Assembly (NCBI GenBank): GCA_973895155.1
Contig: OZ316895.1
Span: 20,350,803-20,414,802 of the forward strand
From: Marsupella aquatica
Lineage: Eukaryota > Plantae > Marchantiophyta
Length of the DNA: 64,000 nucleotides
Reading direction: 5' to 3'
Within the stretch, counting starts at the first letter, position 1. Every line of letters begins with the position of its first letter. Below are positions 1-64,000 of the stretch, in pieces. The notes below the pieces were generated by a model that was not told where the DNA came from, made no database searches, and saw only the letters and a list, made by a program, of their open reading frames with translations. The translations under genes were made by a program, and so were the position numbers.

Positions 1-184
1 TAATATTAAGTGTGGTTGGAATAGCAAGAACAAACTGCAATCGCTGATTCTATTTGGGAACTATGTACGCTTTTTACTTTAAGGGTGGCTTGATTTATTA
101 ATGAACTAGCATGCTGATTAGAATGCAAAGTGCGCTGTCACTGCACTTCAAGCTCATAACCGAAGATGCTGATGAGTTTTGTAG

Positions 185-750
185 CGTACGAACCGTCCAA
201 GAAGGAAGCAAAAGTTGGAACTCCTGAAAGACCTCTTTCTGATCTGGGACAGGTAAACACTTCCTTACAGAATCTACATTTCTTCATGGACAAGTGAGCC
301 ACTTTGTTGTAACGCTTTTATGCTACGGTTCGCGTTTCCAGGGTTTCAATTGCTTAAAATATAATTGAGCAATGCCGGGGCTGACATTTTGTATGTCACG
401 GGTAAGTTTTAGGAGCTACTGGACAACGGTTCTGTTAGGGATACTGCGAGATCATCGAGGGAACCTTTCGATCAAGGTTGGAAACGATGCTAAAGTTACT
501 GTGCTCTGTTTTAATTCAACTACATTCAGTGGCAGAAATGGTTCTCTTGGTCTGCTATTTACCAATCTTGCTTCCATCTGAGAGTACATTCCTATGACTG
601 GTTGAGGGACGCCATTTCAGCGGGCTTCTTAACACGTTGTTACTTGTGGGTCGTTTCATGCATGATTTTCTTGCAGGACCTGAGTTCCATGATTGCCATC
701 CGTACTGATGATATCATCAGCACTCTTCAGTCCCTCATTTGATCAAGTAA
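185..750 (+). pseudogene. MYST-family histone acetyltransferase (HAM1/2, ESA1-like), 3' gene fragment, pseudogenised
   Basis: Exons 185-252 (YEPSKKEAKVGTPERPLSDLGQ), 402-476 (VSFRSYWTTVLLGILRDHRGNLSIK) and 677-~750 (DLSSMIAIRTDDIISTLQSL) match the conserved MYST C-terminus, including GTPERPLSDLG. The acceptor before 402 reads CGG rather than CAG. A 1-nt deletion near 737 gives an early TAA, and I see no final exon. Confidence 0.85.
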
Positions 751-1194
751 GCTTGATTTGAGTGTTTTCCTCACGTTGCAAATAGATTCAGGCAGAGGCA
801 TTAGCTAGAAACAAAAAGTTTGGGAATGTGGACTGTGAGAGATTTCCGTTTTTTAAAGAGTTTTCCATATTTTTTAAACCCATCAGTCCATTGCGTACTT
901 GTCAAGACAGTTTGCCTCTAGGTGACTTCCACCCCTGGATTCATTTAGGGTAGCTTAATTTTCCAGGAAAGCTTGGAAGCCCCCTTGCTTAGCAGGTGGG
1001 CTACTTGAAGTCTTTTATTGAGCAATAATTGACGATCTGTTTCCTCCACAGTCAGAAAACATTACATAGGGGATTTTGTTACCAAGGGTTGACCCCGATC
1101 GGAATGTAAAAAAAAGCGAACCTACTGCCATCCTGGACCAAGAGTTAAGTAACCAGTGTTATCTTATACCCTTGGGCTGACCACCCTTTGGCGG

Positions 1195-1722
1195 GGCGGT
1201 CTTTGCGAGGCCCCAATTATATACACAGAGAATGATGGACTGAGAGAATCATCGTTCGTGAACCCCCATAGAAGCGCGAGGTCGAGAGAACACGGCAGTG
1301 GGCACAGAGAGAGAATTGATAGCAATTTAAACGTGAGGTTTGATTCCCGATAAGCAGCCAAAGATGGGTGCAGCAGGCACACAGGAAGAATGATGTTCGT
1401 CCCGTCTCTTCTAGGCGGCAAGAGAGCATGTAGTCTGTTCTCCAACAACAAATCTCTGGTCCTCTCACTCTTCTTCCGTCCCGTCCGCTTTATGATCCTC
1501 TCGCTTCGCTGCTTCTCTCGTCCTGTTTGCTTAAAAGTCTCCTCTCCTTCTTCACGTGTTCGTCTTCCTGCTTGTAGTACTGGCAGGGCGGTCTATGCAA
1601 GGCCCCAATTATATACAGAGAATGATCAACTGAGAGAGGCATCGTTCATGAGCCCCCATAGGAGCGCGAGGTCGAGAGAACACGGCACTGGACACAGAGA
1701 GAGACATGATAGCAATTTAAAT
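1195..1722. repeat. Diverged ~140-bp direct repeat pair (1195-1332 and 1587-1722)
   Basis: Both copies read ggcggtct..gc.aggccccaattatatac..agagaatgat...gcgcgaggtcgagagaacacggca.tgg.cacagagagag...gatagcaatttaaa. Confidence 0.9.
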
Positions 1723-3106
1723 GCTTGAGCGACTTCGGGATTTTATCAAAACTGCATGATTGTGAGGGACGTGCCCGGGCGGGTGGCAGGGAGGAGGAAG
1801 GGAGAAATTGAGGGTCACGTACTGGTGATGGGATGGAAATTGGGAGGAAAGAGTATGGCACGGAATTGACAGAAGTGGAGCCGTTTGGCCACGTGCAGGG
1901 TTTCAGCTATGTATGTAGCTGGTGGAGCGAGATACGCCAGTCAAGGACGGAAGGGTTTAGAGATAAATATCCTAAAAGAATGACAACAACCATCATACAA
2001 GGCATAATTTGTGTGTAAGATGAATCAATTGGCTAGAGAGAAATGTATTTACAAATTGATCTCATAGTATTACAAAATTTATCATATTTGTTATTATAAT
2101 ATTTTTAATAAATTTTTAAATAATATTATATTTATAACAAATAAATATTTTTTTAAATATTTTTTTTATAGGGATGAGTATTTTTTGAATGTATACTCAC
2201 ATAGTTTTAGTTTCTCTTCAATTTGAACCCAATTCTTACAATGTGTTTCACCATTTCTTTCATTAACTAGTTCTTCAAATATTCACAAAATATAGTTAGA
2301 AAATAAATTAAATTGTTGTGCAATCCTCATAAGCGTGAATTTGGTTCTGCCATTCACGAAAAAATAACGCACCTGTTGACACTGCAGTTCGATCTGAAAA
2401 AGAGAAAATCTCCTCTAGTAATCATAATGAAGGGTATTGTCCAAACCTGGCTTTCCCTCTCTTGCTCTTTAGCTATTTTTTTCTCTTGCGCTTCAGCTAT
2501 CGTCGCAGACGCTTCGCATTATGCCGCATGGTCCTTTGTTACCAACGTTGGTTTTTGTGAAGCTGGAAGATTCGCTACGTGTTTGTGATGGGAATGAGTT
2601 TGATATTTGCAATGTCGTGGGGTTGGCAACTAGCGAGCCTTATAAGATCACTCTTATGCAAAATAAATTTGATGGGGACTTCCGATCTAAATTGGATCGG
2701 AACTTGTGAGTTGGTTTAGGCCAGAAGTTGTGAACCGTTTGACTTCGCAACTTGTGATGTTACTTGGTTATATAATAGCGATCCGAGTCATTTCAGTATT
2801 TCCTAGTTATCCAAGTTCGCAATGGGTTTGCACTTTCATGGGAACACGACTTTCAATCAATGTTTTGCGAGGGATTTCTCTTGGCAGTGGACCCAATGTG
2901 GAAGGCAAATGTTTTTTATAAGATCCATGCAAGTATATAGGTGGATATACCAAAATGTTAGGGCTTGAATTAAGGAACCCAATACACAAGAGGGGTGGCA
3001 TATCTGATGCCAAATCACCCTACTCAACATATGCTATCCTAGCTAAGCTCCAACACGGCTAGTCAGTGACATGTATTTCATGAGCCCGGTCATGAGATTC
3101 TACAAG

Positions 3107-5077
3107 CTAACTAAAATGGACTCTTCCGACCCCGCTTTGTCGGCTTCTCTGCCAGCTTCTTGCCCTTATCCTTCTGTGGATGTACAGCCTGGTGCTGATG
3201 GGTGCACGGTGCCTTTCAGCGCTGCTGCTCCTCCTGCTCCTCCTCCTCCTCCTCCTGCCCATCCTCCTCCTCGTCACCTCCCTCCTGCTCCCCCTCATCA
3301 TCAACCTGTCTTGATGATGCACGACTACTACCACTACTGCGATGGGATGAACCTACCTCCCGGCTACTGCCCCTCTCCCTAGAACCACTGGTAAGAGGAG
3401 TAGCCCCCTCATCCTCATCATCACTACTACTTGCGCCAGCACCCAACCCCTCAGGCTCATCCGAATCCTGCATCCGTACACTTAATCAGTTTCTACAAAT
3501 TAAAAAGGGTCATCCACAATGTTGACATCACAATTAATTAAACCTTGAACACCTAGATACTTACAGTAGCCAACTCGGCATCCACCATCTGAAAGAGGTA
3601 CTTTCTCCCATGCTCCATCCCTATCTCAATATGTTTCTTGGATATCTTCCTCTTATATTTCCGGTACTGCCATGCACCATAAAACCAAAAATTAAACCCA
3701 TAGGCTAAACCAAAATTCACAATGCTAGAGGCCTTAGGCCTAGAAAAGTTAAACTACTTTGAAAACAACTCAAATTCACATTTGCGAAGCTGATGCGTTC
3801 ACAAAATGCGAAGACCTAATTTTTGCAAAGGCATTGTGATGGCTTTTGCGATGCGCGTACCTTCGCAACAGCATCAGAAAATCCAAAAAGAAAAAAGTGC
3901 ATAGTAGACTTTGCGAGGCTCTTGCGAACGGATACACATCGCAATGGGATCGCAAACTGTGATCCCGAGAGGTTTTTAAAAATGCACAAATTTCTAAGTG
4001 TCAGTCGTGACCTAAAACAGTGCACAAGCAAGCACATGAGAGCATGGACATCATGACATTCCATTCACTTGCATTACCTCAACTGAGAAAGTAAGGAGGA
4101 AAGAGCTTAGGGAGGAGAGGAGACACTCACAAAGTGGGCCTTGAGACCGGGGAGCCCGCCTTGACCCAGCTTGTGGACTGGATTGGGGGTGGCTTTCACT
4201 CGCTTGGCTGCATCCATGAAACGTTTGGGTGGTCTTCCTTCTGCTCGAGTCCCTTCAGGTCATGGTCAAGGGGGAGCTTCCCGGTCTCCTTTGCTTTCAG
4301 GGATCGAGCTAGTGTATCCTTCCACTGTTCCAACTCGCGAGCTGCTTTGATTTGCACCTCAATCTTGTAAAATGCATCCCAGATGTCCTTAGTGAATTGG
4401 AGGGGCCTACGCAAATTCCTGTACGATCTCAAGTCTCTCAGGTGGGCTCTAATCTTCATCCTATCATGGTATCTCATTTGAGACATGGAATTAGAAATCT
4501 TGTCTGCCAGCCATTGCTCATCTATGTCAGCTCCATTATGAAATGCATCCTTGATCTGATTCATCACTCTCTTTCGCTCTGCCTTCTCAACCTTTCCCCA
4601 TTGCATGCCTTGTGAGAAATTGCTTGTGATGATCTGTTTGATGGTGCTCTTAGCCCCTGCATAGGCTAGCTCAGTTGGAGTCCCAGTTGTCTCCAAGGCA
4701 ATGAATGGAAGCTTTTTCCTTGCATCCTCTTTCTGACGTTGCTCATCTCGTTGTTTTCAAATTGCATCCCTCTCCTCTCTTCTCTTCTGTTTTTCTATGG
4801 CTTGAGGAGAGGCAACTCCCAACTTAGCCCTCTCCTCCCTCTTCCTTCTTTTCTCTCTAGCCTTCTCCTCAGCTGCGACCCTCTCTTCCTCGTCTCTAGT
4901 AGCTTGCCCTGCCACAATTCCTGTTTGCAAAACCTGGCCTAAAATGGCACTCAAGGAGGCAAGCCCTGCTGGAGTATTCAAATTTACTTCACCCAACTGT
5001 GCAGCACTGAGATCGAGAGAGAAGCGAGAGGAGAAGGGGCCCTGCTGGAGAAAATGTATCTCTAATTTGTGAAGCAA
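3107..5077 (-). pseudogene. TnpA/Ptta (Transposase_24)-like second CACTA protein with acidic C-terminus, disrupted
   Basis: ORFs 4757-5077 and 4196-4696 are in the same frame, separated by one TGA. The motif W.KV....RKRVMNQIKDAF...W...RP..FTKDIWDAF resembles En/Spm TnpA-like proteins. There is a GT donor near 4130, a further probable exon at ~3564-3670, and an E/D/S-rich exon at ~3216-3475. Confidence 0.6.
3720..4000. mobile_element. Putative 281-bp non-autonomous mini-CACTA in an intron of the TnpA-like gene
   Basis: Begins CAATGCTAGA and ends TTTCTAAGTG (imperfect TIR). It is flanked by TCA (3717-3719) and TCA (4001-4003), consistent with a 3-bp TSD. The interior is rich in the same ttgcga/tcgcaa motifs as the ends of element A. 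Confidence 0.5.
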
Positions 5078-5199
5078 TTTGCGAGGCAGGTGATCTCGGT
5101 TTAGGGTGGGAAACTATCCCAGGTGTTTAAACGGCTTTACAAGGGTATGGCCTATTTAAACCCTTTTAACTCAACATGGATTTGTGAATGGCCAATTAG

Positions 5200-6200
5200 T
5201 TTGAAGAAGAGGATTTTAGGTTATAGTTGGGTTCTAATTTAACAAAGGGTTTGAGTTTTAATTTGGGGTTTGGATTTAGAAAGGGTTTAGTTTAGGGAGG
5301 GTTGTGTTTCAATTGAAGGGGTTAATTTGGGTTTAGGTTTTAATGTAAGGGTTTGGTTTGACTTTTCACTGATTTCATATTTTTTGCTCTATACATATTT
5401 CAGTTTAGGGACATGGTTTTAATAGAGGACTTTAAGTTAGGGTCTAAGGTAGGGGTTTGGGTAAGGTTGTAATTGAGAAGTTTGGGTTAGGGTTTAGGGT
5501 AGGGGCTTGATTTTGGTTTAAGTTTAGGGGTTTGGGTTAGGGTTTAGGGTAGGGGCTTGATTTTGGTTTAAGTTTAGGGGTTTGGGTTAGGGTTTAGGGT
5601 AGGGTCTTGATTTTGGTTTAAGTTTAGGGGTTTGGGTTAGGTTTAGGGTAGGGGATTGATTTTGGTTTAAGTTTAGGGGTTTGGGTTAGGTTTAGGGTAG
5701 GGGCTTGATTTTGGTTTAAGTTTAGGGGTCTGGGTTAGGTTTTAAATATAGGGGTTGGGTTCCATTTTAATTCTAAGTTGTGTTTCATTTTTAATTGAGG
5801 GGTTTGGGTTAGGATTTTTGGGTAAGGGTTTGATAGGTAATGAGGGAATATGAATAGGTAACTTAGGATGGAGTTTGAGTTAGGGTTTAAGGTAGGGGTT
5901 TGAGTAAGGTTTTAGCTGAGGGGTTTGGGTTAGGTATTGAATATAGGGGATCGATGGGTTCAATTATAATTCAGGCTTGTGTTTAATTTTTAATTTAGGG
6001 ATTTGGGTTAGGGTTTAGGGTAAAGGCTTCATAGGTAATGAGGGAGTTTGGGTTATGGTTTCAGATGGGGTTTGAGTTAGGTTTTAGCTGAGGGATTTGG
6101 GTTAGGGTTTGAATGTAGCAGTTGGGTTTTTAGCGTAGGGGTTTTGGTTAGCTAGGGCTTTGGGTAAGGGTTTTATATGTTCATGTTTAGGGTAGGTTTT
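5200..6200 (+). repeat. Degenerate telomere-like (TTTAGGG/TTAGGG) array, including ~5 copies of a 50-bp unit at 5481-5740
   Basis: The unit tttgggttagggtttagggtaggggcttgattttggtttaagtttagggg repeats at 5481, 5531, 5581, 5631 and ~5680. The flanks are G/T-skewed variants of it. Confidence 0.92.
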
Positions 6201-6638
6201 TTTTTTCTAATTGAGGGTATGCTTTCTTTATTTCATTAACATGAAGGGGTGGAACACTCTAGGAGTTGCAGGGCACTTCCCCATCGTTTTGAAAGTTTTG
6301 GCTAATGCATATGCATTGCGAGAGCTCGGGCATCTGAAAGGTAAAGCTTGTTTTCCTGGCATTTTTTATTTTTACTGTAACTTGAGGGTCTATCATCCCT
6401 TTCTATAGTTTACCATAAGTCATTGCTTAATTCATTGTATATTTGCAGATTTATCCCTCCTACTTCCAGATTGGGTTCATCAAGTTTGGACCAAAAGACC
6501 TATAGGCATTGCTGAGCCCGGGTCTCATAAAGGTATTTTTTCCTTTCATTTCAGTTTAATATGTCTACATAGGAATTACAAATGATCGTTTTAGCTATTT
6601 GATTACTAACTCACTATTCCAAATCTTCCACTTGCCAG

Positions 6639-7791
6639 ATGTCTTCATCCTCTACAACTTCCACCACATCAGACTCCTCCTCTGATGAGGACATAGATCC
6701 TCCTCATCAGCCTGAAACAGCCGCTCGTCAACCTAGTGGTCCACCACGCCAACTTTGCAGTTGTAAAAAATGTGTGGGGATGGTTGTCCAGAAGTCATAT
6801 GTATATGCAGACCATATTTCTCGATATGGACAACATCGAGGTCTTACACCCGGAGCCTCTTCATCCCATACGGTGAGTTGTAAACTTACTATGGTTTATT
6901 TTTTATTCAATAAATATTGCTAGCATGATAAGTTGGGGAAGTTTACAATCACTTTGTTGGATTTGTTCCCTATAGGTATCTAATAGGCCTACACCCACGG
7001 CACCAGCACCCTATGTTCCCTCACAAGGAGTTCTAGATGCTATAGGCTCGGCCCTTTCACAAGCTTTCCGTTTAGTTGGAGCAGAGCGAAGTGGTGTTGG
7101 GACAGTTCAGGGTGATGGTATTGTTACACGAGGGAAAAAACGGTCTAAAAAGCAACCTAGAGGGGAAGTTGATCAGTACACCTGTAGGGTTGATGGTAGG
7201 TGGGGACCTTGTACATTCACAGGGAAATGTGTTCCTATCATAAAGGATTGGAATCCTGATTGCCTTGGTTTGCCATGTGATATAACCTATGGTGAGGAAA
7301 TAGAGGTTTGGGGAAGACATTGGATTGTCAAAAGTTCTACACTAGGGGAGAGACATGGGTATGGAATTTTTTCTTGCCAGGACATCATTGTGGATGATAT
7401 GGGTGGAAAAGGGCGCTCTCAAGATGGACCAACGTTGTTCCCATATGGTGGACCCATTTACAAGCGGAGACATTGGAACATGTTCCTTGTACAACACCCT
7501 GAGTGGAAGACTTATGCATTGGACATGGATACTTTTGATGGTTGCACTAGGAAGTATAGTGAACAACGTATAATTGATGGTGATCCCATCCGTAGTGGAA
7601 ATATAGCCGGTTTCATTAACAGTACTGTGGGGACCCGGCCTAAGCGTAGGAAAAACTATGAATGGGTTTTTGTTGATGGTCCCCCTCCAACACCATATGG
7701 GCAGAGATATCATCATGACCATTGTCTAGTTGTAGCTACTAGGACCATCAAGGTCAGAGAGGAGTTGTTTACACATTATGAGTGGGATTAG
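6639..7791 (+). CDS. Transposon-encoded SET-domain protein (349 aa): transposase-associated Cys/His domain plus SET; exons 6639-6872 and 6976-7791
   Basis: Exon 1 (78 codons; CSCKKC...DHISRYG) ends at a phase-0 GTGAGT donor. After the TATAG acceptor at 6971-6975 the frame is open to TAG at 7789-7791. SET hallmarks are present: VKSSTLGERHGYGIF, LFPYGG, IIDGDPIRSGNIAGFINS and VVATRTIKVREELFTHY. Confidence 0.85.
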
Positions 7792-7987
7792 GCTTATTTT
7801 AGGGACATGTGTTATTTATATGTTCCTTCATGCTTTGTGAACATATATTTTGTAAGTTAGGGTTTACACCCTAAACCTATGATGTTCTTTCACATTGTAT
7901 GTTAATAATATGTGTCGATATTGTTTTTGTCTTATGAGGGATTTAATTTGGAGTTTGATTGTGAATGCTTTATTGTATTGTCCATAG

Positions 7988-10900
7988 AATGTGCGACCTA
8001 GTCAAGATATGTTGCCAAGGAGGTTGAGAGCTACATATGAAGAAATGGGCATGCCACAAGACGGAGTCACATCATCAACAGATTCTTCATCCAATGACAG
8101 TGACAATGAGGGTTTGGATGAAGGGGCACCTAGGACAGATTTTGAGGTCATGCAGGACCAGGAGACAGCCATGGATGACTTCATGACAGATTGGTTTGGT
8201 GTGGACGTTGATGGTGAAGGACGTGGACCACCCAATGAAGGAGCTCCTCCACCAAATGCTGCACATGACCCCCGACCTCAACATACACCAGAAGGTCAAC
8301 AACAATGGGAAGAAGCGGAGGCACATGCTAGAACACTTATTTATGGGGGTGCTCGTTTGAATAGACTCTCTGCCATCTTGGCATTGATGAATCTTCAGGC
8401 AAAACACAAGGCAAGCAATGCCCTTCTATCGGATTTGTTTGCAATTTGCCATGACCTCATATTACCTAGTAACAATGTATTGCCAGGAACTTGGAAGGAG
8501 GCAAAGAGAGTTCTATCATCCATTGGTATGGAATATCATATCATTCATGCTTGTGTGAATGACTGCATCCTATATCATGAGACCAATGCCAACATAACTG
8601 AGTATCCAATTTGTCATGAGCCTCGATATGACAACAACATGTTGACGGAAAAGGTGCCCAGGAAAGCTGTCCGTTGGTTTCCCATTATTCCTCAATTGTT
8701 GCATATGTATCGATGTTCTGACTTGGCAGAATTGATTGTATGGCATAAGACACATCGATCAGAGGCTGGTGTCATGCGGTTGTCAGTTGACTCCCTTGCT
8801 CACAAGCATGTGGAGGCACAATGGCCAGAGTTTGCACATGACCCTCGTCATGTGAGGTTGGGGTTGGCATCGGATGGGGTCAGCCCACACTCCCTTGGTG
8901 GGAAAGGACGCCCAACTTTAGTTTGGCCGGTGGTTGTTATGAATTACAATCTTCCACCATGGTTGTCCATGAAAAAGGGCTTCTTATTGCTATCATTGAT
9001 TATCCCAGGTCCATCTAAGGTAAAAAACATGGACACCTATTTGGCACTATTGGTTGGGAAACTCCAAAAATTATGGGACGGTGTGTGGGCCTATGATGGT
9101 CAAAAAACTATAGGGGGATTACCACGTGTCTTCAAATTGAAGGGAATCAATATGTGGACCATGCATGACTATCCTGGTAAAGGGTATGGATTGGTGTTTT
9201 TTTATGTATTAGAGAGTTTGTTTTAAAAGAAGTCCCTCATATTTATGTATGTACATGAACTTTTTAAATCCTTTGACTCTAATTGAGAAAGTTGTTTTGG
9301 TTTGGGTTTGTTGCAGGGTTTGGGTTTGTTTCAGGGTTACAAACTCAAGGGTATAAGGCATGCTCCACTTGTGGTCCAAGCCTTGAAGATATGGCCAAGT
9401 ACTCAAGATGGCTTTGCAAGATAATCTACCTTGGGCATACCAAGTTTCTTCCACTTGGACATGAGATGAGGTCTGACCCCCTTCTATTTTCAGACTTTGA
9501 CATGATCAATGGTGATGAGCGTGACATACCTGAGCGTACATCCTTTGCACATTGGAAATCCATAGCTGATAGGGTGGCAGACCCTAACGACCCCATGACA
9601 TTTGATGGAAGTGGGTTGACAAGGTGGAGTATACTAGCCACATTGCCGTATTGGCCAGAGTTGAAGATTCATCATTTGTTAGACCCCATGCATATAGAGG
9701 GAAACGTTGGGAAGGGTTGATCAAGCATTTTTATGGAGAAAATGACCATAATTTTAGGGAGGCATGCCAGGATCTAGAACGACATCCAAATGTATGGATA
9801 ACAGTTGATGCATCAACAGGGATGGAACACCGTCCTTCAGCTCCTTGGGTTTTGAGTGTTGGTGAAAGAAGAGAGTTTCAACAACGCATAGGTCAGATGC
9901 GGTTTCCTACAGGCTATGGTGCCAATCTCCGGAAAGCTTTTGGGATGGAGGACAGTCATAAGTGGCCAATGTATTTGAAGACACATGACTATCACCGTTT
10001 ACTACAACATATACTTCCTATGGCAATCATAGGCTTGGGCAGTGAAGAAGTGCAAGACACCCTATGGTCATTGGGCACTTTGTTGAGATGAATATGCTCA
10101 AAGGAAATATATGAAGAAGAGATCCCACGGATGGAGGTATTGGCAACAGAGGTAGTGTGCAAGTTAGAGAAGGCCCTCCCTCCTTCCTTCTTTGATTGTC
10201 AAGTACATTTACTTGTTCATCTTGTGAGGGAGGTTGCCATTGCTGGTCCAGTGCATTGTCGTTGGATGTATTGGTTGCAAAGGTATATGGCTGTGTTAAA
10301 GGCTTATATACGGAATCGTGCATGAGTGGAGGGGAGCATGGCAACAGGATACTTGGCAGCTGAGAATATGTTCTATTGCAGCAACATCTTAGCTACCATT
10401 GATCCTAGTTGTCCACGCAGTTGGATGGAAGAGAGAGAAATGGAGGAGGATCGTTTAACAGGAGCCAAAAAACACGCTTATTGACCGGAGTGGAGTTGAC
10501 ACAGATGACTACTTTCATGTTGAGTAATAGTACTGTGATGGAAGAATGGAGAGAGTTTATGAGGATGCAAAGAGGGAGAGTCGTCGCCCAAGGATTTTTC
10601 CAAAGTTCCTTGAGTATATGAGGGAGAAAGTACTTCAGTTGGATGCTATGGTGGCCCAAGATGAGAGTGTATCACATTTTCCAGATATGACTCCTGATCA
10701 AGGTTCGAACAATTGTTCATGGCCCTTTGAGACTTGTTCAGACCAGAACAACAATGTGGACACAAGGAAGACATTTCAGGATTTCTGACCTTGATGAGAA
10801 GAGGGGTAGAACTTTTGACTATGGAGTTCAAGGGCAGTTCATGCAGGATTCACAAAGTAGCTGCCATGACACCAATGTCATCCGAGATGTGGTGCCTCAC

Positions 10901-11268
10901 TATGGGAAGATAGAGGAGATCTTGATTGTATCCTATGATGCGGATACAAAATTTGAAGAGTATGTCTTCAAGTGTAAGTGGTTCAAAATTCACTTGGTTG
11001 GTGAGAATCGCACAGTACTTCTTGATGATTGTGGGTTTACTCGACTGAAGACATCATTCAGCAACTAGCTTTCAACCATCTCATTGGCAAACATCTGAAC
11101 CGTTTACATTCCCAAGTCACCTTGAGCAGTGTTTCTATATTTCGTACCCACCAGACCCAGAGGAGTGATCAGTTATACCGTATGTGCCACGATCTCGTTC
11201 CATTATCTCAGAAAAACCTGAAGTTATTATTGTGTCAAACGGAGGAGAGGATGAGGACCAAGTTTGAT
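7988..11268 (+). pseudogene. CACTA TnpD transposase (Transposase_21 plus DUF4218/DUF4216-type regions), disrupted
   Basis: Motifs include IHACVNDCILY, RHVRLGLASDG, WPVVVMNYNLPPWLSMKK, DYPG|FGFVSG..TQGYKAC (intron 9177-9316), LDPMHIEGNV, LKTHDYH, VHLLVHL..GPVHCRWMY and YGKIEEIL..VFKCKWF. Lesions: frameshift near 9715, stops at 10089 and 10323, and further frameshifts/stops at ~10430-10480, ~10700 and 11066. Confidence 0.93.
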
Positions 11269-11964
11269 GCATCACTAGTAGTAAAACTTGTTGTGAGCGT
11301 ATAATTGTGATTATATTAACTATCATGGTTTTGTTTATATTTACCTATTTATTTTCTTCTTTTGTCTTACAAACACTTGGACTTTGAAATTTCATTTTAC
11401 TGCTATACATGCAACCCTAGCCACTAGAAAAGTTATCCTCATGCATGCCACTTTTTTGAAATCCCTAGCTTATAACCTAAACACATGCATTCTCCATCTT
11501 CTAAAGTATTCTCTCAAAAATTTCCATTCTGAAAACTTTGCAAACAACTCTCTTTGCGAAATATTATTTGAACCAGACAGGAAGGAATTTTTGAACCTCT
11601 TGTGAATCCAATTCCATTGGTACTTGTGATACAAATACGTTCTCAAACTTGCGACCAAATTGGCTTCGGTACTTTGCGATCCACCGTTCTTCACAACACT
11701 TTCCGAACATAATAGGTTCACAAACCATTTGTGATAGTATTAGTCTCGCTAAATTATGAACCAAAATGTATCCGAATACGGTCGCGATGGTCGCGGACTC
11801 ACAAAATCGTTGCGAGACAACTAGTATCTAAACGTGTTGCAAAGTCAATAACATCAAAAATTAATTGCGATGTCTGTAGCTTTGCAACTTGAATGTGCGA
11901 TGGTAAGAGCATGGGATATTGTGATGCGTGTTGCATCACAAAATATCTGAAGGTTCTAACATTG

Positions 11965-12984
11965 CAAGGCCTTCCCGACGTCAAAAAACAAGTCCTAAAG
12001 AGTTGGAAAGTGCTCAACAATACCTTGACATTATATGCTCCTTTTGGGTGAAACCCTTATGAAGTAGACCCACGCATGCACGTTGGCTTGGATCTCCATG
12101 TTGGGGATGTTCAAATTTTGGATTCTTTTGTTGAGCCAAGAGCTTACACCCTTGCGGTCGCGGATATTCCCTATGGTTTTAATGCTCTTGGTTTGGAGTT
12201 TGATGAAATGTCCTTCACAGAAAAGGATGTTTTAGATATGGTGACAAGTTTTTCAAAGATGACGACCGCTAAGCAGTGGAGGTTTGTTGTGATCCATTCA
12301 CTACAACAAACTAATATGATGATGTCTGCACTTGAGAGTGTATGCAACTGTGGGGTCGAGGCTGGAATCTGGGAGAAGACTAACATTCATGAGCGTCCCG
12401 CTGGCGCTCGATTGGCATGGGGTTTTGAGAACTGGTTGATGAGTTTCTATAGCGAGGAAGGCATTCGGAACATGAACATGTACAATTTCCAACCGGATGA
12501 GTCTCCCATCAATATCATCAAGGTTCCATGTGTAACCAAGAAGTCCATTGATCTGTTGGGATGTGTTGTGAACCCGTATCAGAAGCCTGTTGGTTTGGAG
12601 GCTTGGTTTATTTCCCATTTCTCTGAGAAAGAGGATTGGGTTATAGATCTTTGCTGTGTAACCGGATTGATGTTAGCTGCTACGCTCCTCAATTCTTGTC
12701 AGGGTTGTGCTGTCGATAAGAGTTCTGCGCAGATTGATTTTGTGAAATCTCGGATCATGACTCTGGAGTCAAACTGGAATTTATTTGAGGAATCCTAGAT
12801 TGAAGGGCACGGCGTTGAAGGTCATGAGATTCAACCACCAATTGCAGGCCAGTTGGGTGTTCTTGGGACATCAACTTACACAATTGAAGTCATGAAGGAG
12901 ACCAAAGAGGAACAAGAAGCAACTAAGGAAGAGCCTCCCATAACATCAAATGAGGATGATCTCAATGACATGTTATTAGATTAG
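11965..12984 (+). pseudogene. Beta-class N6-adenine/N4-cytosine DNA methyltransferase (N6_N4_Mtase-like), degenerate
   Basis: Motif order is LHVGDVQIL, ADIPYG (motif IV, DPPY-like, at 12163), GIWEK, NPYQKPVGL, FSEKEDWVIDLCCVTG (motif X/I, degenerate DPFxGSG), then AVDKS. The core ORF is 12076-12798. The same frame continues coding-like from 11965 (TGA at 12049) and past TAG 12796 into an acidic tail ending at 12984. Confidence 0.8.
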
Positions 12985-13248
12985 TTCCCAACGACTCACC
13001 ATCGTAGCCCATAAAAGACTGAAAATGACTCACCAAAGCTACCCACACAAAGACTAAAATAGATTGAAAATCCAGTCTATTAAACGACTTATAAACCAGT
13101 TCTATAAAGGACTCAGTTGATTATAGTAACAAAACATACGAATCGCAGTCCTATAAAGGACTGGAGTCCTTCCTAGTCGTTTCCAAGTCCTATACAGTAC
13201 TGAATAGTCATTTAATGGGGTCTAAATACCCCCCGGTTTCTACTAGTG
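11965..13248 (+). mobile_element. Right portion of a second CACTA element (element B) containing the DNA MTase ORF
   Basis: The terminus GGTTTCTACTAGTG (13235-13248) is the reverse complement of CACTAGTAGAAACC, a canonical CACTA TIR. It is preceded by subterminal repeats (cagt..tataaaggact, agtc/gact) at ~13070-13200. Confidence 0.75.
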
Positions 13249-13310
13249 TGTGCTAGTTAGAATTTCTTGGCATCACAGTCATATTGTTATCAATGAGGAA
13301 TGGAGTTGTC

Positions 13311-13461
13311 GATAAATTTATCGGATTCTGTATTCCATCAAGAAGAACCGTTGTAACCTTTGTTCATGCAATAAATTTATCGGACTTTGCATTCCATCAA
13401 GAAGCACCTTAACCTTTGTTCATGCGATAAATTTATCGGACTTTGCATTCCATCAAGAAGC
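13311..13461. repeat. Three tandem ~57-bp units, each with the palindrome GATAAATTTATC or a 1-nt variant
   Basis: (g/a)ataaatttatcgga.t.tg.attccatcaagaag repeats at ~13311, ~13370 and ~13426. Confidence 0.85.
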
Positions 13462-14592
13462 ACTTTGCATTCCACGCTCTAGTTATTCCACTTCCTCCGC
13501 TCTAGCTATTCCACTCCCTTGTTTGTCACGGTGTTCTAGTTGTCGAATGGAGTTGTCGGGCTCAAGGACGACCGTCTGGGCCTCCGGATGGACTTTGACT
13601 TCTGAGGGCTTGAGTGTGAGCTCCTCTTGGGCCCAAGACCAATGGAGTTGACGTCATGGGCAATGGACGCTTGGGGCGCAAGTTATGGCCCAATCCGGGT
13701 TGGGCCGATCGTGGGCCTCAAGCGGCGATGAGACCTGAGGGCCTAGGCATGAGCACTGGGTCGGCCCAATCACAACGAGCTAAGGCACTCCTCTTGCAAA
13801 TGCCTAACGAGAAAGTTATGGGCGTTGCTAGTTGGTGGCGCGTCCATTATGCGCGATAGGATCGAGGTTGGGGGCCAAATGTTTAGGGACCTGTGATGCC
13901 TAGCCAGGAATCACTAGGCCAGTTTAAATGGAAAAAGGAGTGTACCCTGGAAACACATTAGTATAGTAACAAAAACAAGGAAAATATAAACAATTAAGGG
14001 TGACTATGGAACCCAAGCCGAGGCTGGAAGTAAGGACGTCGGTGGAGGGAACATGATTAGGGTTAGGGCGCGCTAAGTGCCAGCGGCTATGGGTAACCAA
14101 TGGGAAGGAAGACCAGGCAGGAGGGGGGTAAGGACCGATCGCAAGGAATGGTGGCTCATTTTGCAAGCACGAACTAAGCAGACGACTACGTGAAGCCAAC
14201 TACTGTCACCTGCTTAGGCAAACAGTACTCTGGGCAAGAGCAAATATCAACTATCAACTCAAGAAGGGTATGAGCAATGTCAATCAAGCTGCTCATTTTT
14301 GGGGATGCCTGTTCGAACGGGAAACTGAGTACATTGGGACCTACAAGGACAAAGAATTGGAAAGAGCAGCTCAAGAATGGCAGGAGCTCGCTTGACTGTG
14401 GGAGCTGCAGAAGTTTGCCTTCTTAGGAGGAGAACTCATCAAGGTTGAATTCCTATGGACACCTACTAGTGACAAGCTAGACGAACTTCTGTTTTGCAAG
14501 AACAGAATCGTCGGCATTCGGGAAGCCATCAACCGCTGCAACGACATACACTGGGAGTTGAAGGGTAGCACGGAGGGGTGGACGAAGGCAAC

Positions 14593-17500
14593 CATGCTTG
14601 GAGAAACATCCACGGCAGCCGCTATGAAGAGGAAAGGGGCCAACAATGAAGAGGCCACCCCTGCAAAGAGAACGAGGTCGGTGGCACCAAGGAAGCTAGC
14701 CGAGCAGGGAAGCAGGAGGCAGGAAGAAGCCAAAGAAGAGGAGGTCAACCCCATCAATGTCGTTCCAACCAGAGATGACACCTGGAAAGGCTGGGCGGCG
14801 ACCCTCCCCGAGGAAGTGCAATTACACTTTGCACGTGAAGAGGATGCATGCTTTACGGCTATGCAGACTCAAAAGTACCCAGGGCTTCATGGCCGGATCC
14901 GGCTTGGAAGCCTTCGTGAAATTACCATGGCTGAAGCCAAAAATGCCGGATTCAGACTTATTAGAATTTGCGGGATCATGGGAGCCTGAGACCAATTCCA
15001 CAAGGGTGTATGGGAAGGATTTATATCTCACTCCCTGGGTGATTGCTGAAGCGTTTGGCTTGCCAATAGGCAATAAGACCAAAGTAGATACCAGAAGCCT
15101 GACAAGGAGTTCCGGTCGTTCCCAGGGCCATCAACAAAGAATGGCTTCTTTTGGAACACCTGCACCAACCCGCACATTGGAGAGATGATCAATTTCTTGA
15201 GGGTAACCATGCATTGTAACTTGCCGAGGCCAGAGATTGGCAAGGCCTAGGTCTACCTGGCAGAGAGGCCAGACCCAAGCCGGGATTACAACGGGTACCT
15301 CCTCACCCAACTGAAGAAGATCTTGAAGGAGGAATAGCAAGTGATCGGCACGGGAAGTGTGTCCCGGCTTGGCTATCACATGACGCTATTGTGCCAGTAT
15401 GCCCAGAGTCAAATCTTTGCCCCGGTACTTCCCTTGCAAGCAAGAGCATTAGAGGAGGTTCCGAAATAGAGGCCGGCAGCAGAGAAACCCAACCAGCCCG
15501 ACAGTCCTACAATCGAGCAGGTGTTTAGGCCAAGGACAAAAGACTTGCCAATGCAGCAACCAGGCATGCAAAATCTGCTGAAATTGCTGGAGAAGGAGAA
15601 GAGGATGGCAACGGCAATGGCACCGGTACAGAACAGTGCCCCAAAAGTCGACTTAAGCCAACTCATAAGGGAAAACCCCTTTATCAGAGCCAAGGAAAGA
15701 AGGAGGCCGGAACACGAGCCGGGGGTTTGAATGTATGTAGGAGCCTCAAATCCCAAAGCCGAGGGAGAGTAGCCTAAAGCTCCTCTTTGCGGTAAACAAA
15801 GGGAGAAGACAGCCTGGAAGCCGGAGGAGGAACTAGGACCTGTGAGTTATGATCGACAAGAGGCCGTGTTCACAGCAAGACAAGGAGTGCAGCAGGGGGA
15901 ATCGGTAGTCCAAGCCGGGGAGGAGGTGGTGGAGGACTATGGCAATAATGACTCCGGCTACAGGTCGGACCATCATGTCCCAAGAGTAAGGACCTGTGGC
16001 CATTTCATCCCCACGCTTCCAAGAGTAGTTCGAGGTTACCCCACCCAGCAAAGCAGTCCGGAGTCTCCCCCACCAGATGTCACTCCCCCGAGCTTTGACG
16101 GGATAAAACAGACGGCACAAGAGTTTCAGGATCGACTCAGGGAAGTAGAGGAGGCAGCCCTGGCTAGGGAGAAGGGCCAGAGGACATCCAACAGCTTGCA
16201 AAAAGACGGGGCAACCCTCCAGCCACGATAGAAGAAATAAGGAAGGCAGCTTGGGAATAAAGGCCGTGGTGGTTGATGCCGATGACTACTACTCACTCCA
16301 CCTATGCTAAAGAAAGAGCCATGGAGTACGGGGAGATGTGTGGGGAACTTGCGCTCAGCATATTTGGGGAGGAGTTGGAGCAGGGACCTTTTTCCAGAGA
16401 GAGATGTTGGAAAAACGCCGATTGGAAGAAGCGGTGGCTTTGGAGAGAAGAAAGAAGGACGAGGTCATCCAACGGCTTAGAATGAAGGAAGCCAAGGCAG
16501 AGGACCACAAGGCAGCCAAGAAAGCCCAAGATGAGCTGCGGATTAAGCGGCATGAGCTAAACATCATGCAAGGGCAATTGGATACCGCTCAGTTTGATAA
16601 TCAGATTATCAAAGATAAACTGACTCCTCGGGGGTCTCACTATATGGGGACCTCCCCATCGCCTGCGACGTTTTTAGGCCTCGGACCCCCTAAAATGTAA
16701 GAAAAAAATATTATTTTTTAACCCCTATAAAGTTGGAATATTCTTGGAATATTCTAAAAATTAGATTAAAAAGACCCTAATGTTCTTATAAGTCTCAAAA
16801 TTGAATTTAAAAGTCCCTATTGTTCTTCTACAAAAATTCTTAAGTCTTCCCTTAGAACCAATAAAATGACCCTATCCTTCGTCGCACGTGATATGCCATT
16901 TTTGTGGAAGTGAAACCCCCGAGACTGACTCGGACCCATGGGGAGTTGGCCAATGCGGTCAAGGAAAGGGAGAAGTGGAAGCGAGAGCTAAGGGACGCAG
17001 AGGAGGCCCACATAGCAACCAACAATCAGGCCATGGCGGAGACCCAGAGGAGGGAGAGGGCATAGAAGGGGGAGCTCAAGGATATCCATGGAGCCCTTGA
17101 GCAGAAGGAGGCTGAGTTAGGGAAATTCTATCAAGGGATTATTGTGCTGCAGCAGGAGCTTGCATCCCTGACGGCCAGCTTCAAGGCCAACCTGCGTGAG
17201 AAAGACGACCAACTCAATCAGACTTATGCCAAGATGAACAAGATGGAGTCTGAGGTCGTGACGGAGCTCGACAAGGAGCTGAGAGCAACCCAGGATGAGA
17301 GGACTACCTTAAAGAAGGGATTGGAGGAAGCTCAGAAGGAATTGGAGGAAGCCCAGAGGGAGTTAGAGGAGGCGCGAAAGGACCTGGACAAAACGCAAGA
17401 GGAGTTAGAAGAAAGCACAAGGAAGATGGAGAACTTACAACCAAACGGAGCGGCTGAAGAAACAAGCCGCAGTTCTTAAGTGCTTGGCTTCATCAGTTCC

Positions 17501-18009
17501 AACTCCAAGTGGGGCAACCAAGTTGCCAGGGGTAGTACTGGCCAAAGGACAAGCCGCAACACTCGCACCGGTGCCAGAAGTAAGTGGCAAGGGGAAGGGA
17601 CCAGCTGCCAAAACAAGGAAGAAGAAGAAGCGAAAACCTTCTAGGTCAGGGAGTAACACGGCTTCTCAAGCCGTCGTGACCACGGAGGAGAACCCGACAC
17701 CAAGTGACCTCAAGCAGGGTCACGGTAGAGGATCCAAGTGTCCTAGAAGACGGGGATAGCAAAGCCGAGGCCATGACAGTCAGTGATGAAGCCGGGGTAC
17801 TGGATCCACCACTAGAGCATGTTGGGGAGGCCATAGCCACATTGGAGGCCGTGGCCGATGGTGAGGCTGAAGCCGAGGGTGGACCCAGTCAGGCCGATGG
17901 AGAGTTGACTCGGTCTAGGGTAGGTAATCTGTCAGAAGGCAGACCTACGGCAGTGGCTGCGGAGGAAGCGTTGGGGGCGTCCATTGAGGATCAGCCACCG
18001 CTACCATGA
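14593..18009 (+). pseudogene. Decayed TE accessory ORF: plant-transposon-protein (PMD/Transposase_32-like) domain followed by long coiled coil
   Basis: Segments include LEAFVKLPW...TPWVIAEAFGLP...NGFFWNTC...MINFLR, then heptad-rich stretches (LEEAQKELEEAQRELEEARKDL). It is broken by stops, frameshifts and a MITE. Confidence 0.5.
16627..16923. mobile_element. hAT-type MITE, 297 bp
   Basis: TIR CTCGGGGGTCTCACT ... AGTGAAACCCCCGAG (14/15 match). Perfect 8-bp TSD ACTGACTC at 16619-16626 and 16924-16931. AT-rich interior. Confidence 0.92.
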
Positions 18010-20574
18010 CGGTGGTGGAGGGCCGCTCCTTTTAAGGAGGGCGGACATGGAGGGAGGAGGCGTGAGTGGGCAAGGCGGGCTCAAATCTCCAAGTTTAGAC
18101 TTAGGATCAGGACCAAGAGGCGGCCCTGACACTTAGATTAGTGGGATTGCGGATCCGCTAGTAAGAGCAACACTTGTGCTCCTGCCTCGCTGTACATAGG
18201 TAGATTACAGTTAGGATAGATTAGGCTTATGCTGCAAGGAATTAGGCGGATCCACTGCAAGAATAAGTACCTGAGCAGCGGGGAGTTCAGGGCCTTCTTC
18301 CTTAGCAAGTTTTTAGTGCACCAGCAGGGCTGGGATCAAGTAGTAAAAGAAGCTCTCGGGTTAGTTATACTATGACACTTGTGTATGTTCATGTTTTCTC
18401 ATGCCTAAGAGATGAATAGAGTTGGTCTCATGGCTTAGTTCGCAGATATTGTGTATGAGAAATACTGTTTGTATGGCAAATGCATGGTATAACTCAGTCA
18501 AAAGGAGTCATTTTGCTATTTGTATGTCGCATTAACTTGCTTGAAGATTGCCCACATCAACCAAGAGAAGGGAGTAAGCAAGGTAGTAAGAGTTGGATGT
18601 GTCGAGTTGAAAGAGTCTTAGCAGCTTACCCAAGCCAATTGGGGATCATTCCCGCGGCGGAATCCAAACATACCTAAAGGAAGACCACGAGAGGAAGAGA
18701 AGGGAAGGCATGGAATAGGCCGGCTACGTATCTCATGACCCGATGAAGGATCTGTCCAGTATATGTGTGTAAAATGTTAGTAGTGGAGTTAGCAGCGTCC
18801 CATGCCGCTAAGCCGCAGAACCGGCCTCGCCGAGAGCGAAACCTGCGGGAATCGACTTGTACAGGGGGGTTTCTTGGGTTTAGGGAGCCATGGGACGCAC
18901 CACAGGACCAAAGTTGGTCCGGGGGTGGAAGGTCTCCAAAAGCATATATGAGGGGAGTGGTGTCTCCCTGGGGGCTAAGGGCAAGCCGAAGTCGTGAGCC
19001 GTGGCGGTCGTAACACTAAGGGCCGGAAAACCGCCATACGGAAATGGCGATATCTTCCCAAAGGGAAGTCCGTTGGAGGACTTCTTGGGTGCGTTGGAAA
19101 TATCTTGAGGAAGACTATGCCCTCTTGAGCTCAACTGGGTCTGGGAACACCATGGGTTCTCGGGGTTTGCGGGTGTTAACTTGCCCGCTTGCCAAATCCT
19201 CCCGAACAGCAGCCAAGCCGCGTTCAGTCTCCCAAGGGAGCTTGCATTGGGGAGGCAAGGCCAAGTAGGTGTGGAGGTTGAGTCCCAAGGGTGTTTGGCT
19301 CCTAGACCATAAGTGGGGCAAACCTAGAGTTGGTTGCTAGAGTCAGGACCATTCTGATCCTGGCGTGTTGGGACAAGCTTTAGGACAAGCTACGCTATTT
19401 GGGCCATGAGCATGTCCTGGGGTCAGGGCAGTCAATTGGTGATGGATAGGTATGAGGGGGAACCCGGGCCGCGCCCAAGGAAGGAGTTGTTCTAGACAAA
19501 CAATGGGCGTGGGTTTTGGTTCCGGCTTATGGCATTGGGAGGACCTATCGCTGACCTATTTACCAACGTCTGTTGAGCTTGAGTTAGGACGCTAGACTTG
19601 GCGAGTTCTAGATCCTGAAGGGTTACTTATCGAGGTGCTTGGTTGCTTGTGCAGACAATGAGGACCGTTGAGTAGCGGTGGTGTAGGTGAGCAAGTGCGG
19701 CTTCGTATGGGAGGGGCCGCTAGTGGTGCAAGTTAGGGGCACTAGGGTGCTTGCTTGAGGTATTACGTGGAGGTGTTTGGGCACCAAGTGCACTAAGGCA
19801 TGAGTACTGGGATTGGTGAGGGCGCTGGGTGGCTAGGTCCACCACTCCAGGCAATGCAAAGACCAATCGCCGTATTGGTCTTTGTATTTCTGCCTCCTGA
19901 TCCTCACCCGGAGACTGAAAGATCCATCGTTGAACGTGTGTTGAATGTGACAACTTGAATACTGAGTGCAATACCCGTATCGGTCGCTGGATACCCTCTC
20001 CATAATCTGGGATGGATGGCCTGAAGCGACGTCTTGGACCTAAACCTAGGATTGAAAATTTCTCATTTCTTGGCGATGGAACGCTCAAGAGATGACGGTT
20101 CTCAGGTTTACTAGGAGACACATAGTAAGAACTGGGCTCAGGACCAGAACTTGCATCAAAATCTGAATCAGCGTCAGAGATTTTGGGCACTATCTGCTGT
20201 GAGAGAGGTAGAGCTTTAAGTATGCGAGGCGACAACATTAGGAGAGGATTCAACTGAACTTGAAGGTGAATCTATGTCTAATTGAGACATGGCTATCCGA
20301 GACACTATGGGCTTTGCATTCCTCCCTCAATCAGGGAAAACGAATGGCTCAACGGACAAAATGTTGCTCCAAGAACACAACTCCCAAAAATCTACTCTAG
20401 ATAATGACGCTAAAAACTTATCGGCGGTGGCCCTTTTATAGTGTATGTTCACAGGTTGGCCCACATGGCCACTTTTGATTGGCCGTCTTGCTAAACGACA
20501 AAATAGCAGAGAAGGGTATATTTCTTGGATTTCCAATTTGATTCTTGCACGTGCATCGTGGCAAAATTATATAG

Positions 20575-20735
20575 TTTTGAAATTTAAGCAATAAATTTAT
20601 CTGATGTTGATATTGCAAAAAGTGTTTCCTTCATATGGAAGTTGCAATATTGAAAATTTAAGCGATAAATTTATATGATGTTGGTATTGCAAAAAGTGTT
20701 TTCTTCATATGGATAGTTGCAATTTTGAAATTTAA
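20575..20735. repeat. Tandem ~75-bp units containing ATAAATTTAT
   Basis: ttgaaa(a)tttaagc.ataaatttat.tgatgttg.tattgcaaaaagtgttt..ttcatatgga..gttgcaa occurs twice, plus a partial third copy. Confidence 0.85.
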
Positions 20736-21359
20736 CCGATGAACCGAAGGATCTTAGTATTGTTGACAAGTATTTTTTCCGTCCAAAGTTTTCATGATAA
20801 TTTTATCGAATTGTGCATTGTTGTTGAGACAATGGCATGTTGACTATGGTCAATTGCAGAGGTAGCTATTAATGGTCAATTGCGGAGGTAACTGCAAGGT
20901 AAGTTTGACAGACCGTGCGGTAATTTCTTATCGACTGTGATGTAAAATAGTTACAATAAATAACCAAAAACTGAGAAAATTGACATTGGGTCGGAACTTT
21001 CATGGTTGAAATCCGGAGTCCGATACAATGATCAGACTTTGCTTGAAAAGTGGATATGGATTTCTAGGTAAGACCTTTCATATATCTTTGGAGAGCGTGA
21101 ATATGAGGTTTAGGCGAACGTTTTTTGGATCTAATTTTTCCTTGATAAATTGAATGTTTGTGACCATATTTCAGTGGTTTGGAACATTCTTGAATTTCTT
21201 GATTCAATTCGAACTCTGATACGAATTACATTATTATTACGAATTCCCAAAAACCTGTTTTTAATAAAAAACCACCGATTCTGCAAGATTTGGCGGAAAA
21301 CAAAAACACACTTTTTGTTTGCAAAAATAGTTCTCGTTTGGTCAGAAATTGTGTTACTT

Positions 21360-23430
21360 TTGCAAAGTAGACCTCCAACTCATGCATCCACCGTCAAGTG
21401 TGAACACATAACCTCGCACATAACCTGTAGTTGACCTCCTCCGATCCAGATCCTGTGCATAGTCAGCATCTACATAGCCCATCAATGATCTAGCATTATC
21501 AGCATGTGCATCAAACAATAGACCATGATCCACATACGGTACCCTTCAAATACCAAATAATCCACTTCACTACTTCCCAGTGTATCTTCCCTGGATTTGA
21601 CATGTACTTGCTCACCTTGCCCATAGCCATGGCAAGATTAGGTCTAGTGCAAGTCATCAAATACGTGAGACTCCCCACTACCTTGTCATATTAAGGAACC
21701 TTTGACATCAGCCCCCTCTCTGTCTCATCCGTAGGACAGAAAGTTGATGACAACTTGAAGTGTGGAGCCAACGGGGTACTTACTTGCTTGCTATCCCCCA
21801 TGTTGAACCTTGCAATTACCTTCCTTGCTTAACTGCTCTACGTCAACCATAGCTTGCCAGCCTCCAAGTCCCTAGTGATCTCCTACCCAAAATTCTCTTA
21901 GCTGGCCCTAAGTCCTTCATCTTAAACTCTGTATTTAGTAGTGTCTTGAGCTTAACAATCTCAGACCTATCCTTGGTCGCAATAAGCATGTCATCCACAT
22001 AAAGTACTAAAACAATGAACCCAAAGACAACATTCTTCACTGGTTTAAGATACACACAAGGGTCAAACACACTCCTGTGGAAGCCTTGTGCACAAATCCA
22101 ATCATCAAACCACTTATTTCACTGTCTTGGTGACTGCTTCAACCCATACAAGAATTTCAGCAATCTACAAACCAAATCCTCTTACCCTCTCTTCACAAAA
22201 CCTAGCGGTTGTCTCATGAAGATCATGAAAACTGTGACAACATCCATATGATCTAGTAGCAGACCAAACATAACAACAAGCACACACAATAGTCGTATTG
22301 TTGAGTAATTAGCAATTGGTGAGAAGACCTTATTGTAATCCACACATTTTTCTTGTGTGAATCCTTGGCTACCAACCTAGCCTTGTAGACCTTTGATCCA
22401 TCTCCTGTGGACTGATCCTTCAGCTTGTATATCCACTTCCTGTCCCTCAGGCAGCTTGACAAGCTCCCAAGTTTTGTTGTCCTTCAATGATTGCATCTCC
22501 GTTTGCATTGCTGTAGTCCATTCCTGCTTCTCCTTAGAAGCATTTGCCTCATGAAATGAAGAAAGTTCTCCTTCTTCCAATATCAACGCATCACCCGAGT
22601 CATCATCAGTAACAAAATCCTCCTCTTGTAACTAAGATGAATCAACCCATTGTCCATACCTTGGTGGAGCACAGACAATGCGACCAGATGTTCTTCTAGC
22701 CGATGACTCTGGTTAATCTGCGTGTGCTAGTACAATCTAAAGCTCAACAATATTCACTTGCTGCTCACCAGCATCAACAAACTCCTCTGGTTCCTCTGGC
22801 AAAGGACCCAACTCCATAATTGGAGCAACTCCTTCTCTCCGGTCATGCACCTCATGACCAATCTCCCCCTCAACAAGATCCAGGATAAGAGATTTTCCTT
22901 TGTCAGTATGGGAGACCTGAATATTCTCCCTCTCCTTCAATAATTTGGATTTATTGAAGGAAACATCCCTATTGACAACAAGCTTACAGGCAATAAAATC
23001 CCATAGCCTATAGGCCTTCACATCACTCTGATACCCAAGAAAAACACATTTATTGGAGGTAGGATCCAACTTCGATGTGAGAGCATTGCATCACTTCCAA
23101 AAACTACTAAGCCATGATAGTTTGCTTGCTGCTTATAGCACATCTCAAACGATGTTTTGAAATTGATAACACTAGAAAGAGAAAGATTTACCAAATAAGT
23201 TGCGGTATTGATAGCTTCTGCCCAAAATTCTTGTGGTAAACCTGATTGGCTCAACATACTCCGTGACCGCTCCAATAGTGTCCGATTGAGCCTCTCAGCA
23301 ACACCATTCTGCTACGAAGTATAAACTGTGGTGAGATGACGAGTTATCCCCTGTTCTGAACAGTACTCTTCAAATTCCACTAAAGTGTACTCCCCGCCGT
23401 TGTGTGACCTTAGACTCTTCACCCTTGTAT
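21360..23430 (-). mobile_element. Ty1/Copia pol fragment (integrase, RT, RNase H start), pseudogenised
   Basis: Minus strand reads NGGEY...QNGVAERLNRTLLERSRSML..FWAEAINTATYLVN (INT), KCVFLGY..KAYRLWD, TWELVKLP, YKARLVAK, DPCVY..LYVDDML..MKDLG (RT) and GYVDADYAQDLDRRRSTTGY (RNase H). Domain order is INT-RT-RH, with many frameshifts. Confidence 0.95.
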
Positions 23431-23641
23431 CCAAACACTCAGGTCTCCATGGGAACACACATGAGCTTTACTGCACTCTAGGTTGACCGGCCATACCATT
23501 CGAGCATCCACAGTGCAAGCTCTTTCTATCTCTCAACTAGCTCCGTAATAATGAGTCGCCCTGAGTTCCCACTCTCCAAGTAAACACCGCTTGGTTATAG
23601 AGTGTGCACCCTAAGAAAATCCTCATGTTTTTTTTGTGTGT

Positions 23642-24860
23642 AGTGCGTCCCATGGCTCTCTAAACCCAAGAACCCGCCCTGAACAAGCCAATTCCCACTG
23701 GTTTTGCTCTTACCAAGGCCGGTTTCGTGGCTTATCGAGATGGGATATTGCTAACTCTTTATTAACTTTTTAATCACATATACTGGACAGATCCTTCATT
23801 AGGTCATGAGATATGCACTCAGCCTACTCTAGGCCTCTCCTTACTCTCTTCTATCGGTCCCCTTCAGGTATGTTTGGATTTTGCCCCCAGAATGATGCCC
23901 AATCGGCTTGGATAGCCACTAAGATCCCTCTCAGCCCCGCTCTCAACTCAACACATCCAACTGTCCCTGATCCTGATGACTTCACTTACTTCCTTTCTCT
24001 CTTGTAGTTGATGTGGGCAATCTTCACACAAGTTGATGCGACACACAACTAAAAAGATGACTCATACTGACTAAGTCATATCGTGCCACTTCCATACAAT
24101 GAGTACTTCTCATACACAAGGTCTGCAAACTAAGCCAAAAGGCCAACTCTATTAAGCTCTTAGGCATGAGGAAACATGAATATACACAAGGATCATTGCA
24201 TAACTAACCAAGAGTATCTCTTTACTAATTGATCCCAGCCTTGCTAGTGCACTAAAAACTTGCTTAAGAAGAACTAAGGCCCTGAGGTGACCGCTACACA
24301 TGTATTTAACCTGGCAGTGTATCTACCTATTTCCTTGATGCATAAACCAAATCTACCTCTAAGTGGAATCTACCTATGTACAGCGGGGCAAGAGCACAAG
24401 TGTTGCTCTTACCAGTGGATCCGCAATCCCACTAATCTAAGTGTCAGGGCCGCTTCTTGGCCTTGATCCTAATCCTAATTTTGGAGGTCCGTGCCTGCTC
24501 TACCCACTCATGCCTCCTACCTCCACGTCCGCCCTCCCTAAAAGGGATGGCGCCCTGGCCTCCACCGTCATGACGGTGGTGGCTGGTCCTCCATGGATGC
24601 CCCCAATCTTTCCTCAGCAGCCAATGTAGGCGCCCCATCCTCTGACAGGTTACCCGCTCCCAACTGGGTTAACTCATCCTTGGCGTGATTGGGCCCCACC
24701 CCTACCTCGGCTTCTGCTTCTCCGGCTTCTGCTTCCCTGGCTTGTAACAGTGGTGGGTCCGCCCCTCTAGCTTCGACACTGTCAGTCTTGGCATCGGCCA
24801 TCTTGTCATAGTGGTCCTCCTTATAGGCTTGTCCTATGAGTCGGGTTGTCTTGTCCTCCC
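23642..24860 (-). repeat. Inverted, diverged partial copy of ~17700-18900 of the GC-rich retroelement-like repeat
   Basis: 24421-24455 (ccgcaatcccactaatctaagtgtcagggccgc) is the reverse complement of ~18120-18152. Shared peptides: GNLSE..PT..AAEE.LGAS.EDQPP and EW..[QR]A...K.R.RI..K.RP. Confidence 0.9.
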
Positions 24861-25749
24861 AAGGTTGCGGTTGATATCGATCAATGATTGGCAACCTTGT
24901 AGGCTTATACGAAGATGAGAACGGACCGCATTCCTCCCCCCAAAAGGAGAGTTGTGGGAGTCATGCCCACTGAATCTCTCAACCCCATAGTAGGCCAACC
25001 CTAGACCTTGCAAAGATGTAGCATTGTTGTTCCTATAGAATCTAGTTGTAGTCTCTCTATCTCGGCTACCTGTTCTGTCAAATTCCATAATGCACTCCCT
25101 TGAATGAATGTTATCAATGAGAAAGGGTTAAGGCAGCTAAATATTGACACAACTCGGATGATTTGTGTTAATCCACCTTAGGTTCTCTGCTCCTAGAAGC
25201 CGTTGCGACATAATTCAAAATGTAGGTTCTCGTATGTAGCAGCAAATTCACTTACCACTTGGCCACCGCATCCACTACTTTGCCTTGCTGAGCTGTTCAC
25301 TTGCCTGCGCGAGTATCAACCTATCAAAATTGTGCAGCCAAAGGGAATCTCCCCAATGAATGAACTTTACAATCCGCTCTATCTTAATTTGTAATCCGGT
25401 AGCTCTGCTCCTCCTTCAAGTGCAATGCCTTGTTTCAGGAGAGCTCATGGCCAAATGTTGAATGACCAGCGACGAGCAAAGATTCAATCTACATTCTTTG
25501 CAGCTCTAGGCCTATCTGCGCAGGCAAATCCTCTCTGGTGCTCTCTTTTTGCTTTTAACACCACCACCCTCTAGGTGCTAATCTCTCCGTCTACCTCTCA
25601 ATAGAGTCGACCCGATTCAGCGACACAATTCCCACACCTTTTGGGCAATGGAAAGCACCAGTTTCACTTAAAGTCCTTAGTCAATATACCTCATATACCT
25701 CATCACACCCTTTTGTTTTCAAATTTGAGTAGTTCTCTCAACAAGTGAG

Positions 25750-26060
25750 CTTGGGGGTCTCGCTATATGAAGGCCTCTCCATCACCTATGACGGTTTAAG
25801 GCCTTGGACGCCCTAAAATGTAAGAATTCTTTAATGTTTTCAACCCCTATAAAGTTAGAATATTTTTGGAATATTCAATTCTTGGAATATTCCAAAATTT
25901 TGGTTAGAAGTCCCCTGATGTTCTAATAAGTCTCAAAATTGGATTTGAAAGACCCTATTGTTCTTTTGAGAAATTTTTAAGTCTTCCCTTTCAACCAAAA
26001 AGATAACCCTAGCCTTTGTCGCACATGATGTGCAATTTTTGTGGAAGTGAAACCCCCGAG
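25750..26060. mobile_element. Second copy of the hAT-type MITE
   Basis: CTTGGGGGTCTCGCT ... AGTGAAACCCCCGAG, with an interior homologous to 16627-16923. Degenerate TSD CAAGTGAG / CAATTAAG (6/8). Confidence 0.88.
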
Positions 26061-26289
26061 CAATTAAGCATTGTGTTGTTGGTAATGATGTTGTTATTAG
26101 AATTCTTTGTTTCTTCATGGTAGGTTGAAGTTTTTCTAGGTGAATTCCCATGGCAGGGCTGAATACTGTTGGGGATCTCAAGATCTCTATGCACACTATC
26201 GTGGAACCCAACAGACCTCCTCCCCGCAAGTTCCAACCTGCATCGGGACCAGATTCAATCCACTCCATACTGAGAACAACTGCTTCTTT

Positions 26290-27590
26290 GATGGCCTCAA
26301 TTGCCACTGTTGTCCAATTGATGATGCTTGTGTTTGACACTCGATTTGACAATTCCTCATTTCTTTTACTTGACTCCATGGACAATACTGAACTTACCCA
26401 ATCAACGTTCTGCATAGCCATATTGTTTTCTCACATAGAGCCCTCCTTTCTGCAAGTACTAGGGTTAGTTCACATTTGGCCAAGACAGGTTATAGATCAG
26501 TGGTACATTAAACCCCACACATGATAGAGATTAATAATTTGGATTGATGAGACACATTGGGAGGACCCACACCTTTTTCAAGAGTTTTTCCAAATTTCTC
26601 CCCACTATTTTTCTACATATGTGAGCTTTTGCATGACAACATGGTCACTGACCCTCCTATGTCATTACAAATTCTGCCTAATCGATAGCTCTTGGTAATG
26701 AGACAAGTTGGTGTTGCATTGAGATGCCTGGCTATAGGAGATACATTTCTCACATTGGGTAAATTGTTTGCCTGGGGTTTTGAAGAGTTTTGTAGTAAAG
26801 GTGACTTGGAAGTTCATATGCTGCTCATGTGATTTGATGGTCAGGTGAGGCTGGCCTTATCCAAGTTAAACAAGGATTTCAAGATTGATGGGGTTTAAGC
26901 TCTCAGTCGATCCAAGCTCCTAATTGTTGTGGAGCTATTGACGACACTCGCTTGCCAATTGAGCTGCCATTTGGTGAGGACTCTATTCAGTACTATGAAT
27001 GGAAACACAAGCTCTCAGACTCCATGCAAGCCATTTGTGACCAGAAATTGAGATTTTTGGATGTGTGTTGTGGGCTGTTGGGAAGCATTCAGGATACAAG
27101 ATTTAATGAGGATGTCTGGTTTTACTACCAAGTCACACAACACCATAGTTAATTGAGTGGGCCTCTATTCCGTTGCAACAATAGCAGAATGCTACAATAG
27201 AACATCATTGGGGATGCAACGTACCCTGTACTCCTTTGGCTCATTGTTCTTTTTCCAAGAGATGTTTCAAAGAAGACTTATGCTTTTAATTACAAGCTCT
27301 CTAGCACTAGAATGTGTGTAGAAAGAGCTTTTGGTAGATTGAAGGGACATGGAGCTGAGCAAGGTGTTGTGGAAGCCTTGTATCAAAAGACTTGGACCAA
27401 TGATTTTTTCTTGTTGTGTTGTACACAATCTTATCATAGACAAGAATGATAGGCTGCCAAACATTGTTTGGCAAAACCCCCCCACCTCACCCACCAGGCT
27501 ATGCAAGGGTTTTCTGTCAGTCCCAACCGAAGAATGTACAGAGTGGGACCTGACGCACGAATGACATTAATGGACCACATAGGATAGTCA
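26290..27590 (+). pseudogene. PIF/Harbinger DDE transposase (HARBI1/ALP1-like, DDE_Tnp_4), disrupted
   Basis: Motifs CCGAIDDT, MQAICDQKLRFLDVCCG..GS..D, IIGDATYP..WLI, FNYKLSSTRMCVERAFGRLK and CCVVHNLII are present, with multiple stops and frameshifts. Confidence 0.9.
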
Positions 27591-30500
27591 AGAATTGAAG
27601 TGGCTAGTGATGTAAAATTTGCTGAAGGTGTAATGCAATCTCTTATTGAGAGAAGATTTTAAAATAAATTGCATTGCTTCTGTTTTTCATTTTTTTTTGT
27701 CAAACTGTACATATATGTCATAGCATACAACACTGTCCACAGCCAGATCACAAAGTGGAGAGTGAATGGCTTATTGTCTATCAATTAACCAGGTCCACAA
27801 TCTTGTGTATGCGGAGCTGTCATTGGTGTTAGCAGGCCCACAAGCTGCTCAATCAGCCACCAGCACTACATGATTCATCATTTGATTGAGAAAAACTTGT
27901 ATATATTCATTCTTTGATTTACAGATGTTGCTTGGAGTGCAAAAGCGCACATTGTTGAGATCAAAATCTTTTGTTGTCCATCGGCTTCTGAACTATATGC
28001 TAGTCAGTATTTAGTACTGAGTTTCTAGTCTTAAAATTTGTCACCACTGAAGTACTCTCACTGCTGAACCATAGATCTACTAAAGAAATAAACTTTGAAG
28101 TGTCTCTTTATTGTCTCAATCCATCTGTAAGATACCGAACAAAGTTGATAATGAATCCAAGAGCATAATTCGCAACATCTATCCCTGTTTGACGGGAAGA
28201 TTGGTAGCTTTAACTTGAGCAAACAAGATATCAGCATATCTCTTATTGTTAAACATGAGGAGCTCATTGTGCTCCTCCCTTCTTGCCGTACATTCCTCGT
28301 GAAAGCTTTCCATCACACAATTCCTCATGAAGCCCTTTATCAGGATCTCAAAGGGTTAAAAAGTGTCTTATACAAGACCGGGAGACTCAGAGGTCAATCA
28401 TGGGAAAATCCTGGAATAGATAAGTTTTAACCTCCAGTCACTTTGCCTGCCCTATCTTGCTCACAACCCCGTCCTTCCTTGATAACATGTGTTTGAGTAT
28501 GACAGCATTAAAAGAGGGTACGTATTGCAATCATAGTAAAGTAAGTAAGAGAAGTGTGTGGTAAAATGAGCTGCATGCACGACCCAATAGCTACTTCTTA
28601 CCCATTATTTAGTCAATGTTACTACATAATCTATATGCAATCTTTTTATGTTTAATAGTACATGTTCATATGGTAGAAATTTATTGTTAATTTTTAATGT
28701 CTACTGGATATCTAAGTGACATCCATTCAAGTACATGAACATTACAATTAAGCCATGATATATTTTGATGTAAAAGTTATGACACATATGTGTCAATGGG
28801 ATATGCAATCTAATTTACATCAGAATTACATACAACCAATATCAGTTTGCATATCAAGCAGTTTGATACAAAATGATTGTCCAATACACTCATAGAATTG
28901 ACTAAGAAACCATGTACTAACCCAGCTTATGTCAAATTACATATACAGCTCAGTTTCTATCTTGATGTGGACAACAGAGACGACTCTGGCAAAATTTGAA
29001 ATTAATTAAATAAAGATACAGAAGTTGTCTAAACAATTACACAAGTTTGTCAAAAACCAACACTTACAGTTGGCCGGGGTGCTTGGACTTTAGACTTTGA
29101 GTAACATATATGGCTAGATTGATGGGTCATTGCATAATGTACTCCCCAGAGCAAGATGTGTATAGTAGAAAATAAATGCCTCAAACATGTAAAGTGAAAA
29201 CTCACTAAAGTGTTTATGTATGAAATGTGACCCCCTTGTTTGAATTCCTTCAGGGTTGTTTAAAGCGTAGTTCTTGTTGATTAATAGGCAAGAATATGCA
29301 ATATGAGAATTTTTATAATGAGTTGATCTAAATTCTGGGTGCCCCTTCTTCTCCAAGAATGTAGTGAAAATTTCAAAGTGAAAAATCACAGAGGGCATTA
29401 TCACACCAAACTGGACACAAATATGATAATCATTTCTTGGAAGGCATTTTGCATTCTTGCAAGATGTCTACCGCACTAGGAAATAGTCCACACTAGTATA
29501 CATAGCATGTTCATCCCAAAACAAGTTTCATTGTCTTGTAGGGATGTGTAATGATTATTGCATAGTTTTTGATAACACTAGGATAAAATACAAGAGTAAA
29601 ATTAACATGCCAAGAATACTACATTTCACATGTTGAAAGTAAAAGTACATGTGCACAGTTGTGCACATAAGGTACAAAACTCTCTATTGACCTATTGACA
29701 TCAAAATCAATGAAAGGTTGTGCACAAAAGAGGTCCACAAGATACTCACTTGCCTTAGTTACATAATGACAATAAAAATCATAAACTTAGGAAACAAAAG
29801 TATCATGATAATTAGAACAAGAGGTGTCCACATACTTAAGTATCATTTTTCTCTCATTCACTAGACTCACTAAGAGAGGTACTAAAATAATCTAAAATCT
29901 GAACAATACAAGTGATTATGGCACATTAAAATAAATATACACTATAAAATCCTAATAAGACAAAATGTTGAAAGGTGGATTGGCCACTCGGGACCATGGA
30001 TGTAACCCTTGCAAGCTTACTGCCCTAGAGGATTACCTCCCACAACAACATATATCTTAGCTACAATTTTTTGTCAAATTCCACCTCCCCCAAAAGTGTT
30101 CAATTGGCCACTTTTGGCAAAATCTTGCTAGATTCTTAGTGTACAATTTGCCAATTTCTCACCAACTCATGGACCCCATTCACAAGAATCTAACCTTATT
30201 AGTCAGTAAATCTAGGGGTATCTGAAGGTCAAGGAAATAATTCAGAAAACAATGATAAATAACATCCCTAGCATCTCCTCCCTTATAAAGAGGCTCACAT
30301 CGCTACCGGCTAAAACTGAAAACGTTAAAAACTAAGCTGATAACCCCCTTGGGACTATGGGTTACCATACAAGAAACCTGAATTGTACATCATTCCCCAG
30401 TTGGACACGACACAATCATCAATTCATCATGATCCTTTTCGACCAAAGGAAGAAAGGAATGTTTTCCTGATGTCACGGGATTGCAGGGATTGCAACGTTA

Positions 30501-32455
30501 ATGATCTCTCCTGTCCTCAGCACTGTAGCCGTCATTCTAAGCCAACTACAGATTCCAGCGGGAAAATCGGCGCGATTTATGCCAGCTCGCTCTTCCCGGC
30601 GCTGATTTCCCGCCCCTTCAGCCCCGAATTGGGTTCTCTGTTGGGCTGAGCTCTGTGTTGCTGCGTCAGCTGAATTGAGAACCACCTCTCAAATGGACGT
30701 TCGAGTCTTCCCCATCATTACGTCGAGTAATGAGAATGTAACGGAGAGGGTTAAAACAATTATTAGTCCACTGGACAGCCAGCCAGCTGCTCGCCTCGCG
30801 TTAGCAACTTGGCATGTTGTGGCTCATTGGTAAGCCTTTGGGTAATTAGGAGGGCCCTCGAGGATCATTATTTTGTGCCAGAGATTAGTTTGACTCCCAC
30901 CACATCAAGAAAGTGGAGTTGGGTTGAAGCCTGGAAGAAACAATCACCGATGACTCGCGGTGGGGCTTGGAGTTTCATGGGTGAAGTGATTGGCGTTTGT
31001 CAATTTGTCAAATTGGGTTGAGTTACCGTTTCATCTCTTCCTGGTCGGGAGCCGCTGTACGAGGCTACTGCTGTACTCTCGATCGGATCTTGATTTTGAT
31101 TTCAATTGCACCCTGAACGGTGTTACGGGGCCATTTTTATCGTCACAGATGATTTGGAGCCCATTTCGTCTTTCTCGGGGTTTTAGAAATGGTTACAGTT
31201 CTCACCACTGCAAAAGCGATTTGATCTGTTAGGAGGTTAAGAGAAGGCAATTCTTCTGGGCTTAAATTACCCGAGCTGGCGGAGAAAACCTAGCCTCGAC
31301 TTCGGGATCTCTTGAGGGAAGGAACGAAATTGAAGTACAGGTGAAGGGAATCCGTCTATCAACTAAACGTCTTTGCTCTCTTGGGATCTTCACATTTGGA
31401 AGCGCGCATATTTTCGTTTTCGGAGAGAAGGAGAGGGAAAGAGCTGAATAGACTTCTTGCTGGAATGGACTGGTGAATCCGCTGCGTCAGCTACTACTGT
31501 TATCAGCGAGGCGCTGAAATTTGTCTGTTCATTCTTGCTGCTGTACTACCTGCTTGGATTCGTTGACCGTCATTTTCTATTAGGCGACTGTAGATTTCTC
31601 TGACGGGTGGGGACTTAAACGGGTGGGGACTTAAAAGTTGTATAGAGGAGATTGAGGCGGTGGACAAATTCCTGTCCAGATGTAGCTCATTCCTGTGTTT
31701 CGCACTTGCTCAGCTGAATTGTGAGCATTGCAGTTGTTTCTAGTAGCTACACTGTCGGTACAGTGGCGTTATCGCCTTCCTAGGATTTACCATGGTTGGG
31801 ATGCCTTAGATCTCTCGCATCAGTTGTTTCCTAGGAGCAAGAGCAAGGGGTTATGTTATCTGCAATGTCCTCAATTACGCTGACCTGTCGATAATGCGAG
31901 AACTTTATTTTATTGTCTCCTGAAATTGCTTGCAGGGATTCAATCTGCGTGCTGAATTCTGAGATAGGAGTAACTGTTCCTCCCGGTAGCAAAGTACTTC
32001 GGAGATTCTGATTTGGTGCTCCGAAGATCTGTCCAGTTGACTAAATTTTGAGGTAGGACATGGGAGTAGAGATAAAGGAACAGCCAAGTTAACTTGATGG
32101 CATTCATTCTGCAGTACGTTTACTACGGTGTTAATGATCGATGGCCTTCGTGTCGTGAAGGCGTTGTTTGCATGTCATCCTTCTGTTTCTTAATGATCAT
32201 GAGTTGACGGTTATGTCTTGCTTGTCATGTACTTATTGTGCAATTGTGCGGCAATTTTCCCCCGCAGCTACACATTTCTAAAGCCATCATTGTGGTCGCC
32301 CCGGAGGTGGAGTTTAAAAGTGTACTCCACATTCTCGTCTACAGTGTGCAGGAGTGTGGAACCGTCCGTAGGTGGAACGAGATGCACTCAATCAACTAGG
32401 GGCGCGGTTCAAGATCCCGGAACAGGTCGGAAGATCCGATTCAAAGGCTGACAAC

Positions 32456-35415
32456 ATGGAAAAATATAATTCGTTCACTTGGGCCAAAAAGGTGGAGGTA
32501 TCCCTTGACGCTGGGGAGAAGAAGTTGACCGACTTAAAAAAGCAACTCCCCGTCGTTCAACAGAAGATAGACGAATCACAGGTCAGGTCTTGGTATCATT
32601 GATGAAGCAAATATTTTCAGTCCATTAACTCTAATCTATTCTATGTTGGTGGAATCTTAGACCGGGCCATTTTGATCCCCATAAAAAATGCTTGCAATCT
32701 CGATGAGAGTTTTGAGTTTTATGTCCTACTTTTCTTTACGAGATCTGTACTGTAAATGTTAATTTTTTTTTGGTTTTGTTGACAGCTTTACTTGGATTTG
32801 AAGCTAGCGGCAAGTGCAGAAAGGCAGACATTTCTTGCAAGGATGATGCAGAGGATGCAAGAGCTCAGGCAGTCTCAAGAAAAATTGAGGAGAGCATCTT
32901 CAGAGGTGCATGAGCAGGACTCGCGAGTCAGTTCTACTTCTTACGTATAGCACTTGTATATACATGAGCTGAAATTCCAAATCCGCATGCGAATGGCAGG
33001 TAACCAGTGAATGGGGCCAGGCTGAACAAGACACGCGGAATGTCAAGAGAAATTCTCAAAAATCCAAGGATCTATTGAAGACATTTGAAGTTGATGTCTC
33101 GGAAATGCTACTACAACTGTTGAAGGATACACAGGTTCTTCCTTTTCGCACTTTTCGTTCAATACCCATGTCTTCGTTTGAACTTGTAGAACCCTCTTGG
33201 TTTCAGGACAAGCTGCTATGTGTGATTGACAAAGGATACGTTGTCTGTGAAAGTAGCATCCTCAATATATTGCTGAATATGTTCAAGAATTGCAGCGAGC
33301 GACTTCCTCATAATACATGGGGGAAGAGGAGTGGTCTTGCTCCATTCTGCTGCTTGCTTCCTACCCCGTCCCTGCTTCCTGCGCATGCCCAGGTGTTAGT
33401 CTACTTTGCGGTCAGATCAATGGAAGTGGATACGATATAAATTTGACATATTGTAAGGTACTTGCCTACAGGCTGAATTGCATCAGCGGCTTCTAGAAAT
33501 TCAGGAGCATGAATACAAGAAGAGGATTGCCGAGGAAGATTACAAGAGGTACCGCAACACACCTTATTCTGCCCATATTAGTGGAAGTTATACTCGACAT
33601 AAACACTCTCTGAAGTGCAGCACATTTTACATCCTTACTCCCCTGGGTTCTATATGTTCGCCTCGAAATGTTGACGGCTCTGCTTTCTGTGTGGCCTTAC
33701 GGAGTGTCCATTTGTTTACGAGAATTTTGTAAGATTGAGTTGCCAGACATGAAGGTTAGAGGAATTGTTATGAATGGCGATTACTACCGAGGATTTTTTG
33801 TCTGATGAAATGTTGCCCTCATCTCTTAGTTATTGCCCGTGAGTTCTAGTCAGCAATGTCTGAACTTGCAATGCCATCTTGATTTCTCTCGGTACAGGCT
33901 TAAGGAGGAAGAACTTCTACTCAATTCAGGACTGGAGGGCCTTACTAAACAGAAACTGCCTATAAAAAATGAAGTACGTCCTATTGTTTACCTGTTATTT
34001 CATCCTGTATCCCACGCACAATGGAACGGATCATACGAGATCTCGTCGTGATATTCCTCAAGTTAGATGAGATATTATGGATTTGTGTCGGCAGCGTGTC
34101 CGAGTTTTAGTTTGAACTGAGAACTTTTGATCTTTCAGATCAAAGACTATGGAATACAATTGCGACAGGTGACGACTTACATGTATGGGATTCAACCTCA
34201 GCAGACATCTATGGTAGACTCCGACCTCTTATCAGGACGATTAATCATCTGAGAAATTTTTAGCCCCCTTCCATGGTCGATTGCTGTGATTGGAAGTTTT
34301 TCTTCAGTTCTATCTTCTAAGATTTGCAGTGTATCTTATCTATCTACCGGATTCTCTGAGAGTCTATACATATGAAGTAGGGACCAACCTGATATGTAGT
34401 TCCTCTTTATCAATTAGGTCAGTAACCTGGAATGGATTAGGAAGGAAGGTAGAAAGACGAATTACAATCACAGTTTGCCATTAAAACATTATCTAATCTA
34501 ATGTGTATACTAGATAATATTTCCAACCATGATCTCCTCTGGACTTTCAAAGGGATATATTTGTATCGCCTTCGACAGAGGATGCGGTTCTGCTAAATGA
34601 CAGATGCCGAGAATTAATTGGTTTGAGAACGAGACCGATATTTTATGAAGTGAAGGCGTTGAAGATATTGCAGCACAAGGATTCGTCATTTTACCACTGC
34701 TTGCATCGTGGACATTGGTATAGCGTATCATTCCTTTCAAGTCTTAGGTTCAAATTGGCCTGACAACTCTGCTGACTCAATTCATAAATCACAGCAGATT
34801 CCTTCGATGGAGGAGAGGAGTAAAACAATCGAGAGGGGCGATGTTACGATGAAAGAAGTCGCACAGGGGAGGCTTGCTACGGCAAATGTTCCTCGACTTG
34901 CCTGTGATCGTGTTCAAACCCCGTCACCCGGTCCATTCAACTCGAGCGTACTGAAGTGGTTCTCTGAAGAGGCTTATATTCCAATATCTCGAGTCAAAGA
35001 CTTCATCGAGGGGGAGGAGAGGCGGGAGGATTTTGAATGCAAATTCACCATTCGAAAGACCGAAGATCGTTTCCTCAGCAATGGCAAGAAGCTGATTAGA
35101 TATTGGTGTTCATTTGGCCCGGTGGATCTTCGCAAAGAGGTACTGCAATCCGTGCCAGGGGGCAATAGTCCTGAGGTGGGTGAAGGAAGTCGACCTTCAA
35201 GCCAGAGAAAAAAACTGGGTGTTTCCTCTGCACGTGGGTGTCGGTGCCATTTTGCAGTGATCTATTTCAAAGACCGACCTGAAGCTTGTCTCATCCGCTG
35301 GTTGAATCGTGAACATCGTGATAAGGATGGAAGTGTTTGCCATGGACGTCTGGATCCGTCAGCATCAAGTGCAGATGATCGGTCACGTGGCTGCACAAAT
35401 TCTGATGGAGTTTAG
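32456..35415 (+). CDS. Multi-exon gene (~394 aa): N-terminal coiled coil plus C-terminal WRKY/GCM1-like Zn domain of MULE/SWIM-type proteins
   Basis: Phase-compatible GT-AG exons: 32456-32581, 32786-32905, 33000-33134, 33472-33548, 33898-33973, 34139-34168 and 34795/34798-35415 (NAGNAG acceptor). The last exon has IP.SRVKDFI.GE..YWCSFGP.D..RGCRCHF..H.DKDG..CHG, which I recall from the N-terminus of plant SWIM zinc-finger proteins. Confidence 0.7.
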
Positions 35416-38400
35416 GAAATATCAATCCTCGGTTTGAGATTTGACTGCTCGCATCGGCATCATCCTCAAAGAAGTCCAATGGGGTTCACGAGGCAAAAGT
35501 ATGTCGGTGGTGGTATTCATGTCAAAATGATTCAAGATTCTGCTGCGACTTCGGCGAATTACATATGAATGGATCATTTTGATCGTGATCTTGTTTTTCT
35601 CGGGAGGACCAGAATGATTATTTATAAGAGGAAGGACATCCGGACTGCGTTGTCTACTGCAGTCCTAGGACGAATGAGACACTGGCAGCGTGGCACACCT
35701 ATACCATACTCCCCCACATGTCTGAGGTCGCTTTTTGGCTACGGAAAATGCTCTATAGCGATATATTTTCACAGTACGCTTTTCCCCAAAATCATTTATT
35801 CGGCAGACCAGGTAAATTCCTAATTGTCATGGCATTTGGCTGTCAATATCTTCTTAGTTTCATTCATGTTTTCGTTCTTATGTTTGTTCTATTGAAGATT
35901 ACATTCATGTTGTCGTTTGTAGTGTCTGCTCTACTGAAACTACGCTAGAACTCGCATTGACTGCTGCTGATCAGTGGCGCTTATGTACTGGCAATGGACC
36001 CTTGTATGATCCAGTTTTTTTGTGCTTGTGTTTGGATCAGATTACTACGCTTCCTGTTCCTGGGATCTCTGCATGTAAAAGGGGAGCCCAAGGCATGAAT
36101 TCAGAGTGAAGTAGTTTACATGATTGACATAGCATTCTACTCTGCACGACAAATCTTTCTTCTGAAGGGCTCAAGACAATAATAATGGTCGAAGATTATC
36201 AAAGATAGTCTACAATAGACTTACTCAATGACAATGCAATTTAGGTGGACGGGGCTCCCATTTCGATAAGAGGGTCATTGACGGAGGTCAAATGATATCG
36301 TCTGCTGACAGGGAACGCGAAGAATTAGCGTGGACAGCCATCTCTTTGCACTGCTCGGGAGTTTTCAGATTTCACTTGTAAATGTAGATCTCTCGCCGTC
36401 ACTCTTAAAGCACGCCTTGCGCTCTGCCCTCAGATCTGGTAGCTGCTGCATTCATAGTGTAGTTTGTGTCTATCAGTTCGAGGATTGTTGACACAGTTCT
36501 TCAACTCATCTTACCTTCAGGAGACTCCGATGGTTGATCACGGAAGACTTCACATGTCACCGACACTGCGTTGAAGTCGCAGAATTTGTATCGGGACTTC
36601 GTGCTAGCTACATTCACTCTCTTCTAGGAGCCGTCACTTTCTCCTTCAAAGGGTAGGGACGTCGATTGGTGAGGCGAGGCTCAGTCAAATTAGAGCCGCG
36701 AGAACAGAACACACACATAACAACGGTACAGGGATTTACGAAGAATGGAAGGTTTCTTCAATTAATGATTGATTGATTGATGGTGAATGATTGTACAGTA
36801 GGGCACTTTCCAATCAGCGCTCCAGGTCGGTGGGTGAGATTGAAACATAAGCGGAGCTAAATCTCCGTCTCGATACAATCAATAAGCCACCTCGCCTCCA
36901 CTTTGCAGTGGAATTTAAGAAGACTCAGTCTGTGGCGAAAATTTCATTTTTTTAACCATTTGATTATAGAGGACCTCGACAAGATCAGGACTCCATCAGC
37001 GTGAGTGCAGTCGATCTCGGTCACTGTAATCAGCGCAAATTCTGATTATTCGTAGATATTTTGCTGGTTCGTCAGCTTACGGACTTTTGGTATATCAATC
37101 GACTAGCTAGCCAGCGACCTGGCGCGCGTGCTATTGAGGGACAGAATTTACAGGGAGCATGTTGCCTACTGCTCTCTGGTGATCAAGGTTTCATGCGTCC
37201 ATCGGTTGAGAAGTCGATTGCACGGGTGGTGACGAGCGAACCACGAAGATCTGAGGTAATACTTCCTCTTGAGCTTGAGAGCTAGAAAACAATTAGTCAG
37301 AGTCATTTCTCTTTCTCTGCTTGCAAGAAATCTGTTAGTGCGCAATGCTTCTAGGCCTAGTTGAGAGAGCGGCGAAATACGTAGCGATGGCAGAATGGAA
37401 TCTGAACGAACAGCGAGCTCTCTGAACGATTTGGAATAATTAAGACGCACGGAAAGGATGGCCGGTGTTTCGGTCGATCCGGAGGCTTTTGTGAACTGTA
37501 ACCGAAATTTAGCTCTTGACGTGAAACTACAGATACTCATTTGATCGAGAGTTCCTCCGTCATTACATATGAAGCTTTTTACTCTTTTAATATTGACTTA
37601 GCTCCTCCACTAAGGCTGATACTAGAACGAGCCAGGTGCTCTGGATCAACAGCCTAGCTCCGCTTCATGCGAATTATGTGTCTAGTCCGATCAGATTAGT
37701 AAGAGATAGGTAAGTAAAGTGCGCGACGGGCCGGTATAGTTGTGAAGGTGTTGATGAAGCAAATGTTGTCTGGGGGCGTTTCATTCAGTTGAGAACCCGT
37801 GGGGAAACTGGATGTCGCATGACGCACGGGTTGCCAACCGTGCGGGTGAGTAGGTGGACGAGCCCTACTCGCGTGGAAGAAGGTGAAGGGTAAGTACGGG
37901 GCAGGTCATGTAATGGTTCCAAAAGCCAGATTGAATGTGAAGCAATCTTCCAGGGAAAAGCTAGTGCAAAGAACTGTGCCCCTCGTTATCTTGAAGTGTT
38001 CTCGCCCGTCCCGATTACCGTGGATTTCCTCGACACTTGACCGGCCTAGGAGTTCCAGTTTCAGAGTGATAGAATTTGAAATGATGTTTCTGAGGCAGTC
38101 GGTCCATTCATCGAGGATGTGAGGTGTAAAGTACAGTAGGATTCAGTATCGTAGCAGGCATTGGTTCCGAAGAAATATCTACTACTCAGATTTGATTCTC
38201 TGAATTAGGTGCAGTGTTGATATTGTCGTTGCAGGTGTTGCATTGACATTTACTAGTTTTCATTTCAAACAAACACTCCTCATGATTGCGAGGATTTCCA
38301 AAAGAGAGTCTGATTCATATCTCTTTACGTCTATTTCAGACATCAATTCTTGCAGGCAGGGCACATCACTTTTATCTCATGCTTGTCATGATCGATGCGC

Positions 38401-38577
38401 GAACTTTTTGTTAGCTTCTTGAATATTTCGAACAAAGTTTCGTTGCGTTCATTGCATGAATATACTGCACAGTTGTGCGTCTAATTTAAACGTCGATTGG
38501 CATTTAAATATTGGTCTTGAAAATAGTGCTGGATTACCTATTCCATTGGTCGTCGATATTTTCAAGAATGAAGTCTA

Positions 38578-38741
38578 GTGTTGGGTAGCAGCATGATTGC
38601 ACTCGTATTTCACCTAATTTCGGTCGTTCTTGTGGTCCAGGCCTGGGCGACCCTTACGAAGTCTCGTGTTGGGTAGCAGCATGATTGCACTCGTATTTCA
38701 CCTAATTTCGGTCGTTCTTGTGGTCCAGGCCCGGGCGACCC
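38578..38741. repeat. Near-perfect ~75-bp tandem duplication upstream of the LTP gene
   Basis: gtgttgggtagcagcatgattgcactcgtatttcacctaatttcggtcgttcttgtggtccaggcc(t/c)gggcgaccc occurs at ~38578 and ~38667. Confidence 0.93.
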
Positions 38742-38931
38742 GTAGTGTCTGCTGAATTTCAACTGCTGTTATCCATTCTGGGAGCCGTTTACCTGGGCGA
38801 GAATTGTTCACGGTGCTTCGCAGCTCGCATGACGGTGAACATCCCTTATACCAAAGACGCAAATCCCTGAATTCTGTCGCAGGACGTCGCACAACTTTCC
38901 TTTCGTTTCATATCTCATTCCGAGAAGTAGG

Positions 38932-39489
38932 ATGGCAGGACACAGCGAAAGAAGCACATTGGTCTGCGCGATGCTGCTGATGCTTCTCCTGGGTCACCAA
39001 GGATCCATGGTACAGGCATTGTTACCAGCTTGCGGCTCGATAGGCGACTTACTACCACCATGTTTCGAAAGCACCGCCGGATCCAAGCCCTATCCCATGT
39101 CACCGGTTTCAGACGAGTGCTGCCAGAGTATACGCCGCTTTCGATTCCCTGGCTGTCTGTGCGTCGCTCTTGTGGAAGAAATAGAGAGTTCGAACATAGA
39201 TGAAAGGTCGGCGGTAGCTGCATTGTCCCTTCCCGCAAGTTGTGGCAGGCCATTACCGGCGGGGTTCAACTGCACCGGTACGCGAGCACCTTTCTGAATT
39301 TCATCGAACCTTTGTCGTAGTAGTTTGCCTTCCGACCGGATTTTGCAACTTTCATTTGAGTCTTTGTAATATAATGACCACGAACTGGTATCTAGTTTAG
39401 TTTCCTTGATGTTTACATCGATAAAACCAATTTCACCAATGCACTCTCAGAAATTCGTCCCGAAAACTTGCGCAGGTTTCTCTCGTTGA
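38932..39489 (+). CDS. Non-specific lipid transfer protein (8-Cys motif), probably type D; exons 38932-39277 and 39476-39489
   Basis: Hydrophobic signal peptide and C-C-CC-CLC-C-C pattern. A GT donor lies 4 nt after the last Cys codon (tgc acc g|gt), the position typical of type D/G LTPs. The short second exon (GFSR*) has no GPI signal and is tentative. Confidence 0.85.
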
Positions 39490-41967
39490 GGACCCAGTTT
39501 TCGGATTTATTCCACGTTTGCGGATTGGTTGAAGCATTCGAGAAGTACGTCCACCCACGTACGTTATGTAACGACCTTTACTGTCAACCGCAACGATGTC
39601 GACTACATGATCAGCGAGAATTTCGGATTTGCAATTGAGTTATGGCGACTTGTTATACGAAGCAATTTCAACGTAATCTGGACAAGCTGAGTGGCGTAGC
39701 GTCCCCCAGTAACGTGTACACGACTATCACAGAATTTCCAGAAGTATGGAAAATGTAGATGCTATACATAGAAGATAAACATCATCATACTCTAGAGCGA
39801 CGAGAACTTCCTTCTCGAAACCGGGTCGACACATCGCGTCCTTGAGCTGACTACAGTAGGTGATTGTCCTAAATGCCTGGCTTATCCATGGATCGAAAGG
39901 TATCTAGTTGTTTCTAGCAAGGAGATTGCTCGGAAAAGGAACGACAAATTCGTCGTCTGTGGACCTATAATTTGAGTCGAGCTGATATATACTCAGATAA
40001 CTCTAGTGCTCATCTCACCATTGTTTGTCCCATTCATTACCTGGGTCATGTTCCACACCATCGTCGTGAGTTTTCTGGACTCTCTTCAACATCACTCAAT
40101 CCCCTAGAACATTTCTAGCAGGTTTGCAAGCAATGGATTGTAATCTTTTGAGAGTCCCGAGCTCTCGCAAACAAAAACTTGCAACAACTCTACCACAGAC
40201 AAATAACACACGCAAATTAGTGAAGACACTGATTTGTGGCGGGGAACTTTGGAGGCTTTTGAGAGCTCCTAACCTTGGAAGCATAAACATGCAAAAACAC
40301 CATATAAATGACAGGCACAAATTTGTGCAAGAGCGTGGGAGGTTTTCAGCATGCATGAGAACCTGTAAGGTCATACGCCTCTCCCTTCAAGTCCTGTACT
40401 TGAACCTGAAACAAAGTAACATGGGTCCCGCCCTCCAAGATACTTTCACCCTTTCAGACTCCACAAGGTTCAGTTTATAAAACTAAACTCATCACTATGA
40501 CGACCTCAAGCAATCGTTCAAATCATTTGAGCCATGAGCAGTACAAACGTCGACTCTACATTGAACGGGCCTGAGTCCTACAGTCAGCCGGACACAGTTG
40601 GCATCACACGGTCGCGCCAGGTATTGGTATTTTACTTTTGTCCAAGAATTCGATTACTTGGGGAGACGTTTCGGTGGAGCAAACGTGAGAGCGCAGACTG
40701 TGCAGCATTCAGGATATTAAAGTATTTCCGGTCGTCGCCATATATTTGACCCTCAAAATAATCTCCTAAATTTGCACAATCATAAATTTGAACATAATTT
40801 GACATTTCTTCTTATCTAGTTGAGGAATTGTATGCATCAACGTAGCCACCGCTGGAGCAGCAGAGAAGATAATAAAACCGGCAAGAACCATGAGGACGAG
40901 AACAACACACCTGTATATTAACTCTTTGATTCATATCAGACAACTTACTAATGAGAACAAAATTCCCTCGAGCGAAATACCCAGATATATGAGTCTACGA
41001 CCCACGAGGGACAACAGACTCCCCTGGGGATAATTTTGTGACCCTAGACTTCAACTGGATGAGATTGATCTCAGTCGTATTTCAGGCGAGGGAGAGGTTA
41101 GTCTAGATTCTAAAAACATTTTAGACAACAACGAAGGTCCTTGATGGCGAAGAGGATCACCACCTGGTCTTGACGTGCGGGTATCAGTGATCAAGTGCGT
41201 CTAACGTTGTGGAACAGAAGGTAATGATCAGGTAATTACGCATAGGACCTTGTCCAGTGCCTCAGTGAGAAGCATGAGAAGACTCTAGAGGCCGAAAATG
41301 TCCAGTCGACCTTAATTCACAAATGTACAAAGCGTACGCACAACAGATCCAGAAAGGCTATGTTGCTTACATCCAAATCACAAAACATCCAAACTTTTAA
41401 ACAATCATCTTAAACAAAAGATACAAGTTCAGAGCAATTTGTACCACACTGTCATACAAAATTAAATTGACAAGTCAGCTCAACTACCAGGGTCCATTAG
41501 AGATCACCAAAGCCAGGATGAACTCCTTGTACATTCTCAGATAACTATGCCGGTCCTGTGCAAATCATTTCCTACATAGCTACATCAACGCTGCCGCGGG
41601 TAAACACTCCACTCGAGTAACAATATATCACCTGTTACTGTGTTTACCTCACACTATTAAAATCAGTTACTAAAGTTTCATCCACATCGAAATGCACACT
41701 GTGAAGTGCGAGGAAGAATATCTTCTCATTGGTGGATTATATCAGAAATCGACCATAATTCTCGAGGCTGAAGATTGACTCTGAACTGTGCTAGTTCCAA
41801 CAGAAGCAACCTTCCGCCTACATCCTATCCTAAACAACGACAGACATCACTAAATGTACATTTCACGGAATACACCGGAACATTCGAAAAAAATCTTTTA
41901 TACAAAACTTACATCGGTTCCCTAATTTAGCACTTTATTGAAGAGTCTTGCAGAAGGACGAAGTTGC

Positions 41968-44534
41968 TCAACGAGTAGTAGTACCATATTGATTCGGGGG
42001 TACGTTATTTTGTTGCGTCTGCTGATTGGGCGGGTAGGCCTGCTGATTAGGAGGGTAAGCCTGCTGATTGGGAGGGTACGGTTGCTGGTTGGCCAGGTAC
42101 GCTTGCTGGTTGGCTCCTCCTGCTCGCTGATTTTCGGGAGTCAAAACTGCCTGCAAGTTCTTGACACCCTTGTCGTAATTAACAAATCCCATGTACCAAA
42201 ACTCGAAATTGTCCTTCGTAACGACTTGGATGTATTTCTCAGCAGGCTTATTCTGATTTGTGGATGCATTCACTGCTCCTACCTTGTCGACGGGTACGAT
42301 CACCTGTTGACAAAAACCAGTACAGTGATGTCAGATTACGACTCTATCCTCCCAACGACCAAACCAACCAGGGATCAATGCACCCTTTTACATGTGAGGG
42401 AAATCCTTCAACGAGAACAGAGAAAGGATCAGCCAACTAAAATAACATTCTGGCATCCCGAGCATTCTCCCATACAACGCAGGCGGTACTGCGTTACACT
42501 AGGGCTGCGAGAGGGAAGACTTCACCTTGCACGGTAGATAAAACTTGGGAAGAATGTCCACCACACTCACATACAGGAGACATTCCAAAATTACTTTAGG
42601 AGTTAGTCAGAATTCTACAGCTGGAATTTACCTTATAATAGCTGTAAGCCTGCTGCCCTCCTTCTGAATTGTAGGACAATGGCCGGTCACTGCAGAACGC
42701 GATCTTTTTGTTCGAGATATAGAGAGTGCCTCCAACAGGTCCTGTGGAAGTCGAAAGGAAGCAAGCATATGTCTTCTTCAATTTCTCATCTGCATCTGCC
42801 GGAAACGTTGACTTGAAGACTCCCTCAAAACCTCCTTTCGTGAGGAGCTGCGTCCCTGCAGTCACCCGGCCCCAGGCATTGTCCTTCAACGAAGGTCCGG
42901 TCGATACTGCATTCACAGATTACCAAATTAGAAAACTGTCACTCACTCCATAAGCAAACGGCAGAAGTGCCGCCAGACACAACCAGCTAGACCTTAGAAT
43001 TGTTGGTCTCCACACAATTCACTTTCGACAAGGCAAGGGCAATCTTCAGATTATACTTCCCCTACTCTCACATTGGTCGTTACAAATCTATTTTACGCAA
43101 CCCCAGCTTCAAAATACCATTCAACAGCAGATTCACTGAACGCTAAAACAAGGAATGCAAGATTTGTTTTCAAATGATACGTTTTGCGATTCCAGGTTTT
43201 CACACAGCCTAACCTCAATAATTGCACGCTAGAATTACAGTTCTACAAAATTAATTTGCCTACATAATTCATTACTCTCTCACTTCTTAAAACATATCTG
43301 GAAACCTCTGATCCAGCACAACGTTGCCAGGTAGCACGCTGAGTTAACGAAAAATTGTAACTCAATAGCGTAGGAGTGTAAAAACTTGTGTCAATTCAGC
43401 GCAGGAATTGAGCTGAGGAGTGTTGAACTCACAATGTCCCCATACTCTGTTCATCACTTGCTCAGCTTGCTTGGAATATTCTGCCACCTGGGTCCTAATT
43501 TTGTCCATTGATCCTCCTGCAGACGAAGAAAAACAGCCAAACATAAGAAGAGAATTCCTGAAGAACACTGGGAGACAACATGCGAAGACTTGCAAAGCTA
43601 AGATGAATCTAAAAATGAAAGAACGTACAACTTCACAGAGAAATTTCCGTAGACACGAAAGCCAATTTACAATGGGTGAAAATTCCTACTCTAGATATCA
43701 ATCCCCCGACAATAAGCTACGGACACAAATTATGACTGGCTCCCATATACAACCCCTAGTGAAACATTGAAAACTGGCAGTTCCTAGCAACATTAAATAG
43801 ATTAAGGAAACCGTTTAGGACGCATGGAGGAACCAAATATGTGTCTCCTTCACAACAAATGCAATTTTCCGGTCTGCTGAGGAGAGTATGTCGTACAGAA
43901 GGTGCTAAGTCACGCGTTCGGGTTTGGATTAAAGCTGATGAGTTGAAATATCATGTCAAAAGTTGTAACGGCTTCTAACCCACAAAGCAGTGGAACCAAT
44001 CTTGTCACAGTGACCAACGGAAAGACGGAGGTATAGGAAAGAAATGCACGAATGAGAAGGAAAACAAAAGCACAAAGAGAATTGGATTAAGAGAACACCG
44101 AAGGGGGGGAAACAACCGAAAGGACGAGAGAAATAGAGTATCCTGCAACCTTTCCACAAATTGGGGTGGGCAGCAGAATAAGTACCTTTGGTACCACTGT
44201 TGACGTCAGACGACTGAACGTACGGATCTTGAGGAGCCCGGCCAGAAACACTAGGCCCAGTCTGGCTCTGACTAGCTTGGACTTGCTCCGGGAACGATCC
44301 ACTCCCGTGCCTGCCAGATCCACCTATTCCCCCTGTGGCAGCTTGCTGATTGGCAGGGTGAGCACTAGGGTTGGCCGGTGCTCCCATCACTGGAGTCCCC
44401 CATCGCTGATCCACCTGCGACTGATCACGGTTCATCTGTGGGTATGGCGCATACTCCCCGGAGTGCTGCCCCTGTGGAGGCTGCTGGTATGGGTACGGTG
44501 GTGGCTGCTGGTACTGATTGTTGGTATTTGCCAT
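41968..44534 (-). CDS. GEM-like GRAM-domain protein (347 aa); exons 44534-44186, 43516-43433, 42906-42632, 42303-41968
   Basis: WGH|LSTGPS..AWGR...GGFEGVFK.TF...EKLKKTYACFLSTSTGPVGGTLYIS..IAFCSDRPL..YYK|VIVP...KPAEKYIQVVT.DNFEFWYMGFVNYDK. All junctions are GT-AG and phase-consistent. Confidence 0.95.
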
Positions 44535-47500
44535 CGCTCTCCCTCAACGAATTCTGAAGATAACTTCGACCTGAATCTCACTCAACGAGCCTCAGATGAA
44601 CGTCGATCACACAAATGCTTACTCGCTCACGAACAAACCACTCTCTCACCCTTCACTGTCCACTGCAATCAGATTCAAATCCACTCCTCGATGAACCAGA
44701 ACTAACACAAGAGTGCCCAATAAGCAAACAGTCAATGCTGACAGATGACCTCCACGATTGAAGTACACTCCCAAATGGATCGAAACTAAGCAGAAGCAAT
44801 ATGAGTCAATTCTGAACGATGCAGAGGCATATAAAGCGCATGACAAACAAGTATAAAATCTTAGTCTGCGTCTCTCTCTCTCCCTCTCTCACCCCCTAAC
44901 GGCTGGATTCTGTACTGCGGCACTCGGCAACTGCTCTTGATGGGGAAACTCAACACGCTTGCTTTGCTTGCAATCTCCGAACAGAGGGAAGGGAGCTCAC
45001 TGTAGAACTTTCTAGTCCACCGTATTGCTTTCTTGAGTCGGGGGGGGGGGGGCTCTTGGCTGTCTCTCGGGGACCTTTTGGAAGGAGGCACGTGTACAGC
45101 TGGAGGCTACCGCCATTGGGCACCGTCCACGTATCTGATACTGCCTGAGTCGGCTGGCTCAATTATCCTTCCCACGTAAACCCACCGACTGGACTACTGT
45201 GGTAAAGATAGTAAACCCCTCATGTACTCTTTTTCTTTGTATTTCTTTGGGTGGTGTAATGAGCCATTACACCCTGTCAGTGTGGCCTGGGGTTAGTGAG
45301 ATTTCTGCCCTCTTGGATAGTCCCCTTGTAGGGTTTTCCAATTTCAGGCATAATTTTTGATTTTGGGGTCATGAGAAGGGTTGAACTACACTTGGGGCTT
45401 ATGCCTAGAAATCCATGGCCCCGCCTTGGGGGCCATGACTGCAACGTGTTGTCTCACTGCCCTTTGGAATTACATCCCATAATCCCCTTGGGGCAATGGT
45501 TTAACACATTATTTATCCAGCAAGCTCAATAATTCCTCCCCTCAATCTCTTTTTTGTGTCGGTGAAAAGACATGGAGGGTCACGTAAATTTAATCAAGAA
45601 AACCATTTCTCTCTTTGAAAAGACACAGGCCAAGTAAGTTAAAACAAGAGAGAAGGCCAAGCTATCAAAAACCAACAGCTTTTAAAGTACATTGTCACTA
45701 AAGATGTTTGAATTTACAATATTCCTATTTTGCAAGGGGCGAGAAGTGAATGCGTACTTCTCCTAGTACAATGTGTTTGATGTCTTGAACATTCTGACAA
45801 GAGTCCAGGATTTTCCATATGGAATTTTGTAAAAGGGTTTTGTCTATGTGTTTTCTGGGTTACCTTTCCAGTGTTTTGCATGTCCCTAAATTGATGAAGA
45901 GTAAAATGCCTCCCTCCATCTCATAGTCCACCACCCGCAGTCTCATCATTTTGTGCATTTACAAGCATTTTATTAGCTCTCACAATTTTCTGCTTGAAGT
46001 GAAAATAAGTTTTTCCCTTGATCACGCAATGTCTTGTTTTTGGGTTTTCCTCTCCCTTGTGCAAAATACTCAAAAAATGCTGTAAAGATGACATTCACAA
46101 CGGCAAGCCCATGAACAACTAATGAACAAATAATTGTCATAGAGACAGACATGGTTCATTTCAACAGAGGTTATGTCCATGCAAACACACAAGAGTTTTA
46201 TTGCACTCTAGACCTGTTAGCCATACCAAGTCTCTGTAATGCAAGTTTTTACTATCTCTTAAACCACGCATCGGGGTATTTAAAGCAGCAACGGACTGTA
46301 CGGCCATAAATGCTGGGCAGGGCGCAGGGAAATCCAGGATCGGGGCAGGAGAGATGGCTCACAACTCCAAACTTCACTAAATTTTATTGCAAAAATTATT
46401 TACTCATTTTCGAAACTAAAAACACCCAACTGTAGATCTTGTCGAGAGCTCTCTTTTGCACCCTAGATCGCCTTCTAACGTGGATGGACAAGATTTTAAG
46501 ATGCAATAAACAATGAACGGCAGAGATTGCAAAATCAATGAATCGACGGCCAGGAGCGCTTAGATTTGTTTTATTTTTAATTTGAGAAATATAAACCCAT
46601 TTACAAAACGGAAAAAACCCATCCATAGATCTCCTCGAGGTCTTTCTTTTGAGCCATAGATTGACCAATATGATAGACGGATGAGATTTGTGGAGGCAAA
46701 ACAATCAGACGGCTTAGATCAATATTCCCCCCGAAATTCAAATTTTGAATCCAGCCAATCAGAGCGCACCATTTGTTTTTCTATCATTTCTCCTGAAATA
46801 ATAAACCATTTTGTGTGAGATTTTTTGGAGACATAGATCTCAACAAGACCTACGATTTGAGCCATAGATCACATCCTATGGCTGAGGGTAGGCGCAGCTA
46901 TGAGCGTCGATCGGACGGTGGAGGGCAGACGTTGCTGCGTAGCCCGTCTTTTTGCTGTATGGGATACACTTCGTATGGGGACTCCGCGTTACGCGGAGCC
47001 CCTTATACTCGGATGCGTGGTTTAACTGGTTCCGTGACAATGAGTTTAAGTTCCTCCCATCCAAGCAAACACTACTTCAGGATAAAGTGTGTAGCATGAC
47101 TAACCTAACTAAGTCTGCGACTAAGGGCCCTAATTATGGTTATAATTGTAACTCTAGACCTAAGAGTAAATGCCTACAAAAATGGTAAAATTTTAATATT
47201 CTTAAATTAACCAAGTGCACCCTTCAACAAGCTTATTCTAACCTACCACTCTACTCATCCAAAATTTTGCAAAATGTTGTGCAAAAAGATGGTCATTTGC
47301 ATTGTTGCCTATTGTCCCCAAACATTATGGTATAATTATTATGTAGCCCATAGTACATGTAAAGTACAACTTACTTAGGTATTCTAAGCCAACTTCATTC
47401 ATTATGGGTCTAGGCTCAAGAAAATAGGAACACATAACTCAAAAGATTCTTGTGGATTATGTAGATATGAATACATACATTTATCACATGTTGTAAGGCA

Positions 47501-49494
47501 CCAAGCAACACCTACAATACAGAATCTTGCCAAATCCCTCTCCTTGTCTGTTTACAAATTGAAACAAGAGGGAAGGATACACTAGCGGAGCAATGTTTAT
47601 GTTAAGTTTCAACAATTTTTAAGTTTCAATCATTTTTCTCTTTTTGAGCCTCATGTAAAACCTTTGACCAGCCCTCACAAACCCTAGGCGTCCAATTCCT
47701 AGAGCCCCTCCAATCGCTCAAATGCCATCCTAGATTAAATTTCACCATCACCAAAAATGCCTCTCAACTCTTGCTTTCGATTGTGCATTAACTTATGAGA
47801 TATAATTTTTTTAAATCAATAAGTTTCAACACACCTACTTGTCTTTCAACTTAAACACACATACATAATTTGACACAAAGTTACAACCGGGTTTTGCAAA
47901 ACCTCCTAATCTATGTGTATATAAACCAAAAATTAAAAAAGATATATGTAATTATTATTTTTAATTTTTTTTAAATTTAAATGACCTTGTTTGTTGTAAA
48001 ATGTGTCAACTTTCAATATTTATTACACTTTGCAATTTTATAATCTAAGGTGACCTAATATCTATCCTAGATTAAAAAAACAAATTAGAATGATTAGTCT
48101 AAAATACAGTTAAAAGATTCATTTGTTTGCATACATATCCTTGATTTTGTAAGTTAGGGCCCTAGGATGGTGATCCCATCACAATTTCTTCTACTTATCT
48201 TCATTGAGCCCCTTTTTAGTGCTGATATAGTGCTGACATTGATTGAAAATGCCTCGGAAGACACAATCTATGTGTGATACGGTGTTCAATGGGCCATCAC
48301 TTAAGTGAACATTGCTATTGAGTAAAAGAGCTTTGAAGGTAGGCATAGTTAAAAATAAAATAACAGATATCAAGAAATATGATATACCCTTGCATGTTTA
48401 GTGTAGAGTAGGGTTTAAGGAAATATGAACTACTTTCCTCTTAAACAACCAGAATTCGTTCCCGTTAAGAGCTTGTGAGACCTAAAAGATTGTATTAACA
48501 TACTTTGAGATAGTTAAGCTAACCTATCTCAGATTTTAAGCCTTTACCGACATGCTTAGGTCAGGTGGAAGGAGTTTTTAATACATCCTCAGGTATTGTG
48601 ATGTTTGCATCATCAACAGTGCAATAATCAATTCTAAAAATATAAGAAAACAACCAAAAGCCGGAGGCGTAAAGATAAGATTAGGCGAGCCTTAAATGTC
48701 TCATCTCCTCTCGCCACTTAGCAATCTATGACTAAGTTAGGCACGATTAAGAATCAACAGAGAGTCTGACTAAATTAGGCTGATGCCTAAAGCTCATCTT
48801 TAAAGCCAACCATCTAAGAATTTGTAAAAGATATATATAAGATAGTCCGTATTAACTTTCTGACCTATGTCAAGGCAAAGGTGGTACTGATTATTCCGAA
48901 CTAACTTATTCTTCTATTCAATCCTTCAGATTGCTCTTTTAGGACTACGCAATTTGTGAGTTCTCGTATGGTGTTTCTTCCACTAATACTTAATAAGCCA
49001 TAAGTATTCCCTAGTCAACATGAATCTTTAGACCTTTGCATGATCTCAGGCATGCATTTCCAATCAGCCTAAAGGTTAACTATGACATTGCTAGTCACTT
49101 TACATAGATTTTCTAGCAAGAATGGTCACACACTAATGTCCAAACACAAAGCATAGATAAATATTGATCTATTACTTCTCTTCAAAGAAGGAGACTTTCA
49201 GAAGTGAAATGCAAGTATGAGTAAAATGGTGAAAACTTTCACTCTTATACTTAGGGACAAGTCTCCTATAAACAAAAGTTGAAGAGGTATGACTCTTCAA
49301 TTCCTAACCTAAGTGTAAAAGTAAAAAGTAATGCTAAAGTCTGAAACTAGACTATGAGATAAAGTGCTCAGCAAAAATTCAAAGTCTAATTTTTCCTATA
49401 CTAAGTTTTATAGGGCTTCAAACACGAAACCGGATCAAAAACCGGGTGGGAAATCGGATGGGAAGCCGGTTCAACTTCCGGATGGAATAACTTT

Positions 49495-51183
49495 TTACTC
49501 TTCAGGAGTTGAAGTGTCAGGCTTCACCGATGTGGAGTCTACTGCTGGGTCAATGGAGTTGAGAGGGTTTGGCATGAAAGTGATACCTCCAAAGGTAGTA
49601 ATAAATGGTGAGGTTGGAATGGGTGGAAAATTGGGTGTAACTGTGGTAGAAGTGATATCAGGATCAGGAGAGTCAGCCCATCCTTCTGCTGGTGTCACCT
49701 ATGGAGATGGAACAGTGACCTTCTCTGCAAATTGAGTCTGCTCTCATCAGAAAGGTCATAGAATTTCTTCAGTTCAGCAAGGATAAGCTTGAGGGCAGAG
49801 AGGCATTCTTCCACCTTGTCACCATAGTCATGTGCAATTTGGATGACCAAGGGCATGAGAAGGGGATTGGGTACATCAATGAAGTACTGCCTGAATAGTT
49901 GGGTCTGTACCAGGTCCTCTCCCTTGGTTTCTACTAAGGGTTCCAGGTGATCCATAGCTCTGGAAATGTTATCGAAGAGTAGTTGCTCAGCTGTGGTTTC
50001 TCCTTTGCCTTGTGCAGCAACTGTTCAAGATGATAGTTTTTCTTCTTCTCTTCCTCTAATGACTTCTCTAGCTGCTCAATCTTGACCTTGTTCTCATCTC
50101 CTTTCATTAGGTCCTCCACTTTCTTCACAAGGTCAGCAGGAGCTACACCAGTCACCTGGGAGAGCCTTGAGAGCACTGGTTCCATGATTCCCATCTTGGT
50201 CTTGATGGCCAAAAGATCCTTGAATAAACAAGAAAAATGGTGTAAGGTAGAGTGGGAAAGACCGGCTGAAGAGGTAGTAGCGCCACTCATCGGGTAGGAA
50301 ATCGGGTCAGAAACCGGTTCAGAAGCCGGATCAGAAGCCGGTTCAGCTTTGTCAAGCTTCCTCTTCCTGGTTGGCCCTACAAAGTCAATCTCTTCCGACT
50401 CTGGGTCATCTTCAGACTCTAGTAAGTTCTGAAGTTTTGGATCCAAGACTCCATATTTCACATAGCTGCTCTTGGTGCCAAATGCACTCTTCTCATGTTT
50501 GAATAAGGTTTGGTCATGAGAGTAGAGATGTACCAAGTAACATGCAGGAGAGAGCAGTGGGTGCTCTGTTGGACAGGGCGGAGACCTGCTTCTCTAGAAC
50601 ACTTGAGAAGATAGTGGCCCATGACACCTCTTTGGTTTTGAAGAAGGAAGCAATGATAGTACTTCCTACTTTAAGAATCACCCTCCTTGGTTTCTCTGGA
50701 TAGATGAGGGGGACTAGGAATGCCGTCACGTTCTTGAGGTCCTTGTGAGTACACTGGTTGATGGTCCATCCTTCTTTGGCATCCATCTTGCCACCAAAGT
50801 ATTCCACTGTGAGATTCTCTCCTCTGGGACAGAAACCACTCCCTTTCACTGGTAGTTGTAAAGCTTCTCCAACGAATGCCTTAGTCCAAGCTTCTGGTCG
50901 AGCTCGTGCAGTCTTCTGAAATTCTGTGGGAGGAACTTCTGCCAGCACTTCCCTCATCATGTCTTCACTCAGAAATCCCCAAGTAAGATCCATCAAGGAG
51001 GCACAACCCATTAGTGTAAGATCTTGTTGGAGCTGTTCCTTCTCAGCTGCATCAGTAGGAATGAGGGGTCTCAAGGGCTTCATGGTGATCTGAGCCTCCT
51101 TCCTCTTCGAACGTCGTACTTCAAAGCTTTACTGGAGTCCCACTCTGAGTCTTGGAAGAAGGACTGCTCTTGGCACTCTTCAT
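49495..51183 (-). pseudogene. Decayed TE-associated ORF (plant-transposon-protein-like domain plus coiled coil), probably retroelement cargo
   Basis: LMDLTWG...PEAWT...EGWTINQC...FLVPLIYPEKPRRV...VSWATIF...HLY followed by a coiled coil. Frameshifts at ~50520 and ~49950. Same overall architecture as the ORF at 14.6-18 kb; intronless and flanked by AT-rich DNA. Confidence 0.55.
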
Positions 51184-52419
51184 AATGTCTGGTAGATGGG
51201 GTAGCAAACAGATTTGAACCGGTGAGGGCAGAAGGTAGGAGCTAGAAGTGAATATAGCCTCTATAATTACTCTCTTGCGCATATCAGCCAACCTTCTCCA
51301 TCTCAGCACACTTTCAGCGAAAACGAACATCCAACAAGCGAGATATAGCAGAAACCGGTTTGTCACCGGTTGAGTTCCGGTTCAGAAACCGGCTCAAGCC
51401 CCGGAAATAGACAACTATCAAAACAGGGGGCCTTAGCGCCAATCTCCACATCCCCAGCCTTCCCTCCAAGCGTAGGAGTAGGTTGCCACCTCAAACGAGT
51501 CCGTCAAGGCTCTCTTATACCTTTATCTCACAGAAACTAGAATGGTCCTATAATCCGGACCCAAGATCCTCAACCGGAAGGGAAGAGTCTCCTTTCACTA
51601 CTGTTTCGATAAGCCTATTCACTCGGGAGCTCAAAACTTACTCTGTTCAGCTTTGAGAGGTGTGAGAAGAGCAAAACCGGTTTGGCCTTAAGAGGGATTT
51701 CGGCTCACTGTCAAGAGTCCAATGCTTATGGGTTTTCCCCAGGACGAAGAGCGTAGCCTCGGCTTCAAGAACCTGGTGTTAGATTTTCTTGATAGCGTCC
51801 GGAGACGATTTTATGGCTTCCGGTTCATGGTCCGGTTTCCTTCTCTTACCAAGAAATACTTTCTTCCGGTTGAGCCTCTTTTCCTTCTCTTAGTCTCTTG
51901 AATGGTTGTTAGACTTTCAATACTGGTTTACTTAGCATTTAAGGTTCTTCTTTCCCGCTTCAAAGGCAAATTTTTAAAAATTTTCCACTTTCTTTATTCC
52001 TTTCTTCTTAACCATGTTATCACATTTAACATTGTGTATATTTTGGGGTACCAAGTGCAATCCTAGCTTAATATAAATACACCTATATTAGAAAAATTAT
52101 TTTCTATATTTAAGATTAATTACTTATTTTACTTTTTGAATGTATAAACAAAATAATATTCTATGAATATGAGTCTATATACATTCTTTAATATATGCAT
52201 ATATATATGTTTTGAAAAAATTTAACTAATTTCCATAAAAATATCTATTGTAAATTGCACATGATTCCTACAAATTTTGATAGTCTACCCCCAAGGTTGT
52301 AATGAGTATCCAACTTGTAGCATAGGCATGTGCATCTGCAATGACTTTTTCCAAAAAGCAAAAAGAAAATAGTTGAAGTTCATGAAGAGTTACAATTATC
52401 TATCAGCTGATGATATGAA

Positions 52420-53519
52420 CCTGGCTGATGGGTGATGGAACTTGGGTGATGGGTGATTTTATAATAAAGGTAGACAAAAACTATTGAAATGAAAAACTCC
52501 GGAGGGGCGTGTTCAAGCTCATAAAGACATGAAATGGAAAATAAACAACATAAGACAAGTTTTTGAGTCACAAAGATGGCTATTTTGAAGTGTTAGCTTC
52601 TTATGTTAATAGTGGCAATAAAAAACATACTCGTTGTGGATAGTACTCATGTAAATGTTGGAGCGGGTGCTATAGGTTGGTATATAATTGTTTTTGAAAT
52701 CATTTATATGAGAAAATGATATATATATTTTTTTCATGCTATATTAAACACATTTTTCACTGATTTGATTTTTAGTTTATTAATTCATTCAAAAGTGTAT
52801 TCTGAAAAGTTTGATTTTTACTCTACTTTTTGCCCAATTTTTTGTCGTCTCCATTTTTAGTTTCAACTCTTCAAGTAGCGATTTTTCTTCACTCTATATA
52901 TATTTTTTGTATTTTTATTTTTTGTATACACATTGAAAATAATTTGAACATCTGAAAAACATTAGTCTGAAAATAAAGTAAAATCTCTAGAATTTCATTT
53001 GGTTGGGTCCCTGTCCATTCCGATCGTAAGTAGCTAGTTACATTAGAAATAAAAACTCTAGATTTATGTGGCATGGGAGTTGAAGAGTCTTAAGTCAAAG
53101 GAAGAGACATGACTTTTTGCTTGACCAATCAAAAACATGTTTGTCAATTTTGGGACAAAAGCCAATTTTTTGGAATGGTCATCCCTTGCGGCTCTCAAAA
53201 TATAGAAGCTAATGAAGTCTTTTTGTAACTTTTTGGATGTACAAGCTATGCAACTATTTCAAGCCTGATTAAATAGTAAAAGATAGAATAGCTCGCAAAA
53301 GAGCAACCATAGCTCTTAACAATATATTCTAAGAATGGAACTCGGCTGATGGATGATTTTGCGATAGAGATGAAGACTATGCATAGATAAATTTTTGAGG
53401 GGCATGTCCAAGTTCAGAAGGACATGAAGTGAAAACTAGATAGCATATGAGAAGTATTAGAGTCAGACTTCATGCCTTCCATTCCTGCAGACGGTTATTT
53501 TGAGATCTTAGCTTCTTAT
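52420..53519. repeat. Old diverged direct repeat pair (~52420-52603 and ~53335-53519)
   Basis: Shared skeleton ggctgatgg.tgatttt...gaggggc.tgt.caag.tca...gacatgaa.tg.aaa...gagtca...gg.tattttga...ttagcttcttat. Confidence 0.7.
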
Positions 53520-54189
53520 TTAGAAGCAAACAGAGTAGTGCATAACAAATTTAGCAAAGAGAAACTTGATGACATCATTGAAAAATTGAGCTTCAATTAG
53601 ACAATTGAAGATTGTCAATACATTAGACAGTTTGCAGAGGATATCCCTAAAGAAATATTGTAAAGTGATTGTGTGTATTATAAAGGGCCATTTATTTGTG
53701 GAAATAGAAATCTGTTTGTTTCTCAATTAGTTAAAGAATTCTGATAGATGTCTATGCATTGGCCAATGGTTTCCACTCAATAGTGATATCATGTTTTTCA
53801 TCACAGCACTATCAGAATCTTTAATGCAATGATTCCAACTCAATTATGATTTTTTGTTTGTTTGAGAACAGCACTATCAGATACCTGGGTTTCGTCTAGA
53901 GAGTTATATCATAGTTGATTGATCTCGCTGCTAATGATGAACTCACCAAGAAAGACCAATGCACTATCTCCAGATTGCATCCTAGAATTCTGGAAAATTA
54001 TGGAGTAAATCATATTCTAGTTGGCCGGAAGCACTCAATACAAAACCCTTTCAATAAATTCAAACTCTCTTAGTTTCTAGCTTGTTGGAAGCTCTATGCC
54101 TTATGAAGCTGACGGTACTCAATTCTAGCAGAGTGAATTCTATCCGTTCTAGGCTATCTTGAGCAGGCTATTGGACATCTTAAAATAAA

Positions 54190-54357
54190 CGGAGCATGCA
54201 ATTCCTTGGATGCACATTGGCAGCAGGTCCAGGCAAATTGAAATCGACTCCAATTTTGCCAGTCTAGTCAGCTATAGATAGAGTAAATTCTAGGAGCCGG
54301 ATACTATCGGACAAGTCACCTCCCTTCCCTTGAACTTGGGTAACAATCATGTTCATT
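54190..54357. repeat. Dispersed ~165-bp repeat; second copy at 63669-63837
   Basis: cttggatgcacattggcagcaggtccaggcaaattgaaat...agtaaattctaggagc...ggacaagtcacctcccttccctt..acttgg.taacaatcatgttcat is present in both places in the same orientation. Confidence 0.9.
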
Positions 54358-55729
54358 AACCAAAATATATATATCACACTGCCGAGCGCCAAACCAAGAG
54401 ACATGATCCCAAAGGCAAAAGAACCCAATAAAGGGGGGGGGGGGGGGGGAGGGAAAGACCCCAAGAAGACCAAAGAGGCCCAACAAGTCAAGGAGCAACC
54501 CACAAAAACTAAAAATCAAAACAACAAACTAAAAACCCTACTAAGCGGTACATTGAAAAGCTTGGTAGAGCTCAACAGTAAACCGCATAGGAGGGTCATG
54601 AAGGAGACTCTGATAGAGACCCTAAACCAATTGCCTCGGCCCTACAAAGAATAGTGAAAGCCTGGGCCCTCGCAAGTGCCACCGACACTCTCTGTCAGAA
54701 GAAGGCCATGAGGACAGAAACAGGGGGGAAAAGGTCTCCACTCAATACAAAACATAGCACATGCCAAAGAAAGTGATCAAAACTAGGGTGGGGAGCACCC
54801 AAGATCTCAAGGGCAGAGGGGTAAAAGACTCCCACTAACTCCAAGTGATGCCTTTTGACTCCTATGCCCCGGTTCTTGTTTGGTATTTGCGTGCGCAAGG
54901 TGTGGTTCGAGAGCAATTACGCGGCCACCACTACCATGACACCTCTCATGGTTATCCCTCTGCACCTTGTCCCCTTGCCGTGGTTCCTACTTCCTACCCT
55001 GCGCTATGGGCCTTTTCTCTCGGCTTCAGCTCTATTCCCGACACGGGAATGGGGCAAGCTCGTAGGGATATTATTTGGTCGGGATCGCTGTTCGTGAATA
55101 ACTACTGGCATTCATAACCATTCCATTCGGGGCTATGGGACAAATAATAATGGAAAAAAATGAGTGGCGCTTGCTATCTTTTGTATCTACTTCCCAAATT
55201 TCCTTGGCAGACGTGCTTCCTCTGGGCCAATCGAGTCATTACCTTAGAAGATAATCGCTCCTATTCTCCACACACTGAAACCCCTAGTCAGTGTCGCCAA
55301 CCCCTGTACTTCCTTCGAATCATCCCATCGACAGCAAAGGGATACCCTCCACTCTCCCTCGCTCCGCTGGATCCTGGAGAACGATCGCTGCTCCCCTGCT
55401 TCGCTGCGAGCTGCTGAGAATTATCAGGCTGCGAGCTGCGAGCTGCGAGCTTCTCCCCTCGCTGAAGCTGCTTTCCAACGCTCGCGAGCCTCTCCCCTCC
55501 GCTCAAGCTGCTCCCCTCTGCTCAATATTGGAGTGTTGTGAACTACGCTTCTGCAGTCTGGCAGAATGCTGATGGACCAAGCTGGCAGGTCGAAGAACTG
55601 ATCGCCGAATTTAAACTGATCGCCAAAACGAAGCAAGCACGAGAGTATGCGATTTTGGTGCTGAAATCCGGGTACGCCCAGCCGCAACCGTCAAATTGTC
55701 TAAGGTGGAGCTGAATTTGAGCAGCAAGT

Positions 55730-58700
55730 ATGGTAGCTCTCATGGTCGCTGCCACGGCGACTTGCATCGACCATGAGAACTACTTTGGTATCCGAGCTGT
55801 TCTTCTAGCACGGCCCCCGTCTACAACTCTCCACGGGAGCCTGCAGGTGGTATCTTTTGCCCAACCCACCAAGACTTGCACATCTAAGGATGCGCTGAAA
55901 GGGGAGAGGATCCGAGATGCAAAAATTTCCTACAAATTCTTGCCCACATGTGGTAATTTCTCTCATAGACTGGGAACTGGAACTGGAGCTGGAGGACTGG
56001 TGGGGTATGCAGCAGATAGCGAGAGGCGGGAGGTTAAGAATAGGCGAAGCGCAGCTCAAGAAACACTGGACATGCTTGGGTGGTCTTCTCTGTGCGATAC
56101 CGTTGCTGGATTTGCATCCACAGCTACGGGCAAGGAGCTCTGTCGCGGGTTGACACCACCTCCGACGAAGGAAGAGAGCCAAGTACTGCTAGATGAGACC
56201 TCTGCTGGACTGGAGATTGACAGCATTCTAGGTGGAGTACTTGATTTTGGAGCTGATTTTGGAGCTCTTCAAACCTTGATTGTATGATATCGAACCTATG
56301 TGTCCCTTTTTCTGCTCTTGCAGTCTAAAATGCATTCTCAAAAATAAGTATTTGTACCGAAGCAGGTTTAAGGAATTCCTGTGACCCGTCTTTCTGTGCC
56401 GTTCCTACTTTATTACATATACCTTGTAAATAAAGTCTCTGCTGGACACAGACTCGAAGTTCTCAAATTCATGTGTCCCCTTTTTCTGCTCATTTGTAGT
56501 CTCTCGGCAACAATCCATCTTTCGTAAGCTGCACGCAGAATTGAAGTTATTGAATTGAAGCAAAGAAAAAAATGTTAACATAAGAACAAGAAAGGAGCTG
56601 CCATAAGATCCTTGACTTTTTAAAGCGATTCATTTACTCATAATACCATACTCTCTGCCAGTGCATATTCATCTCAAGTTATTGGAATCAAGACGGGGCT
56701 CTATTGTGCAGCATCCATATTTCCTGCCTCATTTCAGTCTGGTCGTCTGTTCCTGTGGCAGATAAAGAGTGGCCTGGATCGGGTAAGCAGGGGCATGGAT
56801 GTATCAGGACAGGAGCTGGCAGCCATTGCGACTCTTTTACAGGTTGCTCTGACACTGCAACGTGGAATTGCTCCTTTCCTTGAGGAATCCAAAGGCAACA
56901 AAGGTCTGTTACAGCCGATCGTAAAGCTGCTGGAGCCAATGGTTGTCCATCAAGAAATCATGAAATTAATTTGGAGTAAAGTAGACGAGGATGGCACTGT
57001 GAAGGACACTGCGAGTCCTCAGCTCCGACAAGCTCGCATTCAAGCGCGCACACTTGAACAGAGGCTTCAAGAACTACTAAATAAACTTGCTCGAGAGAAT
57101 TCAGCACCTGGACGTGAACAGGAGGTCATAGATGTTGATGGTAGACTTTGTCTCACGGTCACCGCAGGCACAGCAGGTTCAGTCCCTGGATTGCTTTTTC
57201 AACGTGGAACTACAGCGTATTTAGAGCCATCACAGGCCGTCACTCTCAATAGCAAATTATCAGAAGCACGTTTGGAGGTGCAGAGTGCCGAGCGAGCTGT
57301 GTTATCTGGGATTGCTGCAAAGGTTGGGTCTCAATTCCATGATATTAATTTTGTTCTTGAGATAATTGTGCGGCTGGATGTCATAGCAGCTCGTGGAAAG
57401 TACAGTTCCTGGATTGGTGGCCGAAAACCTGAACTCGTTGACAGTAATCATGGAACCAAAAACGTGAAAGATGATGCCGATGTAAATCAGGACCATCGGT
57501 TCCTCATGAACCTGAAAAAGCTTCGGCATCCTTTGCTGGTAGAGCAATACCACCATGCCGTACGTAAGGCCAAAGCCAAGTTGAAGGGGAAGACAAAGTT
57601 GCTGAGTAGGACGAGGGTACGGGGCACTTCAACCACGACTACTCTGGATCAAGTCAAACTTGCAATTGCAGAGGCGGAAGTGGAGGTTGCAGCAGCAGAA
57701 GAAAGAGCCCCAGTGCCCATAGATGTCCGAGTAAGTTCACATACTAGGGTGGTGGCAATCACTGGTCCCAATGCTGGAGGCAAAACAGCAGCCATAAAGG
57801 CTGTCGGTCTGGCAGCTTTGATGACCAAAGTTGGTCTTTATGTGCTTGCCATGGATCCAGTATACATACCGTGGTTTGACGCAGTCTTTGCTGATATTGG
57901 TGATGAGCAATCGTTGGGCCAGTCACTTTCAACATTCTCTGGGCACTTGACTCGCATAAAACGTATTATCTCAGAATCAACAAAACAGTCATTGGTATTG
58001 TTGGATGAGTTAAGTGCAGGCACGGATCCAACAGAAGGGGCAGCATTGGGCATGGCATTACTCGAGTCTTTTGCAGCAGGTGGATCCCTGTTAACTCTGG
58101 CAACTACCCACCATGGAGAACTGAAGACCCTCAAGTACAGCGACCCTAGGTTTGAGAACGCATGTGTAGAGTTTGATGAGGAGAACCTGGCTCCAACCTA
58201 CAAGCTGCTTTGGGGCATACCAGGTCGGTCAAATGCTATTAATCTAGCCAGGAGACATGGGCTACCAGATGCAATTCTTTCCAGTGCGCAGAGCCTTTAC
58301 GGAGCTGCGAGTGCAGAATTGAATGAGGTAATTATGAAGTTGGAGGGAGCAAAGGTGGACTTTGATCAAAGTCGGGAAGTCTCGGAGATCTTAGTTGATG
58401 AGATGAAAGAATTGTATACACAGCTGGTTGCATCTGCTGAACGCCTCTATGAGCATAGCACGGTCCTTCATGAGGTGAAGTGCGAGCAATTAGCTACAAT
58501 TGCTAGTGCTGCCCATTTAAGGCTAGGTGGAATGGCCAGGACTCAACCTCAAAGTATGTCAAAGCAATTGGGTGGGCAGATGACACTCACACAGAGGCAG
58601 CCTATTGTACAGAAAGAACTTGGAACAGGTACAATCACTCGAACCGTGCTTCAACCCTTTGCGAGTTGTGCTGCCCTCCACTTCCTTTTGTCCAGTTGGT

Positions 58701-58968
58701 CCTTTTTGTTAAAGATTCACCTAGCAAGACTTTCAGCACAGGTAGCCTTATCTGCAATCTTGAAATTCTTTATCTACTTTGTGTAGATGGACAGGTACCC
58801 GATGCTGGACAACGTATAGATGGACAGATGCCTAGAATTGGAGAACTTGTATATGTGCCGAAGCTAGGTAGGAATGCAAAGGTGGTTTGGGTGAATACGA
58901 CAAGGAAAGAAGTCACAGTGCAATCTGGGTTCCTCCAGGTCAAGATTGACTTGAAGGAACTGCAATGA
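55730..58968 (+). CDS. MutS2: MutS2-family ATPase lacking the Smr domain (plant MutS2B-like, probably plastid-targeted), ~866 aa; exons 55730-56281, 56762-58628, 58787-58968
   Basis: ETLDMLGW, VKDTASPQL, LRHPLL, Walker A ITGPNAGGKT, FADIGDEQSL.QSLSTFSGH, Walker B LVLLDE..AGTDP.EG, ATTH, PTYKLLWGIPGRSNA. Ends in a KOW-like domain (IGELVYVPKLG..AKV). The N-terminal extension is transit-peptide-like. Confidence 0.93.
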
Positions 58969-61734
58969 TCTCACAGTAAATATGGCAGTACCTTGTGAGG
59001 AAATCTGGCTTTTAGAATCCAATTTAATTCAGTTCAATTCAAAATGGTTGGGACCCAATTTTTGGCAAAGGGTAGCAGCAGCCGCTCCTCTCAAACCTGA
59101 ACCCAAACCAGCACCTACGACGAAAATGAGCTGAACCTTCACCATCCTGTGCTGCCTCATGACTGCTTCCATGGAGATGCTGGTCGGATGACGGGAGTAC
59201 CGTCCTTTCTTAGGACAATGGCTGGCTCTGTACAGAGTTGTTGCGGCAGCCGAAGACTACCACAAGATTAAGATATTGGTGTTGTTAAGGACAATGTAGC
59301 ATATCAAATGATGATTGCACTACGCGTTGCATTGGAGGAAAGGCTATATCTATTAATTTTGGATGATCTCGAAGCGGTGGAAGGGGGAAGGCTTCAATTC
59401 GTTTGGTGGAGACGACGGCTCTAGTTTGCCTGTCTGCTGACATCTGCGACGCTGGTTGTTTCTAGTTGTTCCCTTTTCCTGCTGCGCGTGGAGGCAGAAT
59501 CCTGTCACGCACGATCGAGGGAGGTCAGAGAACGGCGGTGTGGCAAGGTGACCTGGTGCCTCATTCAACCCACGCATAAATTCTGGGGAGCTTTGCTGTT
59601 AGACGCATCGAATACTGATTCGTAGTTTAAGTTATAGTGCAGCAACTTCTCACTGACAGCATTCAGGATGACAGAATTCTTTCTTTTCTTTGTCACGAAC
59701 AGTACAGTAAGCTCTTCAATCTCCTTACAGAATGCTTCTTTAGGTTCCAAAATTTCTAGAGCTTCTCGCGCACAAAAAGCTCATAGAACGAGTTACTTTA
59801 CGAGTGATTCAGCAAGGTTAGACTCATTCTGAGCTCAACCTAGTGACAGACTCCAGGATTTAAGCAAACGAAGAATTGAAGCAGCAATAGCGGTGCATGG
59901 CTATCTGAAGTCCATCAACTCGTTCTGCCATATCGTGGTGGGAACTGAGACAGCGCTGTGATTTGAGTGCTTTCCTCGAAACCTATACCCTACATCCAGT
60001 GGTCATGGAGCAGATGGATAGAATGATTACACAGATACGTTCATTAAATGCAAATACAATTCTGGATCGTAGATTGTCAGATTTAAAGCGCAAAGATGCA
60101 GGGATACCCCGTCGTGTGTAATATTGAATCCGGGAAAGCTGTAACAAAGCACAGAGCTCTACAGTATGGTGACGTTATTGAATGCGCTCAGTTTACCTAG
60201 AATAATGTTCATGAGATATGTGCTTGGTAGGAGCCCTGGACATGTCCTTCGTGTGACCCCAAAAGTTAAATGGTCTTTGTCGGTCTCATGGAACGGTACC
60301 ATCAACAGCGTGCCCCTGCTACCTATTTAGAAGGAAAAACCTTGTGTATTTCATTTTCCTTAACGAGGTCCTGTCTCTGTGGTGTAGATTTAGGAGATAG
60401 TGAATTTCAGCATGATATTTCGGATGGTGGGCGAACCCCCCTGTTACCATCCACCGCTCTGCAAGGATGGTTTAGTTAGTGAATGGGAATTGGGAGATGA
60501 TGATTTAGACGTGCCTGACGTTGAGGGAAGTCCCCTGTAGAGAGGTTAATTTGAGGCGCCGAGGAGAAAAAGCTGCTTCGGATGGCATGCACAAGAATGT
60601 CGAGAGTACAATTGTACTGCTAGTAATTGCTTAGCAGCAGAGAGCACTGCAGGTTTCTGCTAGTTCTGGACATCAATCCAGAAATAAGGGTTACAACTGC
60701 ATCTACCGAATCCCTTCGCCCAGATCGTCGAGCCTCTTTACAAAGCCATTCATGAGAACAGTGCCTCATGCTGATCTATTTCTCTCGTACCCCTTTGCAA
60801 GAAATGCGTAACTCGTACGAGGGATGATAAAACCCTGGTCGGTTTCTGCCAGAAATGACTACTTGTCCTCTTTGACGATTATTCATTGATCCCTACAAGA
60901 TTTGATCGGAAACGTTGTCTCTCAGACTAAATGCTTATCTCGAGCTGAGATCTTTAATTTTTGGTTATTATGTAAATTCTAGTGCTGGGAGCTGATCTGG
61001 AGCTCTTGCTCTTGGGCTTCAACTAGCTCTTGCGCCGAGGTCTTGAAATTAGTGTGCAAGACGTGTAAAGTGTTAGTAACGCCACAGGTGGTTAATTAGC
61101 GGCGCATGTCCATTACAGCATACATTGCTTGACGTTCTAGCTTTCACCTTTTGGTGTTAGGGAGGCTCTAAAACTTGTGCTAATGGAACTTTGGTCTTCG
61201 TCCTTCCAGGTCCATCCTACTTAATAGACTGTTGTTTTGCACAACTCTGTTGATTTCAAGGGGATTAAAATGGATTTGTCAAGAAAAACAAAAATATCGG
61301 GTAATGTAGCAAAACCTTCAATGGCTGATGACAGACTGTGTTCAGTTTTTGGTCTTCGGCCGGGAGGCTTGGTCTGAAATATGTGGTGATAGAACAAACT
61401 AAGGAACTAGTTTATAGATTGAAGTACTGAAATTATTAGTAGCAAAACTATGCAATTGTTAACAACAAAAGTACCTGAATTACTTGGGGGGGGGGGGAGG
61501 GGGGTGGTGTGGGTTCTAAAATTAGTGGGAGCGCAACAAACTATGGCAACTGGTGACGCTGAAGCACAGAAGTACTTGAATTGCTGGCCTATGGGGAGGT
61601 CTAAAATGTGTGGTAGTGGAAGAAACTATGCAACGGCTGACCGATTGAATTGTTGGTCTGGATGAGGTTCCAAAAAACCTGGTATTGGAACTAACTGTGC
61701 AATGCTTGACGACAGAAGTAGGCTCTTGAATTGG

Positions 61735-62016
61735 TGGTCTTAAACCTTTGTTGACGAAACAAAACCGACATTATAAGCTTTACCCTTTATGGCCTAGTCC
61801 AGGTTGTTGAAGATATCTTACTGGACATGGCTTCTCCAATGGGCCTGTTTCTTGATTAGTCCACAGTTCAAAGATTGCTGGTCTTAAACCTTTGTTGACG
61901 AAACAAAACCGACATTATAAGCTTTACCCTAAAGGCTTAGTCCAGGTTGTTGAAGATAGCTTACTTGACATGGCTTCTCCAATGGGCCTGTTTCTTGATT
62001 AATCCAGAGTTCAAAG
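61735..62016. repeat. Tandem duplication of a ~143-bp unit, preceded by degenerate ~75-bp units at ~61510-61740
   Basis: tggtcttaaacctttgttgacgaaacaaaaccgacattataagctttaccct...gacatggcttctccaatgggcctgtttcttgatta..cca.agttcaaaga occurs twice. Confidence 0.92.
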
Positions 62017-63668
62017 AATAGATTTCTACGGATTGGGCCCAGGCTTTCATTCTCGTGACAGCAATATATATCAGTATTCTAGTAAGTTTCACCTCAAAAC
62101 ATAACCTTCAAGGCAATAAATTTCAAAAGATGAAACGAGAGTCTTAAACTCTATCTGCTTGGGGAAGAAACATATTGACAAACAACTACCTTATCGACGC
62201 AGTAAAATTTAGTGCACAGTCTTGCCTGGAGATTTTACTCCGAGAGATCTTGATCAGCGGTCCATGCAAGAATACACAGCACAACTACTGACTACGAGGG
62301 GATGAATGCAAACCTCAACAGACACCATCAATTTCTCGAGGAATGATATTGTCAAGAAAAGTCCGTAAAACTGATGTGAGTCGAGTTCCGCCATTTCCGG
62401 TAATCTCGCGCTAATGATGGTTTCAGCAAGAGGACCAATGTACCATCTCCTGGTGTGGACGCAGCCCCGCAATTATGGACGAACTACTTAGAACTTAAGC
62501 ATGGTCCGCCTGGTAGCATTCAATAACTCTTTGGACAAAGGCAACCTCTTCTATTGATCCGAAGTACATTCTTGAAGAGATGAGTTTAAAGGCTAAAAAT
62601 CCTCATCTGTACATCCTGACGGTCTTTATAAGATGGATCATTTACACAGGATTGTTCAACATCCAGAATTTATGCAAACGGATGGAAGGTCCAGCAGTGT
62701 CCAGGCAGTTTGAAACTTATTACATCCTTGCCTGTGCCTGAGCAAGGGTAAAAGCTAGGAGAGAGTTGGGCATGAAGGCTAGACACGACCACTCGATAAA
62801 TGCTCTCGAATCGGCTTGTTTCTTAATAGGGAAGAATTCTGATAGATTTCTGTCCTGGAGATTATCTCTGAGGTGTTTCATCGACGACTAGTGCAACTGT
62901 AGAGAATCATGATAACCAGTCACTCCCAGGCAATCAATCCGAATCTCTTTATGCAAACACCGTCAAAATCTTCAGTCCGAATGTTATTCAGCAAATTTAA
63001 GTTTGGCCTGCTGTGAGGCAAATACCGTGATTTTCGGTTGTCTCGTCACTGATGATGGAATTCAGCAAGAAGGACCGATGTACTTGGTCGGTTGCAGCCC
63101 AGAATTTTGGACAAACAATTCAGAGTGAAATCAAAATCCATGTGAAGGGAAATTAAGTGCTGGGAATGCTGTGTTTCCAAGGTCATTTTAAAGACCATAG
63201 ACAGCCTACTCGACAATCTCAACACTTAGTACTAGAAATGCTCTAGAATGGGGCCTATTTCTGAGAGTCCAATCATTCTGATAGATTTCCCCGAATTGGT
63301 CCATAATTCACGGTTCTAGACACTCATGTGGACTTTTCTTCTCGTGACATTCCAGGTCGTGAGTTATATAATGTTCAACAGATGAAAACAAGAATCTTAG
63401 AAATGTACTGGGTCCGAAGAAAATGTTTTGACAAACCACGTAATCGACACAGAAAATTGACAGCGCAGGGTGTCCAAATCCCTTGTTTGGTTGCCTTTTA
63501 GGAGGCTCAGTTTCTTTTCCTGGTACCGGCTTCCCTGCCCGGCCCTGGCACTTCGACCTTCTGGTCCTTTTGGGTGCTGCTCCTTTTTTGGGCCCCCTGT
63601 TTTGTATTCTGGCCATTTGAATGGATTTCGTATGGTTTTTCGAGGCAAAACAAAAAAAACAAAAAAAA

Positions 63669-63837
63669 CGGAGCAGAATGCGATTACTTGGATGCACATT
63701 GGCAGCAGGTCCAGGCAAATTGAAATTGACTGCAATTTCGCTAGTCCAGCGAACTATACACACAGTAAATTCTAGGAGCAGGATGCTGTTGGACAAGTCA
63801 CCTCCCTTCCCTTAACTTGGTTAACAATCATGTTCAT
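63669..63837. repeat. Dispersed ~165-bp repeat; partner of 54190-54357
   Basis: See 54190-54357. Confidence 0.9.
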
Positions 63838-64000
63838 GAACGTGAGTGCAAAGCAGTTTCTGGAAGGTCCGGCCTCAGCCAGCTTGTCATCCAAATTTAG
63901 TTCAAATTAACCAGTGACAGGAAAATGAAGGTACGTACAGCCCACAGACTTGACAGCCTCAACACTGGCTGTCTTGGAGCTGGGCAGAAGTGATTGTCGT

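Follow-up and report, generated by a model that had tools for sequence, protein, structure and literature searches.

The window analysed here, a 64,000-nt stretch of Marsupella aquatica DNA (assembly GCA_973895155.1, contig OZ316895.1, positions 20,350,803 to 20,414,802), holds what its sequence marks as a decayed member of an old CACTA (EnSpm) transposon family of bryophytes, in which an exon encoding a SET domain lies nested between the first exon and the transposase exons. The layout and the splice-site coordinates of the nested exon were confirmed, and one transcription unit likely gives rise to two proteins via two alternative 3′ splice sites, one ending in the SET domain and the other being the transposase TnpD. 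The full proposition, that both splice routes (to 6976 and to 7988) are used and that the SET protein has been kept by selection, is in our judgment moderately probable.

Gene layout and splice sites

The features of the element are listed below by position in the window.

2745 to 2870, no strand: left TTGCGA/TCGCAA motif cluster, likely subterminal; motif clusters also lie near the ends of the related loci L029, L004, and L009
3216 to 5113, minus strand: divergent multi-exon accessory gene, decayed (tblastn and tblastx, 6 loci, 47-62% identity)
5414 to 6200, no strand: GGGTTAGGGTTTAGGG-like G/T-rich 25/50-nt tandem array, flanked by the divergent genes
6449 to 6532, plus strand: likely a non-coding exon of the 5′ UTR, bordered by AG and GT and sharing a CCTATAGGCA core across three families (DNA alignment)
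6639 to 6872, plus strand: exon 1, 78 codons, with a Ser/acidic leader, C40-x-C42-xx-C45..H59, and a phase-0 donor
6873 to 6975, plus strand: short intron of 103 nt and 30% GC, ending at the proximal acceptor
6976 to 7791, plus strand: SET exon, 271 codons and stop, comprising a linker, an N-terminal extension that starts at about 7180, and the SET core at 7357-7788, with the sequence motifs GYG at 7357, YGG at 7444, GNIAGFINS at 7597, and EELFTHY at 7759
7792 to 7987, plus strand: AT/T-rich spacer, 196 nt, free of donor-like sites, likely 3′ UTR of the SET form
7988 to 9176, plus strand: TnpD exon 2 (Tnp2 transposase), with ASDG at 8867 and MHDYP at 9161 (PF02992, E 1.2e-34)
9177 to 9316, plus strand: TnpD GT-AG intron; related loci show a gap at this position
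9317 to 11267, plus strand: rest of TnpD, with CSTC at 9361, HHLLDPMHIE at 9670, and DUF4218
11554 to 11870, no strand: right TTGCGA/TCGCAA motif cluster (motif search)
12052 to 12984, plus strand: separate gene of the amino-DNA-methyltransferase (PF01555) type, with DIPY at about 12163, QKPV at 12580, and DLCC at 12646
13221 to 13248, minus strand: right terminal inverted repeat (TIR), ending in TAGTG (reverse complement starting with CACTA)

The coordinates and phase-0 donor of exon 1 given in the original prediction were re-derived and hold: a CAG acceptor precedes the ATG at 6639, and 234 nt later the exon ends at the donor ACG/GTGAGT. The two downstream acceptors that it had placed in frame with exon 1 are so, the proximal one at 6976 reading CCTATAG/G and the distal one at 7988 reading CCATAG/AAT, after which the frame stays open for 412 codons; splicing to 6976 yields the complete 349-aa protein with a SET domain that had been proposed (78 + 271 codons, TAG at 7789-7791). 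Introns and spacer have a GC content of 30-31%, compared with 45-48% in the exons. The Sphagnum-type acceptor aligns with an AG at 6985-86, but that AG was rejected as the window acceptor for being out of frame in the window. Three things favoured the site at 6976: it is the final AG of the intron downstream of a T-rich tract, related copies lack indels behind it (in those from public runs, three fall in the intron and the adjoining exon sequence within 6820-7060 has none), and a Calypogeia gene model has the identical VSSRP junction. The UTR exon is presumably transcribed, and the spacer likely serves both as the 3′ UTR/poly(A) region of the SET form and as the pyrimidine tract of the distal acceptor.

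The cysteines and histidine of exon 1 form a putative zinc module. PF13963 is, by domain order, the usual N-terminal domain of TnpD, and a domain of this transposase-associated kind had been proposed for exon 1; the CxCxxC..H pattern is present, but the PF13963 match falls below gathering (E 0.021, 15.4 bits, cut-off 27.7) and appears at E ≤ 5 in exon 1 of 2 of 13 family members, so the assignment stays weak. A complex prediction for two copies of the module with zinc, run without an alignment, scored 0.02, a value taken neither for nor against such a module.

The SET domain

The window copy by itself matches PF00856 below gathering (E 5.5e-4, 20.8 bits, cut-off 22.4), and the SET domain of the original prediction was secured by its relatives and by a predicted fold. 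Gathering was exceeded in 6 of 10 relatives, and 27 of 45 distant relatives matched at E ≤ 0.01 (best 35.6 bits). An AlphaFold model (pLDDT 92.3, pTM 0.87; an earlier model from 30 close sequences had a pLDDT of 41 and was not used) gave a Foldseek match at E 8e-7 and, by VIA against EZH2, SET8, and SET7/9, Z scores of 11-12.2 with rmsd 2.1-3.1 over 117-136 aligned residues, which supports a SET fold for the product of 6976 to 7791. A PDB match by sequence needed a 75-sequence profile, for which LegAS4 ranked first; phmmer and a 30-sequence profile gave none.

SET domains are defined by GxG, YxG, and ELxxxY motifs and by a canonical RFINHS. The first three are conserved in the family (G206 in 65/69 and G208 in 68/70 sequences; Tyr or Phe at 235 in 73/73 and G237 in 71/73; E341 in 60/62 and Y346 in 55/60), as is the Asn at position 293 (63/72). 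RFINHS is absent; the family reads G-[YF]-I-N-S, with Ser for His in 69 and Gly for Arg in 64 of 72 sequences, and has no post-SET region. At residue 339 the window copy carries Arg, and 57 of 63 sequences have Gly.

These features bear on two readings. The SET domain of intact copies would, with fair probability, be an active SAM-dependent lysine methyltransferase. A possible but clearly less probable alternative is that it is catalytically dead, acting as a reader, a decoy, or a transposase regulator (a binder or scaffold), or that it methylates a non-histone protein of the element. The two substitutions and the missing post-SET region would suit a dead domain, and either variant would be consistent with structural matches that are tied across H3K4, H3K9, H3K27, H3K36, and H4K20 enzymes and so carry no substrate signal. 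Against loss of activity, however, a set of 60-73 diverse sequences keeps the SAM-binding glycines, the Asn, and the C-terminal Tyr, and LegAS4, an active enzyme, likewise lacks the canonical His in the alignment, where it reads RYINFS.

Proposed splice routes, conservation, and selection

A metagenome scan with the SET alignment returned 37 loci, while a scan with a single protein returned none; since the loci were recruited through SET, SET-less relatives could not turn up. The position of the SET exon between exon 1 and TnpD, as originally described for the window, proved family-wide, with TnpD directly after SET in 25/25 and exon 1 before it in 14/15 informative loci. The exon 1 donor GT is kept in 14/14 loci, acceptor 1 is in frame in 20/23, and the AG of acceptor 2 is present in 22/25, with one more displaced by a 3-nt deletion. 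Because a single family accounts for most of these loci, they amount to three independent cases (the window, the main or Sphagnum-type family, and locus L002), and across these three the donor and acceptors are kept despite unalignable spacers (196 nt, 136-147 nt, and 219 nt, respectively), acceptor 2 being phase 0 in all of them.

It is very probable that exon 1 would be joined to 6976, with the RNA ending in the AT-rich spacer, to give the 349-aa protein of zinc module and SET domain. In the window's SET exon the first Met comes at residue 142, within the domain, so the window's family requires an upstream exon; in the main family the SET exon could be translated by itself from a Met at codon 4. 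The second route, from exon 1 to 7988 across a 1,115-nt intron holding the SET exon, would probably give TnpD with the zinc module at its N-terminus. Contigs from four runs contained neither joint, an outcome that has no bearing on RNA splicing.

An unlikely alternative to this second route is that two genes stand in tandem, exon 1 and SET forming one and TnpD starting from its own ATG at 8009, with acceptor 7988 fed by a non-coding exon or by a promoter in the SET exon. Among the 13 matches (of 20 candidates) for exon 1, none was an exon 1-to-TnpD protein, which fits separate genes, as do the upstream UTR exons with donors, a first TnpD Met that lies 8 codons into the exon (and is codon 2 in L002), and the alternation between alternative splicing and split genes in Arabidopsis EnSpm families. 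The seven codons before that Met, however, are conserved as protein (NVRPSQD vs NIRPSED) and their changes include silent ones such as Ser AGT/TCT, the phase of acceptor 2 is the same in three families, distant families have no Met at that place, and exon 1 resembles PF13963, if by a weak match. One transcription unit with two acceptors is the favoured arrangement.

Still less probable, and indeed improbable, is a SETMAR-like fusion, in which exon 1, SET, and TnpD would form one protein through a donor near the end of SET or through stop read-through. Gene models such as P0087, P0114, P0116, and P0028 do fuse SET to TnpD, with some ten such fusions in other families, and in one model exon 1 and TnpD are combined with part of SET; a donor-like AAG/GTCAGA in phase 0 stands 12 codons ahead of the stop in the window, and a single contig from run X1 has a joint 7748>7985 of undefined nature. 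Yet the stop after EW[DNS] is kept across the family and the frame of the spacer varies with its length (136-219 nt); only the window has the phase-0 site, whereas the sites of the remaining families are all in phase 1/2, and no in-frame donor inside SET is common to the families; and the models place the joint at different points, most of which would delete the conserved ELxxxY tyrosine.

Selection was assessed between and within families. Between the window and the loci, dN/dS was 0.18 for the SET core (37), 0.18 for exon 1 (14), and 0.14 for TnpD (20), values that come from non-independent pairs with pS near saturation at about 0.59; they support purifying selection on SET between families. 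The dN/dS comparison proposed with the original prediction thus came out at about 0.18 between families but near neutrality among main-family copies (SET 0.81, TnpD 0.55), where stops occur in 13 of 20 SET copies; these within-family values fit the decay of dead copies and do not indicate recent selection.

The SET exon is not private to one copy, recurring at many loci and in several species. Relatives were found in Sphagnum, Calypogeia, and Riccia, that is, in mosses and liverworts, and gene models of exon 1 plus SET (343-351 aa) are present in five Sphagnum species and in Calypogeia fissa. The relatives form 111 clusters at 50% identity, one with 360 members, and those of Riccia and Calypogeia have the same CxCxxC..H N-terminus and an adjoining TnpD. 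A tree of 64 of the 75 rows (11 short rows were dropped) placed the window closest to a Calypogeia protein, a placement that does not by itself demonstrate transfer. That the SET exon is a piece of a host gene, captured passively and carried along in a single lineage, is highly improbable, as the near-neutral change and frequent stops of main-family copies, which would suit it, stand against the between-family dN/dS, the diversity and shared architecture of the clusters, and the lack of a prominent close host SET source in the profile search.

Transposase, further genes, and element ends

The PF02992 match, DUF4218 (E 7.7e-25), and the located motifs class the transposase by sequence as Tnp2-type DDE, with ASDG, HDYP, and MHIE as what we take to be the catalytic triad. 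Besides CSTC, it has HHLLDPMH with a spacing of H(5)H, compared with the H(3-4)H stated for CACTA/EnSpm. The proposal that splicing to 7988 leads into TnpD agrees with the PF02992 match, but the transposase of the window copy is broken downstream of 9176, with stops at 10089, 10323, and 11166 and several frameshifts. The original prediction was silent on this breakage, on the divergent accessory gene, and on the amino-DNA-methyltransferase gene. For the accessory gene, a Pfam search matched nothing meaningful; its position and one motif make it a possible TnpA-like gene.

The methyltransferase gene has 33 homologues at 53-75% identity, 22 of them annotated PF01555, and all 4 that were scanned passed the PF01555 gathering threshold; the window's own ORF, broken by a premature stop at 12796, had no Pfam match. 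DIPY precedes DLCC, placing the catalytic motif before the SAM-binding motif, as in the permuted type of N6/N4 amino-DNA methyltransferase, for which this motif order has been described (PMC8885841), and by its sequence the gene is classed with that type. It was found in 0 of the 37 metagenome loci, including the full-length L029, and probably forms part of the element in the window's lineage, where it sits before the right end. The SET and PF01555 domains belong to two different genes, which TnpD separates and which lie about 4.3 kb from each other.

Repeat depth in four public runs rises from about 2400-2700, and a fuzzy TIR search found no left TIR in the window copy. A left CACTA boundary is common to L029, L004, and L009, whose flanks differ, and the right TIR of the window matches their left TIR at 13/23 positions ungapped. 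L029, a single case, is a 9,893-bp element with ACA on either side, a candidate 3-bp target site duplication, and a degenerate right TIR (8/10). From these sequences the TIRs are read as CACTA...TAGTG, with the right end at 13248 in the window and the left end taken from relatives. CACTAG at 11273 was considered as the left terminus of a nested element and rejected: the GGGGG-TATTT part is missing there, and in related loci the matching sequence belongs to the 3′ UTR.

Comparison with known systems and significance

In SETMAR/Metnase, which is domesticated and present in a single copy, a host SET gene is fused to a mariner transposase. The original prediction had drawn on it as a precedent, and it does share the presence of SET and transposase sequences within one gene, but the window element exists in many copies, and its SET protein ends at a conserved stop without fusion to the catalytic core, which makes SETMAR a poor analogue. 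The novelty once attached to the SET cargo was overstated. SET genes are present in HarbingerS and MuDR families of Phytophthora and in Helitrons (cited in PMC12730594 and the Bostrychia preprint), DNA transposons that likewise have a SET methyltransferase-like protein of their own, although these belong to other superfamilies and hosts, and their SET sequences are described as accessory genes and not as an exon nested in the transposase gene. In red-algal Plavaka elements, also of the EnSpm superfamily, the accessory PAG2 combines SET (PF00856) with an N6/N4 methylase (PF01555), its function being untested (10.1101/2025.02.11.637652). Both elements have the two domains, but PAG2 is one stand-alone gene with both, whereas the window has SET inside the transposase gene with a shared first exon, a separate methylase gene, no accessory protein that combines the two, a plant-type Tnp2 transposase (PF02992), and bryophyte hosts; the likeness described here is at the level of domain content.

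Maize En/Spm and Arabidopsis EN/SPM3 produce TnpA and TnpD via alternative splicing, and Arabidopsis TnpA has anti-silencing activity (PMC13547354; 10.64898/2026.08.24.746577). The window element resembles these elements in probably deriving transposase and putative regulator from one transcription unit, and differs in that the alternative product is an enzyme-fold SET protein with a shared coding first exon and that the extra accessory gene is divergent, on the opposite strand. VANDAL/VANC is the model of an element-encoded, self-targeted chromatin regulator; VANC leads to hypomethylation and does not have a methyltransferase fold, and self-targeting in the window element is putative. No description of a bryophyte CACTA-SET element or of shared-first-exon nesting in a land-plant CACTA was found in the openly accessible literature searched; on that basis the nesting would be new, and SET cargo as such is known.

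The shared N-terminal module might perhaps co-locate SET with the transposase, so that histones or element proteins would be methylated and the element would stay active. More speculative still is a self-directed chromatin-writing kit, in which splice choice would set the ratio of transposase to a SET enzyme sharing its zinc module, a protective lysine mark would be placed on element nucleosomes, some lineages would add 6mA/4mC DNA marking, and the unit would have persisted through much of the history of bryophytes, perhaps with transfer between mosses and liverworts. If true, the shared first exon would link how much writer is made to how much transposase is made. Chromatin writers encoded by transposons are on record for oomycetes, fungi, and red algae, with none found in print for a land-plant CACTA, and functional tests of such writers are not reported in the literature examined; since this old and selected family abounds in bryophytes, a group that includes genetically tractable models, whether an element sets histone marks on itself can be put to the test. 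The annotations of Sphagnum, Riccia, and Calypogeia contain hundreds of “SET domain-containing protein” models that are likely transposon exons and not host histone methyltransferases.

Arrangement of exon 1, SET and TnpD

The arrangement of a first exon, a SET exon and a TnpD exon is real, under selection and family-wide. Direct checking of the sequence bore out the coordinates originally predicted for exon 1 (6639-6872), its donor and both acceptors. Exon 1 comprises 78 codons from the ATG at 6639 and ends at the donor ACG/GTGAGT; the near acceptor (6976) yields a 349-aa product through the SET exon (6976-7791), and the far acceptor (7988), beyond a spacer (7792-7987), leads into a Tnp2 transposase, TnpD (PF02992, E 1.2e-34). 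GC content is 45-48% in the exons and 30% in the intron and spacer. Among the three domains first assigned to this copy, the transposase was recovered by Pfam, with SET (20.8 bits) and PF13963 in exon 1 (15.4 bits) both scoring below the Pfam cut-off. The reading frames of exon 1 and SET are intact in the window copy and TnpD is disrupted, making this copy non-autonomous.

Whether the SET exon always lies between exon 1 and TnpD had been proposed as a check. In 37 metagenome loci, among which SET-less relatives could not appear because the loci were collected through SET, TnpD lay 3' of SET in all 25 whose contigs reached far enough downstream, and exon 1 lay 5' of it in 14 of the 15 informative loci; the remaining loci end at contig edges or are truncated. 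The donor GT was kept in 14/14 loci, acceptor 1 (near) was in frame in 20/23 and the AG of acceptor 2 (far) was kept in 22/25, most loci being copies of one family, 91-94% identical across the coding region, and the independent units being three families (the window's own, the main Sphagnum-type family and that of locus L002). CATAG/AAT at acceptor 2 is common to all three, whose spacers cannot be aligned and measure 196, about 146 and 219 nt. The adjacency of SET and TnpD is old, since a CxCxxC..H head precedes SET in distant proteins too and several distant gene models continue from SET into TnpD. Locus L029 holds a whole Sphagnum-type element (6249-16141 of that locus; 9,893 bp). Set against the CACTA criteria of PMC4158355, its left end is of CACTA type, its right end is degenerate, and a 3-bp target duplication flanks it. 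TTGCGA and TCGCAA motifs, candidate binding sites, are concentrated at both ends of this element and in the stretches that separate the genes.

Identity of the SET domain

That the exon encodes a SET domain was confirmed by its relatives and its predicted fold. Forty close relatives were found at 46-77% identity, of which those with a named source come from Sphagnum species and Calypogeia fissa, and a profile search returned 111 clusters at 50% identity, with Riccia sorocarpa the source of six among the cluster representatives looked up; 27 of 45 distant relatives scanned matched PF00856. A structure model from 30 close sequences was unusable (pLDDT 41), and a second, built on 75 diverse ones, scored pLDDT 92.3 and pTM 0.87; for this model the Foldseek matches listed against the PDB were SET proteins only (best E 8e-7). 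VIA-align scores were tied (Z 11-12.2) across EZH2, Set1, ASH1L, SET8, SET7/9 and LegAS4, and thus the fold gives no substrate signal. The family keeps GxG, YxG, the Asn and the C-terminal Tyr; it departs in having Ser for the NHS His, Gly for the preceding Arg and no post-SET region, and at a separate family Gly the window copy has Arg. SET is likely to be enzymatically active in intact copies.

Selection

Ratios were calculated by simple Nei-Gojobori, with values near saturation and non-independent pairs. Median dN/dS between the window and the 37 loci was 0.18 for the SET core (pN 0.18, pS 0.59); exon 1 gave 0.18 (14 loci) and TnpD 0.14 (20 loci), and L002 against the main family gave 0.34-0.44. 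Neutral evolution of SET, raised beforehand as the alternative, is not borne out between families, but within the main family SET (0.81, 190 pairs) and TnpD (0.55, 130 pairs), together with stops in 13 of 20 SET copies, match the expectation for dead copies and bear no sign of recent selection. In related copies from public runs, indels occur in the short intron but are absent from the exon stretches beside it, and the third codon position accounts for five of eight exonic substitutions. The window and L029 coding regions, of the window family and the Sphagnum-type family, share 72-75% DNA identity, with silent sites still short of saturation (pS about 0.59); should the host be a liverwort, this may reflect horizontal transfer. 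The nearest SET to the window's in the tree is a Calypogeia protein, a liverwort sequence, which makes a bryophyte host likely.

Splice usage and proposed mechanism

The splice from exon 1 to SET is very probably used: the first Met within the window's SET exon comes only at residue 142, and predicted exon 1-SET annotation models occur in five Sphagnum species and Calypogeia. Use of the exon 1-TnpD splice is probable, with somewhat less assurance. Seven codons ahead of the first Met of TnpD are kept as protein between families, with silent changes among them; distant families lack that Met; and there is no donor in the spacer and no in-frame donor within SET common to families. Against this splice, no exon 1-TnpD gene model occurred among 13 exon-1 matches, upstream UTR exons supply alternative donors, and the L002 TnpD exon has a Met at codon 2. 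A contig joint at 7748>7985 (public run X1) falls close to a donor-like site that is private to the window and lies at the end of SET.

Most likely, a single promoter upstream of about 6300 would produce one pre-mRNA. Joining the exon-1 donor to the near acceptor would make SET the last exon, with the RNA ending in the AT-rich spacer, and joining it to the far acceptor would skip a 1,115-nt intron and make transposase, both proteins starting with the same putative zinc module. By analogy with TnpA and VANC, this module could conceivably target SET to the element or transposase and the mark written by SET oppose silencing, a tentative reading.

Rest of the element

Features of the element outside the three exons

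5113 to about 3216, - strand: divergent gene, conserved in 6 loci, no Pfam family
6449-6532, + strand: apparently non-coding 5' exon, its CCTATAGGCA core kept in three families with unalignable introns
12052-12984, + strand: PF01555-type amino-DNA-methyltransferase gene with DIPY motif and premature stop, between TnpD and the right TIR
13248: right TIR, end of element

An HxLGxGG stretch in the divergent gene makes it a candidate TnpA/Transposase_24 relative, and the CCTATAGGCA core is a possible cis-element. A telomere-like G/T-rich array of 25/50-nt units (5414-6200) lies between the divergent genes and is skipped or variable in related-copy contigs. The methyltransferase gene, typed after the accessible part of PMC8885841, has 33 homologues (22 with PF01555), all metagenome, Logan or other protein entries. 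Because it is absent from 37/37 loci, full-length L029 included, its linkage to the element rests on the window copy. A contig joint at 12986>13249 (public run X2) bypasses the element's last 262 nt and casts some doubt on that linkage.

Relation to known systems

In the accessible parts of the sources, Phytophthora elements of the HarbingerS and MuDR families are described as carrying SET cargo (PMC12730594), as are Helitrons. The closest described case is red-algal Plavaka (EnSpm/CACTA superfamily), whose PAG2 combines an N6-methylase with a SET domain (10.1101/2025.02.11.637652), a pair mirrored here by the SET exon and the PF01555-type gene. The original prediction considered the arrangement undescribed; this stands for bryophyte CACTA-SET elements, of which the literature search, with Repbase and preprint supplements outside it, found no description, but not for SET cargo as such. 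Its premise that En/Spm elements make several proteins by alternative splicing is established, as far as the available text goes, in PMC13547354 and 10.64898/2026.08.24.746577.

Flanking sequence

Another repeat starts directly at the TIR and extends from 13249 to about 20000. It includes tandem units of 56 nt (13310-13463) and disrupted coiled-coil ORFs, and is probably an LTR retrotransposon, as a candidate. At about 190-255 (+), a short exon reading VGTPERPLSDLG is a candidate for what is presumably a MYST-family histone acetyltransferase host gene.
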